Source: an uncultured Gammaproteobacteria bacterium
GTDB taxonomy: Bacteria; Patescibacteriota; Patescibacteriia; S139-126
Length of the DNA: 64,000 nucleotides
NCBI GenBank assembly: GCA_964493305.1
Contig: CAZBLW010000002.1
Span: 76,677-140,676 of the forward strand
Direction of reading: 5' to 3'
Part shown: positions 1 to 64,000 of the stretch, piece after piece
Layout: each line of letters starts with the position of its first letter
Position numbering within the stretch: the stretch's first letter is position 1
Notes under the pieces: generated by a model
The model's database searches: none
What the model was told of the DNA's origin: nothing
What the model saw: only the letters and a program-made list of their open reading frames with translations
Position numbers and translations under genes: made by a program

Positions 1-1
1 G

Positions 2-280
2 CTAATTGTTAGTGGTAAGGTATATAATGTAACTAATTATATTAACCTTCACCCTGGTGGTAGCAACAGAATCATTCCTTATTGCGGACAGGACGCTACG
101 CAAGCATTCTTAACTCAAGGTGGCGGCGGTAGTCATTCTAGTTTGGCTTTTGCTGATCTAGCTCAACTTTATATAGGTGATGTTGGTACGCAAACTTCAG
201 CAACTAATTTACAGCCAAATCCTGCTCCGACTCCGACGGCTGTAAATTCCAGTGATGAGCATGAATACGAAGATGATTAA
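2..280 (+). CDS. Cytochrome b5-like heme-binding domain protein, 5'-truncated at the window edge
   Basis: Frame 2 translates to ...LIVSGKVYNVTNYINLHPGGSNRIIPYCGQDATQAF..., which carries the HPGG heme-binding signature of the cytochrome b5 family. Stop codon TAA at 278-280. Confidence 0.5.
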   Translation, partial: LIVSGKVYNVTNYINLHPGGSNRIIPYCGQDATQAFLTQGGGGSHSSLAFADLAQLYIGDVGTQTSATNLQPNPAPTPTAVNSSDEHEYEDD

Positions 281-286
281 TAAATT

Positions 287-574
287 ATGAAATCATATCT
301 ATTATCAAAAAAAATTCATCGTTACTTGGTAATTGTTATTGTATTTTTAACCATGTTAATGGCGACAACTGGTGGGATTTTGAAATATTCCAGTTTTTTT
401 AGTAGTTTTAGTTTTATCGATTTGGGACTTGTTCGTTATTTACACAATCAAATGAGCCCATTTTTTACTGTTGCACTATTGTTGATGGGTATCACTGGTT
501 TAGTAATGTATTTTTATCCCGCGGTAGTAGCTAGAAAAAGAAAAAAACAATCAGCAGAACTTCCCAAAGAATAA
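287..574 (+). CDS. Small hypothetical membrane protein (95 aa, two predicted TM helices)
   Basis: ORF with two hydrophobic helices and a basic C-terminus. It starts tightly after the upstream gene and is followed by a terminator hairpin. Confidence 0.4.
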   Translation: MKSYLLSKKIHRYLVIVIVFLTMLMATTGGILKYSSFFSSFSFIDLGLVRYLHNQMSPFFTVALLLMGITGLVMYFYPAVVARKRKKQSAELPKE

Positions 575-575
575 A

Positions 576-607
576 AACATCAAGATTTAAATCTTGATGT
601 TTTTTTG
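576..607. terminator. Bidirectional rho-independent terminator between convergent genes
   Basis: Perfect palindrome aacatcaagattt/aaatcttgatgtt followed by a T-run. It is A-rich on the 5' side, so it can act for the minus-strand NUDIX gene too. Confidence 0.55.
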
Positions 608-646
608 AGTTGCAACCTAATTATCCAGTACAAATAATTGGTTTAT

Positions 647-1066
647 TTAAAGACGTTTATTTAGATCTAGCAAAGCTAGTTTAGTAATCCTGGTTAAATT
701 TTTATTTTTAATTAATTCTGATATTTTTTTTACAATCATTTTTTCTCCCTCCTTTAGTTTAAGTTGCTTTACTTTTATATTTTCAACAAAAAAAATTTTA
801 ACTCCATAGCTCACCCCATCTTGTTTTTGGTTTTTGTAATAAGTTCCCAATTCATGGAGGATAGAACTATTTATTTTAATTTCTAATTCCTCGTCTAACT
901 CCCTGATCAAGGCAGCTATCACTTTTTCTTTTGGTTCGATTTTGCCACCAAACATACTAATTTTTCCTGGATTGGGTTTATAGTCTTGAGTTTTCTGTTG
1001 TAGGATTATTTTTTTATCAGGGGTAATTAGAATTGCATGTACACCCAAAATATTTTTTTTGTTCAT
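647..1066 (-). CDS. NUDIX hydrolase
   Basis: Contains GGKIEPKEKVIAALIRELDEELEI, an exact fit to the Nudix box Gx5Ex7REUxEExGU. Size 139 aa. Confidence 0.75.
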   Translation of the reverse strand: MNKKNILGVHAILITPDKKIILQQKTQDYKPNPGKISMFGGKIEPKEKVIAALIRELDEELEIKINSSILHELGTYYKNQKQDGVSYGVKIFFVENIKVKQLKLKEGEKMIVKKISELIKNKNLTRITKLALLDLNKRL

Positions 1067-1122
1067 AAATTAATATTAGCAAATAATTATTATTTACTGA
1101 ATTTATTTTTTATTTAAAGCAT

Positions 1123-1150
1123 TGACTTTTAGCAAAAATTATGCTATAAT
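1123..1150 (+). promoter_or_regulatory. Sigma70-like promoter for the 1201 gene
   Basis: TTGACT, 16-nt spacer, TATAAT. It shares the extended motif TTGACTTTT(A)GC(C)AAAAAT with the promoter at 16351. Confidence 0.45.
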
Positions 1151-1200
1151 TATTAAAGTTGAGTATAAAAAATTAAAAAATAAAAATTAAAATAAAATTT

Positions 1201-3354
1201 ATGAAAAAAATTAATATTATTTTACTTTTAGCTTTAATATTAGGTCTGACAGCACCTAATTTTTCTTTAGCTACAACCAGTACCCAAGCGGACTCTTTGA
1301 GTTCGCCTTATTTATTTGCTTTGGCTGGACAAAGTGATACTGAAGGTTCGGTAAATTTTGACATTTATGCTAGCTTCAACAGAGTCATTTCGGGTGCTTA
1401 TAGATCCGGTATTGGTTTGCAAAAAGCCATAATGACTTTTTATCCTTTCAATGGTAGCGAGGTAAAAGAGTGTACCTATGATCTATTGGCCAATACCAAT
1501 GATTGTAATTTACCGGATTATTTGACTACAGCGAGCGGACAGGTTAATAACCAAGCCGTAGTAAAAATAAATTTTGCCAGTAGTACCAATACTTTAGAGA
1601 AAGTTAAATTCCATCTATATTACGCAACCAGTACCAATCCAACGGGTTATACTTTCAACGTTGGTGATTCGATAAGTAATGACGGCTGGGGAGGTGATGC
1701 CAGTACACAAAGTAATGATGCGGAAATGCAAATTTATAACACCACTTTGGATGCTTATGGTAATGATCAAGCTAGTATTGATGGAGTAAATAGAAACATT
1801 GTTCACTTGTCCAATGTCATACATCAAGGTGCTTTTGTTGTTGTCACCGTAAAAAACAATTATCTTGGCTGGGAAATAGAAAATATTGGTTCCACAACTA
1901 CTGATATCCAAATTTCCAATCTTATGGCTTCAAATATAACTGCCAACGGAGCTAAATTTAGTTGGGATACCAACGTGCCAACAGCAATGGACTTTGGTTA
2001 TAAAAAATCCACTGACAGTCAATGGACATGGAGCGAAAATCAAATTCTAGAAACTCATCATGAAAAAACCTTTACCAACTTTGACCCCAATACAGCATAT
2101 AATTATCAAGTAAGAGTTAGAGATAATTTAGGTCAGTTAATCACTTCGTCGGAGATAAAAAGTTTTACTACTCTACCAGTTATAGCTGTAAACAAACCCG
2201 ATTTGATAATTGATAAAGTTACCTTACTGACGACTGGGGAAAGCAATAAATCAGACAATGCCAACCAAGACGTCAGTTTCAATGTTATTATAAAAAATAT
2301 TGGAGATACCACTACCACTAGTACTTTTTACGTATCAGGGGAAGTGCCTCCTTATACGAGCAATTCTTTTCAACATCGGCAGTCAAAGTCAGTTAGCGGT
2401 GTGCTATCAGCCAATGCTACAAAAGAAGTAGTAATAGGTCCTTTGCAATTACCACTGGGACAAATTGTAAAAGATCCAGCCAGATTTTATGTTGATAAGG
2501 ATTTATTAAATTCTGCCAACAATGATTTAGTCATAGAAAGCAGAGAAGATAATAATGCTTATGAATTTAATTTTTGTGAAGATGCCGATAGTCAATTTAA
2601 GTGTAAACCATCTATCTTTGTAACTGATGATGAAGCCACTAGTACCACTGATTCATCAGCTGAAGAAATCCAATCAGGAAATATAAAAGTTTTACGAGAT
2701 AAAATAAAAGAACAGGAAATGGAAATAAAATATTTAAAAAATATAAATAAAGATTTAAGTAAACTCAATGAATTGATGAAAGAAAAGTTGAGTCAATTCA
2801 TGGCTTACGGGGTAGATGATAATACTCAAAAATTGGGTGAGGGTGAGAGAGCGGCGGTATTGTATTCATACCAACAGGCATTTGGTAATTTGCCACAAAC
2901 TGATGCGGATTTAAATGATGTGGTAAGAATTGCCAATGGTCGTTGGCCCAGTATGAAGAATAAATCAGCAGAAGAAAAAGCCACTGCCAAGTTTAAAGAG
3001 ATTTACCAAAGAGATCCAAACTTAAACAATCCCAATGACAATGCAGCTGTTGTGATTATGGCTTATGGACTTCGTCAAAAAGCAGAAAATCGCAAGTTAA
3101 ATAGTGAGCAAAAAGGTCTCAAAATATTTGATGATTTATTTGGCAAAATACCTTCTTCAACTGAAGAGTGGAATACTTTACAAGCCATAACTTATTCGGG
3201 CGCAACTAGAGAAATTATAGATAGTGACAATGATGGTTTATCTGACAATATGGAAAAAAAATTTGGTACTGATCCCAATAACTCTGATACAGATGGTGAT
3301 GGTTATTTAGATGGACAGGAAGTGGTAAATAATTATAACCCTTTGAAAAAATAG
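1201..3354 (+). CDS. Secreted surface protein (717 aa) with CARDB/Fn3-like beta domains, a coiled-coil segment and C-terminal Ca-binding (thrombospondin-type-3-like) Asp repeats
   Basis: N-terminal signal peptide (MKKINIILLLALILGLTAPNFSLA). 'PDLIIDKVTLL...NVIIKNIGDTT' resembles a CARDB domain. C-terminal DSDNDGLSDNMEKKFGTDPNNSDTDGDGYLDGQE forms Asp-rich Ca-binding loops. Confidence 0.55.
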   Translation: MKKINIILLLALILGLTAPNFSLATTSTQADSLSSPYLFALAGQSDTEGSVNFDIYASFNRVISGAYRSGIGLQKAIMTFYPFNGSEVKECTYDLLANTNDCNLPDYLTTASGQVNNQAVVKINFASSTNTLEKVKFHLYYATSTNPTGYTFNVGDSISNDGWGGDASTQSNDAEMQIYNTTLDAYGNDQASIDGVNRNIVHLSNVIHQGAFVVVTVKNNYLGWEIENIGSTTTDIQISNLMASNITANGAKFSWDTNVPTAMDFGYKKSTDSQWTWSENQILETHHEKTFTNFDPNTAYNYQVRVRDNLGQLITSSEIKSFTTLPVIAVNKPDLIIDKVTLLTTGESNKSDNANQDVSFNVIIKNIGDTTTTSTFYVSGEVPPYTSNSFQHRQSKSVSGVLSANATKEVVIGPLQLPLGQIVKDPARFYVDKDLLNSANNDLVIESREDNNAYEFNFCEDADSQFKCKPSIFVTDDEATSTTDSSAEEIQSGNIKVLRDKIKEQEMEIKYLKNINKDLSKLNELMKEKLSQFMAYGVDDNTQKLGEGERAAVLYSYQQAFGNLPQTDADLNDVVRIANGRWPSMKNKSAEEKATAKFKEIYQRDPNLNNPNDNAAVVIMAYGLRQKAENRKLNSEQKGLKIFDDLFGKIPSSTEEWNTLQAITYSGATREIIDSDNDGLSDNMEKKFGTDPNNSDTDGDGYLDGQEVVNNYNPLKK

Positions 3355-3382
3355 CTCTTAATCAATTAGTAATCAGATTAAA

Positions 3383-3409
3383 AACCGCCCCATCTCGGAG
3401 CGGTTTTTC
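3383..3409 (+). terminator. Rho-independent terminator
   Basis: aaccgc...gcggtt stem followed by TTTTT, directly after the stop of the 1201 gene. Confidence 0.45.
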
Positions 3410-3536
3410 TTATGTCAAAATATGTAAAAATGGGGTGGCAATTCGTGGAATATGGCAAACTATTCTATATGGTATAAATCTTTACAAATTATCTATATTT
3501 AGCTAAACTTGTGGCGTCTTATTTTTAATAAAAATT

Positions 3537-4163
3537 ATGAAAAAACAAACCACAACCATTGTGTCGCTACTGGTACTGCTCCTGATTATTTTAGGAGGGT
3601 ATTGGATTTGGCAAGTCAATCAATCTAAACCAAATCAGGATCAAAATACACAACAGAATGTAGATCAAAATACTAATCAAACTCAAGAACCAGAGGTTAT
3701 TACTTCTGACATAGATACTTCTGATTGGTTGACATATAGAAATGAAGAATTAGGGTTTGAGTTTAGACATCCAGCCAATGTAACATTAGTCGAAGAAAGT
3801 GATGATCAAATATTTCAAAAAAAATTATTATTTAAATTTCCAGATAAAGAAGGGTATTTTTGGTTATCAGTAAAAGAAAATCCTCTACATTTAAATGCAG
3901 TCGAAATAAAAGATAAATTTTATAAAAATGATACTTACAGCTATCATTATGCAGAAAAATTTATTTCTATTGATGGTATAGAATCATATAAACAAGGACG
4001 TTATGATTTAGGGATTATAGAATATTATAGCATACCAACAAGTGATAAAATATTTGTATTTAATTTTGAATTTAATTTTGATAATAGTGATAAATCAATA
4101 TCTAAAAAGTACTCAGACTTAATTAATTTAATTATAAGTTCATTTTCTATAAAAAATAAATAA
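3537..4163 (+). CDS. Hypothetical membrane-anchored protein (208 aa)
   Basis: N-terminal TM anchor, then a Gln/Asn-rich linker and a soluble domain. No recognisable motif. Confidence 0.45.
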   Translation: MKKQTTTIVSLLVLLLIILGGYWIWQVNQSKPNQDQNTQQNVDQNTNQTQEPEVITSDIDTSDWLTYRNEELGFEFRHPANVTLVEESDDQIFQKKLLFKFPDKEGYFWLSVKENPLHLNAVEIKDKFYKNDTYSYHYAEKFISIDGIESYKQGRYDLGIIEYYSIPTSDKIFVFNFEFNFDNSDKSISKKYSDLINLIISSFSIKNK

Positions 4164-4255
4164 TAAAAATAAAATGTACTTTAAAAATTAAAAAAATGCA
4201 GTTGTAATATTGCATAAATAAATCAAAGTTATCACAAATAAAAAAGGAGTAAGAA

Positions 4256-7200
4256 ATGAAAAAGTTTCTTTTGTTTTCGTTTGGTTTGCTATTTCTGGTA
4301 TTTAACAGTTATTCACAAAGTCAGATGGATGGTTTTATATTACCAGCTGATGTAATGGAGAACGGTTGGCAATACTATTATAGTAGAAGTTTTTATTATG
4401 ATCAGAATCACTTGGGAGCTGATATTAATCTTGGTGAGGGAGTTCCTATCAAGGCGATAGCTACAGGTAAAATAGTTTTTTATGGTCCCGCATCAAGCTA
4501 TGGAGAATTGCTTGTAGCAATAGAGCATACTTTACCAGAAACAATTAATTTTTTGGATGCTAATGGTTCTATAAAAACAACAAACTCAATACTATCTATT
4601 TATGGTCATCTCCGTGCTAGTCAAATAAGGGGTGGTACACAACTTACTTGGAGTTACGGTCAGATTGTCCAGCAGGGAAGTATTATTGGTTATATTAATG
4701 ACGACGCACATAATGGTGATGGTGCCGAACATTTGCATTTAGGTATAAGATTATCTAACGAAGTTACGGCAAAAAGTGTAGATGGTTCAAAATGGCTTCG
4801 TGGTTATAAGATTAATGCTGATGGAACAAATTCAGGTATGCAAATATATTTTACAGATCCAATACCATGGATTTTAGGTCTAGCTCAATATCAATCTTCA
4901 CCATCCTGGCATTCTTATTCAAATAATCAACCATCTATTTCATTTGTCGATGCACATAATCGATATCCAAACAATATTATTGCCTATAATGTAAATAAAT
5001 TTATTGGTAATCCAAATGATAAGGGTGGTGGGAGATATGTGCACTATTGGTCATTTACTAATAATCCGATTAATAGTAATGGTGTCTGGGTTCAAGATTA
5101 TAAAAATACAAATGTAAATACCCGTTTTGGTATTGATGGCGAAACTGCGGTTATCCTAAATGAGCAAAATAAACAAGCTTATGTTGTTAAAGAAGGATTT
5201 TGGGGTTGGTATAAAAGACATGATGGGTATTATAATTTAGGTTCTCCTTTAACAGAAGAATATCAAGTAAATAGTAGTGGACATATGCGTCAAGATTTTA
5301 CTTTTGGGAAATTGTTATGGGCGCAACCTAGTACTGGAGGAGATTGGGAAATTATTCCTCTGTATAACAACATGTCTTACATGAATGAGTCTCGGATTAA
5401 TTTAGTATTTAACGAAGGTGGCGACAGACCTCTGCAGATAATTCCAAAGACAGTAAGAAACGAAGTTATTACCAAAGAAGGTGAACGTATTATTACTTAC
5501 TATCGCAACGGTGTACAGATACCTGCGCCACAGCCACAATCTTCAATCAGTGGCCAAGGTGGATATATTCCAGATAGCCCATTGTCAGGTGTAGAAATTT
5601 GGCATGGGAGTGAATATCTTGGAAATACCCCATTAGAAATCAATGGGTATGAAAGCTTTATTTACGAACTCACAGCTAAAGTGAATGGAGTGGATGTGCC
5701 TTTTTCTTTTGAAGCGCATGACGGCATGATAGTTGAAGTGCCAAGTAGCAATCCTTCAGGTGGTGGACTCGCAGTAGTGAATACTTTCACAATCACCCCA
5801 CCAAATCCAAATCCAGGTGGCGATAATGTAACGTTATCTGCAACACTTGGAAATACTTCTGGTAACTCAGCTTTTTATAACTATATTGAATTAGTAGTGT
5901 TGGATGCGAATTTTCAAAGCACTGGATTAAGAGAAGTAGCCTTTGATGTAACTATTCAAAATAGTAGTACCTATTCCATAAGCAGAACTTTTTCAATCAA
6001 TACTTCTGGAGAATATTATGCAGCAGTTCGTTACTCTATTGATAATCTGAACTGGAGTTATTTTGCTCCAGGAAGTGGGAACAATCCAGTATGGTTTCGC
6101 GTAGGTTCAGCACCAGCGCCAACAGGTGAATTAAAAGTAAGTTCATTTGTAGCTCAGAATGCGGATAACCTAGAACCAAACGAACCTCATTCGCTTGAAA
6201 TAACTCTTAATGAAACTTTAGGAGAACCAGTATTATATGATGTTAGTGTTGATCTTTTGGATGCACAGATGCAAATGGTTACCTATCAGCTTTCATATTG
6301 GGACAGCATAACAGTGAATGCAAATGGTAGTTGGGTGGGATTTGCGCCTAGTATTTCTATTGCGAATACTGGGCAATATTATTACCGAGTACGAGGATTT
6401 AACTATAGTACCAGTCAATGGTCTGTATTAAATACTACTGGTTCGGGAGTCAATCCTTTAGGAGTATCGGTAACAGAAGATAGTGTAGTACAAATACATC
6501 ACTGGGCATACATACCCGATACCTTAAAGGTGGATACTACTTTTACTGGATGGTGTAATTTAGAAATACCAGTTGGTAATGCAGTAGTGTATGACACTGT
6601 TGCATTTTGGATTTTAGATAGTCAGATGCAGAAAGTCGGAGAGGCAAACCAACGATTTACTAATGTAACATTTAATCCAAATGTAGGAGTCAATTTTCCT
6701 GTTGTGATGACCACTCCTTCAATTCCAGATCTATATTATGTCGAAGCAGTAGGTTATATGAGTGGTGGATGGAGCCAGTTTCAACCAATATGGAATTTAG
6801 CAAATCCGAAACCATTATTTGTATATTCTGAAGTAATCAGTGGCACTGTAGTCTTAGATCAATTCTCAGTTTTACAAACCCCTATTATTTGGTGTGATAG
6901 TCTCAGGGTAGTTGTACAATTGAAAGAGACAAATGGTTATCCATTGTATTTGGATTCAATAAAAGTTGCGTTGAAAAGTAATACAGGTACTTTTATACGG
7001 TATTGTGAATACAAATGGACGAATGTATTTATTGAGGCTAATGAAACATTTGACTTAGGTACATTTCGTGAATTGATTTACGATCCCATGGGTACTTTGA
7101 TGAGTAAAACATATCAATTGGAAATCTTTTATAGCAGCGGAAGTGGTAGTTTAGTACATATGGGAACAAGTTCAGGAATAAATAATCCTATTACCTTTGA

Positions 7201-8704
7201 AGTAGTTGTACCTTCTGCTATTCAATCAAAAATTATCGCCAGTGACCCTTATCCTAGCGATCAATTTGGTTGGTCAGTAGATATTGATGGTGATTATTGT
7301 GTCGTTGGTTCAGCTAAAGATGATGATAAAGGCGCTGATGCGGGTTCAGCATATGTATATCATTTGGTAAATAACGTGTGGACTCAGATAGCTAAAATTA
7401 CTGCCAGTGATGGAGCTGCTGGTGATTGGTTTGGCTCAGCAGTTGCGATAGATGGCAATTATATATTGGTTGGATCGCAATTTGATGATGATAGAGGTAC
7501 AAGTACAGGTGCAGCCTATCTATATTATATAAATAAGACTACTCAAGAAGTATTCCAAACCAACAAAATATGTCCATCATATCTATCAGGTGGCATGTTA
7601 TTTGGTGCCGCAGTGGATATATCTGGAGATAAAATAGTTATTGGTACTCCGTATTTTTATAACGGAGGTGCTGCTTATTTATTCTATCGCGAAGATGAAA
7701 GTGTTCGTAGTTATCAAAGAATCAATGAGTATAATGGCACAAATGGAGATATGTATGGGTATTCAGTTGCTATCAATGGCGATTATGTGGTAGTTGGAGC
7801 AAATTCAGATGCTAATACAGTATCTCGTGGTGGTGCTGCATATGTCTATTATTATAATCTTAATGATCTTTATGTAACTGAGTTAGGGAAAATAGTACCT
7901 AATGATGTAGCTATTGATGATTTTTTTGGGTATGATGTTGCAGTTGAATATCCTTATGTAGTGTCCTCAAGTCGTGGCGATGATGATAAAGGTTCAAATT
8001 CTGGTTCATTTTATGTATATAAATCTGATTCATCTGGGTTTTCCCAATTTGCAAAACTCACGGCATTTGATGGAGCTGCAAATGATCAATTTGGACATAG
8101 AGTAGATATTTGTTCTGAATATATTGTCAGTTCTGCATATTTTGATGTAGCTGGTTATTATCGTTCTGGTTCAGCTTACCTGTTCAGGGTTGTTGATGAT
8201 ACCGTATTCTATATGCGGAAAATTATACCTAGTGATGGTAGGAATAATGATAATTTTGGTTATTCTTTGGCAATAGATCAAGGTAGAATAATTGCCGGAT
8301 CATATTATGATGATCATAGTAATTTTGTTGATCCAGGTTCTGCATATATTTATACAGGATTTACTTCTGTTCCATTGGCTAAACAATCCATATTTGAACA
8401 GGAATTAGGTGAGTTTCAAATCCCAGAGCAGTACACATTAGAATCAAACTATCCAAATCCATTTAACCCGTCAACGACTATAAAGTATAGTCTGCCAACT
8501 ACAGAACAGGTATCACTGAAAGTATATAATATACTCGGTCAGGAAGTAATTACTTTAGTTGATGAACTGCAGGATGCTGGATATAAACAGATTGTGTGGA
8601 ATGGTAGAGATTCCTACGGTAGTCAAGTTGCTAGCGGTGTCTATATTTACCGTCTGCAAACAGATAAATTCGTACAAAGTAAAAAGATGATATTACTTAA
8701 ATAA
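4256..8704 (+). CDS. Large secreted multidomain protein (1482 aa): N-terminal M23-type metallopeptidase domain, about seven FG-GAP (integrin-alpha-like) repeats, and a C-terminal T9SS-type sorting domain (Por_Secre_tail-like)
   Basis: Strong Shine-Dalgarno (aaaaggagtaagaa) and a signal peptide. M23 motifs HLGAD...HLHLG. Repeats such as DQFGWSVDIDGDYCVVGS...GSAYVY occur about seven times. The C-terminus NYPNPFNPSTTIKYSLP...VSLKVYNILGQEV...WNGRD..G..VASGVYIYRLQ...KKMILLK fits the T9SS C-terminal-domain consensus. Confidence 0.7.
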   Translation: MKKFLLFSFGLLFLVFNSYSQSQMDGFILPADVMENGWQYYYSRSFYYDQNHLGADINLGEGVPIKAIATGKIVFYGPASSYGELLVAIEHTLPETINFLDANGSIKTTNSILSIYGHLRASQIRGGTQLTWSYGQIVQQGSIIGYINDDAHNGDGAEHLHLGIRLSNEVTAKSVDGSKWLRGYKINADGTNSGMQIYFTDPIPWILGLAQYQSSPSWHSYSNNQPSISFVDAHNRYPNNIIAYNVNKFIGNPNDKGGGRYVHYWSFTNNPINSNGVWVQDYKNTNVNTRFGIDGETAVILNEQNKQAYVVKEGFWGWYKRHDGYYNLGSPLTEEYQVNSSGHMRQDFTFGKLLWAQPSTGGDWEIIPLYNNMSYMNESRINLVFNEGGDRPLQIIPKTVRNEVITKEGERIITYYRNGVQIPAPQPQSSISGQGGYIPDSPLSGVEIWHGSEYLGNTPLEINGYESFIYELTAKVNGVDVPFSFEAHDGMIVEVPSSNPSGGGLAVVNTFTITPPNPNPGGDNVTLSATLGNTSGNSAFYNYIELVVLDANFQSTGLREVAFDVTIQNSSTYSISRTFSINTSGEYYAAVRYSIDNLNWSYFAPGSGNNPVWFRVGSAPAPTGELKVSSFVAQNADNLEPNEPHSLEITLNETLGEPVLYDVSVDLLDAQMQMVTYQLSYWDSITVNANGSWVGFAPSISIANTGQYYYRVRGFNYSTSQWSVLNTTGSGVNPLGVSVTEDSVVQIHHWAYIPDTLKVDTTFTGWCNLEIPVGNAVVYDTVAFWILDSQMQKVGEANQRFTNVTFNPNVGVNFPVVMTTPSIPDLYYVEAVGYMSGGWSQFQPIWNLANPKPLFVYSEVISGTVVLDQFSVLQTPIIWCDSLRVVVQLKETNGYPLYLDSIKVALKSNTGTFIRYCEYKWTNVFIEANETFDLGTFRELIYDPMGTLMSKTYQLEIFYSSGSGSLVHMGTSSGINNPITFEVVVPSAIQSKIIASDPYPSDQFGWSVDIDGDYCVVGSAKDDDKGADAGSAYVYHLVNNVWTQIAKITASDGAAGDWFGSAVAIDGNYILVGSQFDDDRGTSTGAAYLYYINKTTQEVFQTNKICPSYLSGGMLFGAAVDISGDKIVIGTPYFYNGGAAYLFYREDESVRSYQRINEYNGTNGDMYGYSVAINGDYVVVGANSDANTVSRGGAAYVYYYNLNDLYVTELGKIVPNDVAIDDFFGYDVAVEYPYVVSSSRGDDDKGSNSGSFYVYKSDSSGFSQFAKLTAFDGAANDQFGHRVDICSEYIVSSAYFDVAGYYRSGSAYLFRVVDDTVFYMRKIIPSDGRNNDNFGYSLAIDQGRIIAGSYYDDHSNFVDPGSAYIYTGFTSVPLAKQSIFEQELGEFQIPEQYTLESNYPNPFNPSTTIKYSLPTTEQVSLKVYNILGQEVITLVDELQDAGYKQIVWNGRDSYGSQVASGVYIYRLQTDKFVQSKKMILLK

Positions 8705-8715
8705 GTAATTTTTAT

Positions 8716-8746
8716 GAACTTGTCTAGAAATAGACAAGTTTTTTAA
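8716..8746 (+). terminator. Rho-independent terminator
   Basis: aacttgtcta gaaa tagacaagtt followed by TTTTT. Confidence 0.6.
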
Positions 8747-8797
8747 TTAGTTATTTTTGATACATAAAAAAATACCTGATTAAATCAGATATTTTTT

Positions 8798-8872
8798 TGG
8801 GGTGGCTAGAGGGAGTTGAACCCTCGCCAGCGGGACCACAACCCGCTGTTCTACCGTTAAACTATAGCCACC
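8798..8872 (-). tRNA. tRNA-His (anticodon GTG)
   Basis: The reverse complement folds as a cloverleaf: GGTGGCTATAGTTTAACGGTAGAAC...TTGTGGT anticodon loop...GAGGGTTCAACTCCCTCTAGCCACCCCA. It has G-1, discriminator C73, an encoded CCA and a GUG anticodon. Confidence 0.8.
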
Positions 8873-8907
8873 ATGATAAATTAGTATAAAGTATTAAGTG
8901 ACAAGTA

Positions 8908-9207
8908 TCAAGCAGGAGGAAGATTTTTTTGTTTTGGTTTTTTGTATGTTAGTTTACCAATGAGCAAAATTAGTAAGTAAATAATAATTGTTCCGATCAA
9001 GCCGGCTAGTGAGGCGGAAAGATATTGATTATTTATGCCCAAGATTTGATAATCAGTCATTAGGGAAGTGAAATTTGATTCTGGCCAATGTAGACCAGCC
9101 AACTGGGCACTTGCTTCTAAGCCATCAGGATTGTTTGAGGCCAGCAGTGATAAACCACCGGCAATTATTAATGAAAGTATAAAAACTTTTGTCCATTTAT
9201 TTTTCAT
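8908..9207 (-). CDS. cbiN: CbiN-like small membrane protein (cobalt/nickel ECF transporter accessory component)
   Basis: 99 aa with two TM segments flanking a periplasmic 'NPDGLEAS' region. It overlaps the 3' end of the upstream CbiM gene by 11 nt, which is the usual cbiMN arrangement. Confidence 0.45.
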   Translation of the reverse strand: MKNKWTKVFILSLIIAGGLSLLASNNPDGLEASAQLAGLHWPESNFTSLMTDYQILGINNQYLSASLAGLIGTIIIYLLILLIGKLTYKKPKQKNLPPA

Positions 9208-9901
9208 TGCTTCTGCTCCACAAGTTATAATTGTATTTTCTCAGTAAGAACAATATTAATAATGTGATTAATCCCTCAACCAAACCAATTAGTAAATGAT
9301 ATTTCAGCATAATAGGTGCAACCAAGGAAAATATTGTTACACCAGAAATTACCATTACCAAAGAGGTACCCAAGGCTGCTAGCAAAACTGATGTAAAAGA
9401 ACTGATAAATATTTTAATGTATAAATTTTTATTTTTAATTAAGTAAACACCATAAGCAGTTAAAACCGTAAGAACTCCCATATTGAAAATGTTTGCCCCC
9501 ATGGCCAATAACCCACCATCGGCAAAAACTATTGCTTGTACTGCAATTACCAAAGTCATCACAATTATTGCTGACCAAGGTCCAAGTATAAAAAAAGCCA
9601 AGGCTCCACCAACAAAGTGCCCGCTAGTGCCACCAGCTATAGGAAAGTTGACCATTTGTAAGGCAAAAATTAGAGCTGCAACTGAGGCAGCGGCATATAT
9701 TTTTTCTTTACCACTATCTGTGAAGCGAATTGTTTCTTGACTGGAAGTTTGTGGTTCCGTAGCCAATTGTCCAGAAAAAATTTTTACTTTTTTCAGTACC
9801 CCAGTTTTTACTTTGGCTAGAGCCAGTGAAAATGCGCCAATGGCTGCGCCAAACAGAGCTGAAGCTGTACCTGGGTTTAAAAAGTCATTTGGTAAGTGCA
9901 T
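9197..9901 (-). CDS. cbiM: CbiM family ECF transporter substrate-capture component
   Basis: The N-terminal 'MHLPNDFL' matches the CbiM/NikM MHIxDG signature start. A polytopic membrane protein of 234 aa. Confidence 0.65.
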   Translation of the reverse strand: MHLPNDFLNPGTASALFGAAIGAFSLALAKVKTGVLKKVKIFSGQLATEPQTSSQETIRFTDSGKEKIYAAASVAALIFALQMVNFPIAGGTSGHFVGGALAFFILGPWSAIIVMTLVIAVQAIVFADGGLLAMGANIFNMGVLTVLTAYGVYLIKNKNLYIKIFISSFTSVLLAALGTSLVMVISGVTIFSLVAPIMLKYHLLIGLVEGLITLLILFLLRKYNYNLWSRSNEK

Positions 9902-9950
9902 GAAATAAATTATTAATTACTAATGAATTTTTAATTCTAGATTCTTCACC

Positions 9951-9998
9951 CTGTTAAATTGCTACGCACCGCCTGAGGCGGATTTAACAGGGTCAATT
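9951..9998 (-). promoter_or_regulatory. Long hairpin in the cbiM 5' region / downstream of tRNA-Arg
   Basis: ccctgttaaat...(cgcc tga ggcg)...atttaacaggg: an 11-bp perfect outer stem with an inner GC stem. No U-run on the minus strand. Confidence 0.35.
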
Positions 9999-10007
9999 CT
10001 AATTATC

Positions 10008-10082
10008 TGGTACCCCCGAGAGGAATCGAACCTCTATATCCAGCTTAGAAGGCTGGTGTTCTATCCGTTGAACTACAGGGGC
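10008..10082 (-). tRNA. tRNA-Arg (anticodon TCT)
   Basis: Reverse complement GCCCCTGTAGTTCAACGGATAGAACACCAGCCTTCTAAGCTGGATATAGAGGTTCGATTCCTCTCGGGGGTACCA. Anticodon loop CTTCTAA, T-loop TTCGATT, CCA encoded. Confidence 0.75.
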
Positions 10083-10182
10083 AGGTTATTATAATTATTA
10101 TTTTTTTAAAGCTTAGTCCCGCCACCAGGGCGGGATGCTCAATTTTGTATCTCCTCGCTTTGACTCGGAGACAAAATTGGCA

Positions 10183-10216
10183 AAGGCTGGTGTTCTATCC
10201 GTTGAACTACAGGGGC
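10183..10216 (-). repeat. Exact 34-nt duplicate of the 5' half (nt 1-34) of tRNA-Arg(TCT)
   Basis: aaggctggtgttctatccgttgaactacaggggc is identical to 10049-10082. The copy ends inside the anticodon loop. Confidence 0.8.
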
Positions 10217-10221
10217 TAAAC

Positions 10222-10342
10222 CTTATAAAAATATCTAAAAAATTGAGAAAGGTCAAGATAAATAATTATAAATTTTCAATTATAAATTATAAATGGACTA
10301 ATCTTGTGTTTATAATTTACAATTTATAATTTAAAATTAATT
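10222..10342. repeat. AT-rich direct and inverted repeats 'ataaattataaat' adjacent to the recombinase gene (possible arm-type sites)
   Basis: aattataaattttcaattataaattataaatgg and tttataatttacaatttataattt are reiterated between the tRNA fragment and the recombinase stop. Confidence 0.4.
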
Positions 10343-11317
10343 TTACTTTTTCTTATGGTGAAAATTTTTGTGAATTTCTTTGAGTTGACGATTGGTAATG
10401 TGCGTATAAATTTGGGTAGTGGTGATGGAAGCATGTCCGAGCATAGCTTGGACCGATCTGATATCAGCCCCGTTTTGCAAAAGGTCCGTGGCAAAAGAAT
10501 GACGCATAGTGTGAGGAGTGACCTTTTTGGTGATGCCGGCAGCTTTACTATAAAACTTAATCAATCTTTCTACGCTTCTTGGTGTCAGGGCGTGAACCAC
10601 TTTATCATCCTTTTTCAATCTTTTTGTTTTGGCTCGATCATGTCCGACAAAAAGTGATGGATCCAGATCTTGTCTTTTTTCCAAATAAGCTCGCAAGGTT
10701 GTTTTAGCTTTGTCAGACAAAAATACTAAACGATTTTTTCCACCCTTACCCGTGACTGTAAATTCATCTTTTTTTAAATTGACCTGTTCTCTGGTCAAAG
10801 AGGTCAATTCAGAGACACGTAAACCAGTAGAAAAAAGCATTTCCAAAATCGCTTGATCGCGTAATTTAATAATCTCTCTTTGGGTTGTGGTATGAGGGGA
10901 GTTTAGTAATCTTTCCAAGTCATCATTTTCCAAAAAATCTACTTCTCTTTCTGGTTGTTTAGCCAATTCTATCTTTTCTGCCGCCAAAGTTTTGACATCT
11001 TGCTTGGCTAGATATTTTAAAAATGAACGCAAGGCAATAAGGTGATAATTTTGGGTAGATTTTTTCAAAGCTTTGCCCCGTTGGTCGGTTTGTCGGTTTA
11101 GCCAGAGACGAAATTGTTTTATTTTCGGCAAGGAAATATCAGTTGGTTTAAGATTTTTTTTATTCAACCAAGAAAAAAATCTTAGTAAGTAAAAACTATA
11201 GTTTCGTACTGTGCGCAACGACCTACCTTTTTCAATTTCCAAGTAATTCAAAAAATCATTGGCCCAGCGACCCAAAGAACCAAAATTGTCCAATTTTTTA
11301 CTGGTGTTATCTGACAT
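10343..11317 (-). CDS. Tyrosine recombinase (XerC/XerD/phage-integrase family)
   Basis: 324 aa. N-terminal SAM-like core-binding region. C-terminal HTMRHSFATDLLQNGADIRSVQAMLGHASITTTQIYTHI carries the R..H.R.Y catalytic signature. Confidence 0.8.
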   Translation of the reverse strand: MSDNTSKKLDNFGSLGRWANDFLNYLEIEKGRSLRTVRNYSFYLLRFFSWLNKKNLKPTDISLPKIKQFRLWLNRQTDQRGKALKKSTQNYHLIALRSFLKYLAKQDVKTLAAEKIELAKQPEREVDFLENDDLERLLNSPHTTTQREIIKLRDQAILEMLFSTGLRVSELTSLTREQVNLKKDEFTVTGKGGKNRLVFLSDKAKTTLRAYLEKRQDLDPSLFVGHDRAKTKRLKKDDKVVHALTPRSVERLIKFYSKAAGITKKVTPHTMRHSFATDLLQNGADIRSVQAMLGHASITTTQIYTHITNRQLKEIHKNFHHKKK

Positions 11318-11570
11318 AGAGTAAATTTATTTTACGACACCAAAATAAATAATGCAAATTTTTTATAATTTAGAATAAAGAATTATGAATAAAGAATTAA
11401 AAATTATTAATTGATTAGTAATTATCTTGATGCTTGTCAAAATATTATATTTGTGTTAGAGTAAGCCTGCCTTATTGATTTAAATAGGGCATATTAATTA
11501 ATATTAAATTACGATTTTCTTGGTTGTGGGAGCTTGCTCCCCTTACTATGAAAATCGCGAAAGGATTTAT

Positions 11571-11930
11571 ATGTTAGATAAAAAGAAAAAAGAGGATATT
11601 ATCAAAAAATATCGCACCCACAAAAGTGATACTGGTTCCAGTGAAGTCCAGATTGCTATTTTAACAGCAGAAATTGAAGATTTGACTAAGCATTTAAAAA
11701 AACACAAGAAAGACCATTCTTCGCGCCGGGGTTTAATTAAAAAAGTCATTCAAAGAAAAAGACTGCTTAGATATTTAGAAAAAGAAAATCAAGATAGTTT
11801 CAATAAGTTGTGTAAAAAATTGGGCATCAAAATGACCCCGCTGACTACTCCCGAAGAAGAAGAGGATTTTATCAGAGCGGAAAGTGAGGAAGAAGAAGTA
11901 GAAGAAGTAGGTCCCTCTGACGAAGAATAA
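11571..11930 (+). CDS. rpsO: 30S ribosomal protein S15 with an acidic C-terminal extension
   Basis: MLDKKKKEDIIKKYRTHKSDTGSSEVQIAILTAEIEDLTKHLKKHKKDHSSRRGL... matches S15. The likely start is the ATG at 11571 (RBS aaagga). An Asp/Glu-rich tail of about 35 aa follows. The track ORF from 11520 is an upstream overcall. Confidence 0.8.
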   Translation: MLDKKKKEDIIKKYRTHKSDTGSSEVQIAILTAEIEDLTKHLKKHKKDHSSRRGLIKKVIQRKRLLRYLEKENQDSFNKLCKKLGIKMTPLTTPEEEEDFIRAESEEEEVEEVGPSDEE

Positions 11931-11944
11931 ATATTGAAACATTT

Positions 11945-12454
11945 ATGATGACAAGCAAAGAGCAAAGAGTGGCGGTACTGGTTGATGTGGCCAATATGTA
12001 TCACTCGGCCAAGAGTTTATATAACAGCCGAGTGAATTTTCAAGAAATTTTGAAAGTAGCTGTGGCTGATCGAAAATTGGTCAGAGCTATAGCTTATGTT
12101 GTTCAATCTTACAGTTCTGAAGAAAAAGGTTTTTTTGAAGCCTTGGATAAACAAGGTTTTGCTATCAAAATCAAAGATTTGCAAGTTTTTCCTGGTGGAA
12201 TGAAAAAAGGTGATTGGGATGTAGGTTTGACGATTGATGCTGTCAAACTTTCTCCTCGAGTAGATGTGATTGTACTGGTGACTGGTGATGGTGATTATGA
12301 GCCCTTGATAGAATATTTACAAAATCAGGGTGTGCAAGTTGAGGTGGTGGCATTTGCTAAAAGTTGTTCCCAACGTTTGATTGATCGGGCTGATAATTTT
12401 TTTGATATTTCTTTTCAGAATAAAAAATATCTTATTCCCAGAAAAAAGAAATAA
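11945..12454 (+). CDS. NYN-domain protein (LabA/YacP-like putative RNase)
   Basis: VAVLVDVANMY...VVLVTGDGDYEPLIEYLQNQGVQVEVVAF is typical of the NYN/LabA fold. Confidence 0.6.
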   Translation: MMTSKEQRVAVLVDVANMYHSAKSLYNSRVNFQEILKVAVADRKLVRAIAYVVQSYSSEEKGFFEALDKQGFAIKIKDLQVFPGGMKKGDWDVGLTIDAVKLSPRVDVIVLVTGDGDYEPLIEYLQNQGVQVEVVAFAKSCSQRLIDRADNFFDISFQNKKYLIPRKKK

Positions 12455-12596
12455 TTTAACAAATAATAAAACAAAATTTTTGGGTTTTAGGTGAGGCATG
12501 TTATTTGAAGTATTGTGGAAATTTTTATTTTCAGAATAGTTCAAATAACTCAAAGTCCGACCTAAAATTTATTGATTTTGTGGAAAGGTAATTTTT

Positions 12597-14801
12597 ATGT
12601 ATCAATCTTTTGATACTGAATGGGCCGGTCGTAAACTTCAAGTCGAAGTAGGTAAATTGGCCGGACAAGCTCACGGCGCCTGTACTGTTAGGTACGGTGA
12701 TACTGTAGTTTTAGCTACGGTAGTGCGTGGTGCTCAACCGCGTGAAGGCGTGGATTATTTTCCTTTGATGGTTGATTATGAAGAAAAAATGTACGCCGCT
12801 GGCAAGATTAAAGGTTCACGTTTTATTAAACGAGAAGGACGCGCTTCCGATGAGGCTATTCTTACTGCTCGTTTAATTGATCGATCAGTCAGGCCTTTAT
12901 TTAAAGAAACCGAAAGAAAAGACGTTCAGGTAGTTTTGACTGTATTGTCAGTCGACAATGAAAACGATCCTGACGTACCTTCATTGATGGCGGCCTCAAT
13001 TGCTTTACATATTTCCAGTGTACCTTGGGGTGGTCCCATATCTGCTGTCCGAGTGGGTAGAATCAATAACGAATGGGTATTGAATCCGACTTATCAAGCA
13101 CGAGAAAAATCTGATTTAGATTTGGTATTAGTGGGTACTGCTGATGAAGCAGTTATGATTGAAGCTGGTGCCAAACAAATCAGCGAAGCTGATATGATTG
13201 AAGCTTTGGAATTTGGTCACAAACATCTAAAAAAAGTTTTTCCTTTTCTAAATGAGGTTAGGCAGGCAGTTGGTATACCAAAAGATGAGGAACCAACTTT
13301 GAGTGCTGAAGCTAAAAGTGAAGCTGAAGTGATTGACAAAAAATTAAAAGAATTTTTTGGTCAAGTAAAAATTAGTGATTTATTTCCTTATCAGTCCAAG
13401 AGTGAATACAAACAAAAAATTGTTGCTTGGGAAGAAAAATTAAACGATCTCTTAAAAGCTGACAATGAAGTTAGCAAAGAAATGCGTGGTAAGGCACTAG
13501 CAAAATTTTCTTTATATTTGGAAGAAGCGGCCAGAGATTTTGTTTTACGCACCAATCAGCGGGTTGATGGAAGAGCTTTGGATGAGATTAGGCCATTGCA
13601 AGTAGAAGTTGGGTTGTTACCCCGTACTCATGGTAGTGGTTTATTTACTCGCGGTGAGACTCAGGTTTTGTCAGTAGTAACTCTGGGAGCGCCAGGAGAT
13701 GAACAATTGCTTGATACCATGGAGGTTGAGGGAAAAAAACGTTATATGCATCATTATAATTTTCCTCCGTTTAGTGTAGGCGAAGTCTCTCCAATGCGTG
13801 GTCCGGGTAGACGGGAAATTGGTCACGGAGCACTGGCTGAGAAGGCCTTAGAACCAGTTATTCCTGCCAAAGAAGTATTTCCCTATACTATCAGGGTGGT
13901 ATCTGAAGTTTTGTCTTCCAACGGCTCCTCTTCGCAAGCCTCTGCCTGCGGTTCAACCCTAGCTTTGATGGATGCCGGTGTGCCGATTATTGCTCCAGTA
14001 GCCGGGGTAGCTATAGGTATGATGTCCAATTCCCAAGATAAAAATGATTATCGTATTTTAACTGATATTCAAGGTGTAGAAGATCATGCTGGTGATATGG
14101 ATTTTAAAGTAGCAGGTTCTAGTCAGGGTATTACGGCAATCCAAGTAGATATTAAATTGGGTGGAATTAGTTATCAGGTTTGTCGCGATGCTATTGCCGC
14201 TGCCAAGATAGCCAGAGAAAAAATATTACAAGCTATGTTAGCGGTATTGCCAACTGTTAGGGCGGAGTTATCACCTTATGCCCCTCGGATTGAGACTATT
14301 AGAATTAGTGTTGATAAGATCAGAGAAGTAATTGGCACCGGTGGAAAAGTGATCAATGAAATAATAGATAAAACTGGAACTACTATTGATATTGAACAAG
14401 ACGGCACCGTGATGGTAACTGGTACTGATCCAGTTCAAGTTAAAAAAGCAGTGGAATGGATAAACAATATTGTGCGTGAGGTAGAGGTAGGGGAAGTTTT
14501 CGAAGGCACGGTTACTAGGTTGATGGATTTTGGTGCTTTTGTACAAATTTTACCTGGCAAAGAAGGTATGGTTCATATTAGTGAATTAGAATGGCACCGA
14601 GTCAATACAGTTGAAGATGTTTTGCACGTCGGTGATCCAGTACAGGTCAAAGTTATTGAAATTGATGATTTGGGTAGAATAAATCTTTCCCGTAAAGCGT
14701 TATTGCCAAAACCAGAAGGTTTTGTTGAACAACCACCACGCTCCTATCGTCCCAGCCGGCCACCGCAACGCAACCATCATCGCGATAATAGACGACACTA
14801 A
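12597..14801 (+). CDS. pnp: Polyribonucleotide nucleotidyltransferase (PNPase)
   Basis: 734 aa with two RNase PH-like domains, then KH (GGKVINEI) and S1 domains. A basic Pro/Arg-rich C-terminal tail follows. Conserved rpsO-pnp gene order. Confidence 0.9.
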   Translation: MYQSFDTEWAGRKLQVEVGKLAGQAHGACTVRYGDTVVLATVVRGAQPREGVDYFPLMVDYEEKMYAAGKIKGSRFIKREGRASDEAILTARLIDRSVRPLFKETERKDVQVVLTVLSVDNENDPDVPSLMAASIALHISSVPWGGPISAVRVGRINNEWVLNPTYQAREKSDLDLVLVGTADEAVMIEAGAKQISEADMIEALEFGHKHLKKVFPFLNEVRQAVGIPKDEEPTLSAEAKSEAEVIDKKLKEFFGQVKISDLFPYQSKSEYKQKIVAWEEKLNDLLKADNEVSKEMRGKALAKFSLYLEEAARDFVLRTNQRVDGRALDEIRPLQVEVGLLPRTHGSGLFTRGETQVLSVVTLGAPGDEQLLDTMEVEGKKRYMHHYNFPPFSVGEVSPMRGPGRREIGHGALAEKALEPVIPAKEVFPYTIRVVSEVLSSNGSSSQASACGSTLALMDAGVPIIAPVAGVAIGMMSNSQDKNDYRILTDIQGVEDHAGDMDFKVAGSSQGITAIQVDIKLGGISYQVCRDAIAAAKIAREKILQAMLAVLPTVRAELSPYAPRIETIRISVDKIREVIGTGGKVINEIIDKTGTTIDIEQDGTVMVTGTDPVQVKKAVEWINNIVREVEVGEVFEGTVTRLMDFGAFVQILPGKEGMVHISELEWHRVNTVEDVLHVGDPVQVKVIEIDDLGRINLSRKALLPKPEGFVEQPPRSYRPSRPPQRNHHRDNRRH

Positions 14802-14814
14802 AGTCTAGCTAAAT

Positions 14815-14851
14815 AAAAAAACTGCTTATCATACTTTAAGCAGTTTTTTGT
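14815..14851 (+). terminator. Rho-independent terminator after pnp
   Basis: ctgctta ... taagcag stem followed by TTTTTTG. Confidence 0.55.
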
Positions 14852-14863
14852 TATAATTAAATT

Positions 14864-16204
14864 ATGTTAAATAATTTTTTATCTTCCCTAAAATATAAAC
14901 ACTATTTATTTGCTTTATTGATTGGATTGATTATTGTCTTTGGTATGTTTTCAGTTATTTACGAAGAATTGACTTTTAGCTCAGACAATATCAGTAGTGT
15001 CTTAAAAACCAGCCAAGTTGGTTTATATCTGCATTTTCCGCGATCAAGCAAAGCCGAGCCAAGTTGGACTTTGCTACCTAGTGAAGTAAAAAATAGCTTA
15101 ACTACCCTAGTTCCAGATTTTTTTCGCGAGCAAAACGTAATTGAAGGATTAAATCCCACCGAGTATGCCTATGTAACATTTACTGACAACCAAACTGTGG
15201 AACCAGCTTGGTTAATAGTTTGGTCACAACCGATACTGCCGTTACTACCCGACAATTTGACTGCCGCCACCAGCGGAAATTTGTTGGTTATTAGTCAGCA
15301 AGCAGAACAAATTAAAACAAAATATTTAACCAACAATTCGTTGGGAGAAACTTTGGCTGATAAAATTTGGAGTGGTTTATCTCGACCAGCCAATGCACCC
15401 TATCTTTATGTTGATTTTTCTCGCTGGCCGGCAACTTGGCCTTCAGTTGGTTTATTGGGTGAGTGGCGTTTGGTGTTAAATGATAGTTTTTTTGAAATTG
15501 TTGAATTAAGTACAAATAATTTTAAAGATTCAGATGAGTCAGACAAGGTTTGGTTGGATACTTTTAGTAGTGAGAATGTATTATTTTATAATTTGTCAGC
15601 TATTGAACTAAAGTGGTTATGGCAACACAATACCCAAGCCCAAGCTAGCTATTTGAATTTAGTTGAATGGCAAGCCATGACGGGTATTGATTTATTTACG
15701 GCATTGTCCAATTTGTCTACTAGTTTTAACTTTGTTCTTAATCCGTCCGGAGATGAGGAAAAGTTGCCGACTTGGTTGCTTAGTTTACCCAATGAGCAAA
15801 AATCTTATGATTTAATAATTAGCAATTTAACTAGCGGTTTAGGTTATTTAAAACCGAAAATAAAAGTTACCACTCTGCCTGACCAGAGTGTTATCAATGA
15901 ATTAGTAGCTGCTGATGAGAAATTGAATTTTCAACAGTATAACTTATCTGGACAAATAGTAAATATAGTTTACTTTACTGAAGAAAATTATGTTTTTTAT
16001 TTACCCTATAATAATCAATTATTGGTAGGAAACAGTTTAAAGTTATTGAATAGACTGATTACAGAATCAAAAGGTGGCAGCAGTTTGGGCGAGTGTTTTA
16101 AAAATCCGGATAAACTATACTCATTTAAGACAAACCCAGGTCAACAATTTAGTATTGGCTATTGGAATAACAAGAAACAGCCAGTTTATCGTCTTTGTTA
16201 TTAG
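14864..16204 (+). CDS. Hypothetical membrane-anchored protein (446 aa)
   Basis: N-terminal TM helix. TATAAT lies 6 nt upstream of the ATG, so the transcript looks leaderless. No recognisable domain. Confidence 0.4.
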   Translation: MLNNFLSSLKYKHYLFALLIGLIIVFGMFSVIYEELTFSSDNISSVLKTSQVGLYLHFPRSSKAEPSWTLLPSEVKNSLTTLVPDFFREQNVIEGLNPTEYAYVTFTDNQTVEPAWLIVWSQPILPLLPDNLTAATSGNLLVISQQAEQIKTKYLTNNSLGETLADKIWSGLSRPANAPYLYVDFSRWPATWPSVGLLGEWRLVLNDSFFEIVELSTNNFKDSDESDKVWLDTFSSENVLFYNLSAIELKWLWQHNTQAQASYLNLVEWQAMTGIDLFTALSNLSTSFNFVLNPSGDEEKLPTWLLSLPNEQKSYDLIISNLTSGLGYLKPKIKVTTLPDQSVINELVAADEKLNFQQYNLSGQIVNIVYFTEENYVFYLPYNNQLLVGNSLKLLNRLITESKGGSSLGECFKNPDKLYSFKTNPGQQFSIGYWNNKKQPVYRLCY

Positions 16205-16350
16205 TAGGGATGTTGATATGTGGATAAGTTGTTAATAAATTTGCTAAATTTGAACAATTAAATTGTTCATTTTTTTTATAAAATAACCATTATTTATCGA
16301 CATATTTTTAAATTTATTTAATATTAGCCAAAATTAATAGTATAAATATA

Positions 16351-16379
16351 TTGACTTTTGCCAAAAATGGTGATATAAT
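16351..16379 (+). promoter_or_regulatory. Near-consensus sigma70 promoter with no downstream ORF
   Basis: TTGACT, 17-nt spacer, TATAAT. It sits in a 636-bp ORF-free gap. Confidence 0.5.
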
Positions 16380-16385
16380 AAAGAT

Positions 16386-16722
16386 ATAAAGTACTTTGCC
16401 AAAAAATTATTCCAAACCAATAATTTTGGAGTAATTTTTTCTCCCTAACCGGATTTTATGATCCGACCATAAGACAAAACAAAAACAAAAATTGAAAAAG
16501 GGACCATTTTCTACAAAAGAAAAGGAAAACCCACCAAGGTTAGGAAGTAAAAGCCTCAAGTCGGAACAGGCGTAAAACTGCCATTTTAAAGAAAATACAA
16601 ATATTTACTTAATAATTTAAGTGAAAATTTGTTCAAGAAATGGCAATAAACGCCGGAGTTACTCAGCCACATAATATTTTTATATATCAAAGGGCGCCGG
16701 TAACCCCGGCGTCTTTTTTATT
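16386..16722 (+). ncRNA. Candidate small noncoding RNA of about 340 nt between the orphan promoter and an intrinsic terminator (identity unknown)
   Basis: No ORF on either strand. It contains several hairpins (cggat..atccg; tgccattt...aaatggca) and six A-rich GGA motifs. It ends with the terminator gcgccgg taacc ccggcg TTTTTT. Confidence 0.35.
16692..16722 (+). terminator. Rho-independent terminator
   Basis: GC-rich stem gcgccgg/ccggcgtc followed by a T6 run. Confidence 0.6.
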
Positions 16723-16840
16723 TAATTTTATTATTATAACATAAAATTTATATTTTGTCAATAATTATTACCTACCTTTCCTGTTTTTTATTTATTAATT
16801 TGCTATAATATAGCTAGGAGAGGTTTTTTTATTTCTATTT

Positions 16841-17203
16841 ATGGACCAAAATTTTTTACAACAAACTAAGGCTAGCTTAGTAAAAGAAAAAGAAAGGCTG
16901 GAAAAAGAGTTATTATCCATCGCCAATAAAAAGGAACAAGTCGAAGATGATTTTGATTCTCGTTATCCCAATTGGGGTGATGATATTGATTCCAATGCCG
17001 CTGAGGTTGATACTTACTCTTCGCGCTTGGGTATAGAAAAAAATTTAGAAAGTTTGTTACAATCAACAACCAAAGCTTTAGATAAAATAAACAATGGCAC
17101 TTACGGCCTTTGTGAACAATGCGGTCAGGAAATTCAACTGGCCAGATTGAAAGCTTATCCGGCCGCCACTTTTTGCATGAAGTGCCAAGCTGATAAATCT
17201 TAG
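16841..17203 (+). CDS. DksA/TraR-family C4 zinc-finger protein
   Basis: C-terminal NGTYGLCEQCGQEIQLARLKAYPAATFCMKCQ is a DksA/TraR C4 zinc finger. Shine-Dalgarno aggagagg. Confidence 0.7.
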   Translation: MDQNFLQQTKASLVKEKERLEKELLSIANKKEQVEDDFDSRYPNWGDDIDSNAAEVDTYSSRLGIEKNLESLLQSTTKALDKINNGTYGLCEQCGQEIQLARLKAYPAATFCMKCQADKS

Positions 17204-17219
17204 ATTTTTTTTAAATATA

Positions 17220-17666
17220 ATGAGGAGAAACAAAATAAACCAAGTGATTTTTTTTATCTTTGGTTTGTTTTTTTTAGATCGATTGATCAAACAGTTGATT
17301 TTTAGAAATTCTGAGCAGATATTTTTTTCTTATCCTTGGTTTAGTGTACAGTTTTGGCAAAATAAAAATTTTCTGTTTGGTTTAGTACCCAATCACAGTT
17401 GGTGGTTGGGTTTATTGTTGTTGATTTGGTTGAGCCTTTTTGTTTTAGGCTGGTATTGGTGGCGACAGCAGAAATTTTTTCTGGTTGGGTGGATTGGTTT
17501 GGTAATTGTCGGCGGTTTTAGTAATTTATGGGATAGATTTTTTTATCAAGGAGTGATTGATTATTTAGTGATTGGCCAGTGGCCGGTTTTCAATTTAGCC
17601 GATGTTTATATAGTTATTGGGGCAGCAGTCTTATTTTATTTTCATCTGATTAAAGCTAATAAGTAG
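17220..17666 (+). CDS. lspA: Lipoprotein signal peptidase (signal peptidase II)
   Basis: Four TM segments. Conserved NLWDRFF...VIDYL...FNLAD motifs. Confidence 0.7.
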   Translation: MRRNKINQVIFFIFGLFFLDRLIKQLIFRNSEQIFFSYPWFSVQFWQNKNFLFGLVPNHSWWLGLLLLIWLSLFVLGWYWWRQQKFFLVGWIGLVIVGGFSNLWDRFFYQGVIDYLVIGQWPVFNLADVYIVIGAAVLFYFHLIKANK

Positions 17667-17670
17667 TCTC

Positions 17671-19197
17671 ATGTCAGTAAACCTACTATCCGCTGCTTTA
17701 TTGGGATTGGATGGTATGTTGGTTGAAGTCGAAGCAGATATTACCGCTACTTCCTTGCCGGCATTTATTGTAGTGGGTTTACCGGATGCAGCTGTTCAAG
17801 AGTCACGGGAACGGATTAGAAGTGCTATAAAAAATTCTGGTTTTAAATTTCCACCCGCTAGAATCACTGTAAATTTAGCTCCGGCTGATATAAAAAAACA
17901 GGGACCTAGTTTTGATTTGCCAATTGCCTTGGCACTCCTGCGAGCCTCGGGTCAGTGTGAAGCGCAAAAAGACTTAAATTTGTTTATGGTTTGTGGAGAG
18001 TTGTCATTGGACGGTTCGCTACGACCGGTTACTGGTATTTTGCCGATGATTATCAGTTGCCAAGAAAAAGGTGTTCGTAAATTTATTGTGCCAGCTGCGA
18101 GTCAAGCTGAAGCCAAAATTGTTTCTGGTGTAGAAGTTTATGGGGTAGCCAATTTGCGCGAGGCAGTTGATTTTTTAACTGGGCAAAAAAATATTGAACC
18201 GGCTGTTTATGATCCCAATCCTCCAATTGGGGAAACTAAGTCAGTAGATTTTGCTGAGATTAAAGGTCAGGAAGTTGTTAAACGCGCTTTGGAAATTGCC
18301 GCTGCTGGCGGACATAATATTCTTTTATCAGGTCCGCCGGGTTCAGGTAAAACCTTGTTGGCCAGAGCTTTGGTGGGAATACTACCTGTGATGAATATAC
18401 CGGAAAGTTTAGAAGTAACAAAAATTCATTCAGTAGCTGGTTTGTTAACGGCTAACCACCCGTTGGTCAGGCAGAGAGTTTTTAGATCACCGCATCACAC
18501 TTCATCCTCTGTGGCTTTAGTAGGAGGCGGAGCAGCGATTAAGCCGGGAGAAATTAGCTTGGCTCATCGCGGAGTTTTGTTTTTGGATGAGTTTCCTGAA
18601 TTTCCCAGAAATGTACTGGATTCACTTCGTCAACCCTTGGAAGATGGTTTTGTCACTGTTTCTCGGGCCCATGGGAGTGTACAGTTTCCCGCCAAATTTA
18701 TGTTGGTGGCGGCTATGAACCCTTGTCCCTGTGGATTTTTTGGTGATCCAGTCAAAGCTTGCATTTGTACGCCGACGCAAATGTTGAATTATCAGAAAAA
18801 AATATCCGGACCTTTACTTGATCGAATCGATCTTCATATTGAAGTTACCCGAGTTGAATATGATAAATTAATCAGTTCAACCAAGAGTGAATCATCAACA
18901 CAAATATTGCAGCGGGTGACTGCTGCTAGACAAAAACAATCACAAAGATTTACTGGTAGTAAAATTTTTACCAATGCCGAAATGGGAATAAAAGATATAC
19001 AACGATATTGTGTAATGCCACCTGAGGGTAGTGAACTCTTAAAACAAGCAGTACAACAGATGCATTTGTCGGCCAGGTCATATCATCGTCTATTGAAGCT
19101 CGCTAGAACTATTGCTGATTTGGCCGGTGAAAAAAATATTGGATTTGCGCATATTGCCGAAAGTTTGCAATATAGACCAAAAGTAAGACAAATGTGA
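17671..19197 (+). CDS. comM: YifB/ComM family Mg-chelatase-like AAA+ ATPase
   Basis: N-terminal Lon-protease-like domain, Walker A GPPGSGKT, Walker B FLDEFPEF, and a C-terminal ChlI-like region. Confidence 0.85.
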   Translation: MSVNLLSAALLGLDGMLVEVEADITATSLPAFIVVGLPDAAVQESRERIRSAIKNSGFKFPPARITVNLAPADIKKQGPSFDLPIALALLRASGQCEAQKDLNLFMVCGELSLDGSLRPVTGILPMIISCQEKGVRKFIVPAASQAEAKIVSGVEVYGVANLREAVDFLTGQKNIEPAVYDPNPPIGETKSVDFAEIKGQEVVKRALEIAAAGGHNILLSGPPGSGKTLLARALVGILPVMNIPESLEVTKIHSVAGLLTANHPLVRQRVFRSPHHTSSSVALVGGGAAIKPGEISLAHRGVLFLDEFPEFPRNVLDSLRQPLEDGFVTVSRAHGSVQFPAKFMLVAAMNPCPCGFFGDPVKACICTPTQMLNYQKKISGPLLDRIDLHIEVTRVEYDKLISSTKSESSTQILQRVTAARQKQSQRFTGSKIFTNAEMGIKDIQRYCVMPPEGSELLKQAVQQMHLSARSYHRLLKLARTIADLAGEKNIGFAHIAESLQYRPKVRQM

Positions 19198-19264
19198 TGA
19201 TAGAGTCTGGAATTAAGAATAAAGAATCTAGAATCTTGAATAAATTAATTACAATAACTTAATC

Positions 19265-20587
19265 CTATTTGGTATAAGTAAATGGATTTACTTTGGTACC
19301 ATTGACGATAACTTCAAAGTGAATATGAGGTCCAGTAGACCAACCAGTTGAGCCGACTAAACCTACTACATCACCTCTTTCAACTGTATCACCAACTTCA
19401 ACCAAAACCTTTGAAAAGTGTCCCATAAGGGTTTTAATACCATTGCCGTGATTGATAACCACATTGTAACCGTAGCCATTACTCCAGCCAGCTCTTTCCA
19501 CCTTACCTGATTCTGGGGCATAAGCTGGATCGCCAGTATCACCATCTATATCTAGCCCGCGATGACGCCAACTGTAGTATTGGTTGATACGGCGAGATTT
19601 TCCCGGCCAAAGTAATTTATTTTCCATTTCCAAATCAGCTGCTCCTTCGGGAGTAGGAGTAGTGGGTGATAAAATATTTCTGATAGCTGTAACTGTGCTG
19701 GGTTTACTAGTAGGTATGGGTTTAGGTGCTGGTTTGACTCCGTCTGGAATAAAAATCTCACTACCAATAGCTAGAGCATTAGCATCCAAATTGGGATTAG
19801 CTTCCAAAATACTTAACTCATCAGCTTGATAAGTTTCAGCAATTTTTTTGATAGTATCATTTTTGGCAATAGTATAAACCAAACCATTTTGTGGTGGTAT
19901 TTTCAAAGTTTGACCAGGCTTGATAATTGAGTAAGTAGATAAATTGTTGGCCCACAAAATTGAAGAAACTGACAAGCCATAACTACTAGCAATCGAAGAG
20001 GCGGTATCTCCAGGTTGGACAACATAATCTTCAACCTCAGTTCTAGTGCGAGTTTGATCGGCAGCTATAATATTTTGCTGGACTAAAGCGCCACTGGGAG
20101 CAATAGCTAAATTGTTATCTGTTTGTTCGTCGGCTTCAGTTAGATTGTTACCGGATAGGGCAGTTTTTTCCAAATTGACATTGTCAGTGGCAATTTGTGG
20201 TTTTTGTTTGTCTTCAATAATTTCGTGACCACCAAATTCATCTTGAGCTAAAGTAAATAAAATACTTTGTCGGCCAAAATCTTCCCTGGTAGTTTCTTTG
20301 GCGGCTATGTTGTTGGTTACCACTGCCAGAGTCATCAGTAAAATGATAACTGGCGTGATCAATTTTTTGTTGAGAAAAATTGCCAGTTTATTATTGTGCC
20401 TTTGCAGCAGTTTAATTGTTTGGCGACTTAAGTAAACATAGACATGATATAGGTTGACTAGTAAATGTCGCCATAAAAAAATACCAAACCAAGTTATTGG
20501 TTTGTGCAACATTTTTTTGTATAGCCAAATAAAAATTTTTAGCAACCAAGAAAAAAATTTCAAGGTTTTAACCGAAGCTATAATCAA
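19265..20587 (-). CDS. Membrane-anchored LysM-domain M23 peptidase (peptidoglycan hydrolase)
   Basis: Two LysM repeats (YVVQPGDTASSIASSYGLS; YTIAKNDTIKKIAETY) and a C-terminal M23 domain (GLDIDGD...HFSKVLV...GPHIHFEV). Confidence 0.8.
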   Translation of the reverse strand: MIIASVKTLKFFSWLLKIFIWLYKKMLHKPITWFGIFLWRHLLVNLYHVYVYLSRQTIKLLQRHNNKLAIFLNKKLITPVIILLMTLAVVTNNIAAKETTREDFGRQSILFTLAQDEFGGHEIIEDKQKPQIATDNVNLEKTALSGNNLTEADEQTDNNLAIAPSGALVQQNIIAADQTRTRTEVEDYVVQPGDTASSIASSYGLSVSSILWANNLSTYSIIKPGQTLKIPPQNGLVYTIAKNDTIKKIAETYQADELSILEANPNLDANALAIGSEIFIPDGVKPAPKPIPTSKPSTVTAIRNILSPTTPTPEGAADLEMENKLLWPGKSRRINQYYSWRHRGLDIDGDTGDPAYAPESGKVERAGWSNGYGYNVVINHGNGIKTLMGHFSKVLVEVGDTVERGDVVGLVGSTGWSTGPHIHFEVIVNGTKVNPFTYTK

Positions 20588-20814
20588 TATATTTTTGAAT
20601 GACTGAGGTATATATTATGCCCCAAATCACGTTTTCAGACATATAATCAATACTAGTAGTAGCTTTTCCGGTCAGGCTTTTTTCAATATCCCTGAAACCA
20701 TGTTAATATTTTGACAATCAAAATATATCATAATTTATTTTGGCCATTTGGTCAATGGTCACGTGTTGAAAAAATAGTTTTTCAATGCTAGAGTGAAGTT
20801 GTTTTTATATACCA

Positions 20815-23283
20815 ATGAATAAGTATTATGATCACAAAAAAATAGAAGCCAAATGGCAACAGGCTTGGGAAAATTCCGCTGTGTTTACAGCTAGGGAAAA
20901 AAGTGACAAGCCAAAATATTATGCTTTGTGTATGTTTCCTTATCCTTCAGCTGCCGGACTTCACGTCGGTCATCCCGAAAGCTATACGGCTATTGATATC
21001 ATAGCTCGATTTAAACGACATAATGGTTACAATGTTTTGAATCCGATTGGCTGGGATGCTTTTGGTTTACCAGCGGAAAATTATGCTATCAAAGTGGGTA
21101 CTCCGCCTTGGCAAACTACTGCTGCTAGTATTGAAAATTTTCGGCGACAAATAAAATCTTTTGGTTTTTCTTATGATTGGTCGCGGGAGGTAAACACTTC
21201 GGATCCAAATTATTACCGTTGGACACAATGGATGTTTTTGCAAATGTACCATCATGGTTTGGCTTATAAAAAGCAAGCCAAGGTGAATTGGTGTGAAAAT
21301 TGTCAAACAGTACTAGCCAATGAGCAGGTGATAGATGGTCGTTGTGAACGTTGCCAGCACGAAGTACAACAAAAAGATTTAGCTCAATGGTTTTTCAAAA
21401 TTACAGACTATGCTGAAGAGTTATTGGCGGGACTTGATGATTTAGATTGGCCCGGACATATAAAAGTTGCCCAACGTAATTGGATAGGTAAAAGTGAAGG
21501 AGCGGAAATAGAATTTAGAATTCACCCTGTTAAATCCACCTTTGGTGGTGTAAAGCAATTTAACAGGGTAAAGAATGAAGAATTGAGTATCAAGGTATTC
21601 ACTACCAGACCGGATACTTTGTATGGAGCGACTTATATGGTTTTGGCACCGGAGCATGAGTTATTACAGAAGCTAGAATCAAGAATAAAGAATAAAGAGG
21701 AGGTCAATAAATATCTAGCTGCTACAAAGAAAAAATCTGATTTGGAAAGAACCAATTTAAATAAAGAAAAAACCGGAGTAGAATTGCAAGGTATCAAAGC
21801 AATCAACCCCGCCAACAATAAAGAGTTGCCAATTTTTATAGCTGATTATGTTTTAAGTACCTATGGTACCGGAGCAATCATGGCAGTCCCAGCTCATGAT
21901 AGTAGAGACTGGGAATTTGCCAAAAAATACAACTTGGAAATTATTGAGGTTATTAAATCAAAAAATAATTCCCCAGCTGATCAAACTGATTTATTTACTG
22001 GTCAAGGTGTTTTGATTAACTCCGGCGAGTTTACTGGTCTGGATAGTGAAGTGGCTAAAGAAAAAATTTCTCAACAGGTTGGTGGAATAATGCAAACTCA
22101 ATATCGACTCAGGGACTGGTTGGTTTCTCGGCAAAGGTATTGGGGAGCGCCAATTCCGATTATTTATTGTGATCATTGTGGCGAGGTAGCTGTGCCGGAA
22201 AAAGATTTGCCAGTACTACTTCCCCAGGATGTTGACTTTAAACCTACTGGCCAATCTCCTCTAGTTAGCTCTCAAGAGTTTCATCAAGTTGCTTGCCCAC
22301 AGTGTGGTAGTACAAAGAATGTCAGACGCGAGGTTGATACCATGGATACTTTTGTGTGTTCTAGTTGGTATTGGTTGCGTTATACTGATCCGACTAACTC
22401 TACCGCACCTTTTGCCAAAGACAAGACTGCTTACTGGTTGCCAGTTGATTTATATATAGGCGGAGCGGAGCATGCGGTATTGCATCTATTGTACGCTAGA
22501 TTTTTTACCAAGGCGTTGCGAGATTTTGGGTTTATCCAAATCAATGAACCATTTTTACGGTTACGCAACCAAGGTATGATTTTGGGCGAGGATAGTCAAA
22601 AAATGTCTAAATCGCGAGGCAATGTAATCAATCCTGATTCCGTGGTCGAGGAGTATGGTGCTGATACCATGCGTCTTTACGAAATGTTCATGGGCCCATT
22701 GGAAGATTCTAAACCTTGGTCAACTACAAGTATAATCGGTATGCGCCGATTTTTAGAAAAAATTTGGTTGGTGGTTGATGAGTGGATTGACAATGGTAAA
22801 CCCGCTACAGAATCAGTCAAACTAAATCGATTGTTTGCCCAAACTCTCAAGAAGGTAACTACTGATATTGAAAATATTAAATTCAATACTGCCATTGCAG
22901 CGATGATGATTTTGGTAAATCAAATGGCCAAAGCCAAATCTTTTTCGGTTGAAAATTTAAAAAGTTTTTTAATAGTTTTAAGTCCGTTTGCTCCTCATAT
23001 AGCTGAAGAGTTATGGGCTACAATTGGTCAGGCCGGTTTGATAAGTGAGCAAGTTTGGCCGAGTTGGGATGAAAAATTATTGCAAGTAGACAGTATTACC
23101 ATAGCCGTTCAGGTCAATGGTAAATTACGTGGTAATCTATTGGTTGCAACAAATACTAGCGAAGCAGAAATAAAGTCAGCCGCCAAAAATTTGGAAAATG
23201 TAGCAAAGCATATACAAGGCAAGCAGATTAAAAAAGAAATTTATATTCCCGGTAAGATTGTGAATATTGTGATTAAAGAATAG
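20815..23283 (+). CDS. leuS: Leucyl-tRNA synthetase
   Basis: HIGH motif (GLHVGHP), KMSKS (KMSKSRGN) and zinc-knuckle cysteines (CENCQT...CERCQH). 822 aa. Confidence 0.9.
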   Translation: MNKYYDHKKIEAKWQQAWENSAVFTAREKSDKPKYYALCMFPYPSAAGLHVGHPESYTAIDIIARFKRHNGYNVLNPIGWDAFGLPAENYAIKVGTPPWQTTAASIENFRRQIKSFGFSYDWSREVNTSDPNYYRWTQWMFLQMYHHGLAYKKQAKVNWCENCQTVLANEQVIDGRCERCQHEVQQKDLAQWFFKITDYAEELLAGLDDLDWPGHIKVAQRNWIGKSEGAEIEFRIHPVKSTFGGVKQFNRVKNEELSIKVFTTRPDTLYGATYMVLAPEHELLQKLESRIKNKEEVNKYLAATKKKSDLERTNLNKEKTGVELQGIKAINPANNKELPIFIADYVLSTYGTGAIMAVPAHDSRDWEFAKKYNLEIIEVIKSKNNSPADQTDLFTGQGVLINSGEFTGLDSEVAKEKISQQVGGIMQTQYRLRDWLVSRQRYWGAPIPIIYCDHCGEVAVPEKDLPVLLPQDVDFKPTGQSPLVSSQEFHQVACPQCGSTKNVRREVDTMDTFVCSSWYWLRYTDPTNSTAPFAKDKTAYWLPVDLYIGGAEHAVLHLLYARFFTKALRDFGFIQINEPFLRLRNQGMILGEDSQKMSKSRGNVINPDSVVEEYGADTMRLYEMFMGPLEDSKPWSTTSIIGMRRFLEKIWLVVDEWIDNGKPATESVKLNRLFAQTLKKVTTDIENIKFNTAIAAMMILVNQMAKAKSFSVENLKSFLIVLSPFAPHIAEELWATIGQAGLISEQVWPSWDEKLLQVDSITIAVQVNGKLRGNLLVATNTSEAEIKSAAKNLENVAKHIQGKQIKKEIYIPGKIVNIVIKE

Positions 23284-23485
23284 GATTATATTTATTAACC
23301 TAATTATTAATAGATGATTAACTGATGATATTAATTAGTTGTAAAATTTTCTAATTTTCTAATTTTTAATTTTTTAAATAAATCTAAATTTTTAAATTTT
23401 AAAATTAGAAATTATTTAAGAATTATAAAATTTAAAAATTAAAAATTCATTAGATATTAGTAATTAGTAATTTATAATTTTTATT
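23284..23485. repeat. AT-rich palindromic intergenic repeat cluster ('aattttctaatttt', 'aaaattagaaatt' family)
   Basis: Visible inverted and direct repeats of ctaatttt / aaaattag units with no coding potential. Confidence 0.5.
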
Positions 23486-24085
23486 TTGATGGAAATTATT
23501 GCTTTAAAAAAAGTTAATTTGAATGATTTGGTAAAAAGATTAAAAGCCGGCGAGGTGTTAGTTTTGCCCACAGAAACAGTTTATGGACTAGTGGCTGATG
23601 CTACCAATAAAAAAGCTGTTAAAAAAATTTATCAAATAAAGGGGAGAAATTTCAATAAACCACTGCCGGTTATTTGTTCCTCACTCGCTATGGTTAGGAA
23701 TTTTTTTTATTTGCCCAAGGTTTTAGCTCAATTGGCACGGGAGTATTGGCCGGGTGCTTTGGCTATTAGATTTACAGTCAAAAATAAGTTATTAAAAGTA
23801 AGCCCTGATAATACTGTAGTAGCTAGGGTGAGTAGTTTTACTTTGCTCACTAGCTTAGCTAAAAAGTTAGATCGTCCTCTGACGGCTACCAGTGCCAATT
23901 TAGCAGGAAATCCTGAGTGCTATAGTGCTCAAGCGGTCAGTAAACAATTTAAAACAAAAAAATATAAACCCGATTTGATTGTTGATGGTGGGGTGAGACC
24001 GGTTATTAAACCATCAACTATTGTCGCTTTAGAAAAAGATCAGGTGGTAGTACTGAGACAAGGAGAGATTAAAATAAATTTTTAA
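23486..24085 (+). CDS. tsaC: L-threonylcarbamoyladenylate synthase (YrdC/Sua5/TsaC family)
   Basis: VLVLPTETVYGLVADA and LTATSANLAG motifs of the YrdC fold. Confidence 0.75.
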   Translation: MMEIIALKKVNLNDLVKRLKAGEVLVLPTETVYGLVADATNKKAVKKIYQIKGRNFNKPLPVICSSLAMVRNFFYLPKVLAQLAREYWPGALAIRFTVKNKLLKVSPDNTVVARVSSFTLLTSLAKKLDRPLTATSANLAGNPECYSAQAVSKQFKTKKYKPDLIVDGGVRPVIKPSTIVALEKDQVVVLRQGEIKINF

Positions 24086-24157
24086 TTTTTAAATTTTATA
24101 ATTTTGTAAATAATTTTTAAAAATTCAAAAATTAGAAAATTACAAAATTGATAAATT
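24086..24157. repeat. AT-rich palindromic intergenic repeat (same family as 23284-23485)
   Basis: aatttttaaattttataattttg...caaaattgataaatt. Inverted-repeat architecture. Confidence 0.45.
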
Positions 24158-24979
24158 ATGGATATTTCCGCGGCTACAGCTTATTTATTAAAACAGTATA
24201 ATCTTAAACCCCAGCACAGTCGGGGACAAAATTTTTTAATAAGTGAAAAAGTTTATGAACAAATCATAATCGCGGCTGAGCTTACAAAAAATGACATTGT
24301 TTTAGAAATAGGACCAGGACTCGGATTTCTTACCAGTAAATTGTTGGATCAAGCAGGTCGAGTGATTGCTGTTGAATCTGATCAACGCTTACTGCCGATT
24401 TTAAAAAATTTACAGCCCTTGAGTCCACATTTAGAATTGATCAATCAAGATATTTTGCAGTTTGCAGAGCAATCATTACCTAAAAATTATAAATTGGTCG
24501 GTAATATACCATATTATATTACTGGTAAGATTATCAGAAAATTTTTAACAAGTGTAAATCGTCCTAGTCTAATTGTAATGTTATTACAAAAAGAAGTGGC
24601 GGAAAGAATTTGTGCTCAAGCAGGACAGCACAGTTTATTGTCTTTGTCGGTGCAATATTATGGCACGCCAAAAATAGTAGCCCGAGTAAAAAGGGGAAAA
24701 TTTTTTCCACCGCCTAAAGTGGATTCAGCAATTTTGAAAATTGTCATGGATAAAGATATTGACCAGGTGTTGGAAAAAAAATTCTGGCAATTGGCTAGAA
24801 TAGGTTTTTCCAGCAAACGTAAAACTTTAGCTCACAATTTAGTAGCCGGATTGAAAATAGAAAAAAATACGCTTGGAGAGATATTTAATAAATTAGAATT
24901 TAAACCCTTAGTTAGGGCGCAGGAATTGGATTTAAAACAGTGGCAGGAGTTGGTGAAAGAGTTGGGATATAGGAACTAG
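24158..24979 (+). CDS. rsmA: 16S rRNA (adenine1518/1519-N6)-dimethyltransferase RsmA/KsgA
   Basis: HSRGQNFL motif, SAM-binding LEIGPGLG, NIPYYIT motif. 273 aa. Confidence 0.85.
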   Translation: MDISAATAYLLKQYNLKPQHSRGQNFLISEKVYEQIIIAAELTKNDIVLEIGPGLGFLTSKLLDQAGRVIAVESDQRLLPILKNLQPLSPHLELINQDILQFAEQSLPKNYKLVGNIPYYITGKIIRKFLTSVNRPSLIVMLLQKEVAERICAQAGQHSLLSLSVQYYGTPKIVARVKRGKFFPPPKVDSAILKIVMDKDIDQVLEKKFWQLARIGFSSKRKTLAHNLVAGLKIEKNTLGEIFNKLEFKPLVRAQELDLKQWQELVKELGYRN

Positions 24980-25053
24980 GAGTTAGGGGTTAGGGATGGG
25001 GTAGTTTATTAATTATTTTTCTATATCCTAAATCCTATATTCTAGTTCCTAAT
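24967..25053. repeat. Long imperfect palindrome overlapping the rsmA stop codon
   Basis: ataggaactag...ctagttcctaat arms of at least 9 bp, with an internal gttaggg/cctaaatcc pair. The TAG stop of rsmA lies in the left arm. Confidence 0.5.
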
Positions 25054-25115
25054 TTTACTTTGACTATTTTGAAAAAATCTGTTATAATAAATATAAGAAA
25101 AAATATTTTTATCAT

Positions 25116-25889
25116 GTGGATAGAGCCAAAGAGTCGATTTTTGAAAAATTAAAAAAATATTTTGCAGTCCCTAAAAATCAAGGGAAGTTTTTTATTGTTT
25201 TTGGACTGATTGCTTTGATTTTTGGTGGTTGGCGGATAGTCAATACTATTCGCAGCCCATTTGTCATTGATCAAAATCAATTATTGGCCCAACAGCAAGT
25301 TCAGGATTCAGTGGAAAATCAAATTAAAGATTTAGCTGCATTGAGGGCCAAAGATACTGACAATGATGGTTTGTCTGATTATGATGAAATTTATATTTAC
25401 GGTACTTCGGCTTATTTGGAAGATACTGACTCAGATGGTTATGCTGATAAATTGGAAATTGAAACTGGCAATAACCCCACTTGTCCAGCTGGACAAAAGT
25501 GTTTAGTAGATAGCGCGGTTACGGCAACCTCCAGTGGTCAATCTATTAGTCCGACCAATTCCTTAGTGGATCCATATAATATTACGGCTGCTGAAATTAG
25601 ACAACTGTTACTTGCTAGCGGTTTGGATCAAGCCACTTTGGATGAGATAGATGACAATTCTCTACGCCAAATGTTTTTACAGGCCTATTTGGAAACAGAG
25701 AATCAAGTCGGTGCAGTTGGTGGTCAAAATGCCACCACTCCAGCTGAAAATTCAGATGTTATCATATCTTCCCCAGCTCAATTGCGCGAAATATTAATTG
25801 CCAATGGTGTGCCCGCTGAACAGGTCAATGCAGTTAGCGATCAAGAATTGATGGATTTGTATGAGGAAATTAGAGCCGAGGGTAATTAA
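25116..25889 (+). CDS. Membrane-anchored protein with Ca-binding Asp-repeat (thrombospondin-type-3-like) motifs (257 aa)
   Basis: N-terminal TM helix. DTDNDGLSDYDEIYIYGTSAYLEDTDSDGYADKLE repeats. First gene of the long + strand surface/T4SS-like block. Confidence 0.45.
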   Translation: MDRAKESIFEKLKKYFAVPKNQGKFFIVFGLIALIFGGWRIVNTIRSPFVIDQNQLLAQQQVQDSVENQIKDLAALRAKDTDNDGLSDYDEIYIYGTSAYLEDTDSDGYADKLEIETGNNPTCPAGQKCLVDSAVTATSSGQSISPTNSLVDPYNITAAEIRQLLLASGLDQATLDEIDDNSLRQMFLQAYLETENQVGAVGGQNATTPAENSDVIISSPAQLREILIANGVPAEQVNAVSDQELMDLYEEIRAEGN

Positions 25890-25906
25890 ATAAAATAAAT
25901 AAATAT

Positions 25907-28900
25907 ATGCCAAAAAATAAGCTAGCTAAACATCAGAAAAAATTTAAAGTCAGATCTTTGTTTTTAGTAATTAGCTTATTTTTTGTTTTGGCTGGATTTA
26001 GTTTACCGATTAAAAATATTTTTGCTATTGGTATTCCAGCACCAACTCCAACTATAGAGTTGGTTAGTAAACCACAAATTGAAGTATCAATCGGTGAGAA
26101 AATTTGGTTTTTTGTAGAGCGGGCGGCTAAGATAGTTTATAAAAATGCTTTGGATTATTTTTTGCAAAGAATGGCCTATGATACTGCTACTTGGTTAGCC
26201 ACTGGTGACAAAGGACAAAAACCGCTTTATTGGGAAGAAGGTATTGGTGCTTATATCAGAGGCATTGGCGATGAAGCCATTGGCAAGGGTTTAGATGAAC
26301 TTGCTCAAGGTACCTTTGGGGTGAGTTTGTGCGAACCATACAATGCCAATATAAAATTGCAGTTGATTTTACAAACCAAACAAGCTTTTGAACCGCAACG
26401 CGCCACTTGTACTTTCAATGATATTTTAAAAACCAAATTGTTGAATGTGAGTGTCAATGGCCAAAAGCCTGATTTGCGTTTATTGGATAGAGAAAACTTT
26501 CATCTTTTAGCTCAATATTTTAATCCCAACTCCAATGAATTGGGAGCGCAATTTATTTTGTATTCCAATATCAGTACCAAAAGAGCTGAGGATGAAAAAA
26601 TGGCTACTTTGATAAGATCAATTGAAGCTGATGTCAAAAGTTTAAAATCACCCATTGGTGATTTGGGATTTGAAGGTATTAAGACACCAGCACTTGATAT
26701 TAAAAATTGGTTGGGAGCAACAGCCGAAAAATCAGTTGATTCTGGTTGGACCACACTGACTGGTGATATTGCTGCTGATGCTTTGCGTACTTTTACCAAT
26801 ACTTTGGCCTCGAAATTCTTGCAACGTTTACAAAAGGGAGTGTTGTCAGGGAAAGGCGGTGCTACTGGTGGCGGACCGCGTGATTTTGCCAGTTCTTATG
26901 CAACCAGGGGAGCTGATACGAGTTACGCTGAATTTATTATTCCTTCTTTCCGGGGTGGGGGTAGTATTGACGTTTTGGGTAAACTGTCATCATGTCCACC
27001 AGAAAATCAAGCCCGGTTGTTTGATAATTGTATTATTGATAGCCGATTAGCCACCGCTATCGATCAAGGTTTGACTGTAAGACAAGCCATGGAACAGGGT
27101 TATTTGGATGCCAATAAACCTTTTGGTTTTTTGGCTGATGGTAGTGAACCTTCTTATACCAATGGTTACCCTTATCGCAGTTTGGTATTTATGAGAAAAT
27201 ACAGAATTATACCAGTGACTTGGGAATTAGCAGCTCTGTATATCAAAGACATAAACACTACCAATGATACTTTTACTCTAGCGCAAATCATGGGTACTCC
27301 GGGAGATAATTTTCAAGCTTTTAGTTCCTCGACTTCACCATTTTATCATTTGATTGATCCCAATTGGGTACTGAAATTACCAGAATACGAGTGTCGAATT
27401 GAAGGGCCAGGCCCGCAAGTAACACAAAGAATCAATGTCCAAGCTGAAGTGGCCGATGGTTTTGGTGGGACCATCACTGTCAATGAAGAATCTCTACAAA
27501 GATCTGATTATTGCGCTGACGAACAAACTTGTATTGCGCAAAACCCCAATGGTACTTGTCAAAAGTACGGTTATTGTACTAAAGAAAGAAGCACTTGGAA
27601 TTTTCAAGGACAAGCCTGTTCCCCGCAGTTTGCAACTTGTGAAACTTATGCCAATAGCAAAGGTGATAAGTCTTCTTATTTAGCTGCCACTTTGGAAACT
27701 TGTGATGCCTCACAGGTTGGTTGTCGTTGGTACAGTATGTACAAAACTCCGAGCGACTTTTGGGCCGATGATATTTGGAATCAAGTTGCCAATACTTTTG
27801 GAAGTGATAACCAAATTACTTTTGGTGATGTTTACAACCGGACAGATTTGGGTGATATAAGTTATGCCAGATATTTCAACAATCAAATTAAAACTTGTAC
27901 GGCCAAGGATGAAGGTTGTAATAAATTTATCGAACTAACCAATATCTCAGCACCGGATGGTTATGAAGCTACTACCCAATCAATTTTTCAATATGTCCAA
28001 AATAACCAAGGTGTTTATGCGGAAGCTGGTATTTTAAATTCGTATGGCGAGTGGGGTTTGGTACAAGAAAAAAATATGAAAGCTGCCCCCAGTTATCTCA
28101 ACTGCCCAACGGACATCAATGATCCCAATCGAGACTCTCGGTGTGACAATTACGCGCAAAGTTGTACCGCGGCTGAGGTTGGTTGTAGTTTATATACACC
28201 CATTAATGGTGATCCGCCCGTGCCAGCGGTATTGGGTAACAATGATTATTGTAGTGCATCTTGTGTTGGTTATGATCAATATTTGGAAGTACCAACTTAT
28301 TTTGAAAGGCGGGCTAACCCCGTAGCATCTCCAGTTATTGAAAATATTATCCCTGCTTCAGCTACCAGTTGTCGTTTGAGTGATGTGGGCTGTGAACAAT
28401 TTACCAATTTAGATGAAGTTGCTCAAGGCGGTGAAGGCATTCGCTATTTCAGTTTTATCAGAGAATGTATTTTGCCCAACGATCCGGCAGCCAAAGTTTT
28501 CTATACTTGGGAAGGTAGTGATACCTCTGGTTATCAGTTGAAGACTTGGCGCTTGCAATCTGCCGGTGGTGGAGCTCCCACGGGTGATAGTTGCGATCCG
28601 GCTGATGACCCACTAAATTGTCGGACTTTTATTGACGCCGAAGGTACCAGTTGGTCCAGAGATATTATGACCGTTACTTATGCCACTGATGATTGTCATC
28701 CGCTGAGACGAACAGTTGATTCCAGTGTTATTTATGGTATCGAGTCATTTAGTCGGTCCTGTCGGGCTGAAGCGGTGGGCTGTAAAGAATATCGGGGAAA
28801 TCAAGGCAATGTAGTGACCATTGTGGTAAATGATGATTTTGAATCAGGTACGAGTGAAGGTTGGATCAACGGCTTCAACTCCAGTGAATCGGTTTATGTG

Positions 28901-31900
28901 GGCGGACATTCTATGCAAGTTGTTGGTACTAGAACTCTAAAACAAGTAAACAACCTTATCACTAAAGATAAAAATTATACTATTTCTTTTTGGGCAAGAA
29001 GTTCAGGAGCCTCTGCCAATTTATCATTTGAAATTCAAGCCTATCAGAATAATAGCATTACAAAGACAGAGAATAAGATTTGGTCATTTATAGATGCAGC
29101 TCAAGCACAAGTTATTCAGTTTATAGATCTAGTACCTGTTGCTGGTTCGCAACGAAGTTTTGGTAGTGTCAGTTTGACTGATGAATGGCAGTATTACCGA
29201 TTGGGACCAGTAAATTTTGATCGGGCGGTTAATACTTATGAGTTTTTACAAACCAATGCCACCAATGTGTATCTCGACAATATCATTATGCGGGAAGTCA
29301 CTGATAGTTATTATTTGATTGCTGATTCTTGGGAAACGCCAGCTATTTGTAATCAGCCTTTTGTCGGTGCGCAACTGGGTTGTCAGGCTTATCGTGACAC
29401 AAGAGGCAATGAAATTGATTTACTTGGTTTCACCGCTTTGTGTAGTGATTCTAAGGTTGGTTGTAAAGCGATGATTGATACCAAAAATTCCAACTCACCC
29501 TTTAGCCAGAATTTCAATACCGGCAACAATGCTTTTTCTGATCCGCAGGGGCTTGATGATGTGACAGTACCAGCTGATAATATAGTTTATTTGGTTGATG
29601 ATCAGGATAAATATTGTTCCAGTCAGTTTGCTGGTTGTACCTTAGCTGGTGAAGCTATTTTGGACCGTCAATCAGATGGCACGGTAGTTGCTTTCAACGA
29701 TAAGTTTATTATTGATAGTCCGGAAAATTACAATACCACTATGTGTGGTGTGGGTGGACTTTATTGTGAACAATATACTAGCGAACGCACTGGCGCCACC
29801 ACTTACTTAATCAACCCCGGCAATCGTACTTGCGAATATAAATTGTTACCCGGTAGAACTTCAGCCAATTGGTACCAAAGCGGTACAGAAACTCTTTGTG
29901 AACAATTACAAGATTATCCCATACAACCAATTGCAGCCACTGATCCCAATTATGATGGTTGGGTAGGTATGTGCTCATCGGAAGCCATGGGTTGTAGTCA
30001 ATATGTTGATCCTGAAGGTGATCCGGATATTACCAAGAGTTCTTATTTCTACTTAGAACAATCAGTCAACACCGCTGCTTGTAATGGCTTGGTTGATCGG
30101 GAGCGCGGTTGTCGGTTATTCAACAAACTTGACGGCACACCGCAAGCCTTTACCGCCAACGCCTATACCCCAGCTACGCCCGATGGTAGTGTACCTCTAA
30201 GCAGTCCCAATGCCGCGGAAAATAGTGCCAATATAATTTTACAAGTACAAAAAGATCGAGCTTGTGATGAGTGGTTGTATTGTAAGACAAGGATAGAATC
30301 TTATGATACTGAGGGCAACCGCGATGATAAATGTTTTGATATCGGAATTTGCGATGGCTTAAATGATAGCGGTGAGTGTAATAGTTTCCCAGTACTTCCT
30401 AATACAGAAATTGTTGGTCAGCAAATTAGTGGAGCTACTGGTTATACTAATCCCTATACTGTAGAAGATTTACGACTTATGAGTGGTTATACCAAAGCGG
30501 GTATGAGTTGGTCAGGTTTTGCCAGTGGCAATGGTACTACTCCTGGTTATTTACCATATAACTTAATGACTCAAGTCGGCAATGAAGCTAATATTTTATA
30601 CAACCCAAGTTTTGAAGAAACTATTACTACCAATCAGCCCCTGCAATCACCATTTCCTTATTGGGATACTGCTGGTTCAAATTGTAATACCAATAGTACT
30701 TGTCGAGTAATGCCTGACAGTCAATCAATATCAGGTATAAGAGCAGCAAAAATTTCAATTAATCCCAATAATGCTAGTGCAGGTAATAGTAATGTTTTCT
30801 TGAATCAACCATTGTCATTGTCACCTTCGGAATATATTTTGTCAGGTTTAATTAGGTGGGAAAATATTACCACTGGGAATAATAGCGCTGGTGCTAATAT
30901 TAGAATTTTGCAAGGTAGTAACACATTAGCTGAATTTGGACCAAGACAAGATTATAGTACGGGAGGTTGGCAGTCATTTTCTATTAAGTTTAGCAATACA
31001 GCCAATAACGTGACTATCAGGGCCGAACTATTAAATATCAGAGAAGGATCTGTATTTGTTGACGGTTTGACTATCCTACCAGCTTTGCAGGTAATGAATG
31101 CGCCAGAAACATTAGTTAGTCAGCGTTGCCGTTTGTATCCGGAAAGTTCATCGCCTGAATGTAATTATGTAAAAGGCACAAAATCATATGTTGGTTGGCC
31201 AGGTTTTTGTGCCGAAGTAGACCCGAGAAACCCCAGCTATTGTGTGAATTGGTGGCCGATTGATATTATCAAAGGTTCAGTAGCTCAAATCAACGAGCGA
31301 CCTTTGGTGTTTGGAGAAAAAGTACCTCTTTATTTTTGCGAAGTTTCGTCTGGTAATGAAAGCTCTAATCCAAATTGGGGTTTTTATGCACACAATGATT
31401 ATAAACTAAATGCTGTCAGAGGTGCTTTTGTACCTTTTTATCCATCATATGTAGGACAAAGACCTTTTATATTTGAAAATAATAGTTGCGCAAATTGGTC
31501 CGGTATACAGAATGGGGTACAATTCACCATTGGTGGTTGTTCAAGGGGTGATGGTACTAGATATATGTTTGGCGATATAAACAATACACCTGAAAATAAA
31601 TATTTTGAATATGATATAGAAAAAATAATTTTGAGGAAAACTTCAACTCGCGGCGAGTATCCTGACCGTGTAACTCTGACTAATGCACATAGATTAACTA
31701 AAGCTCAGGTAGCAGCTACTATAGATACTGCTATGGCTAACGGTATGGCTGATAATGAGTTTGCCTGGGTAGCTGATTGTGGTTATAGAGATTCACAAGA
31801 AGATAAACCAGTTCCCAATTCTTGTAGTGGTTCTGATGATTATTTAAAGTTCGGAGTAATTTTTACAAATCAAGGTCAACCACGTGCATACTTTATTTTT

Positions 31901-32977
31901 ATGGATGATTATAGTGGTTCTGGTAGTGATGCAGCTGGTTACGCAGTAGATTATTATTTACGTGAATCGTGTACTGTTTTAGCTAAAGTGGGACAAGTTG
32001 AGCCAAATGGTGATATAAATACTTATCCTTATTGGACGAGAGTTGATCAATTTAGCGGTTACAATGTAACACCCCTTGATTATAATTATATAAAGGACAG
32101 TGTGCCTTTTGGCTCAGTTTACCAAAGTGGCTTATCTCGTTATTTCCAGGATGGTTCAAATCAGTTGCAAAATGAAAACAGTCCTTCTACTTGGGACTCA
32201 CGACCAACAGAACCAGGTAATCAGCCAATTTATGTAGAAGCTGAAAATACTTTGACTATAAATGATGGATCATTAAATCCCGGACCAAATATCAGAGCTG
32301 GTACACCTTATGCTTGTTACAATGGTAGTTGTGTTGGATCTGTTTGTGTGGGTGGATCTAGAGAGGGTACTTTATGTATTGATGATGAAACTGCTAAGAG
32401 TTGTTATATGGGCGATGGTTTGAATACTGGTATTTGTGTTGGTTCTTGGCAAACACCAAATCCAATGCCCAATACTGATACAGTATCGGCTAGAAATAGT
32501 TTGAGTCAATTGTTTATCAGGTCACTTGCTGAGTATCGATGGCAATTTGAAAATGGCGCTTGGCGTTATGTGGAAGTGGTTGGAGGGGGATGGAATAATA
32601 TTGGCGCCAGTGTGTTACCACAGATTGGAAATATTTTAATAAATAATACTTCCTCGACAGTCAGTTTGCCAGATGGTGGTACAGTCAAACTTAGTTTCAC
32701 TACCAATATCGCCAATGACCAACTGCCTTTGCGGAGTTACAACATCAATTGGGGCGATGGTTCAGCCAATACTACAGTTCAAGGTTATTTCAATGAACGA
32801 CCTAGTGCAGGTGATCCTCATATTTTGTATCATTCATATACTGGCACCACTAATCCATCGGTTAATTATAATATTACTATCCAAGTGATGGATAATTGGG
32901 GATATGGTGCTACGCCACAAAGATATGGTCAAGGTGTCTTCAATAACGCAGTTTGTGTTGGCGCCAGCTGTCCGTAA
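25907..32977 (+). CDS. Giant secreted Cys-rich surface protein (2356 aa) with reiterated 'GC(K/S/E)xY/F' modules and a C-terminal PKD-like domain
   Basis: N-terminal signal/TM segment. More than 70 cysteines in periodic motifs (GCRWYS, GCNKFI, GCSLYT, GCEQFT, GCKEYR, GCQAYR, GCKAMI, GCTLAG, GCSQYV, GCRLFN). C-terminal ...YNINWGDGSANTTVQGYF...HSYTGTTNPSVNYNITIQVMDNWG resembles PKD. Confidence 0.6.
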   Translation: MPKNKLAKHQKKFKVRSLFLVISLFFVLAGFSLPIKNIFAIGIPAPTPTIELVSKPQIEVSIGEKIWFFVERAAKIVYKNALDYFLQRMAYDTATWLATGDKGQKPLYWEEGIGAYIRGIGDEAIGKGLDELAQGTFGVSLCEPYNANIKLQLILQTKQAFEPQRATCTFNDILKTKLLNVSVNGQKPDLRLLDRENFHLLAQYFNPNSNELGAQFILYSNISTKRAEDEKMATLIRSIEADVKSLKSPIGDLGFEGIKTPALDIKNWLGATAEKSVDSGWTTLTGDIAADALRTFTNTLASKFLQRLQKGVLSGKGGATGGGPRDFASSYATRGADTSYAEFIIPSFRGGGSIDVLGKLSSCPPENQARLFDNCIIDSRLATAIDQGLTVRQAMEQGYLDANKPFGFLADGSEPSYTNGYPYRSLVFMRKYRIIPVTWELAALYIKDINTTNDTFTLAQIMGTPGDNFQAFSSSTSPFYHLIDPNWVLKLPEYECRIEGPGPQVTQRINVQAEVADGFGGTITVNEESLQRSDYCADEQTCIAQNPNGTCQKYGYCTKERSTWNFQGQACSPQFATCETYANSKGDKSSYLAATLETCDASQVGCRWYSMYKTPSDFWADDIWNQVANTFGSDNQITFGDVYNRTDLGDISYARYFNNQIKTCTAKDEGCNKFIELTNISAPDGYEATTQSIFQYVQNNQGVYAEAGILNSYGEWGLVQEKNMKAAPSYLNCPTDINDPNRDSRCDNYAQSCTAAEVGCSLYTPINGDPPVPAVLGNNDYCSASCVGYDQYLEVPTYFERRANPVASPVIENIIPASATSCRLSDVGCEQFTNLDEVAQGGEGIRYFSFIRECILPNDPAAKVFYTWEGSDTSGYQLKTWRLQSAGGGAPTGDSCDPADDPLNCRTFIDAEGTSWSRDIMTVTYATDDCHPLRRTVDSSVIYGIESFSRSCRAEAVGCKEYRGNQGNVVTIVVNDDFESGTSEGWINGFNSSESVYVGGHSMQVVGTRTLKQVNNLITKDKNYTISFWARSSGASANLSFEIQAYQNNSITKTENKIWSFIDAAQAQVIQFIDLVPVAGSQRSFGSVSLTDEWQYYRLGPVNFDRAVNTYEFLQTNATNVYLDNIIMREVTDSYYLIADSWETPAICNQPFVGAQLGCQAYRDTRGNEIDLLGFTALCSDSKVGCKAMIDTKNSNSPFSQNFNTGNNAFSDPQGLDDVTVPADNIVYLVDDQDKYCSSQFAGCTLAGEAILDRQSDGTVVAFNDKFIIDSPENYNTTMCGVGGLYCEQYTSERTGATTYLINPGNRTCEYKLLPGRTSANWYQSGTETLCEQLQDYPIQPIAATDPNYDGWVGMCSSEAMGCSQYVDPEGDPDITKSSYFYLEQSVNTAACNGLVDRERGCRLFNKLDGTPQAFTANAYTPATPDGSVPLSSPNAAENSANIILQVQKDRACDEWLYCKTRIESYDTEGNRDDKCFDIGICDGLNDSGECNSFPVLPNTEIVGQQISGATGYTNPYTVEDLRLMSGYTKAGMSWSGFASGNGTTPGYLPYNLMTQVGNEANILYNPSFEETITTNQPLQSPFPYWDTAGSNCNTNSTCRVMPDSQSISGIRAAKISINPNNASAGNSNVFLNQPLSLSPSEYILSGLIRWENITTGNNSAGANIRILQGSNTLAEFGPRQDYSTGGWQSFSIKFSNTANNVTIRAELLNIREGSVFVDGLTILPALQVMNAPETLVSQRCRLYPESSSPECNYVKGTKSYVGWPGFCAEVDPRNPSYCVNWWPIDIIKGSVAQINERPLVFGEKVPLYFCEVSSGNESSNPNWGFYAHNDYKLNAVRGAFVPFYPSYVGQRPFIFENNSCANWSGIQNGVQFTIGGCSRGDGTRYMFGDINNTPENKYFEYDIEKIILRKTSTRGEYPDRVTLTNAHRLTKAQVAATIDTAMANGMADNEFAWVADCGYRDSQEDKPVPNSCSGSDDYLKFGVIFTNQGQPRAYFIFMDDYSGSGSDAAGYAVDYYLRESCTVLAKVGQVEPNGDINTYPYWTRVDQFSGYNVTPLDYNYIKDSVPFGSVYQSGLSRYFQDGSNQLQNENSPSTWDSRPTEPGNQPIYVEAENTLTINDGSLNPGPNIRAGTPYACYNGSCVGSVCVGGSREGTLCIDDETAKSCYMGDGLNTGICVGSWQTPNPMPNTDTVSARNSLSQLFIRSLAEYRWQFENGAWRYVEVVGGGWNNIGASVLPQIGNILINNTSSTVSLPDGGTVKLSFTTNIANDQLPLRSYNINWGDGSANTTVQGYFNERPSAGDPHILYHSYTGTTNPSVNYNITIQVMDNWGYGATPQRYGQGVFNNAVCVGASCP

Positions 32978-33000
32978 AACTCCTTATATTATTTTGAAAT

Positions 33001-33038
33001 AACAGGTAAAAATTTAAATTTTTACCTGTTTTGTTTTT
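33001..33038 (+). terminator. Rho-independent terminator after the giant gene
   Basis: Perfect 15-bp palindrome aacaggtaaaaattt/aaatttttacctgtt followed by ttgttttt. Confidence 0.65.
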
Positions 33039-33063
33039 ATGGGTTTTTATGGTATAATTTATT

Positions 33064-35838
33064 ATGAAATATATTTTATTCATGCCCAAAAAATTTAGGC
33101 AATTGATAATAAATAAAACCACTTTTGTCAGCCTGACTTTGTTATTAATAACAGTAGGTGTGTTTTTTGTTTTTCAGGGTGCCAATGCATCTGATTTTTT
33201 TAGTGCTGTATTTGCTGGTGTTACTGATCCAATAGGTTTCTTGGGGAAACTTTTGTTGGGTTTATTTTTAATCATTATTCAGTTTTTAGGAGTACTTTTT
33301 GTGTTTTTCGTGGGCATAATGATTGATATTGCTCAGTTTAATACCTTCATCAATATGCCCATGGTAGTTACTGGTTGGGGCTTAGCCAGAGATGTGGCTA
33401 ATATGTTTTTTATTGTAGTTCTCTTGATAATCGCTTTTTCTACTGTACTTAAGATAAGTTCTTACCATTATCAAAAAACATTGACCAAGTTGTTGATCAT
33501 GGCAATTTTGGTAAATTTTTCCAAGCTCATTGCCGGATTTTTGATAGATTTTTTTCAAGTGGTAATGTTGACTTTCGTCAACGGATTTAAAGATGTAGCC
33601 GGAGGTAATTTAGCACAAGGTTTTGGTATTTATGAAATGCTATCCCAAGCACCTGGTATTACTGATTCCAGCTCTTTGCAAGGGGGTTTTGTAGTAGCTG
33701 GTGCTTTAGCAGTAGTGATGATATTAGTTGCTGATATGGTGATACTAGTAATGATCGCGGTGTTATTATGGCGTATTGCTATGTTGTGGGTATTGGTGAT
33801 CATTTCACCACTGGCTTATTTGTCTTATGCCTTTATGCCCAAATATTGGTCACAGTGGTGGCAAATGTTTTTTCAGCATTTAATTTCTGGCCCAGTAATA
33901 GCTTTCTTTTTATGGTTGGCATTACTTACGATGCAACAAGGAGAGGTAGCTAATCAATTTTCATCTAAAGGAACGGGCGAATTACAAAGTGAAATGTCTA
34001 GAATCATCCCTTCTAATGTTGACCAAAGCGTACTTTTAAATTATATGGTGGTCATGGCTTTATTGTTGGGAGGACTAGCAATTTCGCAAAAAGTAGCCGC
34101 TCAATCCGGTGGCGCAGTTGGCAATTTTGCTCAACGCGTGCAAAAAGTAGGTAACAAAGCAGCTTTGATTGGCACAGGTGTAGCCGCTGCTGGTTGGGCT
34201 TTGAAAAAAGCCCCAGGGTATTTAAACGAAAGGCAAGCTGCAATTACTGGCATTTCTTTGAATTACAAAGATTGGAAACAATCATATGATACATCCAGAA
34301 CAAGAACCAAACGGAAAAGAATGTCTAAGGCTTTGGGAAATATTGATGAAATTACCGAGCGAGGTATAGCCAATACGGTAATGGATAGGGTATTTTTACG
34401 TAGAACTAGATCTGGTTGGGCAGCTCGTGATGCATCAGATGCTAAAAAAGAGATAGAAGGTTTGGAAGCAAGAATAGCTACACCAAACTTAGGAAAACAA
34501 TACCGTCGTGAATTAGAAACAAATTTGGCGACCAATAAAACAGAATTGGAAAAAATAAATACAGAGCAAGGCGACTTTGAAAAAACGAGAAAAGAAGAAT
34601 GGGATAAGATTTATCAAGAAAATCAAAATCAGGGTGATTGGGACGAAAGAAAAGCCAAGACCGCATTTGATAGTGAAACAGACAATCAGAGTAGGGAGAG
34701 ATTAGATCGGAGAAATTTATTATCTGAAGAGAATAAAGAAATAGAAACACTATTGAGTGAAGACGATGAGACTTTGGCCAAAAGAAAACAAACTGAAATT
34801 AGAGAAAATATTACTGAGTTAGAAAAAGAATTAAAAGTAAAAATAAATGCCAAAGCCCCAGAAGCTGAGATAGACAAAATCAGAGACCAGATAGCTGGTT
34901 TGGAGGCAAATTTACAATTAAAACCTTTGAGTTCTGAAGATATTGCTACTATGAGAGAAAAGATTGATGAATTAAGAAGCTACAGTCTCCAACAAGATAT
35001 GAAAAAAACAAAATTAATGCCCGAGACTGGATATTGGCGAGCAGCCAGAGCTAGAGAAACAGCAGCTGAGGAATATAAAAAAGTGCAGTTTGAAGAAAAT
35101 TCTGATGTTTTGGTTGAATCTTTGAAAAAAGCAGTATTGGATAAAGATCGTCCACGCATCGAGGCTATTACTATGAAATTAGCTAAAGATGGAAATTTCA
35201 ATGAAGCTTTATTGAGTTATGGTTATGGAGACGGTAAGGATGGCATGGGTTCAACGAAGAAATTTTTTGAAGAAATTGTTAAAGGTAAAGCTGGTTTTAG
35301 TGATCAAGATATGCATCGTCTGGCTAGTGATGTTTCATATAATTGTGAAAGTGTAAATCATTGGAATCAAGCTAGAATTAATACTAAAGAAAACGGAAAG
35401 TATAAATGGTTTAGCGAAGCTGAACATTCATTGGCAGCTGTTACTGAAATGGAAAAGAAACACCAGCAAATGCAAGCGAGGAGTTTTGGTAGATTGGCAG
35501 TAGGAGGAGAAGAGTATAATCCAAAAACGGGTAAAATGGAATATGGTCTTAGTCCGTTGGGCGCTATGTATTATAAAAGAAATGGTATGGATTTATTTGC
35601 CAATGATCCAAAGAATATTCAAACTAGCACCATAGTCAATTTATATAAATCTGAGATTGAAAGAAATGAATTAAGTCAGATGGAAATGAGGGGTTTATTA
35701 CCAAATGGTTTTGTAGACAAACTTAAAGAATTGGTTAAAACGAGAAAGTTAGATAAATTAGATGATACAGTCAAGGCAAGCGTAGAAGATTACGAAAGAG
35801 CTGTCAGTGAAATGAATAATATGCGTAATATTTCATAA
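33064..35838 (+). CDS. VirB6/TrbL-like polytopic membrane protein with a long charged coiled-coil C-terminal domain (putative T4SS channel component)
   Basis: About eight TM helices in the first 330 aa, then Lys/Glu-rich coiled coil. TATAAT lies 5 nt before the ATG, so the transcript looks leaderless. It is located with VirB4 and PrgI-like genes. Confidence 0.45.
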   Translation: MKYILFMPKKFRQLIINKTTFVSLTLLLITVGVFFVFQGANASDFFSAVFAGVTDPIGFLGKLLLGLFLIIIQFLGVLFVFFVGIMIDIAQFNTFINMPMVVTGWGLARDVANMFFIVVLLIIAFSTVLKISSYHYQKTLTKLLIMAILVNFSKLIAGFLIDFFQVVMLTFVNGFKDVAGGNLAQGFGIYEMLSQAPGITDSSSLQGGFVVAGALAVVMILVADMVILVMIAVLLWRIAMLWVLVIISPLAYLSYAFMPKYWSQWWQMFFQHLISGPVIAFFLWLALLTMQQGEVANQFSSKGTGELQSEMSRIIPSNVDQSVLLNYMVVMALLLGGLAISQKVAAQSGGAVGNFAQRVQKVGNKAALIGTGVAAAGWALKKAPGYLNERQAAITGISLNYKDWKQSYDTSRTRTKRKRMSKALGNIDEITERGIANTVMDRVFLRRTRSGWAARDASDAKKEIEGLEARIATPNLGKQYRRELETNLATNKTELEKINTEQGDFEKTRKEEWDKIYQENQNQGDWDERKAKTAFDSETDNQSRERLDRRNLLSEENKEIETLLSEDDETLAKRKQTEIRENITELEKELKVKINAKAPEAEIDKIRDQIAGLEANLQLKPLSSEDIATMREKIDELRSYSLQQDMKKTKLMPETGYWRAARARETAAEEYKKVQFEENSDVLVESLKKAVLDKDRPRIEAITMKLAKDGNFNEALLSYGYGDGKDGMGSTKKFFEEIVKGKAGFSDQDMHRLASDVSYNCESVNHWNQARINTKENGKYKWFSEAEHSLAAVTEMEKKHQQMQARSFGRLAVGGEEYNPKTGKMEYGLSPLGAMYYKRNGMDLFANDPKNIQTSTIVNLYKSEIERNELSQMEMRGLLPNGFVDKLKELVKTRKLDKLDDTVKASVEDYERAVSEMNNMRNIS

Positions 35839-35843
35839 TTTTT

Positions 35844-37196
35844 ATGCCTGTAGAAAATAAATTAATCAACTTAGCAAGCACGGAAGTTTATCAAGCTCTT
35901 ACAATACATTTACAAAATGTAGTTGATGAGTGGCAGTTTGAAGAAGCAGAAAAATTTAGAATATTTTTTCAATTTTATCTAGAAAATAATCCAGATTTTG
36001 AAAAAAAATACCCCAATGAATTTAAAACCTACAATAATTTTTTTATTAAAACAAATTTTTTAACCTTAAATCAACTAGCTTTACCAGAGTTGGTAGTTTT
36101 TATGAAAGATCATTGGGTAGAGCAGTATGATATACCGTTTTATACCGACAGCCAAGCGACGATCTTTTTTGATTTATTTGATGCTTGTTTAATGGGCGAG
36201 TTGATATATGAAGAAAGGGATGAGTGGAAGAAAAAAATTGTTCAATCTTTAAGAAGTAATAGTCAAGTTTTTTTTGTAGCTAGTAAAGGAATAAATTTGC
36301 CAGATAATAGAGTGTCAGTAGCAGAATTAATGGTTAATTTTGAAAATCAACTAGTAAATAAAGATTTTGGTGTTGTTGCAATTACCAACTATCTTGATAA
36401 AGCCCAAAAAGAATTTGGTTTTGATGAATTGGTAAGAAATAAAATTGGTCATTTACTTAAATTTTATAAAGTACTAAATACTTCCTCCATGGATGCGGAA
36501 GGCGTAGAAGAAGTTATGCTGTATATTGATGAAGCTGACAATAAATTGAAAGTATTGAAAAAGGGTGTTATTGAAGAGATTAGAATGGATAAAATAAGCG
36601 AGTTTGAAAAAAGTATCAAGCAAATTTTTGAAATCAGAAATCAAACTGCAGATCAGCCCATCAAAGAGAAAGAATTTAGTTATCAAGCATTGATGCAGTC
36701 CTATAATTTAAATAAATTTTCCTGGCAGAAAATAGTATTGGAAGCGGATAATTTAATTGATTACAATAAAAAAACATTGGAGTTTAAAAATAGTTTTCAT
36801 CAAGCTATCAATGATAAAAATAATATAATATTAATCGCTCATTTATTGGTATTGGCCAGAAATGGATACTTAGATGAAATTTTTGAACGTGATGATAAGA
36901 TAAAAGAGATATTTAAAAAACATTTAGCTAAAAAGTTTACGGAAAAAATTGCTGATCATTTTGAAAAAAATTTACGCGAGCCGGTTTATTTATCTTATTT
37001 CTTACAGCACATTTTAAAAGATATTCTTAAACTTGATGAAAATGAATCAGCGGTATTGGCGATAAAATTGGTCAATGAGTTAAAACGCGCGGGTGATAAA
37101 CAGTATTTACCGATAGCTTATGGAGACATGAAATCAGGGATGTTTAAATGGAAAGGAATAATTGATAAAGGTGATAGGTTGGAGCTAGCGGATTAA
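35844..37196 (+). CDS. Hypothetical cytoplasmic protein (450 aa) in the T4SS-like locus
   Basis: No TM helices and no nucleotide-binding motif. Translationally coupled to the upstream gene (5-nt gap). Confidence 0.4.
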   Translation: MPVENKLINLASTEVYQALTIHLQNVVDEWQFEEAEKFRIFFQFYLENNPDFEKKYPNEFKTYNNFFIKTNFLTLNQLALPELVVFMKDHWVEQYDIPFYTDSQATIFFDLFDACLMGELIYEERDEWKKKIVQSLRSNSQVFFVASKGINLPDNRVSVAELMVNFENQLVNKDFGVVAITNYLDKAQKEFGFDELVRNKIGHLLKFYKVLNTSSMDAEGVEEVMLYIDEADNKLKVLKKGVIEEIRMDKISEFEKSIKQIFEIRNQTADQPIKEKEFSYQALMQSYNLNKFSWQKIVLEADNLIDYNKKTLEFKNSFHQAINDKNNIILIAHLLVLARNGYLDEIFERDDKIKEIFKKHLAKKFTEKIADHFEKNLREPVYLSYFLQHILKDILKLDENESAVLAIKLVNELKRAGDKQYLPIAYGDMKSGMFKWKGIIDKGDRLELAD

Positions 37197-37324
37197 AAAT
37201 AAAAATTATAAATTATCAATTTTAAATTTTAAATGAATTATAAAATTATTAAATTTTAAAATTGATTAATAATTGATAATTTAAAATTAATAATTATTTA
37301 AATTTATCTGCTATAATAACTAGT
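37197..37324. repeat. AT-rich palindromic intergenic repeat (ttatcaattttaaat / aaattttaaaattgattaataattgataa)
   Basis: Inverted repeats of attgataat/attatcaat and aattttaaatttt units. It ends in TATAAT, 7 nt before the next ATG. Confidence 0.5.
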
Positions 37325-38500
37325 ATGGAAGAACAAATACCAAAAAATATAAATGAAGAAAAATTAGATCTTGATGTTTCTGATGAAATTGTAGTCAAAG
37401 ATGAACAAGGTAATTTTCGAGTTTTAATCGGTGGTAGGTTGGAAGATTTACCAGCCGGTTTTGAAGTAGTAGAGAAAAAACCAACCGCGCCATCTAGTGA
37501 ATTATTTACCCAAGAAGGTTTAGTTAGCGAAGAAGAGTCAGCTGAACAATTAATGCCACCACCTCCGACTATTTGGCAAAAACAAGCTGGAGCGGCATTT
37601 TATTTTCATCCTGATGATGAAGAAGAAGTCAATCAAATTGCCGCAGACAAAGGTCTGGAAGCAAAAATTGATTTAGATCCAGCGGTTGATGAAATTATTA
37701 CCTTGAGTGGCGTCAGGCTTGCCAGTGAAAACAGCACAAAAAAAGTAAAAAATATCTTACTTGCCCGACTGAAACATGTTAGAGAGCAGGCAGAAACCAG
37801 AGATGCTCTGACTAGGTCAATGGCTGAAGGTGGAGCTGGTTTAAGTGAATCTGAAGCTGATGTTCTGATGTCTTTAGTGACGGAAAAAATTGAACAAATT
37901 GAAGCTGGTAAATATTCGCCACCAGCATCTTCGGAACTGGATAATTTAATAAAACAAGCTGACGATGTTTATAAATTCAATGAAGCAGATCAAGGACCGC
38001 ATGATAGATTGGCTGACACTTTAGCTCAAGTTAAACCAGAATTTACCCACCAACCCCAATGGCAAGAACCGGAGATAAAACAAGCTCCTAGTGAAATAAT
38101 AAATCCACCCCGTCCCAAAAGACCAATTCCAACAGATGTGAGACCAAGAGTGAGTGATGTTAGACCTATAGAAAGGGTGCGGGGACCGATTGAAGAGTTG
38201 AAATATATGAATTTAGCTGAGCTTCATCGTATCGGCACCAGTGCTTTGGATAATATTAGTCATATCAAGGATAAGATTGATGCACTAGAAGAAGAATCTT
38301 TCAACAAGAAAGTTGAAGGTATCAAAGCTTGGCGCCAATCACCACTTTATAATATGTATTTGGATATTGGCCGACAAAGTATGGAACAGGGAAAATCAAT
38401 CAGCCAAGTGATTAGAGAGCGAGAGCAGTTGGGCGAGGATATTTTATCAGTACAAGAGTTTGAAAAAATATCGGATTTGAATCAAGAGTTGAGGTATTAG
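37325..38500 (+). CDS. Acidic hypothetical protein (391 aa)
   Basis: Glu/Asp-rich with predicted coiled coil. Its stop codon is donated by the downstream palindromic repeat. Confidence 0.4.
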   Translation: MEEQIPKNINEEKLDLDVSDEIVVKDEQGNFRVLIGGRLEDLPAGFEVVEKKPTAPSSELFTQEGLVSEEESAEQLMPPPPTIWQKQAGAAFYFHPDDEEEVNQIAADKGLEAKIDLDPAVDEIITLSGVRLASENSTKKVKNILLARLKHVREQAETRDALTRSMAEGGAGLSESEADVLMSLVTEKIEQIEAGKYSPPASSELDNLIKQADDVYKFNEADQGPHDRLADTLAQVKPEFTHQPQWQEPEIKQAPSEIINPPRPKRPIPTDVRPRVSDVRPIERVRGPIEELKYMNLAELHRIGTSALDNISHIKDKIDALEEESFNKKVEGIKAWRQSPLYNMYLDIGRQSMEQGKSISQVIREREQLGEDILSVQEFEKISDLNQELRY

Positions 38501-38529
38501 CTTATGGCTTATGGCTTTTAGCTTTTAGG
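38497..38529. repeat. REP-like repeat, left-arm type (TTAGCTTATGGCTT...TTAGCTTTTAGG)
   Basis: A member of the 'agcttatagctt' family. It pairs with 38881-38917 on the other side of the four-helix-bundle gene. Confidence 0.55.
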
Positions 38530-38538
38530 TAGAAGAAA

Positions 38539-38901
38539 ATGGTAGAATCATATAAAGAATTGATAGTTTGGCAAAAAGGAATGGATTTAGTAGTTGCCAC
38601 ATATAAATTAATTGGTAAATTTCCTAAAGAAGAAATATTTGGATTGTCGATGCAGATGAAAAGGTCAGCAGTTTCAATCTCATCCAATATAGCTGAAGGC
38701 AGAAATAGAGGTACTAGAAAAGATTTTATTTATTTTTTAAGAATAGCATACGGATCTGGAGCTGAGTTGGAAACACAAATCGAGTTATCAAAAAGATTAT
38801 TTAATATAACATCAGAGAGTTATGCTGAAGTAGACGAGTTATTAATAGAAGTGATGAAAATGCTTAATAAAATGATAGCTAAGCTACAAGCTAATAACTA
38901 A
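38539..38901 (+). CDS. Four-helix-bundle protein ('23S rRNA intervening-sequence protein' family)
   Basis: MVESYKELIVWQKGMDLVVATYKLIGKFPKEE...SSNIAEG...FLRIAYGSGAELETQIELSKRL is characteristic of this family. The gene is embedded between inverted REP-like arms. Confidence 0.7.
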   Translation: MVESYKELIVWQKGMDLVVATYKLIGKFPKEEIFGLSMQMKRSAVSISSNIAEGRNRGTRKDFIYFLRIAYGSGAELETQIELSKRLFNITSESYAEVDELLIEVMKMLNKMIAKLQANN

Positions 38902-38917
38902 AAGCTATAAGCTAATT
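38881..38917. repeat. REP-like repeat, right-arm type (AAGCTACAAGCTAA...AAGCTATAAGCTAAT)
   Basis: Reverse complement of the left-arm motif. It ends ...taattacc immediately before the PrgI-like ATG. Confidence 0.55.
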
Positions 38918-38920
38918 ACC

Positions 38921-39364
38921 ATGCAACAATTTTTAGTCCCACAATTTATTGATGTTGAAAGTAAAATATTAGGCCCAATCACCGTCAGACAATTTGTGAT
39001 TATGATCGTAGTGATGGGAGCTTTGTTTACTTATTTTAAGACCTTGGATTTTTCCGGATTTTTACTGGCTTCAATTTTTACTGTTGCCCTGGGAGCAGCT
39101 TTTGGTTTTTTAAAAGTCAATGGTGCCCCTTTTCATATTTTTTTACTCAATGTTATCCAAACTATCATGCGCCCATCTTTACGGGTGTGGGCCAAAGACA
39201 ATGCTACTTTAGCAGATAAACAACCAGATACTGACAAAAAAGAAGATGATTTATTGAATACTGTAAAAGTTATCAAATCGCCTGTTAAACAAATAAATTC
39301 CACGCGACTATCGGAATTATCTTTAGTAGTAAATACAGGCGGTTATTATAAAGGAGAAAACTAA
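38921..39364 (+). CDS. PrgI/VirB3-like small membrane protein of Gram-positive-type T4SS
   Basis: MQQFLVPQFIDVESKILGPITVRQFVIMIV... matches the PrgI-family N-terminal signature (VPQ.ID.E.KI.GP.T.RQF). Two TM helices. Immediately upstream of VirB4. Confidence 0.5.
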   Translation: MQQFLVPQFIDVESKILGPITVRQFVIMIVVMGALFTYFKTLDFSGFLLASIFTVALGAAFGFLKVNGAPFHIFLLNVIQTIMRPSLRVWAKDNATLADKQPDTDKKEDDLLNTVKVIKSPVKQINSTRLSELSLVVNTGGYYKGEN

Positions 39365-39365
39365 A

Positions 39366-40043
39366 ATGAAATCAAAAAAATTGGCCAATAAAAAAGTTTC
39401 TATTTCAACTCAGCAGTATTTGGACATTGCTGAGATTAAAAATGATTCAGTAGTTTTGAAAGATGGCACCTTGCGAGCAGTGCTTTTGGTTTCTTCAATC
39501 AACTTTGCTTTAAAATCAGAGGATGAACAAAACGCTACTATCTCCGCTTATGTTAGTTTTTTAAATGCTTTGGATTTTCCTTTACAGATTGTTATTCAAT
39601 CAAGAAAACTAAATATTGATATTTATTTAGAGCAACTGGCCCAAAGAGAAAGAATGTTGACCAATGAGTTATTGCGTGCGCAAATTAGTGATTATCGCGA
39701 GTATGTTAAAGAATTGGTGGAATTGGGAGAGATTATGAGTAAGCGTTTTTATATTATTGTACCTTATGGTGGTACTGATATTGAAAAACCCAGTTTTTTA
39801 CAAAGATTGTCAGCGGTTTTTACCCCGGCCCGAGTTATTACCTTACAAAAGAAAAAATATGAACAGTATTTGGAGTTGTTGGATAAAAGAGTCGATTTTG
39901 TAATGTCCAATTTAGCTAGCATTGGTTTAACTTCAGTAAAACTTGATACCCAAAGTTTGATTGAGATGTATTACAATACCTACAATATTGATGTTTATGA
40001 ACAACAAAAATTAGCTGATGTTAATAAATTGAGAACCAATTAA
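39366..40043 (+). CDS. VirB4 N-terminal-domain-like protein (possibly the detached N-terminus of the downstream VirB4 ATPase)
   Basis: ...DIAEIKNDSVVLKDGTLRAVLLVSSINFALKSEDEQNATISAYVSFLNALDFPLQIVIQSRK... resembles the N-terminal region of Firmicutes VirB4/TcpF/Orf16 proteins. The gene ends 95 bp before the VirB4 ORF and is in a different frame. Confidence 0.45.
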   Translation: MKSKKLANKKVSISTQQYLDIAEIKNDSVVLKDGTLRAVLLVSSINFALKSEDEQNATISAYVSFLNALDFPLQIVIQSRKLNIDIYLEQLAQRERMLTNELLRAQISDYREYVKELVELGEIMSKRFYIIVPYGGTDIEKPSFLQRLSAVFTPARVITLQKKKYEQYLELLDKRVDFVMSNLASIGLTSVKLDTQSLIEMYYNTYNIDVYEQQKLADVNKLRTN

Positions 40044-40049
40044 TAAAGT

Positions 40050-40126
40050 TTTTAGTTGTTAGCTTTTAGCTTTTAGATAAATACAATTAAGAAGTCATAA
40101 GCTAAAAGCCAAAAGCTATAAGCTAA
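40050..40126. repeat. REP-like palindromic element (left arm ttagttgttagcttttagcttttag; right arm ctaaaagccaaaagctataagctaat)
   Basis: A long hairpin lying exactly between the two VirB4 pieces. It ends ccctaattacc before the ATG, the same junction as at 38921. Confidence 0.6.
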
Positions 40127-40138
40127 TCCCTAATTACC

Positions 40139-42031
40139 ATGTTTAACCCCAAACAAGCCTTACAAAAGAAGAGACCAGTCAAACAAATACTTTCTCGTCG
40201 TGAGCAGGCAGAAGTTGAGGTAGAAAAAACTTTGGATGAAAAACAGTTGTTGGAAGCAGAAAAAGTATTTCGTGAAGGCACCATAAAAATTCGGGATATT
40301 ATCGCCCCGGCTGCTTTCAAAGTCACTCCATCGTATTTGGAATTGGGATCAAAATTTGTCCGCAGTATTTTTGTGATTAATTATCCTCGATATATTTCAG
40401 TAGGTTGGTTTGCGCCAGTAATTAATTATTCTGCCACTATGGATATTGGAATGTTTTTTTATCCCATTCCAGCTGAAGTAGTTTTGAAGCAATTGAAAAA
40501 TAAAGTCGGTGTGTTGGAAGCACAACTTATTGCGGATGCCGAAAAAGGCGCTCCCCGTGATCCAATCCGAGAAACAGCTTTGCAGGATATTGAAAAATTG
40601 CGCGATGATCTTACTCAAGGTATAGAAAAATTTTTCCAATACGCATTGTATGTCACGATGTATGCCAACTCCAAAGATGAGCTGGATAATTTAACAGAAA
40701 AAATCGAATCATTATTTGGGGGTAAACTGGTCTATACCAAAAGAACATTGTATCAAGCCGAACAAGGATTCAATTCTACTTTACCTTTGGGTAATGACGA
40801 ATTGATGATTTCATTTAATATGAATTCTTCACCAGTGGCTTCTTCTTTTCCTTTTATATCTTCAGAGTTAACCAGTGATGAAGGTATACTTTATGGTATC
40901 AATCGTCATAATAACAGCCTGATTTTATTTGATCGATTTTCTTTACAAAATGCCAATTCGGTCGTATTTGCCACATCGGGTGCTGGTAAAAGTTATGCTA
41001 TCAAACTCGAGGTATTGCGCAGTTTGATGATGGGTACTGATGTAATAATTATTGATCCAGAAAAAGAGTATAAGCATTTGTCCGATGCGGTCGGGGGAAC
41101 TTATATTAACATTTCACTTTCTAGCGATAGTAAAATAAATCCCTTTGACCTACCGCGTAAAGTTGATGATATGAAGCCAGCAGACATTATCCGCAGTGCT
41201 GTTATAACCCTCAAGGGTTTAATGAGACTCATGCTTGGCAATCTTACCCATCAGGAAGATTCAATTATTGATCGGGCACTGCTGGAAACTTATGCCAAAA
41301 AAGACATTACTCCAAGTTCGGATTTATCTCAGGTTGAACCACCTTTGATGTCTGATTTTGAAGAAGTATTATCCGGTATGGAGGGGGGAGATGATTTGGT
41401 CTTGCGTTTGAAAAAATATACGGAAGGTACTTTTTCCGGTCTGTTCAATAGCCCTACCAATATCGATTTAGACAATCAATTAATCACTTTTTCCGTTAGG
41501 GATTTGGAAGACGAGTTAAGGCCAATAGCAATTTATACCATTGTCAATTATATTTGGAACATTGTCCGATCAGAGTTGAAAAAAAGAATTTTAGTTATTG
41601 ATGAAGCTTGGTGGCTGATGCAAAATGATGATAGCGCCAAATTTATTTATGCTTTGGTAAAACGTTGTCGTAAATATTATCTAGGTGTTACCACCATTAC
41701 CCAGGATGTAAATGACTTTTTACGCAGTCCTTATGGTCAAGCAATTGTAACCAATTCATCTTTGCAACTTTTACTTAAACAATCACCCGCTTCAATCGAT
41801 GTAGTTAAAAAGACTTTTATGTTGACTGAAGGTGAAAAATATTTGTTACTGGAGTGTGGTGTTGGTGAGGGTATATTTTTTGCCGGCTCTAAGCACGCAG
41901 CTATAAAAATTGTGGCTTCCTATACTGAGGATCAGTTGATTACCTCTGATCCTAAACAGTTATTGGAAATCGAAGAAGCTAAAAGAGAATTCAATCGTCA
42001 GCAAAAACAAGCTGAAGAGATGGAGATTTAA
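40139..42031 (+). CDS. virB4: VirB4/TraC/PrgJ-family T4SS ATPase
   Basis: IAPAAFKVTPSYLELGSKFVRSIFVINYPRYISVGW region. Walker A ATSGAGKS. Walker B ILVIDEAWW. 630 aa. Confidence 0.8.
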   Translation: MFNPKQALQKKRPVKQILSRREQAEVEVEKTLDEKQLLEAEKVFREGTIKIRDIIAPAAFKVTPSYLELGSKFVRSIFVINYPRYISVGWFAPVINYSATMDIGMFFYPIPAEVVLKQLKNKVGVLEAQLIADAEKGAPRDPIRETALQDIEKLRDDLTQGIEKFFQYALYVTMYANSKDELDNLTEKIESLFGGKLVYTKRTLYQAEQGFNSTLPLGNDELMISFNMNSSPVASSFPFISSELTSDEGILYGINRHNNSLILFDRFSLQNANSVVFATSGAGKSYAIKLEVLRSLMMGTDVIIIDPEKEYKHLSDAVGGTYINISLSSDSKINPFDLPRKVDDMKPADIIRSAVITLKGLMRLMLGNLTHQEDSIIDRALLETYAKKDITPSSDLSQVEPPLMSDFEEVLSGMEGGDDLVLRLKKYTEGTFSGLFNSPTNIDLDNQLITFSVRDLEDELRPIAIYTIVNYIWNIVRSELKKRILVIDEAWWLMQNDDSAKFIYALVKRCRKYYLGVTTITQDVNDFLRSPYGQAIVTNSSLQLLLKQSPASIDVVKKTFMLTEGEKYLLLECGVGEGIFFAGSKHAAIKIVASYTEDQLITSDPKQLLEIEEAKREFNRQQKQAEEMEI

Positions 42032-42036
42032 TAAAT

Positions 42037-42102
42037 CAGCTTTTAGCTTATAGCTTTTAGAAGGTTAAAACTACAAGCTATAAGCTACAAGCTATAAGCT
42101 AA
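42037..42102. repeat. REP-like palindromic element (cagcttttagcttatagcttttag ... ctacaagctataagctacaagctataagctaaaa)
   Basis: Same repeat family, forming a hairpin of at least 20 bp after VirB4. Confidence 0.6.
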
Positions 42103-42107
42103 AATAT

Positions 42108-42695
42108 ATGAACCCCCAAATAAAAAAATTACTCATTATATTGTTGGTACTAGTGGTACTTTTTGGATTATTTTTTGGTTGGTGGTGGTGGAAACAGAGA
42201 GAACAACCCGTAGTTAGTCAACCACCAATAACAAATCAACCATCAGCTACTACTACTGTGCCTGACGAGCAGGTGCAAGAAACTCTATCCCAACAGATTG
42301 TTGGCAAGTCAGAACAGGAAATTGGCGATTATGCTTCTATTGTCAATAACAGTAGATATTTTGTCGAACGATTTGGTAGTTTTTCCACTGGTGCCGCTTG
42401 GCAAAATATTGATGATATAAGATCAGTGGTAACTGAACAAGTTTACAATGATTTATCGAGTTTACGCGCCAGTACAGTTGGTGAGCAAATGGATTATTCA
42501 CTCAGTACCAAAAGTTTATCAGTCAGTGTAGAATCGCAAACAGAAAATTCTGCGGTTGTTTTGGTTAAGACCCAAAAAAGAGAGGTGAGTGAAGGCAATG
42601 AGCGCGTTTTTTATCAAGATATAGATTTACAATTGACTAAACAAGGAAATAGTTGGTTGGTATCAGATTTTAATTTAGGTCCAGAGAAAAAATAA
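42108..42695 (+). CDS. Bitopic membrane protein with an NTF2-like periplasmic domain (VirB8/TcpC-like, putative)
   Basis: N-terminal TM helix, Pro/Thr linker, then a domain of about 130 aa ending ...ERVFYQDIDLQLTKQGNSWLVSDFNL, typical of NTF2-fold conjugation proteins. Confidence 0.35.
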   Translation: MNPQIKKLLIILLVLVVLFGLFFGWWWWKQREQPVVSQPPITNQPSATTTVPDEQVQETLSQQIVGKSEQEIGDYASIVNNSRYFVERFGSFSTGAAWQNIDDIRSVVTEQVYNDLSSLRASTVGEQMDYSLSTKSLSVSVESQTENSAVVLVKTQKREVSEGNERVFYQDIDLQLTKQGNSWLVSDFNLGPEKK

Positions 42696-42696
42696 T

Positions 42697-43263
42697 ATGG
42701 TTGATAATGAAACTAATTATAAACGTGAATTAAATAGACAACGGATTAGCAGTTCACGTTCCCAGGGTATGAATGAAATGTTAGCTAGTAATAGATTTAA
42801 TAAACAAGTTGATAGTAATCAAGATCAAACAGGACTTTTAAAAAAAACTAGTGATTTAGAAAAAAGTGCTAAGAGAATTAGTAAGGGAGCAGCACAAGTT
42901 GCAGCGGGCAATAAAGTTGCAGGCGCAGTAAATATTGCCCGAGGAGCCAAAGATATTGGTGGAGAATTTTTAGCAGGTGGTTTTATGCGTGTTGGGGTGA
43001 TGTGGTATTTTATGATGTTAGTAGCTGGTGTAAAAGACGCTTTTGATGTTGCTTCGTTTGAACTTGTTTGGTGGCTAGATTGGATAATTGATATTGTGGT
43101 AGCAGGCCTCTTATGGACTTATTTATTTATGCACGATGCTGGTAAGAAAAAAGTGGTTGGTTTTATTGCTCCGATACTTGAGATATTACCATTTACTGGC
43201 ATTATACCTTGGTGGTCAATTAGCGTTTTGTATGTTGGTATAGGTAAAATGAATAAGAAATAA
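42697..43263 (+). CDS. Hypothetical polytopic membrane protein (188 aa)
   Basis: At least four hydrophobic helices. Translationally coupled to its neighbours. Confidence 0.4.
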   Translation: MVDNETNYKRELNRQRISSSRSQGMNEMLASNRFNKQVDSNQDQTGLLKKTSDLEKSAKRISKGAAQVAAGNKVAGAVNIARGAKDIGGEFLAGGFMRVGVMWYFMMLVAGVKDAFDVASFELVWWLDWIIDIVVAGLLWTYLFMHDAGKKKVVGFIAPILEILPFTGIIPWWSISVLYVGIGKMNKK

Positions 43264-44673
43264 ATGAAGAAAATAAAAATATACAAAAAATTATTTATAA
43301 TTATTTTTTTAACTTTACTTGGTTTTGGTGTGGTTGATTTTGTTTATGCACAAAATTTACCTGGTGATTGTTGGACACAAGAACAGTGTTTAGGGCAAGC
43401 TGGTAGTGACACAGCAAACTATTTTTTTAAAGAAGGTGATAGTGATTTTCAAAAGTATTGTAAGGCAAGCGATGGAGCTCAGTATGGTAAGTGTTATGTT
43501 AAACCTGATGAAGTAAATTTATCGGTTCCTATACCTGATGTGCAAAGCGGCGGATCCTTGCAAAAAGTTTCTCAGTTTCCTGAATATTTAAAAGTAATAT
43601 ATACCTATTTTATATATGTTATTGGTATTATTGCTGTTGCTTATATTGGTTGGGGTGGTTTTGAATGGATGATGGCAGCTGGTAGTGCAGAAAAAATTGC
43701 CAAAGCCAAGGATACTATCCAAGGTGCCTTTATTGGTTTGTTATTGGCCGTTGGTTCTTATGTGTTGTTAGGAACTATTAATTCTCGTTTAGTAAATTTT
43801 GATTATGTTAGAGTGGAAAGGATTAAACCTCATTTTCTCATGAATTATTGTGTTGATACCGAAAGTGTACAAAAATGGATAAAAGTAGGTGATGAGAGTA
43901 AAGTGAAAGTAAATAAAGAAGATACCTGGTGTAATTCTTCATATTATTCTGAAATAAATTCAAATAATACCTGTCAGGGGTTAAAATGTTCAGAAGGTTT
44001 ATATTGTTTACCTAAATTAAATACCGGCGGTTCATCAGATGCAGGTTTTGAGTGTGTTAATTTAAGTACAATTAGCTCTAGGTGTCAGTCTCAAGACACA
44101 GATACCTGTGAATTATTTGATCAATATTTACAAAATGTTCAAAAGACTGTGTTAAATTCTGATTTTTCTAGCAAAGCTTGTCGTTTACAAATTATTGTTA
44201 CCCAAGCGCTGATTGAAATAGGTGCAGGCAATGCAAATTCTTGTTATTTAGGCCAAATATATCAAGAATCTGATTATAGTTCGGTAGAAGTTTTAGATAA
44301 TAATAGTAATGTTACCGAGACTTATAGTATGACCAGGATTAATTGTAGCCAGGGTCAGGGTATATGTACTGAAAGTGGTGAACCGCGTGTACTTGAATGG
44401 TTTAAATTGCCAACCGTTCAAGTAGAAGTTAGTTGTACTGATTCAAATAGAGCGTCTAGAAATATGGATTCAATTTGTATAAGTTCAGAGCAATCAAAAT
44501 GTTCCGCCAATAAACCAAGTACCTCAGTATCTGATTATTTTTATGCAACAGGTGATAATATTTATTATGACTGGGTAGAAGTTAATTGTACCACGGTACC
44601 ACCTTTAGGTGGGTCATGTAGTAATAAATGTTGGGTTATGATTGCGAATTATTATGATTTCGATGCAGGTTAA
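43264..44673 (+). CDS. Secreted Cys-rich protein with a central pilin-like hydrophobic segment (469 aa), paralogous in that segment to the 47127 protein
   Basis: Signal peptide. Shared motif VAYIGWGGFEWMMAAGSAEKIAKAKDTIQGAFIGLLLAVGSY, compared with VAYMAFGGMQWLAAAGSAEGINKAKETIRDSFIGLLLVVSSY in 47127. More than 25 Cys. Confidence 0.5.
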   Translation: MKKIKIYKKLFIIIFLTLLGFGVVDFVYAQNLPGDCWTQEQCLGQAGSDTANYFFKEGDSDFQKYCKASDGAQYGKCYVKPDEVNLSVPIPDVQSGGSLQKVSQFPEYLKVIYTYFIYVIGIIAVAYIGWGGFEWMMAAGSAEKIAKAKDTIQGAFIGLLLAVGSYVLLGTINSRLVNFDYVRVERIKPHFLMNYCVDTESVQKWIKVGDESKVKVNKEDTWCNSSYYSEINSNNTCQGLKCSEGLYCLPKLNTGGSSDAGFECVNLSTISSRCQSQDTDTCELFDQYLQNVQKTVLNSDFSSKACRLQIIVTQALIEIGAGNANSCYLGQIYQESDYSSVEVLDNNSNVTETYSMTRINCSQGQGICTESGEPRVLEWFKLPTVQVEVSCTDSNRASRNMDSICISSEQSKCSANKPSTSVSDYFYATGDNIYYDWVEVNCTTVPPLGGSCSNKCWVMIANYYDFDAG

Positions 44674-44693
44674 AAAATTGAAGAAATTTACTT

Positions 44694-45965
44694 ATGAATA
44701 GAAAAAAAATTATACAAATTATTATTTTTGCAATCATTGTTGTTGGTTTGGCGTATTTACTTTGGTCAATGTTTTGGCAACCTGAAGGGCCAGTAACTCC
44801 TACTGATACTCCGCCTGGTCAAACCGGACAATTACCTGATATTGGTGAAGGTCCGCCTGCGGGAGTAGTAATTGATCCGATTACGGGATTACCTATTTCT
44901 GGTGAAGTAGTACAACCTGGCGGGCAAACATCTACTACTACTGGCCAACCTACTACCAATCAACCAACTATTAGTGATCGGGCGATTGGCGGTTTAACCA
45001 CAGCCAAAACGGTGGTGAATAAAGATATCTTAGGGATTAAACCAATTGGTGATGGTAAAAGTTTCAATTATTATGATACAGCTGACAATAAATTTTATCG
45101 TTTAACAGCCAGTGGCGAAGTCCAAGCTTTGTCAGATAAAAGGTTTTTCAATGTCGATTCTGTTGCCTGGTCGCCAGACGGCAATAAGGCAATTTTGGAA
45201 TACCCTGATAGTACCAATATTTTTTACGATTTTACTCAAGATAAGCAAGTTACCCTGCCACGACAAATGACCGAGTTTAATTTTTCTCGGGGTGGCGAAA
45301 ATATTGGTTTTAAGTGGCAGTCAGATTTACCCAATGATGACTGGCTAGGTATAGCTACTCCCGATGGTAGCGAAATAAAATTTATTGAACCTATGAACAA
45401 TGCCGAAGAAGATGTACAGGTTGCTTGGTCGCCGAATAATCAAGTAATTGCTTTTTACAGGGAGGGTAAAGGATTGAATCAGTCCGAAGTATACTTGATT
45501 GGACAATATGGTGAAAATTTTAAATCTTTAGCTGTTCAAGGGAGAGGTTTTGAAGGCGAGTGGTTGGCTGATGGTAAGAATGTATTGTATCAAATATATT
45601 CAGATGCTTCAGGTTCTAGACCGATGCTGTGGGTTACGCGGGCTGATGGGGATAATATTGGATTAAATAACAATTCTTTAGGTGTACAAACCTGGCTGGA
45701 TAAATGTGCTATTTCTGGTGCCAGTGCTTATTGTGCAGTGCCAGAATATTTACCGGAGGGAGCAGCTTATGTTCCTGAAGTAGCTGATACGATTCCTGAT
45801 TTGTTTTACCGGATCGATTTAACCACTGGTGCTAAAACGCTACTGGCTAAACCAGTTGGCGATTTATCACAGTACACCGCTAGTCAAGTGATGGTTTCGC
45901 AAGATGAAAGTGAACTTTATTTTGTCGACAAAGCCACTGGTGGACTTTATAGTATAAATCTTTAG
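44694..45965 (+). CDS. Membrane-anchored beta-propeller protein (TolB/WD40-like 'SPDG' repeats)
   Basis: N-terminal TM, Pro/Thr/Gly linker, repeated AWSPDGNKAILEY / AWSPNNQVIAFY blades. Confidence 0.45.
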   Translation: MNRKKIIQIIIFAIIVVGLAYLLWSMFWQPEGPVTPTDTPPGQTGQLPDIGEGPPAGVVIDPITGLPISGEVVQPGGQTSTTTGQPTTNQPTISDRAIGGLTTAKTVVNKDILGIKPIGDGKSFNYYDTADNKFYRLTASGEVQALSDKRFFNVDSVAWSPDGNKAILEYPDSTNIFYDFTQDKQVTLPRQMTEFNFSRGGENIGFKWQSDLPNDDWLGIATPDGSEIKFIEPMNNAEEDVQVAWSPNNQVIAFYREGKGLNQSEVYLIGQYGENFKSLAVQGRGFEGEWLADGKNVLYQIYSDASGSRPMLWVTRADGDNIGLNNNSLGVQTWLDKCAISGASAYCAVPEYLPEGAAYVPEVADTIPDLFYRIDLTTGAKTLLAKPVGDLSQYTASQVMVSQDESELYFVDKATGGLYSINL

Positions 45966-46023
45966 AATTTTTAATTTTTAATTTTATAATTTTTCAAATA
46001 ATTTTTAATTTTTAAATAATAAA
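45966..46023. repeat. AT-rich inverted repeat (ttttaatttttaatttt), left flank of the four-helix-bundle cassette
   Basis: Its reverse complement, aaaattaaaaatta, occurs on the other side of the 46024 gene. Confidence 0.45.
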
Positions 46024-46362
46024 ATGAAATATGACCTTGAGGAGAGGGTCGCTAAATTTGGAGAAGAAACTATTAAGTTTATAAGATTAGTACAAAAAGA
46101 TATAGTAGTTTCTCCAATTATTACCCAGTTAATAAAATCAAGTACTAGTATTGGAGCTAACTATATGGAAGCCAATCAAGCTAGTTCAAAAAAAGATTTT
46201 AAAAATAAAATAAGAATTTGTCAAAAAGAATCCAACGAAATAAAACATTGGCTGAGAATGCTAGCGGTTGCCACCCCAAATCATAAAGAAAAATGTAAAC
46301 AGTTATGGCAAGAAGCTCATGAATTAACTCTCATATTTGCCAAGATTTCTAAGAATATTTAA
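46024..46362 (+). CDS. Four-helix-bundle protein (23S rRNA IVS-protein family), second copy
   Basis: ...TSIGANYMEANQASSKKDFKNKIRICQKESNEIKHWLRML... is the family signature. 112 aa. Flanked by inverted AT-rich repeats. Confidence 0.65.
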   Translation: MKYDLEERVAKFGEETIKFIRLVQKDIVVSPIITQLIKSSTSIGANYMEANQASSKKDFKNKIRICQKESNEIKHWLRMLAVATPNHKEKCKQLWQEAHELTLIFAKISKNI

Positions 46363-46423
46363 GTTTAAAAATTTTGATTTATTTATAAAATTAAAAATTA
46401 CAAAATTATAAAATTTATTTATT
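46363..46423. repeat. AT-rich inverted repeat (aaaattaaaaattacaaaatt), right flank of the four-helix-bundle cassette
   Basis: Complementary to the 45966-46023 flank. Confidence 0.45.
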
Positions 46424-47152
46424 ATGTCTAAAAAATTAAATAAAAAACCAAACAAGACAAATAGCAAAGCATCCACTTCAATTTGGATTTTTTTTGGCGC
46501 TGGTGTTGTCTTGTTGTTTATTGGTATTATTTTGTTTGTTTTGGCAGAAGCAGCTGTAAATATTGATAATCGTCCAGCTACTGTTAAATATGCTGCTGGT
46601 CCAAAAATAGCCTATGGCGACCCCTTGATAAGAGATGCTAAGATTTTATACCCCAAAGTTTTACCCGATGATGTTAGAAAAGGCGCTGGCTCTGCCAAAG
46701 TTACGATTTTTTATTACTGTGATCTTTTTAGTCCGTTGTGTAAAGATCAACAAAATGAAATCTATAAGTTATGGGCGTTATATCCGGAAAACATTTTGCG
46801 TATTGTTTGGAAAGGAACCGCTTCAACCAACGAAGGTATGCTAGCTCAGCAAGCAGTATATTGCGCCAATGCGCAAGGTAAATTTTGGGAATATCAATAC
46901 GAGGTTTTAAAAAATCAAGCCAACATAAATTTAAAATTTTTAGAATCACTAGCCACTACTCTCAATTTATCTTTGGTAGAATTTAATACTTGTTTAAATG
47001 AGGGTCAGATGGAACAAAAAGTATATGAGAATAATATTGAGGCCACTGATTTGGAGATAGATGCCGTACCCTATTTTTTCATAGACAATACACCTTATCG
47101 AGGATATTTTTCTAGTGAAGAATTAAGTGAAATCATCAATGAGCAGTTATAA
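46424..47152 (+). CDS. Membrane-anchored DsbA-like thioredoxin-fold protein with an atypical active site
   Basis: N-terminal TM. TIFYYCDLFSPLCKD stands where DsbA has F..CP.C (here S-P-L-C). DsbA helical-insert signature VYCANAQGKFWEYQYEVLKNQ. Confidence 0.55.
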   Translation: MSKKLNKKPNKTNSKASTSIWIFFGAGVVLLFIGIILFVLAEAAVNIDNRPATVKYAAGPKIAYGDPLIRDAKILYPKVLPDDVRKGAGSAKVTIFYYCDLFSPLCKDQQNEIYKLWALYPENILRIVWKGTASTNEGMLAQQAVYCANAQGKFWEYQYEVLKNQANINLKFLESLATTLNLSLVEFNTCLNEGQMEQKVYENNIEATDLEIDAVPYFFIDNTPYRGYFSSEELSEIINEQL

Positions 47153-54922: not shown

Positions 54923-55095
54923 TATTATCTAGTGGCGGGACACTCGGGTTAAGTACCCCAGAATGTCGATATTATAAGAGTATTATAGGGCTTTTTTGGC
55001 TTTCTGAACAGAGGCGGACTTGAGGCATGTGGGTCGGGGTCTGATTTTTGCAAATGGGACAAATGGGACATTTTTTGTGGATGTTGTCCCGAGTC

Positions 55096-56223
55096 TCATT
55101 TGATCAGCTTCAACAGATCCTCCTCGCCCTCGTATCCCCTCAATCTTCCGGACAAAACTCCGAGCCGATAATTTACTCCGTCGGTCATCAGCCGCCAATT
55201 GGTATTCTCAAGAACTTTCTTGAGAATCTTTTTTAAATCGTATTCGCTTGTCCGGCTTTCGCGGCCGGTTTTTGAATCCTGAACAGTGAACGGCACGACT
55301 ACATTTCTGTCTATTTCGGGATTGGCCAACTGCAGATGAATATAGCTTTCTTTTTCCAATGCTGGCGCAAGCAGTTTTTCCAGCTCTATAACAGTTAGTT
55401 TCTTTATTTTGGCAACCTTGTCGTAAAGTCCTTTGTTCTTATCTCTTTCCTTCCATTCTTCTACGAGTTTTCCCATTTGTTCCATGTTGTAGAGTTCCTG
55501 TCTCCATTTTTCGCCCTCTTCCTTGGAAAGGCAGAATTTTGCGCGGTCGGCCTCAAAATCATGATCGGGTTTTTCTTCTTGGTTTGCCGTACGCTTTAAT
55601 TCGTCGGTTTTGGCATAACCGCAGGATAGACACTTAAAATTCGTAATAAACTTGGTTTTGGTTGTTTTATCTTTAACTTCTAGGGCCTTGCCACACTTAG
55701 GGCAAAGGTCGGGTTTAGATTTCCATTCCTCGCCATTGTCATAGAATGCTCGGCGCGGCAGACAGCCGTTCGGACAGTCAAACATAAAAAGAACTCGATC
55801 CGGCTCATTCAGTCCTCCTGTCCAAAGATCTTTATCAAGAAGCTTCATTATGCTTCGGCATTTCAAGCACCGGACTTCCGCCGGAGGCTGCGCCGATTCA
55901 TATAATCTATCTTTGGCTTCATCTCTGGTCATCCATTCCCGGATCGTTTCTTCCTTGTGCAGATATCTATCGCCTTTTTCAAACATCAAACTCCAATCAC
56001 GAGCCATGCTGGATACAACTTCTATCATTCTCTGCGACGGTTTCTTGCCCATAATAAGCGGGGAGTGCTTCATTGGCTGAGAATGAAGTTTTACAAGACG
56101 GCGGCACCTTTCAACAGTATGGCGATCGTATAAATCGCCATAGTAAGTTGCGTCTTTAAGATTTTTTGTTGGCTCGTTCATTAATGTTTTTGGTTCTTCT
56201 TTTGAACTCTTTTTGTATGTCAA
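55096..56223 (-). CDS. Hypothetical zinc-ribbon protein (375 aa), last gene of the five-gene minus-strand operon
   Basis: Two CxxC...CxxC clusters (RCLKCRS...FDCPNGC; CPKCGK...FKCLSCGY). No known catalytic motif. Its start overlaps the upstream gene. Confidence 0.45.
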   Translation of the reverse strand: MTYKKSSKEEPKTLMNEPTKNLKDATYYGDLYDRHTVERCRRLVKLHSQPMKHSPLIMGKKPSQRMIEVVSSMARDWSLMFEKGDRYLHKEETIREWMTRDEAKDRLYESAQPPAEVRCLKCRSIMKLLDKDLWTGGLNEPDRVLFMFDCPNGCLPRRAFYDNGEEWKSKPDLCPKCGKALEVKDKTTKTKFITNFKCLSCGYAKTDELKRTANQEEKPDHDFEADRAKFCLSKEEGEKWRQELYNMEQMGKLVEEWKERDKNKGLYDKVAKIKKLTVIELEKLLAPALEKESYIHLQLANPEIDRNVVVPFTVQDSKTGRESRTSEYDLKKILKKVLENTNWRLMTDGVNYRLGVLSGRLRGYEGEEDLLKLIK

Positions 56224-56899
56224 AAGAATTGATTGGCTTTCTGAAAAGGAAGCACTTATTCTGATTCTCTTTCGGCACTACATAATCAATCAAGCTTTTG
56301 CCGTCTGGTGTGCCGCAGTGAATCTGGTGAACGAATTCTTTGCCGTACTTCTGTGGATCATTGAAATCGCAGTAGTATAAATAGTCCTCGGTATTTAATT
56401 GGAAAACATGCGAAGTCCCGTGGCCGAAGAAATATACCTCTTTTATGCTTTTATCACTCATGATCTTTTCTATATCCTTGAAATTAGCGTCCGGATAAAA
56501 AGAAAAATCCTGTCCTTTTGCTTTTAAATATTTAACGAGTGATTCTATTTCGCTTTTGAGAAAATTGTGCTTAATCCAAGCCTCCATCTTAAACCAGTCA
56601 GACCGCCCTAAAACAACAACTGCTTCTGCCGGAACGTTTTGTTTAAAGCCTTTTAAATACTTTCTCAAAAGATAGTTCTGAATCGGGAAAACTATTGCTG
56701 TTATGGGCGAAAGAAAAAACAACAAGAAGTCTTCTCGGAAATAAATAATACCGTAAATGACCACAAAAAAGAGATGAAGAAAGACAACCGAAAGCCAGCC
56801 ATGCCCTGTTGCCAGCAGGTATATTAAAGCCCCGACATAAAAAAAGAATTGGATAAGACTTGTGTCTGTTCTTCTGAGAAATTTTTTGAGGTCATTCAT
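56156..56899 (-). CDS. Two-TM membrane protein with a soluble domain carrying a His...Cys dyad (speculative caspase/CHAT-like), 247 aa
   Basis: Two N-terminal TM helices, then ...VYFFGHGTSHVFQL...HQIHCGTPDG, reminiscent of HG / Q-x-x-C-G caspase-fold dyads. Low confidence. Confidence 0.35.
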   Translation of the reverse strand: MNDLKKFLRRTDTSLIQFFFYVGALIYLLATGHGWLSVVFLHLFFVVIYGIIYFREDFLLFFLSPITAIVFPIQNYLLRKYLKGFKQNVPAEAVVVLGRSDWFKMEAWIKHNFLKSEIESLVKYLKAKGQDFSFYPDANFKDIEKIMSDKSIKEVYFFGHGTSHVFQLNTEDYLYYCDFNDPQKYGKEFVHQIHCGTPDGKSLIDYVVPKENQNKCFLFRKPINSFDIQKEFKRRTKNINERANKKS

Positions 56900-56919
56900 G
56901 CAATTTGCAGTAAAAATTA

Positions 56920-59160
56920 TTATTCTAGGCCGCGCTTCATTAATTCAATTTCTTCGTCGGTTCGTTTCTGCTCATAGGCAATTCTCTGATCTAAATAGTC
57001 TTCATATTCCTTAACAAATTTCTTAACTCGCTTATCAGAATCCTTTTTAAGATCTTGAATTTCCTGTTTTTTTGACTGATACGCCCTCACAAAGCCATCT
57101 TCGCCGGAAACAACGCCTGTTTGCGATAAAAATCCAAATAAATGACCGCTAACCTCTTTATATTCTTTGGTGCCAGCATATTGCTGAACCAAAGCCTTAA
57201 CAATAGGCCACAAAAATTTTCCTCCTTGGTATTTGCCAAGAATAGAAAAAACAATATCTCTGCTGTTTTTAGTTCCTTTCTTTATAAGGATAACCAATGA
57301 TTGCTCGAGGGTGGGACTAAAGCCAGGAAATATTTCCTCAAAGAGATGACTTACCTCCCATTTAAACAGCCAATTGTGTTTTTTGCCGCCATCACCATAC
57401 CAACTTAGTAATATGGGTACTAATATTTTTTCGTGTTGCCTCAATACCTCTCCAAGCTTATGAAAATTAAACGGAACGCCATCGTATCTGTCATTAATAT
57501 CTCTTTTTCTTTTTGATTTTGTTTCAACCCTTTTATGAAAAAAATCGATAATCTTTTTTGGATATTTTTCGGCAATAGGCTTCAATATTTCTTCCGCCCG
57601 ATAATCTATATCTGGAAGCAATAATAAACCATCGAGAATTACATCAAATTCTTTTTGGGTAAGATCTGGAAAAATTGTTGCGCCTTTAAACCATAGGTTA
57701 TCAACCCACCACGTGTCTTTAAGTTTTGCCAGCTCTTTGATAATTTCTAAAAAAACAGGCTTAAGATTCTTATGTTTTGCGTAATGATGTAAAACAGATC
57801 GAAGGATATTATTTAAAGCGCGAGTATCTTTAATATCTTTCGCCTTTTTAACAATCTTATTAAAAAGTTTATCATCGATCTCATCCACTACCACGAATAT
57901 AAAAGCCAAGACATACAGATACTTTCCTTCGTCCATCCACTTAGAAATTATCTTTTTTGCTTGTTGTTTTTTGCTGCTTTTCCAGAGACCAGATAATAAG
58001 CTAAGCAGAAATGGCGCAAGCTCTTTCTCGTTTTTTTCGATTAAAAGTATTCCGAGATTTGGTTTTCTATTGCCGAGTTCCGACAAAAATGTTTCAAAAT
58101 ATCCATAACTACCGGGCTCTGCCGCTGAATAATTTTTTACTACTTTCAAAATTTTTTGCCGCCATTCTTCAAAGTTCTCGTCAGAGATACTGGAAACAAA
58201 CTCGTTAATTTTTTGAGTACGAGTTTCCCTGTCTCTATTGAAATCATAGTCTGGGTCAAGCCTTCCATCGTATCCCACAAATACTCTAAACATGCTGTAG
58301 GCGGAGTTTGATCGGATCGCTTCTTCAAGTTCATTTAATTTTTGGGGTGGTTCTTTTTTAAACCGCCTGACAAACCATATTTTTTGTTCTTCGATATCCT
58401 GGATTATTTCATTCTCTGCATTCGGTAAAATTTCAAGATAAAAAGCTATGATATTATTTGTATCTTCTAATACCATCTGTTCCATATCATCGCCATAAAC
58501 ATGACTATGGGGTGTTTGGGTAGCTCCCTGTAGAGTCTGAAGGGTTTTTGTTTTTTGACCCAGATTGCTTGAAAGTGAATAGATTTTCTTGAGCAACGAT
58601 ATAGTACGACTGCGTATTTTTTTAAGATTATCGGAAACAATTAATGGACCCGAATGCAAAGTAAAAGTTCTATAGTCAGGCATTGAATGTCCTTCAAATG
58701 TTGGTTCGAGTAATTCTTTTGCTATTACAAACAAAATTTCAAGATTTTTGCTTATTCTTTTATCGCTCCAGCTTTCTACCTCATCCATTATTAAATTTTG
58801 TATTTTATATTCTATCTGCTGTAAAACAAATAAATTATACTGCGACAAATGCTCAAATGTTTTTAAAACTTCGGACTGAATAGCTTTGTTACCAGTTTGA
58901 TATAAACGCTCAAGCAATCCGATAATCTTTTTGGTTTCCAAATATTTAATTTTCCCTAGTATTTTTACGCATTGGATTAAAATATCTTCGTGAGATTTTC
59001 CATACAATTTTCCAAACCCCTTTAAATATGAAGCCTTCGCTTTCATCGGCTTTCTACTCACAACCAATTGAACAGCCTTAAATGCTTTATCGGGAGTAAT
59101 ATGGGCATACTCCTCAAGAAGTTCCAAATTATTAAAAATTTCATCGTTATTTTTTGACAT
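56920..59160 (-). CDS. Large all-alpha (HEAT/ARM-like?) hypothetical protein (746 aa)
   Basis: No TM helices and no Walker motifs. The helical-repeat character is judged by eye. Confidence 0.4.
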   Translation of the reverse strand: MSKNNDEIFNNLELLEEYAHITPDKAFKAVQLVVSRKPMKAKASYLKGFGKLYGKSHEDILIQCVKILGKIKYLETKKIIGLLERLYQTGNKAIQSEVLKTFEHLSQYNLFVLQQIEYKIQNLIMDEVESWSDKRISKNLEILFVIAKELLEPTFEGHSMPDYRTFTLHSGPLIVSDNLKKIRSRTISLLKKIYSLSSNLGQKTKTLQTLQGATQTPHSHVYGDDMEQMVLEDTNNIIAFYLEILPNAENEIIQDIEEQKIWFVRRFKKEPPQKLNELEEAIRSNSAYSMFRVFVGYDGRLDPDYDFNRDRETRTQKINEFVSSISDENFEEWRQKILKVVKNYSAAEPGSYGYFETFLSELGNRKPNLGILLIEKNEKELAPFLLSLLSGLWKSSKKQQAKKIISKWMDEGKYLYVLAFIFVVVDEIDDKLFNKIVKKAKDIKDTRALNNILRSVLHHYAKHKNLKPVFLEIIKELAKLKDTWWVDNLWFKGATIFPDLTQKEFDVILDGLLLLPDIDYRAEEILKPIAEKYPKKIIDFFHKRVETKSKRKRDINDRYDGVPFNFHKLGEVLRQHEKILVPILLSWYGDGGKKHNWLFKWEVSHLFEEIFPGFSPTLEQSLVILIKKGTKNSRDIVFSILGKYQGGKFLWPIVKALVQQYAGTKEYKEVSGHLFGFLSQTGVVSGEDGFVRAYQSKKQEIQDLKKDSDKRVKKFVKEYEDYLDQRIAYEQKRTDEEIELMKRGLE

Positions 59161-60106
59161 AATGGAGTAGCTTATCTGCTTCTTTCTTTACATATTCAAA
59201 AACGACCGGATGCCGGACGTCGGCTAAATTCTTATAAATTTGTAATTTCTGTTTATGCTCGGGGAATAAACTTAATAACTTATCGAGGTCAATTTTATTG
59301 ATAGTTTCATACAGGATCAGTAATCCCACGTCCTGCTTAACCTCATCCTTCACTAACTTAAAAATGTAGGTGTCTTTGTCTTTATAAATTAATTGCTGTG
59401 CATGCAGGCTCGAGAGAATATCATTCATCTGGCGATCGGTTAACTTCAACATTTTTGCGATAGCTTTGCGTTCAGATTTTGTCACCCTGCCAACCAGATA
59501 AATAATGCTGGCAACAAGGAGTATCTTGTCTTTTAGTTCTACTGCGATATCCAATATTTCCTTCGGTAAATCCAAAAATTCATTTTTCTTCGCAAGGTTT
59601 TTAATATGAATATAAAATTGGTCGACGAAATCATTCTTCCCGATCTTTAATGGCCGGAGATTCGGAATACGAATATTATTGCTGTTTGGTTTATTTGTTT
59701 TATTTAATATTTCAACATTGACATTGCTAAAGTGATACCACCATATTTGCGAATCGTTTTGTTTTTCTGACTCTTCGGCAATATTAGCCACTACAAATAA
59801 AATTGTTGGGAGATTAATTTCTTTACAAAATTCAATTAATTTACGAGAGCTGACATAGGTGCTATTTTCAATTTTTTTCTCGGAACCTTTTAACTGGAAG
59901 AAAACCACATTATTTAAATACTTGCCTCGCATTTTCACATTTGGTTCGGGTTCCCTTAAGCGCAAGAATCCATCTGTGTCAGGAGTGTTATCTTTTATGC
60001 CGTGAAATTGTAAATCAAACTTATCTCCATGTTTATTCATGAAGTAATCACCAACGATAGATACCGCCTTTTCATCAAGCCGATTTTGTTTATTGTATTT
60101 ACTCAT
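59147..60106 (-). CDS. Hypothetical protein with an N-terminal PD-(D/E)xK-like (restriction-endonuclease-fold, DUF4365-like) region and a C-terminal wHTH-like region (319 aa)
   Basis: ...PDTDGFLRL...VVFFQLKGSEK... suggests a D...(Q/E)xK nuclease core. The C-terminus is helix-turn-helix-like. It overlaps its neighbours by 8-14 nt, which suggests an operon. Confidence 0.35.
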   Translation of the reverse strand: MSKYNKQNRLDEKAVSIVGDYFMNKHGDKFDLQFHGIKDNTPDTDGFLRLREPEPNVKMRGKYLNNVVFFQLKGSEKKIENSTYVSSRKLIEFCKEINLPTILFVVANIAEESEKQNDSQIWWYHFSNVNVEILNKTNKPNSNNIRIPNLRPLKIGKNDFVDQFYIHIKNLAKKNEFLDLPKEILDIAVELKDKILLVASIIYLVGRVTKSERKAIAKMLKLTDRQMNDILSSLHAQQLIYKDKDTYIFKLVKDEVKQDVGLLILYETINKIDLDKLLSLFPEHKQKLQIYKNLADVRHPVVFEYVKKEADKLLHYVKK

Positions 60107-60359
60107 CGCTTTTTAATTTTTCTGAAATAATTATTTGAATTTCTTTATCCATTTCTGGAGTTCTAGATATTTCTGTTTTTTCTCCGCATCCGAAACAAAC
60201 CCTGTATGTATGGGCGTTCAACATTCCTGCGCCGGGGTTCATAATAAAGATCTCCTCCCATTTGTGGGAATGTTCATGCTGTTCTGCAGATGGTTTGCCT
60301 GAAAAAGCCTTATTTATTTCGGATAACTTATTAAATTCTTGTGGGTATAAATATCGCAT
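60099..60359 (-). CDS. Small zinc-ribbon-like protein (86 aa), first gene of the operon
   Basis: ...HEHSHKWEE...RVCFGCGEK... Overlaps the next gene by 8 nt. Confidence 0.35.
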   Translation of the reverse strand: MRYLYPQEFNKLSEINKAFSGKPSAEQHEHSHKWEEIFIMNPGAGMLNAHTYRVCFGCGEKTEISRTPEMDKEIQIIISEKLKSDE

Positions 60360-60451
60360 ATTATTTAGAGGTTTTATTCCGCAATATTAGCGGTAATCAT
60401 TGGCTGGGGATAACTAAGACTTGCTGTTTAGGTTATCTTTAGGTATTATAT

Positions 60452-61084
60452 ATGTGTATGGTAAATAAATCAAGTGTATGGACAAATAAACCATCCAAAC
60501 GGCAGGCTGAAATTCTTGAGTTCATCTCTAAATTCCAGAAAGATAAGAACTATTCCCCGTCGCTCGCTGAGATAGCCGAGCATTTTGACGTTTCCATACC
60601 AACCATCCATCAACATGTTTCTTATCTTCAGAAAAAGAAATTACTCACCGCCCACAAAGGAAAGAAACGATCAATACAACCATTTAATGATCATAAACAG
60701 TATCTGGTTGAAATCCCGCTTATGGGAGTTATCTCCGCAGGGGGTCCTATTGAAGCTATCAGCAACCCCGAACCAATCGAGATTCCGCGCAGTATGCTTT
60801 CAAAGGGCGCGAATCATTATGCTTTAAAAGTTTCCGGCGTGAGCATGATTGAAGAAGGAATTTCAGATGGAGACATAGTCATAGTCCGCGAACAACCTTA
60901 CGTTGATGACGGCGAAAAAGCAGTCGCTTATCTTCCGGACGAGAATAAGGTCACCCTCAAAAAACTATATCGAGAAAAAAATCGAGTAAAGTTAGTTCCC
61001 GCAAATAAAACCATGAAGCCATTCTATGAAAAGAATGTCGAGGTGCAGGGAAAGGTTATTGGAGTTTTAAGAAAAGAGGTTTAA
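60452..61084 (+). CDS. lexA: LexA-family repressor (wHTH plus S24 peptidase)
   Basis: N-terminal ...KRQAEILEFI...GYSPSLAEIAEHFDVS wHTH. Ala-Gly cleavage site (ISAGGPIEA). Ser/Lys dyad (VSGVSMIEEG ... KVTLKKL). Divergent from the 60359 operon. Confidence 0.75.
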   Translation: MCMVNKSSVWTNKPSKRQAEILEFISKFQKDKNYSPSLAEIAEHFDVSIPTIHQHVSYLQKKKLLTAHKGKKRSIQPFNDHKQYLVEIPLMGVISAGGPIEAISNPEPIEIPRSMLSKGANHYALKVSGVSMIEEGISDGDIVIVREQPYVDDGEKAVAYLPDENKVTLKKLYREKNRVKLVPANKTMKPFYEKNVEVQGKVIGVLRKEV

Positions 61085-61108
61085 AAACTGGTATAATTAA
61101 AGTAGTAT

Positions 61109-62986
61109 ATGGACGAAATTTTCAAAATATACAATTCACTCTGCACTTCATATGCTGATAAAAAGGCTCTTATCAAGAAGCTTTATAGTTTTTTTACGAC
61201 GAAACCAGAAATTGAAGATTCTAGAGATGACTTCCTGTACAAGAATTTAAAAACCGGAAATAATATAGACCCTTTAAAAATCTTCCAGTTGATTGGGCTT
61301 GTTCACCAGAAAAGCAAAGAAACAGAAAAAATAGTTAACACTGACAAAAGAAAACATTTCGGAATTTACTACACGGATTATTCCATAGCTCGATTGATAG
61401 CTAAGGAAAGTTTAAGCGGATCGGAAATTGATAAGATTGCAGAATATAAATTTCTTGAGCCGTGTGTTGGGGTAGGAATTTTTATTATTGCCTATTTAGA
61501 CGAGGTATTAGACAGGTTGAAAACGATTAACAAAAAAGTCGTACAAAAAATAATTAATCAGATATATTTTGCAGATATAGACGATGAAGCGATTGATATT
61601 CTTATAAACATAATTCCTCACTATATAAGGTCTAAATACGGTATTAAGATTACTGTACTATCGGAAAATTATTACAAGGGCGATGTCCTTTTCGAGGGTA
61701 AAGACAACGAAATTAGTAAGGTTAATTTGAAAGAAGTATTCGGGATTAACGATGGTTTCGATGTTGTTTTAACCAATCCACCATACAAGCTTTTAAAGGC
61801 AAATGGAAATAAATATAGAAATGAACTAAATGAGAACAAATATGCGCTTGATATAAAAAAGGTTATCGACTTTGTTAAGAAAAATAAAGTATATCAATTC
61901 AACCAAGGCACTCTTAATTATTACAAGATTTTTCTTGAGGAGATACTTGAACAATATACCCATTCTAATAGTAAAATCGGGGCTATTATTCCGATAACTC
62001 TTTTAAATGATAAGCAGAGTGAACTTTTGAGAAAAAGGATAATAAATAAATATAAATTACTGAAGATTTATATTATTCCGGAGAAAAATGAGTTTTTCCC
62101 AGATATTTCACAAGCTTTTTGTTTCTTTGCTCTTGATAAAAGTAATCCCGGAAATGTTATTAAAATAAACCCCCGAGTAGTTAGCTCCCAGGACTTTAAA
62201 AATGAAGGGGTTGAGGTTAGTGTTAGCCATATTGAAAAGATCAGCGATACGGCACCTATTGTTATTGAAAATGAGATCGGTTGGAGGATTCTAAAAAAGT
62301 TGAGTGTATTACCGAAATTAGGCACACTAAACTCAATTTGCAATGCAAGGGGTGAACTTGACTTAACACTCGACAAAGATTTTGTAACGAAGAAAAAAAC
62401 GTCCCTTCCGCTTCTTAGAGGAAACAACGTCAGTGAATTTTCTTACTCTGCTGGCGAGTACTACACTAACGAAAAGTTCATATCAAAATTAAGTGAAAAA
62501 CAAAAATACATTCTCAGAGAGAGAATCGTATGCCAACAAATCTCTAATATTCACCTGGAGAAACGTCTGAAATTTACAAAGATTCCCGGAAATGTAATTT
62601 TAGGAAACTCTTGCAACTTTTTAACTTTTGAAGAATCTCTATTTAAAAATCAGGACGTTAGCTTAGATTATCTGTTGGGTGTGCTGAATTCTTTGCTGTT
62701 AAATTGGAGGTTTAAAGTCACAAACTCTAATAACCACATCAGCAATTATGAACTTGCCGAGCTTCCGATTGCAATCCCATCAAAAAACGACAAAAGGGAG
62801 ATTGAAAAACTCGTACATTCAATAAAAGATAAAGGAAGGACTGAAGACATATATAAATTGAACCAGAAAGTTTTTGATTTATATGGTTTGGATAAAGAGG
62901 AGGTCGATTATATTCTCGGCAAGCACAAAAAGGCGTTGGAATCGTTTTTAAGCGTTCGAAGTCCACAATTAGTTTATGGTGCATAA
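61109..62986 (+). CDS. N6-adenine (or N4-C) DNA methyltransferase, gamma-class (Eco57I-like), with a C-terminal target-recognition region
   Basis: Motif X HFGIYYTDYSIARLIA, motif I LEPCVGVGIF, motif IV VVLTNPPYKLL. 625 aa. No nuclease domain was recognised. Confidence 0.7.
   Translation: MDEIFKIYNSLCTSYADKKALIKKLYSFFTTKPEIEDSRDDFLYKNLKTGNNIDPLKIFQLIGLVHQKSKETEKIVNTDKRKHFGIYYTDYSIARLIAKESLSGSEIDKIAEYKFLEPCVGVGIFIIAYLDEVLDRLKTINKKVVQKIINQIYFADIDDEAIDILINIIPHYIRSKYGIKITVLSENYYKGDVLFEGKDNEISKVNLKEVFGINDGFDVVLTNPPYKLLKANGNKYRNELNENKYALDIKKVIDFVKKNKVYQFNQGTLNYYKIFLEEILEQYTHSNSKIGAIIPITLLNDKQSELLRKRIINKYKLLKIYIIPEKNEFFPDISQAFCFFALDKSNPGNVIKINPRVVSSQDFKNEGVEVSVSHIEKISDTAPIVIENEIGWRILKKLSVLPKLGTLNSICNARGELDLTLDKDFVTKKKTSLPLLRGNNVSEFSYSAGEYYTNEKFISKLSEKQKYILRERIVCQQISNIHLEKRLKFTKIPGNVILGNSCNFLTFEESLFKNQDVSLDYLLGVLNSLLLNWRFKVTNSNNHISNYELAELPIAIPSKNDKREIEKLVHSIKDKGRTEDIYKLNQKVFDLYGLDKEEVDYILGKHKKALESFLSVRSPQLVYGA

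Positions 62987-64000: not shown

Follow-up and report, generated by a model that had tools for sequence, protein, structure and literature searches.

A nuclease-solenoid gene pair as the probable core of a mosaic defence island in a Patescibacteria bacterium

Introduction

Do five closely packed genes of a defence island form one system, or do they merely lie side by side? The question is raised by positions 55096-60359 of the 64,000-nucleotide stretch of DNA analysed here (the window). The initial annotation proposed that all five genes make up one novel multi-component defence/stress system under SOS control, in which a nuclease sensor and a scaffold are joined by a membrane protease and zinc-ribbon partners. 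Our analysis points to a different organisation: the block is probably a mosaic within a CPR defence island, and its core, the pair g2-g3, would be a sensor-effector defence cassette of the abortive-infection type.

Results

Organisation of the block

The five minus-strand ORFs, lexA and the two methyltransferase genes are all present as first described:

g1, 60359..60099, minus strand: 86 aa in the ORF list, HxH...CxxC; first gene after the divergent promoter
g2, 60106..59147, minus strand: 319 aa in the ORF list; putative effector, N-terminal DUF4365-type PD-(D/E)xK nuclease and C-terminal helical/wHTH-like adaptor (about residues 165-319)
g3, 59160..56920, minus strand: 746 aa in the ORF list; HEAT/ARM-like alpha-solenoid, the conserved component, read as sensor/regulator
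g4, 56899..56156, minus strand: 247 aa in the ORF list; N-terminal hydrophobic segments and a soluble domain with GHG (159-161) and HCG (194-196); independent gene
g5 as first called, 56223..55096, minus strand: 375 aa from TTG
g5 with revised start, 56181..55096, minus strand: long helical hairpin, two zinc ribbons, C-terminal ferredoxin-like domain; independent gene
lexA, 60452..61084, plus strand: S24 autoproteolytic repressor, divergent from g1-g2-g3; local regulatory add-on
m6A methyltransferase, 61109-62986, plus strand: Eco57I and TaqI_C domains (PF07669 and PF12950; PADLOC MTase_II, 5e-72)
Permuted m5C methyltransferase, 62976 to beyond 64000, plus strand: PF00145 (2.9e-78, two stretches)

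The spacing is indeed tight, with overlaps of 8 nt between g1 and g2 and of 14 nt between g2 and g3 (the g3 start lies inside the g2 end), a gap of 20 nt between g3 and g4, and overlapping g4 and g5. Within the g1-g5 block no minus-strand terminator is predicted, and weak promoter-like sites are present. Scans for tRNA genes and Rfam families were negative within the block; the closest RNA gene is a tRNA-Arg at 53408-53482. The suggestion that the block is GC-rich holds for g5 (GC 0.444, GC3 0.47, the highest of the 36 window ORFs, whose GC averages 0.364 with an sd of 0.034) and fails for g2 (0.343) and g3 (0.346), which are average. When the five proteins were searched against Pfam, NCBIfam, PHROGs and PADLOC, we obtained DUF4365 for g2, a weak OloA match for g3, zinc-ribbon noise for g5 and nothing else; g1 thus matched no family in these four collections, and no block protein matched a housekeeping family in Pfam or NCBIfam.

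Limits of synteny

The reading as a single system has in its favour the compact layout of g1-g5 on one strand, where the genes overlap or follow each other at very short distances and no internal minus-strand terminator is predicted, together with the position of g4 directly after g3 in at least four contigs of one clade of at least 90% identity (that of locus L130). Genes that overlap on one strand of a defence island can belong to different systems, and homology to related loci breaks at the gene borders. By blastn, homology to loci L132 and L009 is confined to 56919-60115, i.e. to the borders of g2-g3; it covers g2-g3 plus g4 only in L130, and g2-g3 plus lexA and g1 only in L131. The five-gene order is not conserved, and g2 and g3 alone travel together. 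Among 134 loci with g3 homologues, searched by blastn/tblastn, g5 was beside g3 in none and g4 was near it in two, once on the opposite strand; g1 has a homologue in L131 (83% identity), which also has lexA, and not in the other 133 loci.

Outside these loci g4 and g5 have hundreds of homologues (at least 143 and 401, respectively) in unrelated contexts, including CBASS, NotI restriction-modification (RM) and KAP NTPase operons. Beyond the L130 clade, where alone it follows g3, g4 is convergent to g3 (L052), follows a CBASS operon (L140) or is paired with g5 with an overlap of 26 nt (L139). The GC content of g5 is, moreover, foreign to the block. Synteny thus largely refutes the one-system reading, which we regard as very improbable. 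Judged from these comparisons, the apparent g1-g5 operon looks like a patchwork of independently inherited defence-island genes: g1 seems to have been inherited with lexA and not with g2-g3, and g4 and g5 are separate widespread Patescibacteria genes trailing other defence operons, which would lie downstream here by chance.

The comparisons also bear on the start of g5. Its ORF and double zinc ribbon stand as annotated; the 375-aa length probably does not, since the L130 homology ends at 56187 and the g4-g5 overlap in L139 is likewise 26 nt, so that the ATG at 56181 (361 aa) is the more likely start. A g5-family profile found nothing significant in the PDB.

The putative membrane-anchored protein g4

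The His-Gly...Cys-Gly dyad noticed in g4 was borne out: neither G159-H160-G161 nor H194-C195-G196 varies among 58 homologues. CHAT is the most frequent Pfam match of the family, found below threshold in 25 of the 58 (best E=0.0014); g4 itself gives E=0.26 against CHAT PF12770, all 58 homologues stay under the 24-bit cut-off, and a family profile against the PDB gave nothing significant. As in CHAT/clan CD peptidases (e.g. Borvo, SAVED-CHAT), the invariant His-Gly and Cys-Gly of g4 follow hydrophobic strands, and the gene is found in defence islands, once downstream of a CBASS operon. Unlike them, g4 scores below the Pfam threshold and has no PADLOC (Borvo) match, its soluble part is small (about 150 aa), its N-terminus is hydrophobic with predicted membrane-spanning segments (read by eye from the sequence), and its extra invariant His/Cys could form a metal site instead. 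g4 is therefore, from its sequence features, probably a membrane-anchored CHAT/clan-CD-like protease.

The nuclease g2 and the solenoid g3

The initial statement that no block protein carries an assignable domain does not hold for g2, which is nuclease-like and ends in a helical or wHTH tail. It matches Pfam PF14280 (DUF4365) with E=3.5e-5 and 24.3 bits, exactly the cut-off, and its relatives match with E down to 3.5e-13; the class assignment for g2 relies on the profile score reached and on a D...QxK motif, which resembles that of Mrr. The candidate catalytic residues are E12, D45-G46 and Q71-x-K73; D45 does not vary in the g2-family alignment, in which conservation of Q71/K73 is at least 90%. 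The C-terminus gives a weak HTH match in Pfam, and an HMM built on this domain recognises the N-terminal extension carried by solenoid proteins of 870 aa (E 1e-12 to 1e-14). The C-terminal domain may thus be an adaptor that docks onto g3.

The large all-alpha partner is g3, modelled as a HEAT-like solenoid (pLDDT 91) with generic structural matches only. Its family has no relative in Pfam, in NCBIfam or, searched with the family profile, in the PDB, and no strong match in PADLOC v2. The sole PADLOC match of g3 (5,027 models searched), which qualifies the claim that it lacks any assignable domain, is to OloA: residues 337-543 align weakly (22.1 bits, E=2e-5) to positions 101-323 of 596 (223 positions) of profile PDLC03925, and just 2 of 22 family members match OloA at E<=1e-3. 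The family has one invariant non-helical loop, G682-VVxGExGF-690, and invariant R183 and R544; these suggest a specific ligand or a catalytic site, which a simple protein sensor would not explain.

This solenoid family is widespread and unnamed. At 50% identity its bacterial and archaeal members fall into about 1,540 clusters, patchily spread over CPR, Proteobacteria, Cyanobacteria, Bacteroidota, Nitrospirae and archaea; with the patterns used, 42 matches were found among 185,579 species representatives. We found none in 50,697 phage records and none in IMG/VR.

Fusion, fission and exchange of the effector

Wherever a split g3 homologue has a complete upstream ORF, this ORF is a gene for 255-350 aa that overlaps or abuts the solenoid start (39/39), and 46 further distinct homologues are fused forms. 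The fused N-termini are RelA_SpoT in 28 and DUF4365 in 11 of the 46, the latter aligning to g2 from end to end; separate partner genes encode PIN_12 (14/40), DUF4365 (13/40) or RelA_SpoT (1/40). A third split point joins adaptor and solenoid in the 870-aa class, and the 230-aa genes upstream of it have no Pfam match. An adaptor common to g2 and to the RelA/SpoT and PIN partners was considered and rejected, the matches being weak and not significant (E 0.1-0.3); in the PIN partners they sit at consistent C-terminal positions. Because the same solenoid is joined to PIN_12 or RelA/SpoT in relatives, it is the constant part, the one that bears specificity, and the effector can be exchanged. A physical interaction between g2 and g3 is implied by fusion and fission.

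PIN and RelA/SpoT are classic toxin domains, which could make g2-g3 a toxin-antitoxin-like addiction module, in which the solenoid would neutralise a nuclease, PIN or RelA/SpoT toxin and stabilise islands or plasmids, with no role in phage defence. The tight translational coupling of g2 and g3 is an architecture that would fit, and some homologues lie on plasmids or near integrases, IS elements and a VapBC pair: the Legionella copy of the g3 family is beside a site-specific integrase, and around the Rhizobium copy lie IS transposases, an integrase, a SIR2 family gene and a VapBC pair. However, in half of the distinct homologues effector and solenoid form one fused polypeptide, which is incompatible with addiction by differential stability. 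The conserved 750-aa solenoid also far exceeds the size that an antitoxin needs, and the neighbours are mainly RM systems, not plasmid maintenance genes. We hold this reading to be unlikely; the boundary between addiction and abortive-infection defence is blurred, as CapRel illustrates.

Genomic neighbourhood

The defence-island context proposed at the outset is upheld, both by the methyltransferases beside the block and by the RM genes that dominate around g3 relatives. The adjacent N6-adenine and permuted C5 enzymes are confirmed by their Eco57I/TaqI_C and PF00145 matches. The former matches TIGR02987 (2.4e-97) with 326.8 bits, just below the cut-off of 353.5, and the latter is circularly permuted, motifs IX-X preceding motif I; the m6A and m5C pair at 61109-64000 resembles Alw26I/Eco31I/Esp3I-type IIS RM, with a TIGR02987 score below cut-off; the matching endonuclease gene would be located past the end of the window. 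The nearest neighbours at 53 g3-family loci are mostly RM genes, as a raw tally without a matched control. The RM families near g3 homologues are Eco57I/type IIG, ResIII, N6_Mtase, type I HsdR, GmrSD, DpnII and EcoRI MTase, and single loci have type I RM, type III-like RM, GmrSD with a methyltransferase, McrBC or AbiEii directly adjacent. The surroundings of the Legionella and Rhizobium copies described above count towards a defence context as well.

At several loci the pair comes directly after a type I RM, a type III-like RM or a GmrSD with methyltransferase and is read in the same direction. This arrangement, the Mrr-like D...QxK motif and the weak HTH match of g2 would suit an accessory, type IV-like restriction activity working with the adjacent RM system, in which the nuclease with its wHTH reads modified or unmodified DNA and g3 regulates it. 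Against it, the type of the upstream RM varies from locus to locus, and fusions keep the C-terminal domain of g2, which behaves like a linker. In addition, since PIN_12 (of the VapC-like PIN nuclease group) or RelA/SpoT replaces the nuclease on the same solenoid, a role in reading DNA modification is unlikely for the family. We judge the restriction reading quite improbable, and the sensor-effector reading of g2-g3 is retained.

LexA and the intergenic region

The divergent lexA is bona fide, as had been noted. Its product reaches 160.2 bits against TIGR00498 (cut-off 110.95, E 4.6e-47), has PF01726 (LexA_DNA_bind) and PF00717 (Peptidase_S24), and shows the Ala-Gly site in 'ISAGGP' and the Ser/Lys dyad in 'GVSM' and 'LKKL'. 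The lexA of L131 is 70% identical and occupies the same position; homology to this locus stops 13 nt past the lexA stop. The spacer between lexA and g1 contains the following feature:

Candidate operator/promoter blocks, 60402..60445, unstranded: GGCTGGGGATAACT (60402-60415) and TGTTTAGGTTATCTTTAGGTA (60425-60445)

The two blocks hold an inverted repeat, GATAAC-N17-GTTATC, which has a single copy in the window (expected 0.02), and a direct repeat, TTAGGT-N5-TTAGGT. They are 100% identical in L131, where the remaining spacer has diverged with indels, and they overlap the predicted divergent promoters of lexA and g1; a sigma70-like minus-strand promoter is predicted at 60473..60445 (TTGATT-17-TATAAT). 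No further copies of the candidate operators beyond chance occur in the 64-kb window. With a LexA and overlapping divergent promoters upstream, the cassette would probably be derepressed by DNA damage.

SOS control is plausible here, not family-wide. An S24 repressor adjoins 2 of the 134 related loci, L131 and L006, the latter with an independent S24 gene directly upstream of a fused g3 homologue; S24/LexA as a family-wide partner of g3 is ruled out. From this distribution, lexA and g1 appear to be a local add-on common to one close relative, L131. A genuine divergent lexA with a conserved intergenic element could also suggest a LexA-regulated housekeeping operon for DNA repair or stress, with g2 as a repair nuclease. 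But the family has a patchy, HGT-like spread in a variable island (with the patterns used, 42 among 185,579 species representatives), its effectors are swapped, LexA is confined to those two loci and housekeeping matches are absent in Pfam and NCBIfam, which leaves this reading barely credible.

Comparison with known systems

The combination of genes in the block was initially said to map to no described system; its core pair does approximate the architecture of Olokun, which consists of the adaptin-like OloA and the PD-(D/E)xK nuclease OloB (Millman et al. 2022; bioRxiv 10.1101/2025.07.10.664194). Both have two adjacent genes, for a large adaptin/HEAT-like protein and a PD-(D/E)xK nuclease with an extra helical docking domain. 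An OloA-OloB complex has been reported, and the nuclease-NTPase systems studied are stated to need the nuclease active site for their activity (bioRxiv 10.1101/2025.07.10.664194). The docking domain is, however, C-terminal to the nuclease in g2 and N-terminal in OloB, and the g3 family also uses effectors of the PIN_12 and RelA/SpoT kinds and is often fused into a single chain, features unmentioned in the accounts of Olokun consulted. At E<=1 g2 has no PADLOC match, and none of the 40 partner proteins, of which it is one, matches the PADLOC OloB profile. With OloA matched weakly and in part, and OloB unmatched, we do not count g2-g3 as a member of Olokun.

The effector domain of g2 (DUF4365, D...QxK) is that of SPARDA/DUF4365-APAZ systems, where it acts as a non-specific, collateral nuclease once a separate sensor sets it free (PMC10810196, PMC12205087). 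Q62/K64 were proposed as active site in the SPARDA nuclease TmuRE and mutated as Q62A/K64A (PMC10810196), and the Q-x-K motif of g2 corresponds to this pair. The sensor differs, being a HEAT solenoid instead of APAZ with a short pAgo, and g2-g3 has no guide nucleic acid component.

DSR2, CapRel (a fused toxSAS) and Avs combine an N-terminal toxic enzyme with a long C-terminal repeat or helical sensor, and their effector is exchangeable. Relatives of g3 also carry the RelA/SpoT domain of CapRel. However, g3 showed no sequence or specific structural similarity to their sensors, and g2-g3 has neither the NTPase of Avs nor the SIR2 of DSR2.

Discussion

We propose, as the likeliest reading, that the translationally coupled pair g2-g3 is the functional unit. 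If it works as Olokun, DSR2, CapRel and Avs do, the g3 solenoid would keep the g2 effector inactive until a cue from the phage, in all likelihood one of its proteins binding along the solenoid, leads g3 to release or activate the nuclease, which would then cut DNA, possibly RNA, indiscriminately and abort the infection. In this genome and one close relative, lexA and the small protein g1 would have been placed upstream.

A broader view is possible though rather doubtful: g2-g3 may represent a superfamily of immune sensors, defined by the GVVxGExGF-loop solenoid with swappable effectors, at most a distant sister of OloA, and wired to LexA in some Patescibacteria, where DNA damage or prophage induction might arm the pair. 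S24/LexA repressors recur by three different Patescibacteria defence cassettes, which suggests a damage-responsive layer of control.

If g2-g3 is a true defence system, a large unannotated family would be added to the repertoire, with hosts among CPR bacteria and among DPANN and Asgard-type archaea, in which few defences are known, and among genera that can be cultivated (Legionella, Pseudanabaena, Rhizobium and Sphingobium). Such a system would also offer a handle on the cues that Olokun-like adaptin proteins sense, and a natural experiment in effector swapping, a DNase, a PIN nuclease and an alarmone-type nucleotidyltransferase being exchanged on one scaffold.

Gene layout and composition of the block

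The initial annotation described five tightly packed minus-strand genes as one operon. All five open reading frames are present in the window, and the observation proved to be largely real:

60359-60099, minus strand: g1, 86 aa
60106-59147, minus strand: g2, DUF4365-type PD-(D/E)xK nuclease with a C-terminal adaptor, 319 aa
59160-56920, minus strand: g3, HEAT-like alpha-solenoid, 746 aa
56899-56156, minus strand: g4, 247 aa
56223-55096, minus strand: g5 as open reading frame; preferred ATG start at 56181 (55096-56181)

The overlaps are 8 nt for g1/g2 and 14 nt for g2/g3; g4 and g5 also overlap, and 20 nt separate g3 from g4. We prefer the ATG at 56181 as the start of g5 because homology to the related locus L130 ends at 56187 and because, with this start, the g4-g5 overlap is identical to that of a g4-g5 pair in another genome (locus L139), namely 26 nt. 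The block had also been described as richer in GC than most of the window; this holds for g5 alone, which has the highest values of the 36 window ORFs (GC 0.444, GC3 0.47; mean 0.364, sd 0.034), but not for g2 (0.343) and g3 (0.346), which are average.

Only g2 and g3 are inherited together

Genomes, metagenomes and look-ups of exact proteins together gave 134 loci with a gene for a g3 relative, which we compared with the window proteins by tblastn. g2 was matched at 43 or more of the 129 loci that were searched first. Matches to g4 occurred at two of the 134 loci (L130, and L052, there on the opposite strand), those to g1 and to LexA at one locus each, L131 in both cases, and none of the g3-encoding loci matched g5. 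When the window was aligned to the closest loci by blastn, the breakpoints were sharp. Homology with L132 and L009 covers 56919-60115, exactly g2 plus g3. With L130 (g3 90% identical) it covers 56187-60115, that is g2, g3 and g4, and a type I restriction-modification (RM) system lies upstream; with L131 (89% identical) it covers 56915-61097, that is lexA, g1, g2 and g3, and beyond lexA there is a HinfI-type RM system. From these breakpoints and counts we conclude that g2-g3 is the inherited cassette. On this comparison of sequences, lexA with g1, g4 and g5 are separate additions to it. The proposal that the five genes form one system is thus not supported, since synteny is conserved for g2-g3 alone and homology breaks at gene borders.

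The cassette was seen beside an EcoRI-type methyltransferase with GmrSD/HNH, a type I RM system (with HARE-HTH and AbiEii), an N6_N4 MTase and ResIII pair, or a type IIG enzyme and McrBC. We scanned the nearest neighbours at 53 distinct loci, 134 proteins in all, with Pfam and PADLOC; the commonest families by raw frequency all belonged to restriction-modification: Eco57I/type IIG, ResIII, N6_Mtase, HsdR, GmrSD, DpnII and EcoRI methylase. The hosts are patchily distributed and comprise many Patescibacteria lineages, Nitrospirae, Delta-, Alpha- and Gammaproteobacteria, Bacteroidota, Cyanobacteria and Anaerolineae, as well as the archaeal Promethearchaeota, Methanosarcinales and Micrarchaeota. 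In cultured examples the solenoid is annotated as 'hypothetical protein' and adjoins a 'PIN domain-containing protein'; the pair of Legionella adelaidensis NCTC12735 (WP_058461130.1 and WP_058461131.1, PIN type) adjoins an integrase and that of Pseudanabaena galeata CCNP1313 (WP_281010097.1 and WP_281010098.1) is plasmid-borne. Sphingobium sp. YG1 has a RelA/SpoT fusion. Searches of 50,697 phage records and of IMG/VR yielded no g3-family homologue.

The solenoid is constant and its enzyme is exchanged

A profile search over 1.84 billion cluster representatives returned 1,540 members of the g3 family at E <= 1e-3 and 779 at E <= 1e-30, with lengths that peak near 750-810 aa and 960-1090 aa. We examined 92 distinct complete homologues, 46 standalone and 46 with an N-terminal extension. 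In 39 of the 39 standalone copies with a complete upstream ORF, a gene of 255-350 aa overlaps or abuts the start of the solenoid gene; downstream of the standalone genes, a conserved gene was not found.

Domains in the N-terminal extensions and separate partners of the solenoid

RelA_SpoT: extension, 28/46 (Pfam); separate partner, 1/40 (Pfam)
DUF4365: extension, 11/46, or 14/46 by a family-specific HMM; separate partner, 13/40 (Pfam)
PIN_12/DUF4935: separate partner, 14/40 (Pfam)

The DUF4365 fusions can be aligned with g2 end to end, including its C-terminal part (about residues 165-319). There is a third split point, in 870-aa proteins that start with the g2 C-terminal domain (E 1e-12 to 1e-14). 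A 230-aa gene (L016, 8902-9591; L069, 873-1562; L076, 36-716) stands before these variants; it has no Pfam match, and its product may be a further, unrecognised type of effector. Given this fusion and fission and the swapping of effectors, the solenoid is the constant component and the toxic enzyme the exchangeable one; the two almost certainly function as a single protein.

Across g3 members of 23-90% identity only one block is invariant, the non-helical loop G682-V-V-x-G-E-x-G-F690 (GVVxGExGF), and R183 and R544 are likewise invariant. Such a loop and two arginines would be unexpected in a purely passive repeat scaffold.

On the Rhizobium rhizogenes plasmid pC6.5d (L142, 5101-9033), RelA_SpoT and the solenoid form one 1310-aa protein together with a poly-gamma-glutamate hydrolase domain at its C-terminus. 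Its gene is flanked by IS elements, by a VapBC pair and by a SIR2 family gene.

The g2 nuclease

The match of g2 to DUF4365 (PF14280) lies right at the Pfam cut-off and is far stronger in its relatives. When split and fused relatives are aligned, D45 is the same in all of them, Q71-x-K73 shows at least 90% conservation and an acidic residue in the first helix is also conserved. The Q-x-K pair is common to g2 and the DUF4365 nuclease of SPARDA-type short Argonaute systems, in which it is the proposed active site (Q62A/K64A serving as the inactive control) and the domain is a non-specific collateral DNase (PMC10810196).

g4 and g5 accompany other defence genes

At least 143 homologues of g4 were found. 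In 58 of them neither GHG(159-161) nor HCG(194-196) varies, and CHAT is the recurrent sub-threshold Pfam match (25 of the 58, best E 0.0014). This supports the earlier suggestion that g4 may be a membrane-anchored, caspase/CHAT-like protein, its hydrophobic N-terminal region being the predicted anchor; a metal site is an alternative, given additional invariant His/Cys residues. Only in the clade of at least 90% identity does g4 directly follow g3. Elsewhere it precedes g5 (L139) or trails a CBASS operon (L140, 7001-7738, after an S24 repressor-DUF2188-SAVED-CD-NTase string). A small HTH_19 gene comes next after the g4 homologue in L139 and L140 alike.

g5 has at least 401 homologues, mostly in Patescibacteria; five stand on IMG/VR contigs. 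In its confident model (pLDDT 90.1), a helical hairpin is combined with two zinc ribbons and, at the C-terminus, a ferredoxin-like domain; the model gave no informative structural match. In other genomes (L135-L138 and L139) g5 is repeatedly the last gene behind unrelated defence genes, such as HpaII, Vsr and a Cap4-like nuclease, NotI and a Dam MTase, or type III RM, ClpP and a KAP NTPase.

LexA and the methyltransferases

The divergent lexA (60452-61084, plus strand) is genuine, as had been proposed: it scores 160 bits against TIGR00498 (cut-off 111) and contains PF01726 and PF00717. A minus-strand sigma70-like promoter in the lexA-g1 spacer (TTGATT-17-TATAAT, 60473-60445) overlaps the lexA start. 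Between the window and L131 the spacer has changed, with indels, everywhere except in two blocks, which are 100% identical:

60402-60415: GGCTGGGGATAACT
60425-60445: TGTTTAGGTTATCTTTAGGTA

These blocks include GATAAC-N17-GTTATC, unique in the window (expected 0.02), and TTAGGT-N5-TTAGGT. The promoter overlap and the conserved blocks make LexA control of g1-g2-g3 plausible at this locus. It is not a family trait, since S24 proteins adjoin L131 and L006 only among the 134 loci. S24/LexA-type repressors stand directly beside three different Patescibacteria defence cassettes, namely the split g2-g3 cassette of the window (60452-61084), a fused DUF4365-solenoid gene (L006, 7392-7994) and a CBASS operon (L140, 2943-3578), which suggests a damage-responsive control layer.

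Both methyltransferases reported next to LexA were found on the plus strand: an Eco57I/TaqI_C-type m6A enzyme after lexA, within 61109-64000 (TIGR02987, 2.4e-97), and a circularly permuted C5 enzyme that runs past the window end (PF00145 in two stretches, 2.9e-78). Their genes overlap by 11 nt. A two-methylase module is the arrangement of Alw26I/Eco31I/Esp3I-type IIS systems, and the pair looks like the methylation half of such a system; its endonuclease is absent from the window. A tRNA-Arg(GCG) gene (53408-53482, minus strand) separates recG from the start of the variable region (53.5-64 kb) and could mark where an island inserted; within the part examined, no integrase turned up.

Proposed mechanism and relation to Olokun

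The features of the cassette fit what is typical of sensor-effector immunity of the abortive-infection type, and we infer a defence function for it with moderate confidence. Judging from the fusions, g3 would bind g2 via the g2 C-terminal adaptor, with g2 residues 165-319 predicted to dock on the N-terminal end of the solenoid. g3 would hold the nuclease silent and, if it behaves like Olokun, DSR2, CapRel and Avs, would release it on recognition of a phage-derived cue.

In Olokun, an adaptin-like OloA forms a 2:2 complex with OloB, a PD-(D/E)xK nuclease (bioRxiv 10.1101/2025.07.10.664194). Among 5,027 PADLOC models OloA was the only match of g3 (E = 2e-5), a partial one (223 of 596 positions, 22 bits) obtained with 2 of 22 family members, and no partner protein of the family, g2 included, matched OloB. 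The pair is therefore Olokun-like in its two-gene architecture, a large helical protein with a PD-(D/E)xK nuclease, and not a member; we rate it as a variant of Olokun-like sensor-effector systems. What is conserved is a nuclease-solenoid cassette, either split into two genes or fused, that belongs to a large, unnamed, effector-swapping family in defence islands.
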